Shown: piece after piece, positions 1-35,128 of the stretch
How positions within the stretch are numbered: the first letter of the stretch is position 1
How the letters are laid out: each line of letters begins with the position of its first letter
Origin: Catajapyx aquilonaris
Lineage: Eukaryota
Reading direction: 5' to 3'
Assembly: GCA_000934665.2 (NCBI GenBank)
Contig: JYFJ02004068.1
Location: forward strand, 1-35,128
Length of the DNA stretch: 35,128 nt
Notes under the pieces: generated by a model
Database searches by the model: none
What the model saw: the letters and a program-made list of their open reading frames with translations, nothing else
Told to the model about the DNA's origin: nothing
Made by a program: the position numbers and the translations under genes

Positions 1-1000
1 GCTCCTTTAATGCAATATTCTACGTATTAATTCCGTAAGTACGGCATAAAATATTCAAATTCGCGCGTGTTCTTGCCGTGAAGTGCCATGGCCGCCGCCA
101 AAACCATCAGAGATGGCGGACCTTTACGGCCTGCCTGTACCCTATTTACACCTCGTTGGCCCCGTTTCAAAATGGCCGCAGCCTTGGCTCCAAACAGAGA
201 GACGCGCGAATCGAATGTTTGCGTCTCTTATGTAGTATATGCTCCCTGTCCTGGCTCTCCATTATTATAATCGCCTTCGACTTCCAAGCGTGCGAGATGA
301 CCCTTCTCCTTCGTGGCACCGCACCGGAGAGAGCTATACAGACGCGGTGAAAGGCGACCGCGACCGGGCAGCCGGGACGAGCGACCGGACGGAGGTGTTG
401 TGGCTTTGGAACATCGCCTTTTGGCTGTATTTTCACCCTGCTAACGTGGAAATTAGCAGCGGAGGTGATGTTTTCTCAGCACTATAGGCCAAGCCGAATT
501 TAAAAATCCAAAAATTTTCAAAATTCAGGAGGGTAAGAAGAGTCACTTTGGTTGTGAGGCAAAAGGTTAGTGGGCAATGTAGAAAAGGTACAATAATTTC
601 CTTCTAGGCCCAAGTGAAAGACAAAAGTGGCACAATGAACACTGACACAAAATAAACCGACAACAAAAGTCTCAGAATCTAATTCATGACATTTGAATGA
701 CATTAATATTTCATTTCGTAATCACTGTTCCAAAAGCGTGGTGTAAGAGCCCTTAGGCAGCTATGAAGGAGTAGTATTATGTTCAGAAACTTTTGTGGAT
801 GATTTCAGTGCAGTCGTATAGTGTTCAGTGTGATAATTTTTGTCATTCTGCTCCGCCTAGAGGTGGATTAGGATTGTCTTATATTGCCCACAAACTTTCT
901 ACAGTTGACCGGCCCCAATTCGAAATATTGTGGACTTTAATGATGGGAGTCGATATCTATATGGTACCCTAGAAGTGGGTTAAAATAATTACCTCAAATA

Positions 1001-1392
1001 CAGGGTGTATGTGAATTCATCTGCCAAAATGATACGAGTGGTAGCTGGTAGGTGTGTAGGAAAGAGGCATGTCATATGTCCGAAAGGCCGGCGACTATCC
1101 GTTTTGGAGATGCCGACCTTTGACATCAACGATGTCTATCCTGACAAGTATATGGATATCCCCATGCATGCTTGCATTGCTGGTTGCCGGGGCTATAGGG
1201 CTCGCACTCCCAGACTATTGCTCAACCCCCCTGGGCCGGCAACCAGAGATGGAGACATGTATCCATACTTTTCAGGATAGACATCGTCGGTCGACATTGT
1301 GTCGTCGACGGCCTTTCGGACCCATGCCATGCTTCTTCCATATGCACTCCCTACCACCTGTATAAATTTGGGATGAATTCCGATACACCCTG
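1001..1392. mobile_element. Tc1/mariner-type MITE
   Basis: Imperfect TIRs CAGGGTGTATgtGAATTCATC / GATGAATTCcgATACACCCTG, TA on both sides (999-1000, 1393-1394). No coding capacity. Confidence 0.8.
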
Positions 1393-2038
1393 TATAGGCA
1401 AACGCACGTCATATTCCAGTTTGAATTTATTCGGCCCGTGAAGTTTTCCCTTACCGTCACCAATCAAAGCCAACTAGCAACCTTGGGCAAGACTGTCCCT
1501 TTCGGAAAATACTATAAGCTGAGCTATAAGCCAAAGTGTAAGCCCTGATCACACATGTTATAAAGTAAGGCCAACCCATGCTACACTGTGAACACACAAT
1601 GCGACAAAGGAAAAGATAATCAGATTAATCACAGTGTGCAGAATTTGTGACGTTTTCAGGATCGACATGCACAAATCTAATGAGATGGTGGTCTACCGTG
1701 CGAAACTTCAATAAGTGTTACTGAACATTGAAAATTACTATTAACTTTCTTAGACTTTGAAAGTTTACCAGCAGTGATTAGGTATAGCCCAGCACAGCAA
1801 ATAATTATGTCCTTTTTTGCCCATTTCCAGTAGCTAACCAGTAGCTAAATGGTCCTCTAGATACCATGCTTACGCCCAGGTTCGGCATTGTTCGCGATCT
1901 CCCTGAAGGGAAATCAGATCTAGACAAATGTTCGAATCTTTGAAATATAACTTAATTTATTGTAGATATTCTCCTAAGAATGTACTGTACACTTATAGGC
2001 CCTAACCTTATAATAAATAACAAATACCACAGAATATA

Positions 2039-2965
2039 CTGCATAGGGGAGACCGGGGCACAGTGGTCCACTTTTGCACATTTGAATTTTTCTAAGAGTT
2101 CCTGTTATACCTACACACTCTATACTGTATTTCCCGGCAACCTTACACCCTGTGACGTCACTAATATATTCACAGGCAGTGCAATCCATTTGGCTTTAAA
2201 ATATTTTAGAAGCTGCCCTATGCAAATGGACCACAGTATCCAGATGCCTGGGGCACAGTGGTCCGGAAGTGATTGGGACCCATAATTCACACACGAAGTA
2301 TATTATATATTTTACCGTATACCGGTATCTAATCCCTCTAAATAAATATGAAATAATAAAAAGGGACTTCTGTTACTGCAACCTGCGGACACAAGTGAAA
2401 CAGCGTCTCTCTCCGGAAAGTAGACCTTGTCCTGCCACATCCTTTGGGGAATGAACTTTATTTCATACTAGTTTCTGTCAAAACCATTAGCATATAAACC
2501 TATACGATGCCATTAATTGCTGTACAGAGGCAAAAGGTCGTCCACAAAGAGGTGCACATTTGTACCACTGTGCCCCACAGGGCAGCAACTGACATGATGT
2601 TATGAAGCGCGGCTTTCATTGCAAATGCCGCTTTCCAAATTTTTAGCATTTATGCACAATGGATGACACTATTCGACAACAGTTTTACATCAGGGTCATG
2701 CCCAGCATCTATACGCCCGGCATGGAAATTAAACTGTGGGTTATGAACTGAGTTACTTCCCTACCCTTTAAATAGCTTTTCCCTGATACAGCAGGATTGC
2801 AGGCATCTCAGAGGTGGCTGCCATGTTGGCACGATGCACAATACTTAGTGACTTGTTTCACGAGGTACCAGATAAATATGTTATTCCAGTTTCTTATATT
2901 AATTTTAAAAATAGAAAGGACCACTGTGCCCCGTGGACCACTGTGTCCTGCTCTCCCCTATACGG
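2039..2965. mobile_element. TA-flanked MITE (Tc1/mariner-pogo-like) with internal subterminal repeats
   Basis: Left end CTGCATAGGGGAGACCGGGGCACAGTGGTCCAC is the reverse complement, with a few mismatches, of the right end GTGGACCACTGTGTCCTGCTCTCCCCTATACGG. TA on both flanks. The GGGGCACAGTGGT motif recurs internally near 2250, 2565 and 2920. Confidence 0.7.
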
Positions 2966-5900
2966 TATACAATACAACAATCACTATTAGACAGTAAGCC
3001 CAACAAAAAGTCCACAGACTTCCAAACCACCAGACTGCTCCAATATCCAGATGGAAAAATAGCAAACGAAACATTGGAATGCGACAATCAGATAAGGTGT
3101 GTGATCGGATGTCCTACACTCTATAGGGCGGTGAGTGTATCAAAGGCCCTCTACACGAATTTAACATCTAACTTGGAATTTGGTTACCTCAGAAATGTAT
3201 GGTTTCGTTAGGCCAGGCGATGTTGGTGTTTCTAGCAACAATAATTTTATACTAGCCCCAGCAGGTCACCTCCAATTTCACGGTTGTCAAAAATTCTCAT
3301 AAAAGGTAGATTATGCAACTTTTTAAAGACATACGATTTACAAAACGCTGTGGTCGTTAGCTACCGGTACATTACATGAAATACGAAAATTGTACAGTCA
3401 CAGCGACAGAACACAACGACCTCTTACTGGAAATCCGGTGAGGTTCATCTTATACATTTTGGTCGTGCGTAGGTGTAATCAATTGGCGATCTGGTCTTGT
3501 ACAGTAAGACGTGCTGCGCCTGGCGCGCTATTTCAGGGACTCTCTCTTGATTGCTCAATTGAATCTATTGGGAAGCATGGAAGCGATGAAGAAGCCCGCT
3601 TTGCGCGTGCCCATACAAGTCTGGCCGGTTGAGTGACCTCTGGAGAGACGCACCGCAATCTCTTACTTCCAGGGAGACCGAAGCTGGAGGGTTGATCTTA
3701 TCATTCAATCTGACCTAACTCACCCTGTTGAGAAGCGAGTGAGCGAAAGCTTCAGTCTCAGCACAGCGAAGCATTCGACAACTGAATTATGAACGTCTGG
3801 ATTTCTGACTGCTTATACCGCGATGGTGATGGAAGATGGTGCCGGCGGCATGCGGATGGCGCCTCTTTACTCGGCGGGAAAGCGAAAACTATTTTAACGA
3901 GAGGGGAGGGCTAGACAGGGGACGGGAAGGAGAGCGAGGAGTTAGTAATATAGCACTGATTTTTTTAAACAGCAGAAAATAGAAGAACCGAACGAAGGTG
4001 ACATACTTAACAAAAACATATTTGAAACTACAGTGCGGAAAACGTTGCTGGTTGTCAACAGAATTGTCATCACGTCCGGTCGAGTTATGCATTCGTTGAC
4101 AGTCGGCATTAAAATAGCTGCCTAGGCAAGGTTATGGCCTCCATATTTTATCATATTTCGATGGTATCAAAAGTCTCAAAACGTCTATTTACACAAGCAG
4201 GATCTGTCCAAACTTCACCAATATATTGGGAAAATAATCTGGCTGGATACTGTTGTTGACTAGCCCTAATGATGCAGGACGCTTCACAATTCTCGAAATA
4301 TTTGAATCACTTCAGGCATTTGCAACAATATTTCACTCCATAGTGCCAGAAAAATGCAGAATTTTGTTTATTTGCAGCTTTCGTATCTCCATATACGAGT
4401 ACAAGAGATTTTCGGGAAAAAAATGAAATCGAGGACAGGACAACGTTATAGTTTTAAAAACGCGGGAACTGCATCGATGTTCATGAATATGGGCGTCTTT
4501 TTGCCATAAGCACTTCATCCAACCCAGCTCAAAGAAAGAAAAAAGCCTTTCCCCAGAGGGTCGTGTTCCAAAATTACTCTGGTGTCAAAATAATGAAGTC
4601 ACATTTTCTTTCGCCTTAATAATTGACTCGAGTGAAATTATTTCAAGTGTATGCAATACCTGTCTCAAAAATTGCGGGATCTTTGGAGCACCCTGTACTA
4701 TGATATGCAGTTGTTCCCAACTTTCATGTAGCCTATACCACAGACACTACACGAAACAGTGTCATAGTGAAGGTAGTAATATTGTTTACTGCTTTCGTCC
4801 AGTGCAGTGCAGTGATGGTAGGTAAAGTTAGCTTTTCTAATGGGGGAGCCACTATGAGGTACTGTATTCCGAAATAGAGGTGGAGTCAGAAGTCCAGCGA
4901 ACTACACGAACTACGGGCACATGTGACTGTCAAGGCATCATCTATTAAGTGTAGTACGGTAGGCGGTCTCCGAGGCGACGCGACGTACAGTACCATATAA
5001 GGTGTCATTATACTTCAAGTGGGGCCTGGTCTGGTAATGTAACGAGGCTCAGGAGACCCAAAGATACCTGTATATGAAGTTTATACTTTAGTGATCAGGA
5101 GTTTTCATCCTAGAACTTTGTCTAAATATAGGCGTAATATTACTATGAAACGTCCTCTATATAGAGTTGTTCCTTTCAGCAAATTATTGCGCAGGAATAG
5201 CACGTCTGGACACAACACATGCTGTAAAATGTGGGTCATGGTGTCCTTTGCAACTGCTCTCTCTATATTGTTGGTAACAGTTAAAACAACCGTGAAAGTA
5301 AAGAGTTATAATACAGTATATAATCTTAACTATATTCATCATTATTCCTATGAGATGAAATAATATTTACGTAGACTTTTTTGAATACTAAATGTTAATA
5401 CAGTATTATGTAATCATACCAGAGAAAATGGGGCAAACCTATACAGTAGTTTAAAATGTAGGTAAGTTGTTAAGCGATTTGTATTATTTTGTAGATCAGT
5501 ATTATTATACCAGTATACGGTATAGTTGTATTCATCGTTATTAGTAGGCCCTACTATTTTTAACAAGAGCTAGTCGTTTCCCAATTGGAATTCTTCAATG
5601 GTCTTATATTATTTTGGCATATTATACTCTGTGCATCAGAAGTGAGCTCACATCCGTATCGGTTTATGGACTCTCCTGCATCAAGGTGGTACTCCTGTAC
5701 CTAAGAGAGTACCCGCCAAGTACAAATGTGTAGAAGCAACGAAGGTGTTCTTTTCCCGTTGACTTGACTTCGGCCTGAACGAGACAGGTGCCTCGTGGAG
5801 AAATTATATTGAGAAAAAAATTCAAATTGAAAATCGTAGTTTATAAACTGGTTATTATCATTTACTTGATAAAATTGGGAAATCTTTCTTATGACTTCAT

Positions 5901-8180
5901 CATCATCATAGGACAACGGTCTATGATACTGTAATCTAATTCGCATAACGCCACGTTGTAACATAAAGCAGTAAGTGAAACATTAGAACAGTTCGTACTC
6001 GTCAGTAAAACACTAAATAACATGACAAATCAAGTGAACATCGACATGACCTTACAATATATTCACATCACTGCACTACGTCAACAGAAAAAGGCTTACC
6101 GTATTTTGCCTACGGGAAGAGATGATGTAATATTTGGGTTGGCCATTGATATGTGATGACAAAGAGGGAGGTACATTTCGAATCAATTAACGCGATGACG
6201 CAATGCAGAGGTATGTACCACTCCTTAGATCTGAATCTAAATTAGTACAAAAATATCTACAGGCATACACTCTGATTTATAACATTTGGCTTTATGTGCA
6301 GTTGGAATAAATATGCGTTATCGTATCTCGATGTCATTTTAAGCCCAATTACGATAGATCAAACGCCAGGAAGATGTCAAAACCTACGATTTGTTGATTT
6401 TGAGAGCCTATATTACACCTGAAGGCCATGCACGAGTTAAGTCTACGTACTTGCAGGCATTTAGTACTGTATTAAACCACATTTAGGGCCGGTTGTATAA
6501 ACAAAGAATTAATAAGAAAATCTTGCATTTTGTCGGGTTGTGAATTGCGAATCTTTGTGCATTTCCCGAAGCTTTCATACAGTATCTCCCTTCATTGCAC
6601 CTAAATTTTGAAGCTAATACCTAATTCATGAATATTTACGCTACCGGTACTTAAGATGAAATGTAGACTATACTGTCCACCGCCTCCACACTGTCTCTTA
6701 CATCAATGGCTTCTTCCACAGTCCATTATACAGTACTCAAATCTTCAAGGCAGTGTCTCGTACCATTTGACAAGTCCCATTACCGTCCACATGCTAACCA
6801 CAAGCCCAAAGGCGACCTGCTTGCCCATTTCATTCAAACGAACGGCGCCAAGCATCAACAGAGTGCCTCACCCCTCAAACGACACCATCGACACTGATTG
6901 ACACCCAGAGGCAGTTAGTACCCAACCCCAATTAGCACATTGTTGCTCCTCGGCAGAGGGACATGTGGCAAAAATCCTCCACAATAATGCCCTAGGTCAC
7001 AGCCCTTTACAAGAGGCCACGATCCGCATTAACCTTGGCAATGGTCAGCACCTACATTTCCAGTCTGCTCACTTTATCCTGGGTGGTCTGGTCTGGTGTA
7101 CTAAGGTGAGAAGACTGCAAAAGAGGCAGCCAAACAAATGCTCCCTAATTCGTGTGACTGGCTGGGCGCCGCTGTTCCGGGCGCCCAACCGTCGCACCCG
7201 TAGCCGTAAAAACTTACTTCACAATGGACCACTTCAACCATTTCTTCTCCCACCATCTTTCCTTCTTCGTTTTTTCTTTACAGCTTCCTTTTTTTTCCCA
7301 ATTCAGGTTGTGCGGTATGGGCCTTCGGGGATTTTCTTTGACAGTCCTAGACTCTGCAGATGGGATCAAACTGGTTGTTTATGCAGCGGGGGTTCTGGCT
7401 TTGTGCATCAAGTGGTGGATGCCCGTGGCCATTGAGGTTCCCGAGCCCGGATATTTCTGAGCGTTGAGAGAACCAATGCGGTTATCTGACTTGTCAACCG
7501 ATGATGGGTAAGGTGCCGGGTGCCTAAAGAGACAGTGGCCCTGCAGAGCCTGGGACCACTGTTTTGTTGGCGCCTAGCTTTGCGGTCAAGGGAGTAGGTG
7601 AGACACGCGACCGTGATAAAGCGGCGATTCTGGTAAAAAACAAAACAAAAAAACACAAAAAAAACTGAAAGTGACGAATGGAGTATTTCCTAGAAATCTC
7701 ACCTTTATTGTGCAGGTCTCCAGCTGACTGAAATCTGCACTGACATAATTTTATTTAGTATCCTTACGAAAGAATTCGTGCTAATTTCACTGCTAATGTA
7801 GGCTACATACTATGTGGGTATCATTGTAGTCAGCTAGTAAGCGTAGCCTACATGATGCGTAGCCTACATGATGTATGAAAATTAACTTGTCTGATTTTTA
7901 TAATCTGCCCGAGTTAAATCATCCTAAATTCTGCAAAAAAATTCACTTTATATAAGTTAATTTTTTACTATATCCCCATCAAGCCCTCATGAACAAACAC
8001 ATGTTGATTTGACACGCCAGACACCAAATCAAGTGACAGTCAGCATGAACTGTACCATGTATGCTACCATTGCAATATCTGTAGTGCAGAGGTTCCTCTC
8101 TTCCTACATGCTCCCAGCTGATTATTATCGAGAGACACAAATAAATAAATAAATAAAATGATTTTTAATGTTTAAAATTG

Positions 8181-8506
8181 ATTTTACCTCGTGATAGGCC
8201 TACATAGGCCTTTTTGGGGGGTGGTACACCACCATCAATTTTCCTGTACTTTTTTCTTCAATCTCCGGTACAAGGAAACAGGACAATGGGAGAGGATAGG
8301 GATTTTTGGGGAGGGGACACGGGTGCAATGTCTCAAGGTGGGGCCATATGCAATCCCCCAGGAGGTTAGGTTGCCAGACACCTCCAAAGGTGCAGGTCAG
8401 AGACCCTCCCGACGCAGGTGAAAGGGCACTCCCAGGCGGGGATCGAACCTGGGACCTTTCATTCAGCAAGCCGAGAAGTTACCATCTCGGCCACCACACC
8501 TTCCCC
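8181..8506 (-). mobile_element. tRNA-derived SINE
   Basis: Minus-strand head GGGGAAGGTGTGGTGGCCGAGATGGTAA...GGTTCGATCCCCG gives a Pol III A box and B box. The 3' end GGCCTATCACGAGGTAAAAT is shared with other retroposon ends in the window. Confidence 0.75.
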
Positions 8507-9321
8507 GAAATAAAATAAAATACGATTAACATAACGCAGTTGCCATATCAGAAGATTGGTTCAAAAACTAGAATTAAACGAAACACAACACGATCGTATT
8601 TTTAAAACAACAAGCATAGACTCCTGGCATGAGGCGGAAAACATGGGTCTACATCTGAGAGCGGTGTCGAGCTCGAATAAGCGTAGCATAACCTCAAAAA
8701 CTCGTTTGATCGGTTTGGCGGCGCTCCCTGAGCCATTTGCCAAGGCATGATGATCACAAAAAAAGAAACAAGAAGTCTGCATTCCAAGGCGACCACCCTC
8801 CTTCCCTTTTCCCCATTCATTCATTCCCTGTCCCTCCATTCAATAAGTGACTCACCCCTTGCCCAGCCCCAAGCCATTTCGGCCATGCCCACCAGAGTGA
8901 CCAGCATGCTGACCCATCGCCTTCTCCACAACAACAACAACAACAACAACATCAACAACTTGGTCGAAGGAAACTAGGATGTGTGTGGATGGGAGNGGGG
9001 AGGGAACTCCATTCACGCTGCTTGCTCATTATTTGTCTCGGGGGCAGACAACTAGACACCTACTATAGTATGACTCACTAGGAAACCTTTCCGGCTAGTT
9101 ATTCAGGTATTACTTGCTCCGAAGCAAAAAAAATAAATAAAAATCCCCGCCTCATTATTGGCGAGTGCTGTCCACTACATAGTACACTCCTAACAACACA
9201 GACATTACTAGCTGACTACAATGGTTTTAGAGGATGACAACGTCGTATTATTGCGCCCGAGAACTGTTGACATTTCACTTGCGATCAGCGTGTGTAATTA
9301 GGACGCTCTTAGCAGCTGGGT

Positions 9322-9378
<57 letters not shown>
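9322..9378 (+). repeat. (TAC)19 microsatellite, possibly a retroposon tail
   Basis: Perfect trinucleotide run read directly. Confidence 0.95.
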
Positions 9379-9948
9379 AGCAATGATTCATCTTGTCAAA
9401 ACATATATACTCATCCTACATAATTATGAGTAGGCTTATACTGTATTGGACCCAAAAAAAAAAATACGATGAATTTGAACTAATGCAAAATGCAAAATCA
9501 TCTCAATCCAAGTCTCAATCTCTGTGTGAAAAGTACAATACAATATCCTCTGCCAGATCTGAGAATAGACGTGTATCAAAATGCTACTGGTGTTCGTGCT
9601 GCCTCCAGTGTGCTCATACTGTCTGGTTTTGTGTGCGTTCCAGGTAAATTCAAAAATCATGTAGTAAAATACTATATTAGCAATATTGATATCCGTATTT
9701 TATTTTTCTTTAAAGTATACGTAGGTTGTACTTGTAAATGCAGTGGTCTCCCGTTATTCTACTCCCGCATATGTATAAGTGAAGTACCGAGTTCCATTCT
9801 CACATCGAAAGAGTTTCGATGCGTTCTCTCCAGAGTTCCATGAATTTTCTCGAGGTATTCTTCCACTCTCAAAAACCAACTCAGTGATGAATAAAGTCGG
9901 GAATTTAAAAAATAGCTACTAAGAGGGCAAAGGCTTATCACAGGGTAA

Positions 9949-9949
<1 letters not shown>

Positions 9950-10015
<66 letters not shown>
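9950..10015 (+). repeat. (ATT)22 microsatellite, tail of a retroposon 3' end
   Basis: Perfect run immediately after GGCTTATCACAGGGTAA, the shared retroposon 3' motif. Confidence 0.9.
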
Positions 10016-10017
<2 letters not shown>

Positions 10018-10269
10018 ATTAGTGTACACTTTGCTATAAGCCTAGTTTCCGTGGCCCTGAGTAGGCAAGGTTAAAAAAAGTTGAACCACATGGCCAACTG
10101 TGACTACATCGGAGGAACAAGGAAAAAAAATTAATTGGTATGAATGAATGAGGCAAATGTCGGCATGCAAAAGTGGGTGTGGAATAAGCCCAGGTGTGAA
10201 CCTACGAGGATTACGTAATCGCGACTAGGATTCATGTATCCTCAGGCGTAGGGCAGTTTACAGAAGGCG

Positions 10270-10560
10270 CAATTTGGACGTGCTGAAATACCGGCTCCTA
10301 CAGGAAGAGAGTCCGGAGACGAACAAACACGTATATGCTGCAAGTTCAAGGCTGAGAAATGCACGTTTCTTCTCTGCTATCGGACACCGTCCAATGATGC
10401 AGAACCCCTGCTTCCGGAGCCATTCACATTTAAGTGACCAAGGCGCCTTTGCACCCATTCAGCTGGGAGATACTGGAGTAATGGATCCCTGCCATTCCGC
10501 CCATTACAGCAGACTCTGTAATATAGCAAACGCATTATCATACTAGCAATATGCTCAAAT
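10270..10560 (+). pseudogene. Heavily decayed LINE AP-endonuclease-like remnant
   Basis: Across frameshifts: CKFKAEKCTFLLCYRTPSNDAEPLL resembles the YRPP motif and APIQLGDTGV resembles the IILGDFN motif, in the expected order. Pattern match by eye only. Confidence 0.35.
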
Positions 10561-12954
10561 AAGTTACTTATAGTGTAAGGAGGTGTTTTATGAGGAAACA
10601 TAGTATGCTTTAGTAGTGTGTTATGCCACCGAAACGCAAGCAGTAGAACAAAACTATTGGAACGCCCTATACTCATTGAAGTCGTATAGACATATCGCAA
10701 AATTATAGATTAATAGTTCATATCTGTATAGTGTATACACTATAATGATCATTGCATAATGGATAATAAAGACATTAGTAAGCCATCATATTTTACACTT
10801 TTATCCTCTCCTGTTAGTAAGGTATATTCTGGGGGGAAAAGCCGCCGTTCTAAGAGTGGTTTGTTATCAGGTCGAATCTTTACTTAGGCGTAGTGCTAAT
10901 AATTCATGACAAGTACCGTTGTTCATGTGCAGCTCAAATTGCCGTGGTGGTGAAGGCCTCTACAAAAAAATATTGGCAATAAAATGATCAGGGTTCTCCA
11001 GCAGCTCTTGTCTCACATTTTCCTACTACTATTATTTTGATGCGAGTGTTTCTCAAAATTATCCTTACACTGCCAGTCCGGAAGTACGTATTACAGTATT
11101 TCACGAGTACGACGACAACGACAACAACATACTAAAATGATAATAATGATGGATAATTATGTATACTCACCATGTTTCACAGCTTAGGAAGTGAAGTTTT
11201 CATTAGCCTATATGGTGTATTGAACTAGTGAGATATACCGGTACATACTCTGGTACCGCAACTAACATAATTAATTTTTTTTCTAGACAACTTTCCAAAC
11301 GCTCATAATTCACATGTCAGTATATACGATACTAGGCTGGCTACACCGGTAACACAATTTACAAGATTATGCAGTATCAAATTCAACTTGGGGGCAGACA
11401 TACTGTTGTGAAAATGTCAGAAAGAACATGTTCATACCTCCGGGCAGTATTTCGCAATTGGTATTCAGCGACGTAAGTCATTTTTGCAAGAAATATAACC
11501 TAATTACGTCTTAATTGAAGCACTGAAGTCACTCATTAGAACCGAGTGCAATAACTCAACCTTTCCAATGCAGAAATGAACTCGTTCGCCGCACGGTTTG
11601 CAGTGATTTGTAGTCACTGCTCCGACCCCCAATAATCTGATCATAAAGTAGAGTAGTTCAGTTAGGAATCCGAGCGCGCTAAGCGCTCGAATATTGGGGC
11701 CATGTACATCACGACCTATGAGATCAGCAGGAGAGAGAGAGAGAAAAAAAAATGAGCAGAAAAAAAACAATGAAGCACAGAATAGCGGTGACATAAGTGG
11801 GGGTGGTCTTAGGGGTCATTCGATCAGCAGTATCCAGTTCAGGAAGTGTGGCCAGAAGAAGCTGGTCCCAAGGATTGCCGGCCAATCTGGCCACCTGGAT
11901 CGCTCCGAGACAAGATGGCCTCGCCTATTTTCCTCCTCCGCCTAGCTGACTGCCTGACTGCCTGCCTGCCCTACCTGCCTTCCTGCCCATTTTGCTCGAA
12001 CCTTATGATCCCCCACATGTGTGGCCTGCAGGTTTGACCACAGGTTTGCCTCATTCATCATGTTTCTCCAGGGATAATTATGACCACCCTGATCCCCACG
12101 TGTGCTCGGGGTCGTAAATAATTCTAGTCCCAATCAGCTGCTAGTCTTCTGAGTCACGTGCTCAGTGCCATTGCGTCTATTCTGGCGTTTAGGATGAATC
12201 ACTTGGGTTTGGACTGTTGTCGCGCTTTAGAAGTGATTCACTAACGGATAAGTAAATGGTGACACGGTTCATTTTACGCTACACCTGCATGCTTTATAGC
12301 TTGATATGTTGCCTCTTTGCTCCTGGGTGGTCAGAATGTTATAGTGGCATTCATTTATAGAATAATAATTGTCTGAAACTCTCTGAATGTTGATAGCCCT
12401 CTTGAGAAGGTCGATGTTGAGTCAATGTTGTGCACGGAGTATCTGTACCACATTAAAAGCGAGCCAGCTAAGTCGACAGTACGCGGATATGGTGACGAAT
12501 AAGGCAAGGAATAAATACGCCAAAAAAACCTGGACAAGTCTCATCTAATACCAATGGACCAATTGCAGTGGTAACTGAAGGCGATTTCCTTTAACAGTGC
12601 TGTGAAGTGCAGGTGAATGGGACGTTTGTTCCAGCAAGTGGGACAGGTATCTCACTGTCAGTGTCTTGGAGAATATACTAGAGTAAAATATTAATTATGC
12701 AGTTCGTTATTATTGCCTCTCTTTCCTTTTTACCTTCTTTTTCTCTCTTTGCCTCCATCTTCTATCGTCTATCCCATATCACTGTGTATATCACCAGTCC
12801 CTATGAAAATTGAACACTGAGAGTTCTCAGTGGGGTTCCCTCTCGAAATATTCTCCGAAACTCCCGCCACTCGGGGGGGGGACTGCTGTGACCGAGGAAA
12901 ACATATCTGCTGTGGGGATCATGGTAAAATGGGAGATAGGGGGTTGACAGTTAG

Positions 12955-13099
12955 GTACTATCGGGTTCAAATACATTTGGCCACTTTATCCTGGTCTTGA
13001 AGCAACCCTTCGCACAGACCCCCACGAAGGAGGTGTGAGTGAAGGGTTTCTTCAAGACCAGTATAAAGTGGCCAAAAGTATTTGAACCCGCGATAATAC
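12955..13099. repeat. ~145-bp near-perfect palindrome (hairpin-type non-autonomous element)
   Basis: CGGGTTCAAATACATTTGGCCACTTTATCCTGGTCTTGAAG...CTTCAAGACCAGTATAAAGTGGCCAAAAGTATTTGAACCCG: the arms are reverse complements around a short central loop. Confidence 0.85.
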
Positions 13100-13526
13100 A
13101 TTGTAGCAGAGGTCTTGGCCATCAGTTTGGCTGCGGTGGATACCATTCTTCAGCCACACATTCCCCTCAGTGAGGTCTCCGCTCGTTGGGTACAGTACCG
13201 CTCAGCCTCACAGTTCGACACTCAATAAGCTGAGCTGTACCAGGCCATCTTGATTTTTTTTTTCCGCGACAAGGATGACTTTTTCGCACGGTTAGTGTTA
13301 CCAAACGAAACTTTCAGCACGTTCCTATTCCCCAATATGAAAAACAACTTTATGGAAGGGTCGATGGATGCGTCTCATAAGTGATTGCTGCTGTGGAGGA
13401 GGTGTTGGACTGTTGGGTGGGGTTCCAGAAACCATTTTTTGAAGGACCTGATAGAAAAATAGAAAAAACGCTGGAAAAAGCGTATCAACATGCAAGAATA
13501 TTACGTTGAAAAATAAAATATCCCTG

Positions 13527-13838
13527 TGTGACCGAGCGGTTTGGTTCAATGGTGGTGAGATAGAAATATAGGGCAACTGAGATCGTATTCAAGTCCTCTT
13601 TAATGCGGAAAACAAAATAGTAAGTGAAATGGAAGTAAAGGATAGTGTGGGGTAGGTAGGGAGTGACCTCCTCCTACGGATATGCTCCGATAGGAATCAG
13701 CCTCAATTCGGAGACAGAGTGAACTTATATACATATCATAACCCTGAGTATGATGGGAAAGAGACATGTTAGTTGATAACAGCACTCAAGGGAAGAGAAG
13801 TCCATCTAGCGATGAAAGTTGAAAGTTCACCGGTCACA
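13527..13838 (-). repeat. 3' LTR
   Basis: TG...CA ends with an 8-bp terminal inverted repeat. Minus-strand TATATAA at 13725-13731 and ATTAAA at 13599-13604. Confidence 0.95.
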
Positions 13839-13994
13839 CACCTCACGGCGAAGCTAACGGACACCCATAAAGAAGTTAAGGTCCGTCAGTTCAGGTGGTC
13901 ATCTTTTCCAGCTAGAAGTTAACGGTCCCGACATCAAAGAGGTCGTCAAATATGTCCGGTGGTCGATGATGATGAAGTCATTTGTTGGTTGATT

Positions 13995-14564
13995 CTATGG
14001 TGTAGTCGTATCAGGATCAGCAGGAGGCGTCGTAGCAGCGTCGGTACTCGTGTTGGTCCCCTCCAGGAAAAGCGGCATAGGCAGCTTCTCAAACATACGA
14101 AAAGGCAGGCAAAAGGGATGAGGCACAGGCGAGCCTTCTTCATTCCAAACTGCGACGCCTGAGAACAGCAGACTGGAGCAGTTCATGATGCACCCGTAGG
14201 CGGCGTATATGTCTGATGCAATGACGATGGGGACGATCAAATCCGTCACGACAAGGAAAGGCCTCCATACTTCTACAGCTCCCAGTTGAATCGGCAGGGC
14301 CACGCGTCCCAACGGAACAATGTTCAGTTGGTTTGGCAGGCTGATGTGGCGTCGCACTGGCAGCAGGGGAGGTCGTAACGGGACTGGTAGAGCCATCCAC
14401 ACTCGTTGGTCGATGGATGAAGACACAGCTCCTCCATCCAGCAGTGCGGTCCACTCCATTCCGTGTATTGATGTATGGATGGTGGCAGAGGCGATGACGT
14501 AAGGGCCCCTCTTAGGTTCGGTGGACTCTGTGGACTGTGCTGGTGGTGGTAATGCTTCCGCCAT
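13995..14564 (-). CDS. Retropepsin-like aspartic protease homologue with non-canonical active site (189 aa from ATG at 14564)
   Basis: WTALLDGGAVSSSID matches the ALLD(T/S)GA motif with T/S replaced by G. PLGRVALPIQLG...FLVVTDLIVPIVIASDIY matches the C-terminal ILGxDFL region. The ATG is in ACCATGG Kozak context and the frame is uninterrupted. Confidence 0.8.
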   Translation of the reverse strand: MAEALPPPAQSTESTEPKRGPYVIASATIHTSIHGMEWTALLDGGAVSSSIDQRVWMALPVPLRPPLLPVRRHISLPNQLNIVPLGRVALPIQLGAVEVWRPFLVVTDLIVPIVIASDIYAAYGCIMNCSSLLFSGVAVWNEEGSPVPHPFCLPFRMFEKLPMPLFLEGTNTSTDAATTPPADPDTTTP

Positions 14565-14696
14565 GGTGTCTGTTGATCCTGGAGTCGGTTCGCCTTCCAA
14601 TGACTAGATAAACATGAAACAATGATAAGTCAATATTTAGGTGAGCAGGAAAACCAAGAATGAGGTCGGGCAGGTTGGGCACGGCCGGTTTTATGC

Positions 14697-15554
14697 TCAA
14701 GGAAACGCAATGCATCTTGGATCCGGTGCGCGTTTCGAAGATACTGAACAAACGTCACTTTTAGCTTGGCTCATCGAATGGCGAGATCTGGGGTTTATTT
14801 CCCGAGGTCCAGCCGCCCCCATATAACACCACTCTTCCAGGGTAAAAGCAAGAGCTGGTAAAGGGGGGTGGGGTCCAATTGTCCGATGATTTAACAAACC
14901 GCCAATGGGGTTAATGGCGATATTAGATCGTCGCCTTTTGACACTTTTGGAAATCACCAGTGGGATACACGTCATGTGTAAGGAGGGAAAGGAAAGGTTC
15001 AAAACAAAAAAAGGTCCACTGTAGGTGATCCGAAATAGGTCACGATGCTCTAAAAGGATGTCGTACCGTGACTCAATACTCCTGTCCGAGACAAATCGAA
15101 TTTGTCTGAGGTCGTCAGTCTCCTGTCCCTTCATATGACGATGAATTTCCAACAAAAGAAAGATCACTCTGTTCTCACACTTAACTTCCGGTAGACACGG
15201 CGCGTGGTATAGGGCCGCGACACAACAGTTGTATGCCTGTATAGCACAACCCGGCCGCAGGTCCTCCCGCGACTCGTAAGTATCTTCAGACGTGACCACT
15301 GGACTCCGTCGACAGCTCAGAGGTTGTATTGCCTGTATAGCACAACTTGTCTGCTCGTAAGTTTCTTCAGATGCGGCCAATGGGCTCCATGGACAGCTCA
15401 GAGGTTGTATCGCCTGTATAGCACAACTTGTCTGCTCATAAGTCATCTGTATGGGGGTCCGTCGTCCGGTTGATAACACCGACATGGCTAGTCGACTCCA
15501 AAGGCGGTTCAGAGGTTGTATTGCCTGTATAGCACAACTTGTCTGCACATTCAT
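14697..15554 (-). CDS. 285-aa ORF of the LTR element: N-terminal QTSCAIQAIQPL repeats and a putative winged-helix/LOTUS-like domain
   Basis: The frame stays open through 3-4 repeats of unequal but frame-preserving spacing. The domain guess is a by-eye pattern only. Confidence 0.5.
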   Translation of the reverse strand: MNVQTSCAIQAIQPLNRLWSRLAMSVLSTGRRTPIQMTYEQTSCAIQAIQPLSCPWSPLAASEETYEQTSCAIQAIQPLSCRRSPVVTSEDTYESREDLRPGCAIQAYNCCVAALYHAPCLPEVKCENRVIFLLLEIHRHMKGQETDDLRQIRFVSDRSIESRYDILLEHRDLFRITYSGPFFVLNLSFPSLHMTCIPLVISKSVKRRRSNIAINPIGGLLNHRTIGPHPPLPALAFTLEEWCYMGAAGPREINPRSRHSMSQAKSDVCSVSSKRAPDPRCIAFP

Positions 15555-15696
15555 TAGTCACTCGCACAGAGGTCTGTGTACGTACGTGAGCAGCGATCCT
15601 CCCTACGGATAGCGGGCGGCAATTCGCCAGGTCCCTTCGTATCAGGGACGTCGCTACCATAGAGGTGAATATACCGCAGAGGAAAGAATAATAAAG

Positions 15697-15714
15697 ATCC
15701 CACTTCTGACACCA
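15697..15714 (-). promoter_or_regulatory. Primer-binding site complementary to the tRNA-Leu 3' end
   Basis: Minus strand TGGTGTCAGAAGTGGGAT, 7 nt inside the 5' LTR. It is the complement of ...ATCCCACTTCTGACACCA, the 3' end plus CCA of metazoan tRNA-Leu (recalled sequence). Confidence 0.9.
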
Positions 15715-15721
15715 CTTTTTA

Positions 15722-16033
15722 TGTGACCGAGCGGTTTGGTTCAATGGTGGTGAGATAGAAATATAGGGCAACTGAGATCGTATTCAAGTCCTCTTTAATG
15801 CGGAAAACAAAATAGTAAGTGAAATGGAAGTAAAGGATAGTGTGGGGTAGGTAGGGAGTGACCTCCTCCTACGGATATGCTCCGATAGGAATCAGCCTCA
15901 ATTCGGAGACAGAGTGAACTTATATACATATCATAACCCTGAGTATGATGGGAAAGAGACATGTTAGTTGATAACAGCACTCAAGGGAAGAGAAGTCCAT
16001 CTAGCGATGAAAGTTGAAAGTTCACCGGTCACA
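15722..16033 (-). repeat. 5' LTR
   Basis: Identical to 13527-13838; the ORF track gives the same 61-aa translation in both. Followed on the minus strand by the PBS. Confidence 0.95.
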
Positions 16034-17794
16034 CCTGTTTGCCTACGTCTTGTTTTTCAAGCAAAAGTCGCGAACTTTCAGAAAGCCCCTCGTATACATG
16101 CGCAAAATTAGTGTCCTTGGCATTTCCCCTTCGAATCAAATGAAACTTAGAACGACTTGCGTTTGTAGTCTCCGTAATGCCGGCCATCTCTTACGAAGCA
16201 CCATAGCCGTAATCGGCCATCATTGGAACATCCCATCTGTCATAGTACCGTATATTACTTTTACTTCTTGGATATCTGGAATATCTAATTATAACTTATT
16301 ATATTATATATTACCAGTATATTTAACGTAAATTCCGCAGATTTTTTTCTCATGGCGAAAATTGTTTACGTATAAGTCCAGATGGTCCGGATCTATGCAA
16401 GTCGAGGCTTTCTGTATTTACTGATACAGTATGTATACCGCACTATTACACAAGATGTTCAAATGATCGGAGCACCTCTCTAAGATGTAGGTTCCTTGCA
16501 ATATTACAAATACCAAGTACAGTACAAGTAGAACATGAGCCGTCCAAAAGTCAAATGTCTGAAATCCATGCTATAGTAGCGTTTTGATTTTGAGTTTGGA
16601 CTCTTCAATATATTACCCTATAGTTAATTTTAGCTATTTCGGCTTCCTTTCGGAGATAATCCACATCAGGTTATGCAAGCAGGTAATGGGCGTCATCCTG
16701 TGCATCAGGCGATCAAAGTAGCAAGGGGGGTTGTAAGTCAGCAAAACCTACAAAATTACTCCTGTTAGACTATGTTTGTAACCTTTAAGATGCCAATATC
16801 TCCTTAATGAGATCGGAGGCGTCAAATAAGTTATATCATCCTAGAAATGAGCAAGGAACCAACATACGAGATGAGCTTTGCAAGCTTTGCAACACCCTGT
16901 ACAGAACTTGGCAATAAAGTTTGTCAGAAATGCAGTGGTGTTTCACTAACGCAGAAAGTAATCAAAGAGAAAATGTATACAAAAATATAAATGATTATTA
17001 TCATTGTAATTTGTGCAATATTTACGCAAGTTTCAGAGCAGATAATGAGAATGTTGAGTGAATTGACCAAAAGCCATTCTTACCCATGACACAAAAACCA
17101 TACTTATACGAAGTATTTCATTCAGGGCGCCTTAACTTCGCATCAGCCCCTGACATCTCGAACTTTGCTGACTATACGCTCCTATAGACACTTAAGAAAC
17201 AATAAGCCCGTTCAAACCTGCTGTCAACAGGAATTGATTGAGCTGGAAATGGCAGTGACGTTGGTGCAAGAATATTGAGGAAGAGTGAAATATGTTCAGG
17301 GACATGATTCATTATTTTTATTACACTTTCCCACTTGTCCTTTTGGAGGACGCTGATGATAAGATGAAACCAATCAAGCTATTCCTATACTTGGATCAGG
17401 GGCAGAAAAGGTGTGCATAATGTGACCTAATCCCCTTCACTATATCCTATCTGGAGGTACTACCCATTATGCCTCTACTACTGCTAAGTGCCGATGCAAG
17501 GACAACTTTCCACATTCGGATCTCGTGTGTTACAGAATTTATTTATGGTCTACACAGCTAGTGTATAAGTGAAATACGTGTTACGAGTTAAGACAGTAGC
17601 CCGCAGTCCCTCTTAAGCAACGGTATCATACCACTTATTCCAAAACACCTTTGTCCAATGACACTTCCCACTTTATTGTGAGACAATAATGGCACAACAA
17701 TGATTATGCACAGATTCAGGTGGCCATGCTCTACAGGCAATGTTGCACTGTGCCGCTGAAAAATATTTTTTAAAGTGTGCTACAGAGTCAAATA

Positions 17795-18228
17795 CAGGGT
17801 GTTCATGAAAAACACCGACAAACCTATATCACCCCCAACCTAGGGACCAGACGATCACATTATGTAGATGAGTGATTATTCCTGGGCCGCCTATTACCGC
17901 GCAAATTGCCTTCAAACAGGTAGTATAAAATATCCTGGAAGTTAGGCCACCCAATGAACCCTTCCCCAGTCAGAAGGGTCTGGAAGGTCTGGGGGCCGGA
18001 CTTTGTTGGTTTGTTGCTCACAGGTGGTAAGGCCTCTATGGCTAGTTACACCTGTAAATTGTATTTAAAAGTCAGAAAGAGCGATTAGGCAAAAATCGCT
18101 AATCAGCAACGAGTCAATTATCTCAGTAATGAGACGGTGTAGACATAATGACTCCTCTACATAAAATGACCCTCACGTTACCATTGGCCACTGGTATCAG
18201 TTTGTCGGTGTTTTTCATGAACACCCTG
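17795..18228. mobile_element. Tc1/mariner-type MITE
   Basis: Perfect 29-bp TIR CAGGGTGTTCATGAAAAACACCGACAAAC, TA TSD at 17793-17794 and 18229-18230. Confidence 0.92.
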
Positions 18229-18896
18229 TATATAGTTTTGGAGTGGCAGTTCATCACTATTATTTGTTACTGTTTTCAAAGATTTGCTTAATGTGCCATG
18301 GTGATGGTAAGATGAAAACACCTCATAACTACATGTGTATGTAAGGAATCACTTTGTTATATTTTTTACTGCCTAACTGATGCCCAGTGACCATGTCATG
18401 TGACTTTTCAAAGGGAAATGCATTAGCATCTAACGAGGTGTCTTAAATGACACTTTTGAATTCAAACTAGTGAAACCGTTGCCAAAGTTTGGCAAACTAA
18501 GAATCAGTATCACATATATTTATTTATTATTTATTTTACCCCGTGATAGGCCCTCCTCAGCCCTCAGCTCCACCACGTCGCGCTAGTCGTGTTCTAAACC
18601 CCAGTGACCACACAGGAGGGAGGGAGGGGGGGGGGCGGGGGAATAAATGGAACACGGACGCAAAAACCGAATTTGTTGTTGATCAGTGGTGCCAACTCCA
18701 TGGATGCTCACAAACATAAGCAAAAGGGAAATAATTTCATTTTTTTTTTCAAAACGAGGTCATTACTGGCACCCCAGCGCCCCTGGCAGGAAGAGACGGT
18801 AGGCAGGATTGGGCGCGGAATTTCAAACTGAACCCGGGCCGAATACGTCAATAGAAAGGTTCGGGGATAATGAAACCAGTTTTTCATCATCTAATA

Positions 18897-19276
18897 CAGG
18901 GGTTCCCAACCAGGGGTACCCATACCCCCATGGGGTGCGAGGTGGCCCTCCTGGGGGTTCGGACTTCGGAGCTAAGTACCCCTGAGTCCAAATCGAGCAA
19001 TTTTTGACATAGCAAAGTGGCTTGCACCATGGCTTGTACAAAGGAAAATATAGCTGGATTACAATCGAAAAAATTATTTAATTTTCTTTCACTTGGTCAT
19101 ACCCCTGGTCACTACATATTGATTACAAGGTACGCGTAGTTATCACGATTATCACGGATTAGTTAAAATAATGTCAAGGATTCGGTAAATCTGTCATCCT
19201 GGTATAGGGGATACGAGAAGGACCAACTGTTCTTCTAAGGGGTGTGAAGGCCCTAAAAGGTTGGGAACTACCACTG
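18897..19276. mobile_element. hAT-type MITE
   Basis: Ends CAGGGGTTCCCAACC...GGTTGGGAACtacCACTG. 8-bp TSD ATCTAATA / ATATAATA with one mismatch. Confidence 0.8.
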
Positions 19277-19369
19277 ATATAATACAAACACTGCAAAGTT
19301 CCATGTACGTTTATAAGAAAGGGGGGGATTATGACCAGATAGAAAAACCTGGTCGGAAAGTGCGCTGAT

Positions 19370-20344
19370 AATTCAGATACGTATGTGAGTACATACGAGT
19401 AGAGGATGCACGTGGGGAATGGGCCCTTCGGAAAATATGGATTTGTAAATCCGTCGCTGGAGGCAGACCAAATCAAACTGCAGTGGGATGGATCCATTGC
19501 ATAGGCTTGCACATCTTTTAGGTGCCTTTTGAGAAAATTATTATCCTTTGCGTTGGGAAGTATTTCCTGGACATGAGGTACATTCTCCAGGAAATGAATG
19601 ATGTCACTTCCAGACTCGCAATGGAAGCAGTCAGTGCTCACCATATACTCATGGCTGGAGTCAAAGTGAAGTCCCAACTTGAACTTCACCTTGGTCAAGT
19701 GCAGCCTCATGAAATGGTCCTTAAAGGGACACTCCACTCAAAATACAAGTTGGGTTCTAAAAATCGGGCAAAAAATCCTGATTCCGAGGGTATAAGCAGT
19801 TTTTCTTAGAGACGAACGGTAAGGCCAGTGTGAAAGCTTGAAGTGTGTCGTTCGAAAACCGCGCGCGGGGCGGTGGGCGCAGGTGGCGACGCCACCAGAG
19901 TGGAACCGGGCGGAACTAGACCAGGGACGCCTGGTGCGGCAGGTGTTTACTGTACGCGCTATACTTCTCCGGTTTGCCGCGGGATGCTGTTGTATCGCCC
20001 TTCTTAGCAGACGACGTGTGTAGATATATGATTTTCCGTGTTACCGTTGGGCGTAGAAAAAAACCGATTGCACATTCGGAATCAGGATTTTTTTCCCGAT
20101 TTTTGGGGGCCAACTTGTATTTTGAGTGGAGTGTCCCTTTAAAGTGGTTGTCCCTCACCCAAACCACGAACAAATACTTGGTTTTAAGAATAGTTGCTTG
20201 TTTGTAGAGATGCTACAATGTTTGGTCCAGTGTGCCCATGCATGTCGTTATGAAGTGAACAGCGCAGTTATCTGTACTCCTCAGCTCATCTTCGCTTGTG
20301 TAGTCGAAGTGTGCCACTTTGACCGATGACACGGTATTTATGGC
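19370..20344 (-). pseudogene. Disrupted coding fragment, possibly a divergent ionotropic receptor N-terminal/S1 region
   Basis: Removing the MITE plus one TTAA (418 bp) joins ...YLFVVWVRDNHFK to DHFMRLHLTKV...STDCFHCESG...EILPNAKDNNFLKRHLKDVQAYAMDP... in frame. One internal stop at 20213-20215. The family guess rests on CxxCxxG followed by an LP..nFxxRxLxV-like pattern. Confidence 0.4.
19725..20138. mobile_element. Kolobok-type MITE (TTAA TSD, purine-start TIRs)
   Basis: ~60-bp TIRs AGGGACACTCCACTCAAAATACAAGTTGG..., TTAA at 19721-19724 and 20139-20142. The ends begin AG rather than the CC of piggyBac. Confidence 0.85.
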
Positions 20345-20350
20345 CTATGC

Positions 20351-21030
20351 ATACGCCCGTTCCCGGAAAAATTCCGCAATTGACAAGTTTTTGTAACATT
20401 CAGGGTACGTTATGGACAAGTTTCATTACATATTTATCTAGAGCGAATCCTGTCCATAACGGACCCTTTCCATAACGGAAACTTGCCTATTGCGGAATTT
20501 TTCTGGTAACGGGCGTATGGAAAGTACACGATTTCCGCGTCGAATATAGCGGAAACTTGCTCATTACGGAAAATTTTATCCCGTGCATTTCCGCCATGCT
20601 CAGATTTCACTGAATATAGCTAGATGGGAAGTAAAACCTGTCCATAACGGACCCTGTGTATACAGGAAACTCGTTCATTGCGGAATATTCGAGTCCCGTG
20701 TATTTCAGCTATGCACAGGTTTCGCTGAATATAGCTAGGTGGGAAGTAAAACCTGTCCACAACGGACCCTGTGTATAACGGAAACTTGCCTATTGCGGAT
20801 TTCTTTCTGGTAACTGGCGTATGGAAAGTACACGATTTCCGCGTCGAATATAGCGGAAATTGTATAATTTTCATACGCCAGTTACCAGAAAAATTCCGCA
20901 ATAGGCAAGTTTCCATTATACACAGGGCCCGTTGTGGACAGGATTCGCTGTATATTATATACAGCGAAACCTGTACATATCTGAATAGCACGTGACTCTT
21001 AAAATTCCGCAATGAGCAAGTTTCCGTTAT
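20351..21030. repeat. Cluster of direct and inverted copies of a pogo/Tigger-like MITE terminal unit
   Basis: The unit CCTGTCCATAACGGACCC...AACGGAAACTTGCCTATTGCGGAATTTT occurs forward at about 20449, 20637 and 20752, and inverted at about 20351-20430, 20873-20950 and 21000-21030. Confidence 0.7.
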
Positions 21031-21283
21031 ACCCTCCTGAGACCCGAGAAGCCATTTGTGCAATTATTTAGTAATACTTTGAAAGAACCTTCTGTAGTGG
21101 AGGTGTAGAAGCCATTTTTCAGAATTTCATATTTTTGTTGCAATCACTTATATATAGGACATTGGGTCTTAGCTATAACATTCCTTTTCTGTATTTCTCA
21201 GTGAATTTTAAAAAAACAAACTTTCATCTTTATTTCAATACAGCAGCTTATATCTTACGTTTTCCTTGTACAGTATAGCCATA

Positions 21284-21326
21284 CTAGCGGTTACATTCGC
21301 CGAGTGTCCCCTATATAGGGGTCGGC
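21284..21326 (-). mobile_element. Helitron-like 3' terminus (hairpin followed by CTAG|T)
   Basis: Minus strand GCCGACCCCTATATAGGGGACACTCGGC hairpin, 11-nt spacer, then CTAG followed by T. Confidence 0.5.
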
Positions 21327-21332
21327 GTCCTA

Positions 21333-22142
21333 ATGTTCTCATTGGTTGTTTGTCACTATTTTTGTGGATATTTTAAAACTAAATTTTTTTTCTCGTTTCT
21401 TATTGGGAAAATGTTCAGAAAATGCGTTAAAAATTCTTCTCAGGTCTCAGGAGGATATTTATTACGGAAGCACCTCCGGAATTTTCCTGGAAGGACCGTG
21501 GGAAACCACAGAAAACCACGGTCAGAGTTCCCGGCCCCGAGATTTCATCCCAGGACCTCCCGATTAGCAGTTGGACACCATGTCCCCTCCTCCAAACTTC
21601 GAAGGCTCACGAGATGTTCTGCGGCAAGGGAATTGAGGTGCCAAACCGGAAACAATATATTAAGCAAGGTCGATTCAAGCGATGGCAATACTTCAAGAAA
21701 AGTTCAGCTTGCAAGTAAAAGTGCGACTCATCAAGTTGATCACAGCCCTACGGTTACGTGTGACGTAGATGGAGGAACACACCGAGCTGAACTGAATTCC
21801 AGCACTGCGCAGAATATTGCACCTTTACGTCCAAAGAAAATTCAAGTGTTCCAGTGTGAAAAGCGCGGCAAATGTGTGAAGTCTAGTTCATCCTTCAAGT
21901 ACCACATACAACGTGCATGTCCTATGCTCGGCGCCGTGGTCGAAATGAATCGTAAGCACAAATGCGAGACATGCGGAGAGGGCTTCAGAAGCAAGACGCA
22001 GCTGGCGGATCATTCCCGGGTGCACTATAAGACATTGAAGTGCGAGATATGTGAGAAACGATACTTCTTAAAACACAACTTCATCAGGCATCTCCAGACT
22101 CACCTGGATTGGCCGACGCACACTCGGCGGAAGAGACAGTAA
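21333..22142 (+). CDS. C2H2 zinc-finger coding segment (exon or pseudogene fragment); true 5' boundary probably an acceptor near 21443-21450
   Basis: Two canonical fingers, CETCGEGFRSKTQLADHSRVH and CEICEKRYFLKHNFIRHLQTH, preceded by a damaged finger CEKRGK...H (second Cys replaced by Arg). Fingers span 21855-22103. Confidence 0.7.
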   Translation: MFSLVVCHYFCGYFKTKFFFSFLIGKMFRKCVKNSSQVSGGYLLRKHLRNFPGRTVGNHRKPRSEFPAPRFHPRTSRLAVGHHVPSSKLRRLTRCSAARELRCQTGNNILSKVDSSDGNTSRKVQLASKSATHQVDHSPTVTCDVDGGTHRAELNSSTAQNIAPLRPKKIQVFQCEKRGKCVKSSSSFKYHIQRACPMLGAVVEMNRKHKCETCGEGFRSKTQLADHSRVHYKTLKCEICEKRYFLKHNFIRHLQTHLDWPTHTRRKRQ

Positions 22143-22832
22143 TGTGTGAGATGGTGCCAGACACAACTGCATTGACCATGCTGGACAGTTCAATGAATGT
22201 GAATGTGGATTTGCCATGTTAGTGAGAGCGGTAGAAGTAAAATGACAGAAGAAAAGCGCATTTGATGATAAAAGCAAGCCACTTTGCACACTTGTTCCTA
22301 ACACCATAAGGTTCAATTTGGCCCGCAGTATGGTCAAATTTTTCAATTTGGATTCAAAATGGCCGACAATTTCGAGACGTGTTACTTTTGGGGGTACAAA
22401 TGAATGCTTGGTGTCGATTCCGCATGATTTAAGGTCGGTAAACTAGAATTTGGCCATACCAAGTCGCCATCTCGAATTATTTCACAGGTAGGCTCACTAC
22501 TTATCAAACAACAATTGAAAGGCTTAAGTCAAAATGGCTGTAAGTGCCAAAAAAAAACAAAAGTTGAGTTATGTGTGCAAAAGTGATGTAGGCCTATATG
22601 CCATGCTTAATAAGGTCAGAATGGATGCATGCGCAAGAAACATCCCGTGTAGTTCACTTCATATTCCTCGCCAGACTTTGGGATGTGTGATGTTAACAGT
22701 ACCTTCCTCAAACACATTTGGTCGATTTCCCAAATTTCTTCTTCTTGGCACTTACAGCCATTTGACTTAAGCCCTTCAATTGCGAGATACACCCTTCTTC
22801 GAGGGAGGGGTTCAATTATAGCAGTCATTCTA

Positions 22833-23104
22833 GGGGGCATGGTAGTCTAGTGGCTATGGTACTGGCTGGCCAAGCGGGAGGCCGGGGTTCAAATCCCGTC
22901 CCCGTCACCTCTGCTTGGTTGAGTCTTTTTCCGCTTTTCACCCGACATGTCCGGGCAGATTTGCACTCCCTTCTCTGCCCAGGGCCAAGAGAAAAGGTCT
23001 GGTGTTAATGAGGGTCTGCAATGACTAGAAACTACTTAAGAGCGCCCTCCCTTGGGAACCTGCCCTTTCCTACATGCCCATGGACTAGGGCATTGCTACG
23101 AAAC
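22833..23104 (+). mobile_element. tRNA-derived SINE with TSD
   Basis: A box TAGTCTAGTGG, B box GGTTCAAATCC. Flanking direct repeat ATAGCAGTCAT(T/C)CT at 22818-22831 and 23105-23118. Confidence 0.88.
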
Positions 23105-23772
23105 ATAGCAGTCATCCTGTCCCATACCTAAAATAATGAACTTGGCATCACCTCCAGCATGCGAGTGGCTTTCTCTTGTTATATGACCTTGCAAAGTCCA
23201 GAGAATTCTGCTTGTTGTCATTCAAGACATCTGTTTTGCACCAATTTCTTGCAGGTGTTGTGCTAGTAGCTAGTTCAATATGACCTCGAAGAGAAGCATC
23301 ATGAAACAGGATTAGACCAGTGTCCTACAATGTTGACACTGACACCATTCATTAGAAAAAGATCCACCACCTGTCAGCTACCTCCAAATGAAGCTGCATG
23401 AACAGGATTATCAATTAAATAATAAATTTAAAAATCTACAAATAGCCCACATCAATTTCCCTGAAGATACCACCCTAAGAACATGCGAGTCCTCAAGAGG
23501 CAATATTTGCAATATCAATCAATGGAAGGGAGACATACCATACAGCAAGTTAGTGGGTCATTTTAAGTTATCACTAATATTGCCCAGAGTATTTATTTTT
23601 GTGTAGCTCGTTTTGCCCCTAATCAGGTGCCCCATTACTCCCAGGTGGTTGAATATAGCAGTTTCCATAGAATAGGGCACATGGTTAGGGGCGTAACTAG
23701 CTACAAAATATAATGGCTTCGACCAAAATTTTCTATAACTAAAAATGAGCCACGGACTTGGAACACCCAGTA

Positions 23773-24657
23773 TAGGGTGATTCACTAGATCAGCGCTTCC
23801 CAATCTTTTTCATTGGCGACCCCTAATTTCCAATTCAACTCGACCCCCCTCAGCAGTAGTCAATGACAACAGTTGCTAAATTAACACATGTTGTCATTTA
23901 CGAGCATATTTTTCGAGATCGAGTGAGAATAATTTTGTAAAAATGCTTTGTTACCCTCCCTCGCAACCCCAATTATTGTGGTTGCGACCCCAAATGGAGT
24001 TGCCTGCCACCCACAGTTTGGGAAGCCCTGCACTAGATACTAGTTGACCCAGGTAAATGTCTGTAGTTTTTCCCAGTAATATATTGAAACATATATATTT
24101 CTTGCCAAATTATACCTTAAGGATTTCCCTTGCCAGATGATGACGTGTCATGTGGCTCACAAGTCATTGACGGTTACTGGGCATGATCAACTGGCACCCA
24201 GCTGTCTCATCATGATTGTGATAGCCCGGGCTTTTCTCAAGCAGTGCTGCACTCTCTCTCTCTCTCTCTCCCTCCCCCCCAGTGAAAGCACCAAAGTACC
24301 ACAGTTTCCACTATGCACAACAAACTCACGTTAGGTCGTTGGCAGATTTTAAACGATTTTGTTGTCCAATCCAGTTTCACAAGGAACACATGCTCAGCAA
24401 CCATGTAAGTCATACTGCTTTCACAAGGAAAGAGTGCAGCACTATACTGCTTGAGAAAAGCCTGGTGCCACATGATGAGACAGCTAGGCACCAGCTAATC
24501 ACACCGGTGACCATCAATGACTCGCCAGTCACATGACACATCTTTCAGCAAGGTGAATGTATTAAGGTATGATTTGATGCGAAATCTCTCTGCTTCTGTA
24601 TATTACTTGGAAAACTACAGACATTTCCCTGGGTCAACTACCCAGTGAATCACCCTG
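23773..24657. mobile_element. Fold-back Tc1/mariner-type MITE with ~220-bp inverted arms
   Basis: Ends (T/C)AGGGTGATTCACT...AGTGAATCACCCTG, flanked by TA. 24041-24258 is the reverse complement of 24431-24640. The left TIR is split by a hAT MITE. Confidence 0.85.
23791..24030. mobile_element. hAT (Charlie-like) MITE nested in the fold-back element
   Basis: Ends CAGCGCTTCCCAA...TTGGGAAGCCCTG. Perfect 8-bp TSD CACTAGAT at 23783-23790 and 24031-24038. Confidence 0.92.
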
Positions 24658-24854
24658 TATGGCTGTATCTTAACTCGCCAGTATTAAATTATGCATGCAC
24701 TGAAGAAATGAAACAAATGCACTCTTTCAACTTGATTTACTTATCCAAGCAGATTACCCTAACTTATGAAAGCTATATATCTTTGGCGCAAGCTACCAAT
24801 ACATTATCGCTACCAGGTGACAGCTGCTCGTACAAATACAATAAATTGATTTGT

Positions 24855-24860
24855 TTTATT
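24855..24860 (-). promoter_or_regulatory. Candidate poly(A) signal of the GDE1-like gene
   Basis: First AATAAA on the minus strand after the stop codon, followed by a U/GU-rich tract (TTTATTGTATTTGT). Confidence 0.45.
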
Positions 24861-25146
24861 GCTACATTTTCAACTGACTAGACCACACTATATAATTCCT
24901 GAAACTAACCATTATTCTAAGAAAGGTACAATGTACATGATGTATCATAGCATGTACAAAAAAAATGCAATTAAATGGCCCAAGAGAGCATAGGCCCAAA
25001 TTCCACATTATTAAAAAGGTATAGGGGCCCTTTCTCTGTTGGGTCATTCAACTGTGGCGGGCATGAACAAAATGGCACCTACCACATTTAGTCACTGGGC
25101 CCAATATTAAAAGGCTTGTCATGGCAATAGCTGGACCATGGTCTAA

Positions 25147-25436
25147 GAATAGTAAGGTCTGGTCTCTCCCCTCTTATCACCTTAGGGGGCTTGACAGGGT
25201 GTTTTGCAGCAGGTGGTCACTTGATAGCGCTTTTCAGGCCTTCACAGACATGTGCGGCACTACCGGATGTTCTGAACTTATAGGTAGAGCTTCTCTTCTA
25301 CCTATAAGTTCAGAACAGTCCGGTAGGGTTGCACATGTCTGCGAAGCCCTGAAAAGCGGTATCAAGCAGTCACCTACCGCAAAACACCCCACAGGCCCCT
25401 AAGGCGATAAGAGGGGGTATCCAGACCTTACTATTC
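25147..25436. mobile_element. 290-bp fully palindromic MITE with TAA TSD (PIF/Harbinger-type)
   Basis: GAATAGTAAGGTCTGG...CCAGACCTTACTATTC. The arms pair imperfectly all the way to a loop at about 25290-25297. TAA at 25144-25146 and 25437-25439. Confidence 0.8.
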
Positions 25437-25687
25437 TAAGATCTTGATCTGGACACACTCCCAACTCTTACAGTCAAAATCTTCCTATGCAAAACACATG
25501 TACTTCTTTAAAAATCCGAACTACAGACAAGTGGCTTAAAAATCTTCATTTTTTTGTTTGTTTGTTCAGAAAACAAATTAATATAAATGCAGGTTGGTGC
25601 ATCCATTTTAAAAATAGCTCGCAGATTTGACACAATAATTCTGTCAACTGTTGAGGTCGTGATTGTTTTTTGACGGAGTTATTCGAC

Positions 25688-25826
25688 TTAGAAGCTCTCG
25701 CCATCCATTGTATCAGTGATGTAAGATACATGCAGGCAACGGCTGAAATACTTCTTTTCCAATGGCTGATTCACAGTCCACGCGATGACTCGGAAGCCCC
25801 AGGAACGCCAACGCAAAATCTCTTCT
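25688..25826 (-). CDS. GDE1: Glycerophosphodiester phosphodiesterase 1-like, last coding exon
   Basis: Acceptor ctcttctag|A, phase 2. Encodes EEILRWRSWGFRVIAWTVNQPLEKKYFSRCLHVSYITDTMDGESF*, which has the GDPD WTVN and YITD motifs. Not in the ORF track. Confidence 0.92.
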
Positions 25827-25907
25827 CTAGAAGAGGGCAATTCTATTACTTCAAGAAGTGCACAACTCTAGGTCATAATCAGAATTGAATCTAAAAAGGA
25901 AACTTAC

Positions 25908-26137
25908 CCATTTAATGTGTCTTTGTGAAGTAACACCACTGAAACCCCAAGCAGGCGAGGAATGAAGAACTTGAAGGCATACCAATACACAGAATCTGCC
26001 ATCATGAGTGATAGGTGATAGAAGGAGTTCCTGCTGCGGGGTCTATGTCCACCCAAGGTGCTGGAGAACTGCTCAAATGCAAAAAAGTGTGGACGCCATG
26101 ACAATCCACACACGATGGCTGGGTTTGCTGCACGAAG
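25908..26137 (-). CDS. GDE1: Glycerophosphodiester phosphodiesterase 1-like, penultimate coding exon
   Basis: Acceptor tttcccag| and donor GG|gtaagt, 230 bp, phase 0 to 2. Encodes LRAANPAIVCGLSWRPH...MMADSVYWYAFKFFIPRLLGVSVVLLHKDTLN, colinear with the GDE1 C-terminal half. Confidence 0.9.
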
Positions 26138-26850
26138 CTGGGAAAGCAAAGTTGCAGAATTTTCTCTCACAATATCTATCAAAAGTTGTTTTTTTTTTAA
26201 AAAATTGTACCCATAAAGGATCCCTCCCCAGACCTTCTTTTTCTAGGGCCACCACAATTTTTAGTGAAAGTTGTTCCTAAAGATGTAGGTTTAAAAAGTG
26301 AACCTCATTACTGTCCTATTAATTCAAGTATTGCAGAAATCAGCATTTGAAATGCAGCTGTTCAATTTTTCCAAATTTAAAATAGCCACACAAGACACCA
26401 GGAACGAGATATAAATTTCCTTGTCATTTTTATGGGAATGGTAGATTATGGCTGATATAGAGTAGCATTTTTAAAAATACAAAAACTGGAATAAATGAAA
26501 TTAATTGGTACAAAATTATGGTTTTCCATTGTATTATTCCACCGTATTTGAAGGGGCATCATCCAGTGTAACCAGTGCTTGCAAAATAAGTGAAGGGTTT
26601 GGTGCAAAAGCCAGAACTGTCCACTTTTGTTACTTCTGAGAAAACAAAGAAAAACTGAATTTCCGGCAAGTTTTTAAAAATGTTTCTGATGATAATATTT
26701 TGTTTAATAGGAGGATACCAAGGTCAACATGCACCAGAACATGAAGTATGTACGATGCATATTACACATTTTACAGTAGAATATAATGTGGACAAGTCTT
26801 GTTTTTGCACTGAATGAGAACCAGACATGTACAAATAAAATTATTGAGTA

Positions 26851-27708
26851 CAGTAAAACTTCTATCAGTCGAACTTCCCTAAGTTGAAGTTCTCTAAAAG
26901 TCGACGAAAATAATGAGCTTAGTTGCTCACAATGTAAAATAATAGGAAATAAACTTCCCTAACTCGAATTTCTATAACTCGAAGTGCACGCAGGGCCTTA
27001 CGATGGGATATCAATGCATTTTCAGTCTCCCTAAGTCGAAGTTCATGTTGGCGAGTATTGAAAATTTTCTCATTTCCCAGCTGAAGGGTCGAGAGTAGGC
27101 CACATGTATATACAGAAAGGCTCAATTTCCTGATCTCCGTCTACCAGACGTATCGAAAGAAGTAGTGTTTGACTCCATTGTGACAATTGAATCCTTGAAT
27201 CTAAGAGTAGGCAAATGTCCATAACGGAGTTTTTTTTTTTTTTTTACAACAAAACAACGAGGAACATTGTAAGTGTGATAGTGAGTTGTTTTTAAGTTTT
27301 AAACACCTGTCGTCACTGGGTATAAAGGTAGGCTTCCTTAGTTCTGTGCTTTAAAAAATTCCAAACTTCTCTTAACTCGAATCTTCTATAACTCGAACTG
27401 GTCTCATGGTATTCGTGCAGAGTTGGGCCATCTCTGGCTTCGTTTCGGGTGGCAATTTCCGATAGACTAAGCCACCTGGGGGAGTTCACAAAATGACCAA
27501 TTAACGACAGCGCACATGCACTTTGCACATCCCCTCCTAACTACCTTGGAGTATACTAATAAGATTATTCTTAACTCGCTCCAAAAAAAACAAATACCAA
27601 TGGTGGTAATCCACCACCCCCTATAGACCTAAAAAGGTCATCACGGGGTAAGTAAAAAAAAAAAAAAAAAAATGGTCTCATGAGATTCGACTTATAGAAG
27701 TTTTACTG
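26851..27708. mobile_element. pogo/Tigger-like MITE in a GDE1 intron
   Basis: TIRs CAGTAAAACTTCTATcAGTCGAA / TTCGACTtATAGAAGTTTTACTG, TA TSD, internal TAACTCGAA subrepeats. Confidence 0.85.
27409..27672 (+). mobile_element. 5'-truncated non-LTR retroposon insertion nested in the MITE
   Basis: 10-bp TSD TGGTCTCATG at 27399-27408 and 27673-27682. Poly(A) tail preceded by ATCACGGGGTAAG. Confidence 0.85.
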
Positions 27709-28547
27709 TAACTTAATTATGATTACAGAAATGGCGATCTCAATGTTTCAAATATATAATTAGATAGACAAAGATGTGCACTATCTAGGGTTCACAGGTG
27801 GATTTTTTTTGGCCTCCTGAAAGTGTCATAAAAAATTCACTTTGCGGTGTAAAGTCGGCTACTAGTCAAAAAATTACAGTTTTCAGCCTTCTTTTTACGA
27901 TAAGAAATTCGAAACTGACGATAGGAAAACAACTCGCATATATGTAACGTGGATTTAAACAAGCTTTCTAACGATACATACCATTATTTTTTGGATAATT
28001 TGCCTGGGAGTTGTTTCGAGTCAAACACAGGGCTTTATATTAAATAAACTGATAGTAGGTTAAATATTTTATCAATGTTTCACCTCTACATCTCAGTAGG
28101 AAGGAACTATTTTGATACCATATTATTAACTGTGTGAAAATTATGAAAAATTATAAGCCAAGGGCACATACGTTGTAATTGATATTTTCCATGAAAAGCA
28201 ACTAGCAGCACAAATCAAGTCCAAATTCCATGCTACACCTAGGAAGTAAGAAATACAAGTATTGATTTGTAACTTGGGAGGGAAGTGGAGAATATCAGTG
28301 ATGGTCTCATTTACTAATTCAAGATTTCAGGTTTCTTGGACTGGCTGTAGAATTTTCATTTGTGACATACAATACTTGCTCTCATGACCATCCAGTTACT
28401 ATCAAAGCATTTTCTTATTCAAGTGTATTTGTGAAAACAAGCCGATAAGTCATCATACTGAAAAGAAACTTACTTGACTATAAATTTTTTATATACGTGG
28501 AATGGCAAACATGTAATATGAATTTCAATTAACTCAATTATACCTAC

Positions 28548-28640
28548 CTTGAGCATAAAGTACGGATTGAAGGATGTGACCAGGGCACGCTGGTAGAGCA
28601 TAGGATAATCTTCGTAAGCCTTTAATACTGCACATAGTCC
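28548..28640 (-). CDS. GDE1: Glycerophosphodiester phosphodiesterase 1-like, internal coding exon
   Basis: Acceptor ttattgcag| and donor AAG|gtaggt, 93 bp, phase 0 to 0. Encodes GLCAVLKAYEDYPMLYQRALVTSFNPYFMLK, with the GDPD SF(N/x)P motif. No upstream exons were found in the window. Confidence 0.9.
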
Positions 28641-29266
28641 CTGCAATAATATTCATATAATAAAATCATTTCTGCACACATCAGCATGACTCAAATTAGT
28701 CAACCTAATCATGCACTACTAGAATTTGAAACATTATTGTGGTTGACAGCTAGACGAAAAGTGAACTAATGAGATCTCGAGAATTATTATGTATAATACC
28801 TACATAGAATATATTGGTTCAATATAACAAAAACACTGTTATGTGGTGAAAAAAGGTAACATGTTGAAATATTAAAATAACTAGCAGGTTACCTGGCGTT
28901 GCCCGGGTATGTTATGGTGGTAGACCCATATCTATAAATGAAGATGTTTGTGGGTGTGTTTGTTCGCTATAGAAATCCAAGGGAATGCCCCTACACTGCC
29001 TTAAAATTGGCCTTATGGGTTATTGTGTAGTTATTGAAAGCAATAAGCCAAAGTTTTTCATTACCTGTAAAGGGGTCAATCTGGTGTCACGCGATCATTT
29101 ATGGCATCAATTCCTGCCAGAGCCGGGGCTGTTTTGGGTTGTAATGTCAGGTGTCTATTGTTATAGAGACAAAAGTCTCAGTAGATAAAATAATGCAGAA
29201 ATGGAAAGCCGTTACTTTCGTTGGAAGTGATGCTCACCTTGAAAAGGCAGCTGCATCCTGATGTTG

Positions 29267-32200
29267 CTAATTATGGAAGCACTCCTGGTATACAATGTTT
29301 TTGGTTTTTCCTTTTGGAGCATACACGAATAAGTTGCTGGGGGTTCCTACTCATGAACATTCAACATATAGTTGTCCATGCGAAAAACTTGCATCCTCTA
29401 ATTGTAAACCTGCAACTGCCAATGTCTGCCCTTGGGCTTTGTTTATGGACATTGCAAAACTGAGTGTAACTGGGAATTCGAGCCTTTTAAACGGAACAGG
29501 CAAGTCTGTGTCTGATGGAATGAGAGGGATTCCTGGCAATAGAACCTTTTCCTCTTCTCCACATCCTGTGAGGATTTTGGCCTCAATCACATGTGGCATC
29601 ATTCTCATGACTGCCAGTCTAGTCCCATTACATAGTTGAGGTGGATCTAAATTGCACAGCACCATGATGGGTGCTCCTGCTTTTAGCTCCAGTTTGTGCG
29701 GAGGAAGACCAGGAGGCTGTAGTGAATTTAGGAATTCCGTGGGATAATGAATAGCTTGTGATTCATCAGGAACTGCGTCAATAAACCAGTAGGCTACACA
29801 TGAGAACTACCAGGGAAAGATTTCAACATCTGTGAATTAATTTCGTTTACAGCGTTGTTTTTTGGCGGAAGTATGGCTCTTTTGCAAATCCACTTGTGAT
29901 CCAGGTAATAGTGGAGGTGTGAAAATACCTTTTCTTTCAACTCATCCACTTATTTGACAAAAGTGGAAAAGAGCTTCATGTCCAAGTTTCCGTCTCCATC
30001 AAGTTTAATTTTGCCCTCGCCAAGTTGTAAAAGCCTCTGCACAAATTGTCCTGCAGCATTCTGGTCTCCAAAGAGTTGGATTCTCATGTTTGTCTTCAGG
30101 GTAAATCGTATAGCTTGAGGCCACAGACAGGATGACTTAATGCATGCTCTGAGTAGATCAGCTCTGGTTCCTTTAGGGATGACTGGAAGTGTCTGTCGGA
30201 AATCTCCAGAGAGGAGAAGGGTGACACCTCCCAAAGAATTCTTGGAACACCTTAGATCTCGAAGAGTCCTATCCAAAGCCTCCAAAGCCGCCTTATGGGC
30301 CATCGTGCACTCATCCCAAACAATAAGCTGACATTCTTTTAGTACCTCTGCTGCTCCATATTCATTGGTAATGTTGCAGACCGGTGTGTCTCGGGTGGCA
30401 AAGTTGAATGGGAGCTTAAAAGCAGCATGTGCTGTCCTTCCACGAGGAAGTAGAGTTGCAGCAATTCCAGATAATGCTACAGCCAAGCCAATTATTCTCT
30501 GCTGTCGTACTTTAGCGAGTAAAAGTTTCGTAAGAAAGGTTTTTCTAGTACCTCCAGGGGCATCAAAGAGAAATATGCCCCCTTTTTTGCTAAGTACATG
30601 ATGAATTATGGTGTCATAGGCATCTTTTTGATCCAGTAGTAGCTTTGGCTCGTTGACATATGTTGTTAGCGCTTCAATGTTGTAGGAGGTCTCCCTAAAC
30701 ATCTCAGGACTAAATTGGTCAGAATGTGTTTGGTTAGGCTTTGGCAGGCCGTAGGCAGGCAGATCCTTTCCTCCAATGGAAATTACCTTGTCTTCTAGAG
30801 CAATTAAGGCCATGTTATAAATATCATTGTTGAAGTCAATATGGATGGCAGGAAATTGCAATTGAACTTGATGGTTGTAGTCTTCAGCAAGAGCATCCTT
30901 GTACTTGTGCCATAAGACAACTGGATTGCTTGCATGGCAGGTTTCCATTACCACAGCAAACAGCGATCGTAGATGTCTAGGCAACTGAGCCACGGAAGCT
31001 TCAGACAAAGCATCCCACTGGGCATCATCTTCCAGCAATCCACGTAGGTAGCAAGCCTCTCTGTAAGTTCCAAAAACCTCTCCATCTACAGTTCTGAGGT
31101 CTTGGAATGAATTAGGTCCTTGATGTAGGAGGAGGCGCAGATGGAAATACTCATGTTGATTGGGATGCACTGTGCAGACTCTCCCTAAGGTATCGTCAAA
31201 CTTAACATGTGGGTGACCTTCAACATTAGTTCCTCTCTTTGTTGGGCACCACTTATTTTTTTCCAAGTGTAGTAAGATGGAAGTAGGTAGTAAAGCAACG
31301 TCTGGGCAAATGGATCATCCTGGCACAGGTTGAAGAATGCAGTTAAAGTGGTGTCTTTGGGAGCCAGTGCTTGCTGAATTGCGTTATGCTCAGTGAAGTA
31401 GACTCTCTGGCCGTTTTCCAAATGGACTGCAAGTTGTTGGATGGCTGGATGGCGCTCATGAATTGGAAAGGCGAAGATTCTCCAAAGCCTCACTGCTGCT
31501 TATGTAGTGGCCTTGTTGGTACTGCATGACTTCATCGTGTACATTTTGTTGTTGAAGAGCAAAAGCAGCAGCATATGAGCCCTTATTCACATATTTGCAC
31601 ACATATTTTATGGACTTAACGGAATTGCAATATTCCACATTTATATGGGCATTAAAAGCTTTCGTCAGCAAGGGACTGTACTGTACTATCCATTGGTTGT
31701 CCACTTCATGTTTACCAACCTTTGCTGTGAATCCACCATCCTGAGGGCTTCTTCTTCTGTAGGAAGGGGATCCGTCATCTCCTGTCTGGGTTTCGTTTAG
31801 AAATTTCCTGGGATATCTTTTGGTACACTTATCGCCTGCCATGCAAGGAGAGTTGGGATTGAGTTTTCCACATCGTCCATGCACCATTGTGGCCTTCAGA
31901 ATGTCGTAGAGGCATTTGTCTAGTGAGGGATCAGGGAGTTCAGCTGTAATAATGGAGTCAATCTGATTGGAATGAATTTTAGTAGAAAGCCAGATCAGAA
32001 TATAGGCATGTGGTAGTCCTCTCTTCTGCCACTCAATAGTGTGTACATGTCACATCGAACAGGTCCAAAAACTTGACCCTTCTTTATAAGGGCCATCAAT
32101 TTAAGTAATTTAAGGTGGAAAACCCTTGCTGAAATATCCGGTCTATCTTTAGGTGCTTGACCTGGAAGAAGCTCTTCTACAATTTCGTTCCACTTACAGT

Positions 32201-33746
32201 TAGAGTTGCAAGTGAAGGTAATGAATAAGTCAGGCCGTCCATAGTGTCTAACCTATGTCATTGCATCTTGTGTACGCTCATTCATATATCTTGGGCCGCC
32301 ATTGTAACTTGATGGAAGAATGCATAGTTGTCCTAGTTGTCCTGCTGCAGTGTCATTGTTGATGGCATCGCGCAAGTGAATATGTGAATTTGATCTCAGA
32401 TCTTTTTGATAGGTCCGAATGTAACAAAGCCTGTCCGGCTCGATCTTGGCATACATGTCCACAGCGTATTGGTGGAAAAGATTTTGGCTTCGATGTAGGT
32501 GATTTAAGGAACCATGACGGAGCATGACGCGATAAGAATAGAAATCCATTCAGGAAACAGTTTTGGAATTTCCTCCCCGTTGTGGAATGTCGAAGTGGTA
32601 CCCATCCTCACCATTTACAAAAAGAAGAGGATACTGGAGAGCATCATATGATCTGTGGGTCTCGCTAATTTGCTTGATACCTTTTGCGTTGTCTCTGTAT
32701 TGGATGACGATGTCTCTCTTCGCATGGGGCTGGCCAACCATGATTACAGCTACCTCATTGCAAGATGGTGCATTGTCTTGCATTCTCTCCTGATGGCCTA
32801 TTGTCAGCATTAATGACTACTTGCAAATCAAGGGTTGGATTACATTCTAAGGCATGCTTGAAGCTCCTGACGTAGTTGTTGTCGGCATGGATCATGTCTT
32901 GAAGTTTCATAATTAGTTCAAGTCTTGTTCCTGGCGAAATCGAGTTGCGTATCTCTGCCTGTGTTTGTAGATCCCCAACAAAGTAAACCTGCAGAAATTG
33001 GGCCTGTTCGTTTGGAAGAGGCTGTAGAGTTCCAATGCGGTGATATACCTGACCTTGGACCTTAAATGTAGGCATAAATCCAACCTGGGTACTAACGATC
33101 TTGGCCCCAAATGATGTCATTTGAAAGGCAGAGTTGTACTTTCTGACATTTGATAAAAAGTGCCTTGATTCTTTGGCTGTGCCAGTGAGGAGTAATCTGA
33201 GAGGCTCAGGCGGATCAGGAGGCAAATGTAACTTTATGTTGCCATTAGAACAGCACATTCCGCTGGTTCGTTGCTCCATGTCTTAGCCCCGCAGCATTGT
33301 CATACATGGATCATCGCACCAATGGCAATGGAATGATAAGAGGCGTAGTCGCTTTCTGGGTCATAGTTAAATGCCCATTGATTCCACTGTCGATATGCAT
33401 TAATTCTTACCCTGCCTTGCCTGGCTGCTTGAAGGTGTAGATGGGACTGTCGCTCTTCTGAAGGTTCTTGCTGCCTCTGTCCAGCTTGTCTGGCTGCTTG
33501 AAGGTGTAGACGGGACTGTCGCTCTTCTGAAGGTTCTTGCTGCCTCTGTCCAGCTTGTCTGGCTGCTTGAAGGTGTAGACGAGACTGTCGCTCTTCTGAA
33601 GGTTCTTGCTGCCTCTGTCCAGCTTGTCTGGCTGCTTGAAGGTGTAGATGGGACTCTCGCTCTGCTGAAGTTTCTTGCTGCCTTGTACTTCATTTGCGTT
33701 TGGCAGCGGGAGATTGCCCAAAAGTGCAACACTTCTTTGGAGGCAT
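29267..33746 (-). pseudogene. Helitron Rep/PIF1-helicase (RepHel), multiple frameshifts and stops
   Basis: In order: MPPKK start; CCSNG Zn motif; YGRPDLFITFTCN; EWQKRGLPHAYIL (HUH, second His replaced by Tyr); KYVCKYVNKG (Y2); DAPGGTRKTF (Walker A, Gly replaced by Arg); [37 protein letters not shown]. No AP-endonuclease domain seen. Confidence 0.95.
33416..33682 (-). repeat. 69-bp tandem repeat, about 3.8 copies, encoding 23-aa STPR-like repeats of RepHel
   Basis: Units start at 33421, 33490, 33559 and 33628. In the RepHel frame they read QQEPSEERQSRLHLQAARQAGQR. Confidence 0.9.
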
Positions 33747-34433
33747 CAAGAAACAGAAAGGGGACACTCGATATCTCCGAAAATGCAATTCTGAAACTTC
33801 TCACTTTTTGAGTTTCCTTGGAAATGCTTACAAACAAAAACAGTATAATTAACAGTCCCCATTCTTGTCTTCAAACTCTCACGAATTACTCTGTAATGAG
33901 GGCATCGCCATGGAAATTTGAAATGTGGTAATATTGCTAAAGAGTGCACGTGAGATGGCGTAATTGGCGGATGCGTTGAATAATTTACGGAGATGGGACG
34001 TGCATAAGGGCATTTCCATGGGATTGTTATTGATGTTGATATACAATATTGTTTCCCGAGTAGTGAGAAGATCCAGGAATATACGTGTTGTGGGTGTTAG
34101 GTTCATTTATGGAAGCTGAAACATGCGGCGTTAAATTCCTTGAAAAATGTAACCCCCAATATGCTAATATAAGGCGGTGTAGGGGCCTTCCCCTGGATTT
34201 CTATAAGGGACGAACAAACAAACTCACAAACATCCTTATTTATAGATATAGAGATTATGCAAAAACTATAAGGTCGTCAAGTCATCACCTAAAATTTGTA
34301 AGATGGTAAATTGATGAAAACCCAATGATAATGTGCTAGATTGATTAATGATGCATTCACCAATGAACCCCCCCCCCCCCTCCTTAGTGACTGACTTCAT
34401 GTAATGCATGACTAACAGTGTTAAGCCACTTAA

Positions 34434-34619
34434 CCCTTTGACGACGGTGGACATCATATGATGTCCGAGAAAACATTGCTGAGATTTGCCATGAAAACTT
34501 ATTGGGACATTTTTCAGAAAATCGGTGAGGTCGGAATTTGACCTCTATTTCCGGAAAAGTGGAAAAAAACCTCAGGCCCTCGGGTAATGCAATGGAAAAA
34601 AAACTCAGTCGTCAAAGGG
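34434..34619. mobile_element. piggyBac-type MITE (186 bp)
   Basis: 12-bp TIR CCCTTTGACGAC, TTAA TSD at 34430-34433 and 34620-34623. Confidence 0.88.
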
Positions 34620-35128
34620 TTAAATAGGACCAGATTCAATTACAGTTGGTATAATGACGCTTCTCAAAAGGTGTACCCAAATTGCACCTTACAACCAATA
34701 CAGCATTGACAATCCCTTTAATCTTTAAAATCTGCATATGTTCCTTGTGCACACTAAGCAGGACAGTAATAATCCCTTGATAGGCCTAATATGATACACT
34801 TTTATGGCAGATTTGGAGTAGCATCATAATGTTGATACCAATACTAATGACATCAAAACAGCCATGGACAAGTCAAAAGCTGCCATGATGTTCCAAAAAC
34901 ATGCACCAAAAGCAATGGTTATCATTGCAATTTATTACCCACGTAAATATACAACAAACAACAACAACAACATCACGACATTTCCCTATGAGGGGTAGTC
35001 AGCGATGAAGGGAGACGCAAGCTAACCCAACATATGAACTAATAAAACTCATGAGAATAAACCTAAAAACAACCTGTCCCACCCCCCACCCCTGCCCACC
35101 TCAGACATCACCTTATCCTCAGACATAT

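Follow-up and report, generated by a model that had tools for sequence, protein, structure and literature searches.

A young LTR element of Catajapyx aquilonaris with an open retropepsin frame, probably a defective Ty3/gypsy-type copy

What kind of LTR element encodes neither a polymerase nor an integrase, but carries two long open reading frames between identical LTRs? Such an element lies in the window analysed here, i.e. the whole 35,128-nucleotide stretch of Catajapyx aquilonaris DNA (assembly GCA_000934665.2, contig JYFJ02004068.1, forward strand). The first-pass annotation saw in it a freshly inserted coding satellite retroelement, mobilised in trans by a helper, whose two frames (here ORF A and ORF B) were taken for unusual cargo genes. 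The answer reached here is a different one: the locus is probably a single young defective copy of Ty3/gypsy type, lying on the minus strand, that has kept its protease (PR) and lost reverse transcriptase (RT), RNase H (RH) and integrase (IN), with Gag either lost as well or no longer recognisable. Because one of the supposed cargo genes is a protease remnant of the element itself and the other appears non-coding, the element is an ordinary broken copy, and no new class of coding satellite element is at hand.

The two LTRs agree at 312 of 312 positions, and the match runs on past their outer edges by only 0 and 1 bases. They begin with TGTGACCG and end with CGGTCACA, i.e. they have the TG..CA ends of direct LTRs, and a 33-nt LTR probe finds two sites in the window, where none would be expected, both being these LTRs. 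A CCTG target site duplication (TSD) adjoins them on the outside, the total length is 2507 bp and the internal part measures 1883 bp. The primer binding site (PBS), 7 nt from the LTR, agrees at 18 of 18 bases with the 3'-end probe of mouse tRNA-Leu(CAA) as printed in the excerpted text of PMC7997516, and also fits the complement of the 3' end of human tRNA-Leu-CAA printed in that of PMC10359600; these references, being mouse and human, may differ from the host's own tRNA. Its orientation implies minus-strand reading of the element, a point left unstated in the first-pass annotation. In this orientation, TATATAA and ATTAAA stand at positions 108 and 235 of the LTR, and a polypurine candidate beside the 3' LTR (GTGAGGTG) fits in position but is poor in composition, with 6 purines in 8 bases. 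The interior also contains an AATAAA on the minus strand, at 14794-14799. ORF A sits between the PBS and the protease and shares one frame with ORF B, four stop codons lying between them (Table 1). Scans of the window with Rfam and for tRNAs gave no matches. The outward description in the first-pass annotation, comprising identical 312-bp LTRs, a perfect CCTG duplication, an intact tRNA-Leu PBS and TATA and poly(A) signals in the LTR, is thus borne out throughout.

Table 1. Features of the element and its target site (positions in the window).
Feature	Position	Strand	Remarks
Target site duplication CCTG, left copy	13523..13526	no strand	
3' LTR, 312 bp	13527..13838	minus	TG..CA ends, 8-bp terminal inverted repeat
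Weak polypurine-tract candidate GTGAGGTG	13839..13846	minus	directly upstream of 3' LTR
ORF B, 189 aa	13995..14564	minus	retropepsin domain, then ~55 residues of PR-RT linker, unmatched tail
Retropepsin domain, ORF B residues 28-135	14160..14483	minus	HMM, AF2, Foldseek
IASD, at the place of the relatives' I/L-G-x-D, ORF B	14211-14222	minus	
Active-site motif DGGA, ORF B	14427-14438	minus	
Spacer between ORF A and ORF B	14565..14696	minus	4 stops in common frame
ORF A, 285 aa	14697..15554	minus	no family recognised; likely leader or decayed sequence
Four copies of a ~36-nt conserved core	15222..15550	minus	
81-bp repeat family	15273-15545	minus	built by 3 of the 4 core copies
Primer binding site, tRNA-Leu(CAA) type	15697..15714	minus	18/18 bases
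5' LTR	15722..16033	minus	TATATAA 15920-15926, ATTAAA 15794-15799
Target site duplication CCTG, right copy	16034..16037	no strand	

Does the interior encode anything that could copy the element? RT, RNase H, integrase and CCHC motifs are all missing from the 1883-bp internal part. Pfam recognised no family in 19 translated internal pieces (four rows at chance level, E 0.08-0.17) and no Gag or capsid signal in any frame, and tblastn, which included a 914-aa PR-RT-RNaseH query, placed the RT and RNase H parts no better than E 0.72. Pfam and tblastn therefore agree with the earlier account of a ~1.9-kb interior devoid of these domains, and the element is, as had been proposed, non-autonomous and unable to make its own RT or integrase. 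The further statement that it holds no replication enzymes has to be given up: ORF B carries a retroelement protease (retropepsin) domain, which is the element's own and not cargo, and one pol enzyme is thus retained.

For ORF B, phmmer returned nine matches at E <= 0.001 among 1,835,955,588 representatives (best 3.8e-6); seven of them bear Pfam retropepsin families at E <= 0.01, four passing the curated cut-off, and the nearest relatives are 28-36% identical. A feature search of the protein atlas scored ORF B 0.95 against retroviral aspartyl protease clusters, with all ten of its best family-bearing matches in one family or clan. By tblastn, 10 of 12 relatives match the element at 14549-13992, and do so in the protease stretch only. 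The nearest PR relatives sit in CCHC-PR and PR-RVT_1-RT_RNaseH_2 polyproteins, one (P0004) having a CCHC knuckle ahead of PR and another (P0011) being a PR-RVT_1-RNaseH protein; it is this polyprotein context that suggests the Ty3/gypsy assignment, the RT of that clade being absent here. In a nine-row alignment of ORF B with its relatives, from which a repeat protein matching residues 131-158 only, in seven stretches (P0002), was left out, D43, G45, A46, G86 and L90 are invariant. The motif D-G-G-A departs from D-T/S-G-A at one residue: Asp, second Gly and Ala are retained, and the G in place of T/S is shared by one of the eight relatives. At I/L-G-x-D, an A in place of G is unique among the nine rows.

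A profile built from the eight relatives alone gives ORF B 90 bits (E 2.7e-27), and none of the others among the 747 six-frame pieces of the window scores below E 2.8. An AF2 model made with an alignment of retropepsin relatives (A1) has a core pLDDT of mostly 84-96, and Foldseek matches it to Ddi1 RVP domains (E 3.8e-6, TM 0.74, probability 1.0) and to HIV-1 protease (rmsd 2.6 over 103 columns, probability 1.0), with a resemblance to viral aspartyl proteases as well. Because the eight relatives were picked by their similarity to ORF B, the profile, AF2 and Foldseek results lean towards the protease reading. Taken alone, ORF B has no Pfam family, finds no PDB sequence at E <= 10 and yields a single-sequence AF2 model with a pLDDT of 34.7; a search of longer proteins scored 1752 candidates that share words with it, none of which passed. 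In predicted fold, in D-x-G-A, in the flap Gly and in the I/L-G-x-D region, ORF B would resemble the Ty3/gypsy retropepsins, Ddi1 RVP and ASPRV1; unlike them it has D-G-G-A and an Ala for the Gly of I/L-G-x-D, its activity being putative, and unlike the retropepsins of Ty3/gypsy polyproteins it stands outside any polyprotein. With ORF B recognised as the element's own protease, the cargo reading falls away. The frame is fully open and starts in the context ACCATGG; a working protease gene would look alike.

What, then, of the second supposed cargo gene? Most likely, ORF A is an open frame running across a repeat-bearing leader and decayed sequence, and would not be a working gene. Pfam assigns it to no family, it scores 1076 in atlas recognition, a value usual for shuffled sequence (91 of 100 known-family proteins reach 2300), and searches of the near and longer length classes found no homologue, the exhaustive HMMER search having been that of ORF B. 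PDB returned one chance-level row (an annexin, E 1.3), and against the gag of L003, a gypsy element primed by tRNA-Leu, BLASTP got no better than E 1.2. Purines are flat across codon positions (0.51/0.47/0.49), and G at the first position (G1) is 0.24, as against 0.31 in both ORF B and the Helitron helicase. Its first 110 residues translate the 81-bp repeats, whose 36-nt core is preserved at the DNA level as the remainder drifts. A hairpin in this core is no stabler than in shuffles (z +0.66 to -0.97). The four core repeats in the leader look regulatory. The frame is also longer than chance predicts: only 0.07% of 3000 first-order Markov simulations of the interior attain its 286 codons, and with the repeats collapsed 0.9% attain 222 codons. 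Because the core repeats are spaced by 96, 81 and 111 nt, all multiples of 3, and the frame is common to ORF B, ORF A might also be a Gag that has diverged past detection.

How many such elements does the organism carry? Copies were counted from the contigs of sequencing runs, the three deep ones (X1, X2 and X4) all derived from a single sample, possibly the one that was assembled. The internal ~1.5 kb stands at or below single-copy depth: one contig spans 13810-15346 at depths of 25.4 (X1), 21.2 (X2) and 17.5 (X4), compared with flank depths of 33.9-36.4, 27.3-28 and 17.8-21.6, respectively. Since all bins on 13840-15311 equal the depth of this one contig, there is no second contig of at least 85% identity there; and since no internal match of at least 85% occurs elsewhere in the sample contigs, a source copy, long or short, is missing from the sample. 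A few diverged LTR relatives occur in the run contigs, at 13606-13794 and 15892-15989. In the runs of this sample, the satellite family suspected earlier thus shrinks to one copy. Run X5, of a kind not given, holds an identical 295-nt contig at 13928-14222 at a depth of 3.1, which is not readable as expression.

Another contig runs from 13522 straight on to 16034, leaves out 2511 nt, i.e. the element and one duplication, and retains one copy of CCTG; its depth is 10.7 in X1 and 7.9 in X4, and it is absent in X2. As this empty-site form occurs in the same sample, the insertion is polymorphic, and together with the identical LTRs this upholds the claim that it is recent. The identical LTRs had also been read as proof that the exact 2.5-kb form was copied, which does not follow, as deletion routes give the same picture. 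The first-pass annotation had itself stated that the satellite reading would fail if the form were single-copy and a simple internal deletion of a gag-pol element with the same LTRs; the first part is what the depths give, whereas for the second no gag-pol parent with these LTRs was found. With the parent missing, derivation from a gag-pol element is argued from protease homology alone.

Could the element be less broken than it seems? A semi-autonomous GAG/PROT element, with ORF A as a fast-evolving Gag lacking CCHC and ORF B as a working protease, would supply its own capsid and protease and borrow only RT and integrase, as plant non-autonomous families do; the excerpted text of PMC13570524 describes 28 sugar beet families that keep GAG/PROT only. 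ORF A does lie at the gag position, between PBS and PR, and in the PR frame, its length has a P of 0.0007, or of 0.009 after repeat collapse, and with PR relatives only 28-36% identical a gag belonging to the lineage could be missed by sequence searches. Nevertheless, we regard this reading as unlikely, since Gag, capsid and CCHC signals are missing in every frame, the comparison with the L003 gag stays at chance, the atlas value is that of shuffled sequence, a codon-position skew is absent, the N-terminal part is translated repeat whose core is kept as DNA, four stops part the two frames, and one copy shows no family. Among the repeat copies, the ORF A frame has a pN/pS of 0.38-0.72 and the two remaining phases one of 0.62-1.92, but these values come from only 9 to 24 differences, too few to decide.

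A coding satellite, with two proteins directed at the particle of the helper or at silencing by the host, for instance a DGGA protease that pairs with the helper's own and disturbs it, could draw on the young insertion, on an open ORF B with its own ATG in good context and a retained catalytic Asp, and on the two changes at conserved positions, which could fit a dominant-negative subunit. We nonetheless consider it very improbable, as the layout has no second copy, ORF B belongs to ordinary pol, nothing marks ORF A as a protein and the substitutions equally fit early decay. Just as doubtful is a protease-only parasite, in which the stand-alone ORF B product would pair with the helper protease in particles and poison or hijack maturation; its well-placed ATG, the D-G-G-A site and the Ala for Gly in I/L-G-x-D would serve this end, and the four 36-nt leader repeats would act as packaging or regulatory sites. 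ORF A might in addition encode a Gag-like protein peculiar to this lineage, its relatives being unrepresented among known proteins. Perhaps, finally, the element is an assembly artefact, or a recombinant uniting two solo LTRs around unrelated DNA, given that LTR-bearing repeats are often misassembled and that the flanks are moderately repeated (depth 107-285 beside the element). This, however, has next to no probability: independent contigs tile the whole element without differences, those of X2 crossing both junctions (13268-13556 and 16005-17500) and others covering the interior (13810-15346, 15325-15538 and 15517-15751), and the duplication, a PBS beside one LTR and a PR in matching orientation make one coherent element.

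How might the defective copy have arisen? The cis signals for transcription, priming and integration appear to be kept (LTR TATA and poly(A) signals, PBS, weak polypurine tract), and the coding capacity retained would be the protease domain and the start of the PR-RT linker only. Such a copy could neither make nor integrate its own cDNA, and RT, integrase (and Gag) would have to come from another element, a presumed helper. That template-jump deletions shortened a longer parental RNA in the same cycle, or that a deletion struck the locus after integration, has, in our estimate, slightly less than an even chance; that the master RNA was short to begin with and underwent packaging in trans seems rather unlikely. 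The deletion and short-master routes are not separable from the present data.

The element can be set beside several known systems. The sugar beet elements with GAG/PROT remnants, as the excerpts of PMC13570524 portray them, likewise have a complete LTR, PBS and TSD frame, a length of 1.5-4 kb in the gap between TRIM and LARD, a Ty3/gypsy protease remnant, no RT/RH/IN and an untraceable autonomous partner; they are, however, plant families of several copies each, as opposed to one copy in a different host, which has no detectable GAG and a protease ORF that is still open. TR-GAG elements, in the portion of PMC4350172 consulted, are likewise coding LTR elements of <4 kb lacking polymerase and integrase and thought to be trans-mobilised, but a GAG ORF is their sole coding capacity, with no protease, and they have at least two copies; the present element is the reverse, a single copy with protease present and GAG undetected. 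TRIMs (< ~1 kb; for an animal example see PMC3532108, in part) and LARDs (> ~4 kb) are described in the same excerpts of PMC13570524 and PMC4350172 as non-autonomous, with LTRs, PBS and TSD as here, and with non-coding interiors, in contrast to 2507 bp with an open protease ORF.

The element neatly illustrates a defective copy in which the protease is the sole enzyme retained. It indicates that an LTR retrotransposon lineage far from the protein collections, as its best PR identity of 28-36% shows, was recently active in this organism, and the insertion, still segregating with its empty site, is usable as a presence/absence marker. The pattern of LTR end plus PBS occurs at no locus in viral contigs and at eight loci in metagenome contigs; the eight were rejected as family members, seven of them matching the element only around the PBS and one (L005) giving no blastn row at E <= 0.001. 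The sole protein match across these loci is that of ORF B on L003 (E 0.37), a locus from which it is evident that a gag-PR-RT-RH-IN gypsy element can bear this LTR end and PBS.

The element at 13527-16033 is a real, young but defective LTR retrotransposon copy, probably of Ty3/gypsy type, which is polymorphic as an insertion and still carries its protease domain. Its identical 312-bp LTRs, CCTG target-site duplication (TSD), tRNA-Leu primer binding site (PBS) and LTR-borne TATA and poly(A) signals, all described in the first-pass annotation, were reproduced. LTR-LTR identity ends at both outer edges, where CCTG directly flanks each LTR; the LTRs start with TGTGACCG and finish with CGGTCACA, and the only matches to a 33-nt LTR probe in the 35-kb window are the element's own two LTRs, where none would be expected. 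The PBS is identical to bases 1-18 of the mouse tRNA-Leu(CAA) 3'-end probe given in PMC7997516 and is complementary to the human tRNA-Leu-CAA 3' end as printed in PMC10359600. Because it reads on the minus strand, the element is a minus-strand copy with its 5' LTR at 15722-16033. Read in this direction, the LTR has a TATATAA at its position 108 and an ATTAAA at 235; the tract preceding the 3' LTR (GTGAGGTG) is purine-rich only weakly. The 1883-bp interior holds two minus-strand ORFs in a common frame, with 132 nt containing four stops between them.

Features of the LTR retrotransposon copy, in window positions
Feature	Position	Strand	Remarks
5' LTR	15722-16033	-	312/312 identical to other LTR
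Primer binding site	15697-15714	-	18 bases, 7 bases past LTR at 15722
ORF A	14697-15554	-	285 aa, without support as protein
ORF B	13995-14564	-	189 aa, retroelement protease
3' LTR	13527-13838	-	312/312 identical to other LTR

Nine LTR bases near the U5 end (15727-15735, and also 13532-13540) lie 13 nt upstream of the PBS as the element is read and complement a tRNA-Leu D-arm stretch, CCGAGCGGT, printed in PMC10359600; pairing of 15727-15735 with tRNA-Leu(CAA) would include one G-U. These bases could be a candidate extra primer contact, offered as a lead only (chance probability of a 9-nt match ~0.2, our estimate).

Having been credited with no replication enzymes and with two unusual protein cargo ORFs, the element must now be read differently, as atlas, phmmer, profile and AF2 results identify ORF B as a retroelement protease. 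Pfam did not recognise the protease when searched with ORF B alone; a protein-atlas feature search placed ORF B at 0.95 among retroviral aspartyl protease clusters, with 10 of the 10 best family-bearing matches within one family or clan, and exhaustive phmmer against 1.84 billion representatives returned nine matches at E <= 0.001 (best 3.8e-6). Pfam retropepsin families occur in seven of these nine (E <= 0.01), four of the nine passing the curated cut-off; one relative, P0003, carries no such family. After exclusion of P0002, a repeat protein reaching only residues 131-158, ORF B is 28-36% identical to the eight relatives that align over the domain, and D43, G45, A46, G86 and L90 are invariant in the nine-row alignment. 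The relatives were selected by likeness to ORF B, which biases the following three results toward a protease: a profile of the eight relatives, with ORF B left out, gives ORF B 90 bits (E 2.7e-27) and picks out nothing else among the window's 747 six-frame pieces; AF2 with the relatives' alignment gives a core pLDDT of mostly 84-96; and the predicted core matches Ddi1 RVP domains and HIV-1 protease (Foldseek probability 1.0), as well as viral aspartyl proteases. The active site reads D-G-G-A instead of D-T/S-G-A, as in one of the eight relatives, and Ala replaces the Gly of I/L-G-x-D, which is seen in no other of the nine rows.

The relatives indicate the usual setting of such a domain: P0004 carries a CCHC knuckle immediately before its protease domain, and P0011 has the layout PR-RVT_1-RNaseH. 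When 12 fetched proteins were compared with the window by tblastn, 14549-13992 was the only match, obtained from 10 of the 12 queries, and the RT and RNase H parts gave no match better than E 0.72. With matches confined to this interval, ORF B extends into the PR-RT linker for ~55 residues before it ends; the rest of pol is absent from the element.

What, then, is ORF A? It is less probably a gag diverged past recognition, although it exceeds chance length (P 0.0007; 0.009 with repeats collapsed) and every one of its repeat spacings is a multiple of three. There is no support for ORF A as a protein: Pfam shows no family for it or for other frames of the interior, homologue searches over near and longer length classes found none, and comparisons with PDB sequences and with the gag of a tRNA-Leu-primed gypsy element revealed no similarity. 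Its atlas recognition is 1076, against the 2300 that 91 of every 100 known-family proteins attain. The proposal of an unusual protein cargo finds no family, homologue or codon-position skew behind it, the skew being present in ORF B and in the window's Helitron helicase. The first 110 residues are the product of four repeats in which a 36-nt core is kept at the DNA level and the other bases drift, a pattern usual for regulatory repeats of retroelement leaders. An AATAAA at 14794-14799 (-) within ORF A, ~900 nt downstream of the PBS, could end transcripts ahead of ORF B.

Copy number was assessed over 12000-17500 from contigs of three deep sequencing runs of one sample (X1, X2 and X4) and one second-study run; the stretch is present in five runs of one organism, four of them from one sample, possibly the assembly's source. 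A single contig covers 13810-15346 at depths of 25.4 (X1), 21.2 (X2) and 17.5 (X4), against 33.9-36.4, 27.3-28 and 17.8-21.6 for unique flanks. Between 13840 and 15311 all bins have the depth of that contig alone, so there is no second interior contig at at least 85% identity. The contig of the exact LTR has roughly double the depth of the interior (57.3 in X1), which this element's two LTRs explain in full without further copies; a few diverged relatives of the LTR are revealed by variant contigs over 13606-13794 and 15892-15989. One identical 295-nt piece, at 13928-14222, comes from the second-study run. An empty-site contig joins 13522 to 16034, omitting exactly the element and one TSD, at depths of 10.7 in X1 and 7.9 in X4, and is absent from X2. 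In X1, interior and empty site (25.4 + 10.7) sum to the flank depth, the pattern of an insertion that still segregates against its empty site; a paralogous empty site, favoured by the moderate repetition of the near flanks themselves, is the weaker alternative.

How did such a copy arise? Identical LTRs show recent reverse transcription, and to that extent the first-pass annotation was right; they do not show that an RNA of this exact 2.5-kb structure served as template. The outcome would be the same if the enzyme had jumped between templates while copying a longer RNA into cDNA, or if the locus had later undergone illegitimate recombination; PMC13570524 describes both processes for non-autonomous LTR elements. 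Whichever the route, the source copy is missing from the sequenced sample, as would fit a family of few copies with insertions segregating at low frequency. The anticipated counter-case, a single-copy deletion of a standard element, is half borne out: the form is single-copy within these run contigs, but no standard parent with the same LTRs was found. RT and integrase, not being encoded by the copy, were supplied by another element; the bolder alternative, a protease-only parasite of its helper, is improbable, and we read the element as a defective copy.

Non-autonomous LTR elements with coding remnants are already known: PMC13570524 describes 28 sugar beet families retaining only GAG/PROT, many without a traceable partner, and PMC4350172 describes TR-GAG elements retaining only GAG. 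The present element matches none of the TR-GAG, TRIM or LARD definitions and comes nearest to the GAG/PROT-remnant group, from which it differs in having no detectable GAG and only one copy. Metagenome contigs searched for the LTR end and PBS gave eight loci, with nothing in common with the element beyond the PBS region. L003, a metagenome-contig locus from another source, holds a complete-looking gag(CCHC)-PR-RT-RH-IN gypsy element (1222-5486); it shares the ...GGTCACA LTR end and tRNA-Leu(CAA) PBS but no sequence similarity beyond the PBS, and demonstrates only that gypsy-type elements use this primer.

The DNA either side of the insertion (13104-13526 and 16038-16231) is moderately repeated (summed depth 107-285), with several variant contigs and internal-deletion joints, so the element is nested in another repeat family. 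Nearby, 12962-13090 forms an almost perfect palindrome, its 62-nt arms complementary at 89% around a 5-nt loop; in X1 the summed depth of its words is ~110,000, versus ~34 for unique flanks. It looks like a MITE-like or foldback repeat with thousands of copies and numerous variant and deleted forms. Direct and inverted repeats are densely clustered at 19721-21032 (arms up to 103 nt at 87%), immediately upstream of an open frame carrying a C2H2 zinc finger (21288-22142). Helitron-like coding remains at 29351-33282 (-), split over several frames, include a PIF1-like helicase (E 1.4e-59), a Pif1 2B domain and a weak Rep-like match, and adjoin a 69-bp tandem repeat array within an open frame (33347-33683).

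Follow-up and report, generated by a model that had tools for sequence, protein, structure and literature searches.

A well-delimited, small and very young LTR element of an animal, present as a single copy and carrying only a protease-like reading frame, was found in the genome of Catajapyx aquilonaris (assembly GCA_000934665.2, contig JYFJ02004068.1, positions 1 to 35,128 of the forward strand; this whole stretch of 35,128 nt is called the window below). The frame is a stand-alone ORF of 189 amino acids on the minus strand (13995..14564), of which about residues 24-131 form a retropepsin-like domain. The reading that we favor, and to which we give roughly an even chance, is that the ORF is a catalytically impaired protease relic in a non-autonomous, Ty3/gypsy-like element. 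What lends the locus additional interest is the unevenness of the change, since the functional motifs are lost while the scaffold of the domain and the open frame are kept. When the sequence was read again, the ORF was found as the first-pass annotation had described it, including the quoted strings ALLDGGAVSSSI, PLGRVALPIQLG, FLVVTDL and VIASDIY.

The ORF sits in an LTR retrotransposon of 2,507 bp (13527-16033, minus strand). Its two LTRs, each 312 bp long, are 100% identical to each other; in element sense, the 3' LTR occupies 13527..13838 and the 5' LTR 15722..16033 (both minus strand), and they have TG...CA ends with a terminal inverted repeat. The target-site duplication CCTG is present on both sides of the element (13523..13526 and 16034..16037). 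TATATAA at position 108 and ATTAAA at position 235 of the LTR, in minus-strand sense, are consensus matches only. A primer-binding site (sense TGGTGTCAGAAGTGGGATC; 15696..15714, minus strand) lies 7 nt past the 5' LTR, and its first 18 nt coincide with the opening letters of a published probe that is complementary to tRNA-Leu(CAA) at its 3' end (PMC7997516). No tRNA gene was found in the window. The polypurine-like stretch directly upstream of the 3' LTR (GTGAGGTG; 13839..13846, minus strand) is weak, having six purines in eight positions, and makes an unconvincing polypurine tract.

Between the LTRs lies an inner region of 1,883 nt, composed of a frame of 285 codons, a 93-nt spacer that contains stops, the protease frame and a tail of 156 nt. 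No reverse transcriptase (RT), RNase H or integrase was found in its three sense frames. Because it has neither RT nor integrase, the element is non-autonomous and needs a helper, and the reliance on a helper that the first-pass annotation had taken for granted fits this result. No helper element was found in the window. A member of the same 90% cluster as the best protease match has the order PR-RT-RNase H; a Ty3/gypsy-type origin of the present element would fit, short of proof. Searches of viral contigs and of metagenome contigs found no close relative, and blastn of the element against a phage collection gave no match, as expected.

The DNA flanking the element (13121-13483 and 16025-16266) is a low-copy repeat, with a depth 3 to 10 times the unique level, several variant contigs and skipping joints; because both flanks are themselves repetitive, the element landed inside another repeat. 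Farther to the left is a MITE-like hairpin (12962-13090) with 62-nt arms, 89% complementary, and a 5-nt loop. This hairpin repeat is very high-copy, with a summed contig depth of about 59,000 against about 36 for the unique flank in the same runs. Other features of the window include a broken transposase of the Helitron/Helentron type spread over several frames (29950-33282, minus strand), in which a PIF1-like helicase (E-value = 1.4e-59) stands beside weak Rep and Helitron_like_N matches. Behind this remnant, at 33300-33870, lies a tandem repeat in which several frames stay open. An open frame at 21288-22142 (plus strand) ends in C2H2 zinc fingers (Pfam zf-C2H2, E-value = 3.4e-5) and may be a host-gene exon.

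The copy number and age of the element were examined by comparing the contigs of public sequencing runs with the region 13000-16600. Three runs of one sample, possibly the source of the assembly, were used. In all three, the stretch 13810-15346 is represented by a single contig without differences, and no other contig with at least 80% likeness to the inner region was found in the same sample. The depth of this stretch was 25.4, 21.2 and 18 in the three runs, versus 36.4, 28 and 26.4 on the unique right flank. In two of the three runs there is also an empty-site contig, with depths of 10.7 and 6.8, which joins 13522 to 16034 and thereby skips 2511 bases, that is, exactly the element plus one duplication. 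The depths of the filled and empty forms add up to about that of the flank (36.1 versus 36.4, and 24.8 versus 26.4). The simplest reading is that the element occurs as one copy whose insertion is polymorphic in the sample, and this fits the identity of its LTRs. With identical LTRs and an empty-site form still present, the element is young and has recently been mobile.

Parts of the LTR have variant contigs, 80-90% alike, elsewhere in the genome (for example, around 13747-13794), and these may come from solo LTRs or else belong to a related element, perhaps one of the helper family. A second sample of the organism, from another study and with no library type recorded (run X5), yielded one contig of 295 nt that matches 13928-14222 without a difference, and no other part of the element is represented there. 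This contig looks enriched, given that the high-copy repeat 13000-13120 reaches only a very low depth in the same run. No run is recorded as RNA; if the X5 library is RNA, the region 13928-14222 is transcribed, and we regard the 295-nt contig as a hint only.

The ORF begins in a strong Kozak-like context (GACACCATGGCGG), in agreement with the ACCATGG start of its own that had been claimed for it. It was also said not to be part of a polyprotein, and this is borne out: four in-frame stops, all within a gap of 93 nt (14604..14696, minus strand), separate it from the upstream 285-aa frame, which is in the same frame, so that as the DNA stands the protease ORF is not joined to any polyprotein. From stop to stop the protease frame comprises 202 codons. 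When the inner region of 1,883 nt was shuffled 2000 times with its dinucleotides preserved, a stop-free run of at least 202 codons appeared on the sense strand in 15 of the shuffles, and the frame is thus longer than chance gives. The protease domain aligns with its relatives over its full length without a frameshift. Translation of the ORF from a full-length RNA of the element would probably be inefficient, because 13 ATGs precede its start in the 1,157 nt that separate it from the 5' LTR, and one of the upstream frames overlaps the start. A splice-site scan for a message that would place the ORF near the cap gave only a single, weak donor-like site and, at 14603, an acceptor-like site rich in pyrimidines, which is no evidence for such a message.

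The upstream frame, ORF1 (285 aa; 14697..15554, minus strand), has no recognizable family. It showed no family in Pfam and no usable match in the Atlas, its language-model recognition score was low (1076), and no zinc-knuckle pattern was seen in it by eye; the identification of ORF1 as a recognizable Gag is thus unsupported by Pfam, by the Atlas and by the zinc-knuckle inspection. Three tandem copies of an 81-nt unit lie within it (15273..15545). A run of at least 286 open codons occurred in one of 2000 shuffles, so that ORF1 too is longer than expected by chance, although this repeat inflates the figure. A Gag-like frame that evolves fast or has decayed would be one explanation of ORF1, and an open frame driven by the repeat another.

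Sequence likeness between the protease ORF and known retropepsins is weak, and single searches by several routes were negative: a direct Pfam scan gave no family even at E-values up to 10, phmmer against PDB gave no match, and protein searches of a word index, run with the ORF alone for near and for longer lengths, gave none either. In a phmmer search of 1.84 billion representatives, nine matches were obtained at E-values of 1e-3 or better, the best being 3.8e-6 and the weakest 8e-4. The identity of the true matches to the ORF is 28-36%, and there is no close relative among the 1.84 billion representatives, the best identity being 36% over 78 aa. Seven of the nine matches fit retropepsin Pfam families at E-values of 0.01 or better, and four (P0001, P0004, P0008 and P0009) are above the curated Pfam cut-off; P0003 has no Pfam match, yet it aligns throughout with the ORF. 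One match, P0002, was rejected as a homologue, being a repetitive, low-complexity false match on the C-terminal tail. A profile search with the query and seven matches added 19 more proteins. The final alignment (A3) contains the query and 24 relatives; besides P0002, it leaves out P0007, a near-duplicate of P0005, and P0027 and P0029, which are short and have no reported identity.

The query scored 65.4 bits against a profile made from the 24 relatives only, within the range of 35 to 136 bits that the more distant relatives obtained in leave-one-out scoring. The profile of the query and seven matches recovered SASPase, whose structure is solved (E-value = 8e-20), the RVP domains of Ddi1 (1e-13 to 1e-6) and the Ty3 protease region (0.005), and HIV protease was matched as well. 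The language-model neighbors of the ORF are retropepsin clusters at 0.95. The ORF is thus a true homologue of the retropepsin domain, and its product is predicted to have the retropepsin fold. With the 25 sequences of A3, AlphaFold2 (AF2) gave a model whose mean pLDDT is 75, the block means for residues 31-130 being 82-97; from the single sequence the prediction was poor (pLDDT 35), and as the model leans on the alignment, the evidence from the fold depends partly on that from the sequence. In Foldseek the top matches were the RVP domains of Ddi1 (E-value = 2.6e-5, TM 0.70 by target), with HIV-1 protease next to them (TM 0.64). A homodimer prediction with two copies of residues 1-160, for which the tool ran without an alignment, scored 0.57, and one control 0.41, which speaks neither for nor against a dimer. 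The empty Pfam scan and the poor single-sequence fold are what could be said for a chance open frame whose likeness to a protease is spurious. That reading is hardly credible, as it is in effect refuted by the phmmer match of 3.8e-6 in so large a library, by the score against an independent profile and by the agreement of the fold search, and the language-model neighbors argue against it too.

Retropepsins are obligate dimers, and the threonine or serine that follows the catalytic Asp forms the 'fireman's grip' at the active site of the dimer. In the query the catalytic-loop motif reads D43-G44-G45 (codons GAT GGA GGA; 14430..14438, minus strand), followed by Ala. The replacement of T/S by Gly, which had been noticed from the sequence alone, is confirmed by A3, in which 22 of the 24 relatives have Thr (18) or Ser (4) at position 44. 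The complete D-[TS]-G, which the query lacks, is found in 21 of the 24. The altered ILG-type motif reported at the same time was likewise seen in the alignment: the G-x-D motif is A116-S117-D118 in the query (14211..14219, minus strand; I-A-S-D with the preceding residue), and all 24 relatives have Gly at position 116. A third deviation, absent from the first-pass annotation, concerns the flap, where the query has P77-N78-Q79 (14328..14336, minus strand) and the relatives A-D-G (A in 17, D in 17 and G in 21 of the 24). This position corresponds to pattern 3, the A-D/N-G type, of the clan AA survey (PMC2642776).

Fourteen positions are common to at least 70% of the relatives, and the query keeps six of them (L41, D43, G45, P60, G86 and D118), the lowest number among the 25 sequences (the relatives keep 8-14). 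At 12 functional-motif positions it averages a BLOSUM62 score of 1.15 against the relatives, again the lowest (relatives, 1.75-4.34), with a residual of z = -4.1 from the regression of the relatives; since the choice of motif positions drew on prior knowledge and the relatives alone supplied the consensus, this comparison leans against the query. At the other 94 positions of the domain its mean is 0.73, the ninth lowest of the 25, and the eight relatives that score below it there all keep the canonical D-[ST]-G. Because the changes sit at the functional motifs and the rest of the domain is family-like, the ORF looks, on its sequence, more like a pseudo-enzyme than like a product of even decay.

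The sole other D-G-G among the 24 relatives is in P0006, a protein from a contig of 1,880 bp. It lacks the Asp of G-x-D and has a motif score of 1.75, the second lowest, with 0.77 at the other positions; for these two reasons it looks degenerate too, and it may be a second case of a similar loss of motifs. P0006 continues into a pol-like stretch that is common to P0001 and P0003. A tree of the 25 protease domains was not resolved, with the query on a long branch and in no supported clade with P0006. In the survey of clan AA motifs (PMC2642776) the string 'DGG' is absent from the text, and a literature search for retrotransposon papers that mention DGG alongside DSG or DTG was negative, a result that does not show DGG to be unpublished.

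According to the relic reading, an internal deletion of a Ty3/gypsy-like LTR element would have removed RT, RNase H and integrase and left the protease domain, while the cis signals needed for copying by a helper are kept, namely the identical LTRs, the tRNA-Leu(CAA) primer-binding site and the target-site duplication. The domain still has the fold-defining pattern and the catalytic Asp, its fireman's grip, flap and G-x-D motifs having changed. As to the last of these motifs, changes of G86 in HIV-1 protease, the equivalent glycine, nearly abolish activity. The title of one of the Foldseek matches, PDB 3jw2, is that of a structure of the G86S mutant of HIV-1 protease, and a literature search for papers on G86A or G86S found none. 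As to the grip, T26A of HIV-1 protease is described in PMC11187873 as a dimer-dissociation mutation, the mutant being a monomer. The product of the ORF, if made, would most likely have little or no protease activity and dimerize poorly; by analogy with the HIV-1 enzyme, we infer that protease activity has been lost and that dimerization is weak. The ORF would then be a passenger, the transposition of the element itself having no need of its product, and it probably lacks a selected function. In this reading the element needs only its cis signals. The many ATGs ahead of the ORF speak for it, and there is no family for selection to act on, because the inner region is single-copy and no close relative was found among the representatives, viral contigs and metagenome contigs searched. 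Against it stand the frame that is open for 202 codons beyond chance, the conserved scaffold, the strong start context and, if the X5 library is RNA, the 295-nt contig. The main objection is that even, neutral decay severe enough to alter seven or eight of the most conserved positions would be expected to introduce stops and frameshifts as well.

The same observations are what a selected, non-catalytic, protease-like protein would account for. Such a product might be an inactive retropepsin subunit that acts on the machinery of the helper, for instance by pairing with the subunits of its protease and delaying or damping their activation, or it might be a scaffold of the particle. To the clustering of the changes at functional motifs in an otherwise kept scaffold, the frame open beyond chance and the strong start can be added the confident core of the fold model and the recent mobility of the element. 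On the other side, the window contains no helper protease, the sample has no sibling copy that could show constraint, 13 ATGs lie upstream of the ORF, and long selection at this locus is impossible because the copy is single and polymorphic. The side chain of the fireman's grip is lost as well, and since loss of its counterpart through T26A dissociates the HIV-1 dimer (PMC11187873), tight pairing with a partner is less likely. On this analogy a dominant-negative subunit would be somewhat disfavored, and we consider a selected non-catalytic protein, the reading of the first-pass annotation, on the whole rather unlikely. A narrower idea, a natural pseudo-protease made from its own start codon that interferes with the helper protease, or times it, through mixed dimers or occupation of substrate, appears very improbable. 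The domain does stand alone in a predicted fold and the motif changes are concentrated, and to this extent the first-pass annotation was right; ordinary decay, which it had named as the alternative, is the most likely single reading.

The protease might instead still be active with a non-canonical D-G-G loop, being either expressed to process Gag for the element itself or for its helper, or inherited recently from an autonomous lineage whose working protease has such motifs. The catalytic Asp, the Gly-Ala that follows, G86 and D118 are all kept, the ORF is intact, and P0006, which continues into a pol-like region, has D-G-G too. However, the three functional motifs deviate together in the query, P0006 is itself suspect for its missing Asp and its low motif score, and the two do not group with support in the tree. 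Neither an autonomous parent that is at least 80% alike in the sample, nor the string 'DGG' in the text of the clan AA survey (PMC2642776), nor a retrotransposon paper naming it beside DSG and DTG was found. We therefore regard an active enzyme as quite improbable, though less so than the interfering pseudo-protease, and retain the impaired relic as the preferred explanation of the ORF.

Genes derived from Gag or Env that poison related retroelements are familiar, and to our knowledge, within a limited search of the literature, no protease-derived gene of this kind has been described. If the ORF is made and acts on the protease of the helper, the element would be a hyper-parasite equipped with a weapon, or a brake, directed at its helper. 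In engineered trans-dominant subunits of HIV-1 protease, an inactive subunit joins an active one in a dimer that is thereby poisoned, and if the reading as a mixed dimer is true, the ORF would be their natural counterpart. The engineered subunits, however, were designed and dimerize well, whereas the query is changed at a position whose loss weakens the dimer of HIV-1 protease. No natural case of a trans-dominant protease subunit was found in the literature search.

With the retropepsins of Ty3/gypsy elements, SASPase/ASPRV1 and the RVP domain of Ddi1 (gag-asp_proteas, Asp_protease_2 and RVP_2; clan AA), the query shares the fold, as predicted, and the domain length, as well as the catalytic Asp-x-Gly-Ala loop, G86 and the Asp of G-x-D in register. 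It differs from the clan AA template (PMC2642776) in that DT/SG and ILG are altered and the flap is not kept. At the level of the whole element, the closest parallels come from plants. In wheat, RLG_WHAM and RLG_Sabrina_SA are non-autonomous Ty3/gypsy derivatives that keep GAG-protease, and Sabrina_NA9 is one that keeps a partial proteinase (PMC9744471); ATHILA elements with gag-protease only are common in Brassicaceae (bioRxiv 10.64898/2026.03.20.713144). Like these, the present element would have lost RT, RNase H and integrase by internal deletion, with the protease kept and mobility owed to a helper. The plant derivatives, however, are high-copy families of 6-9 kb with a recognizable Gag, whose proteinase is described with no word of altered motifs. 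The element of Catajapyx, in contrast, is an animal element of 2.5 kb, single-copy and without a recognizable Gag, in which the protease frame stands alone behind stops and is changed at three functional motifs.
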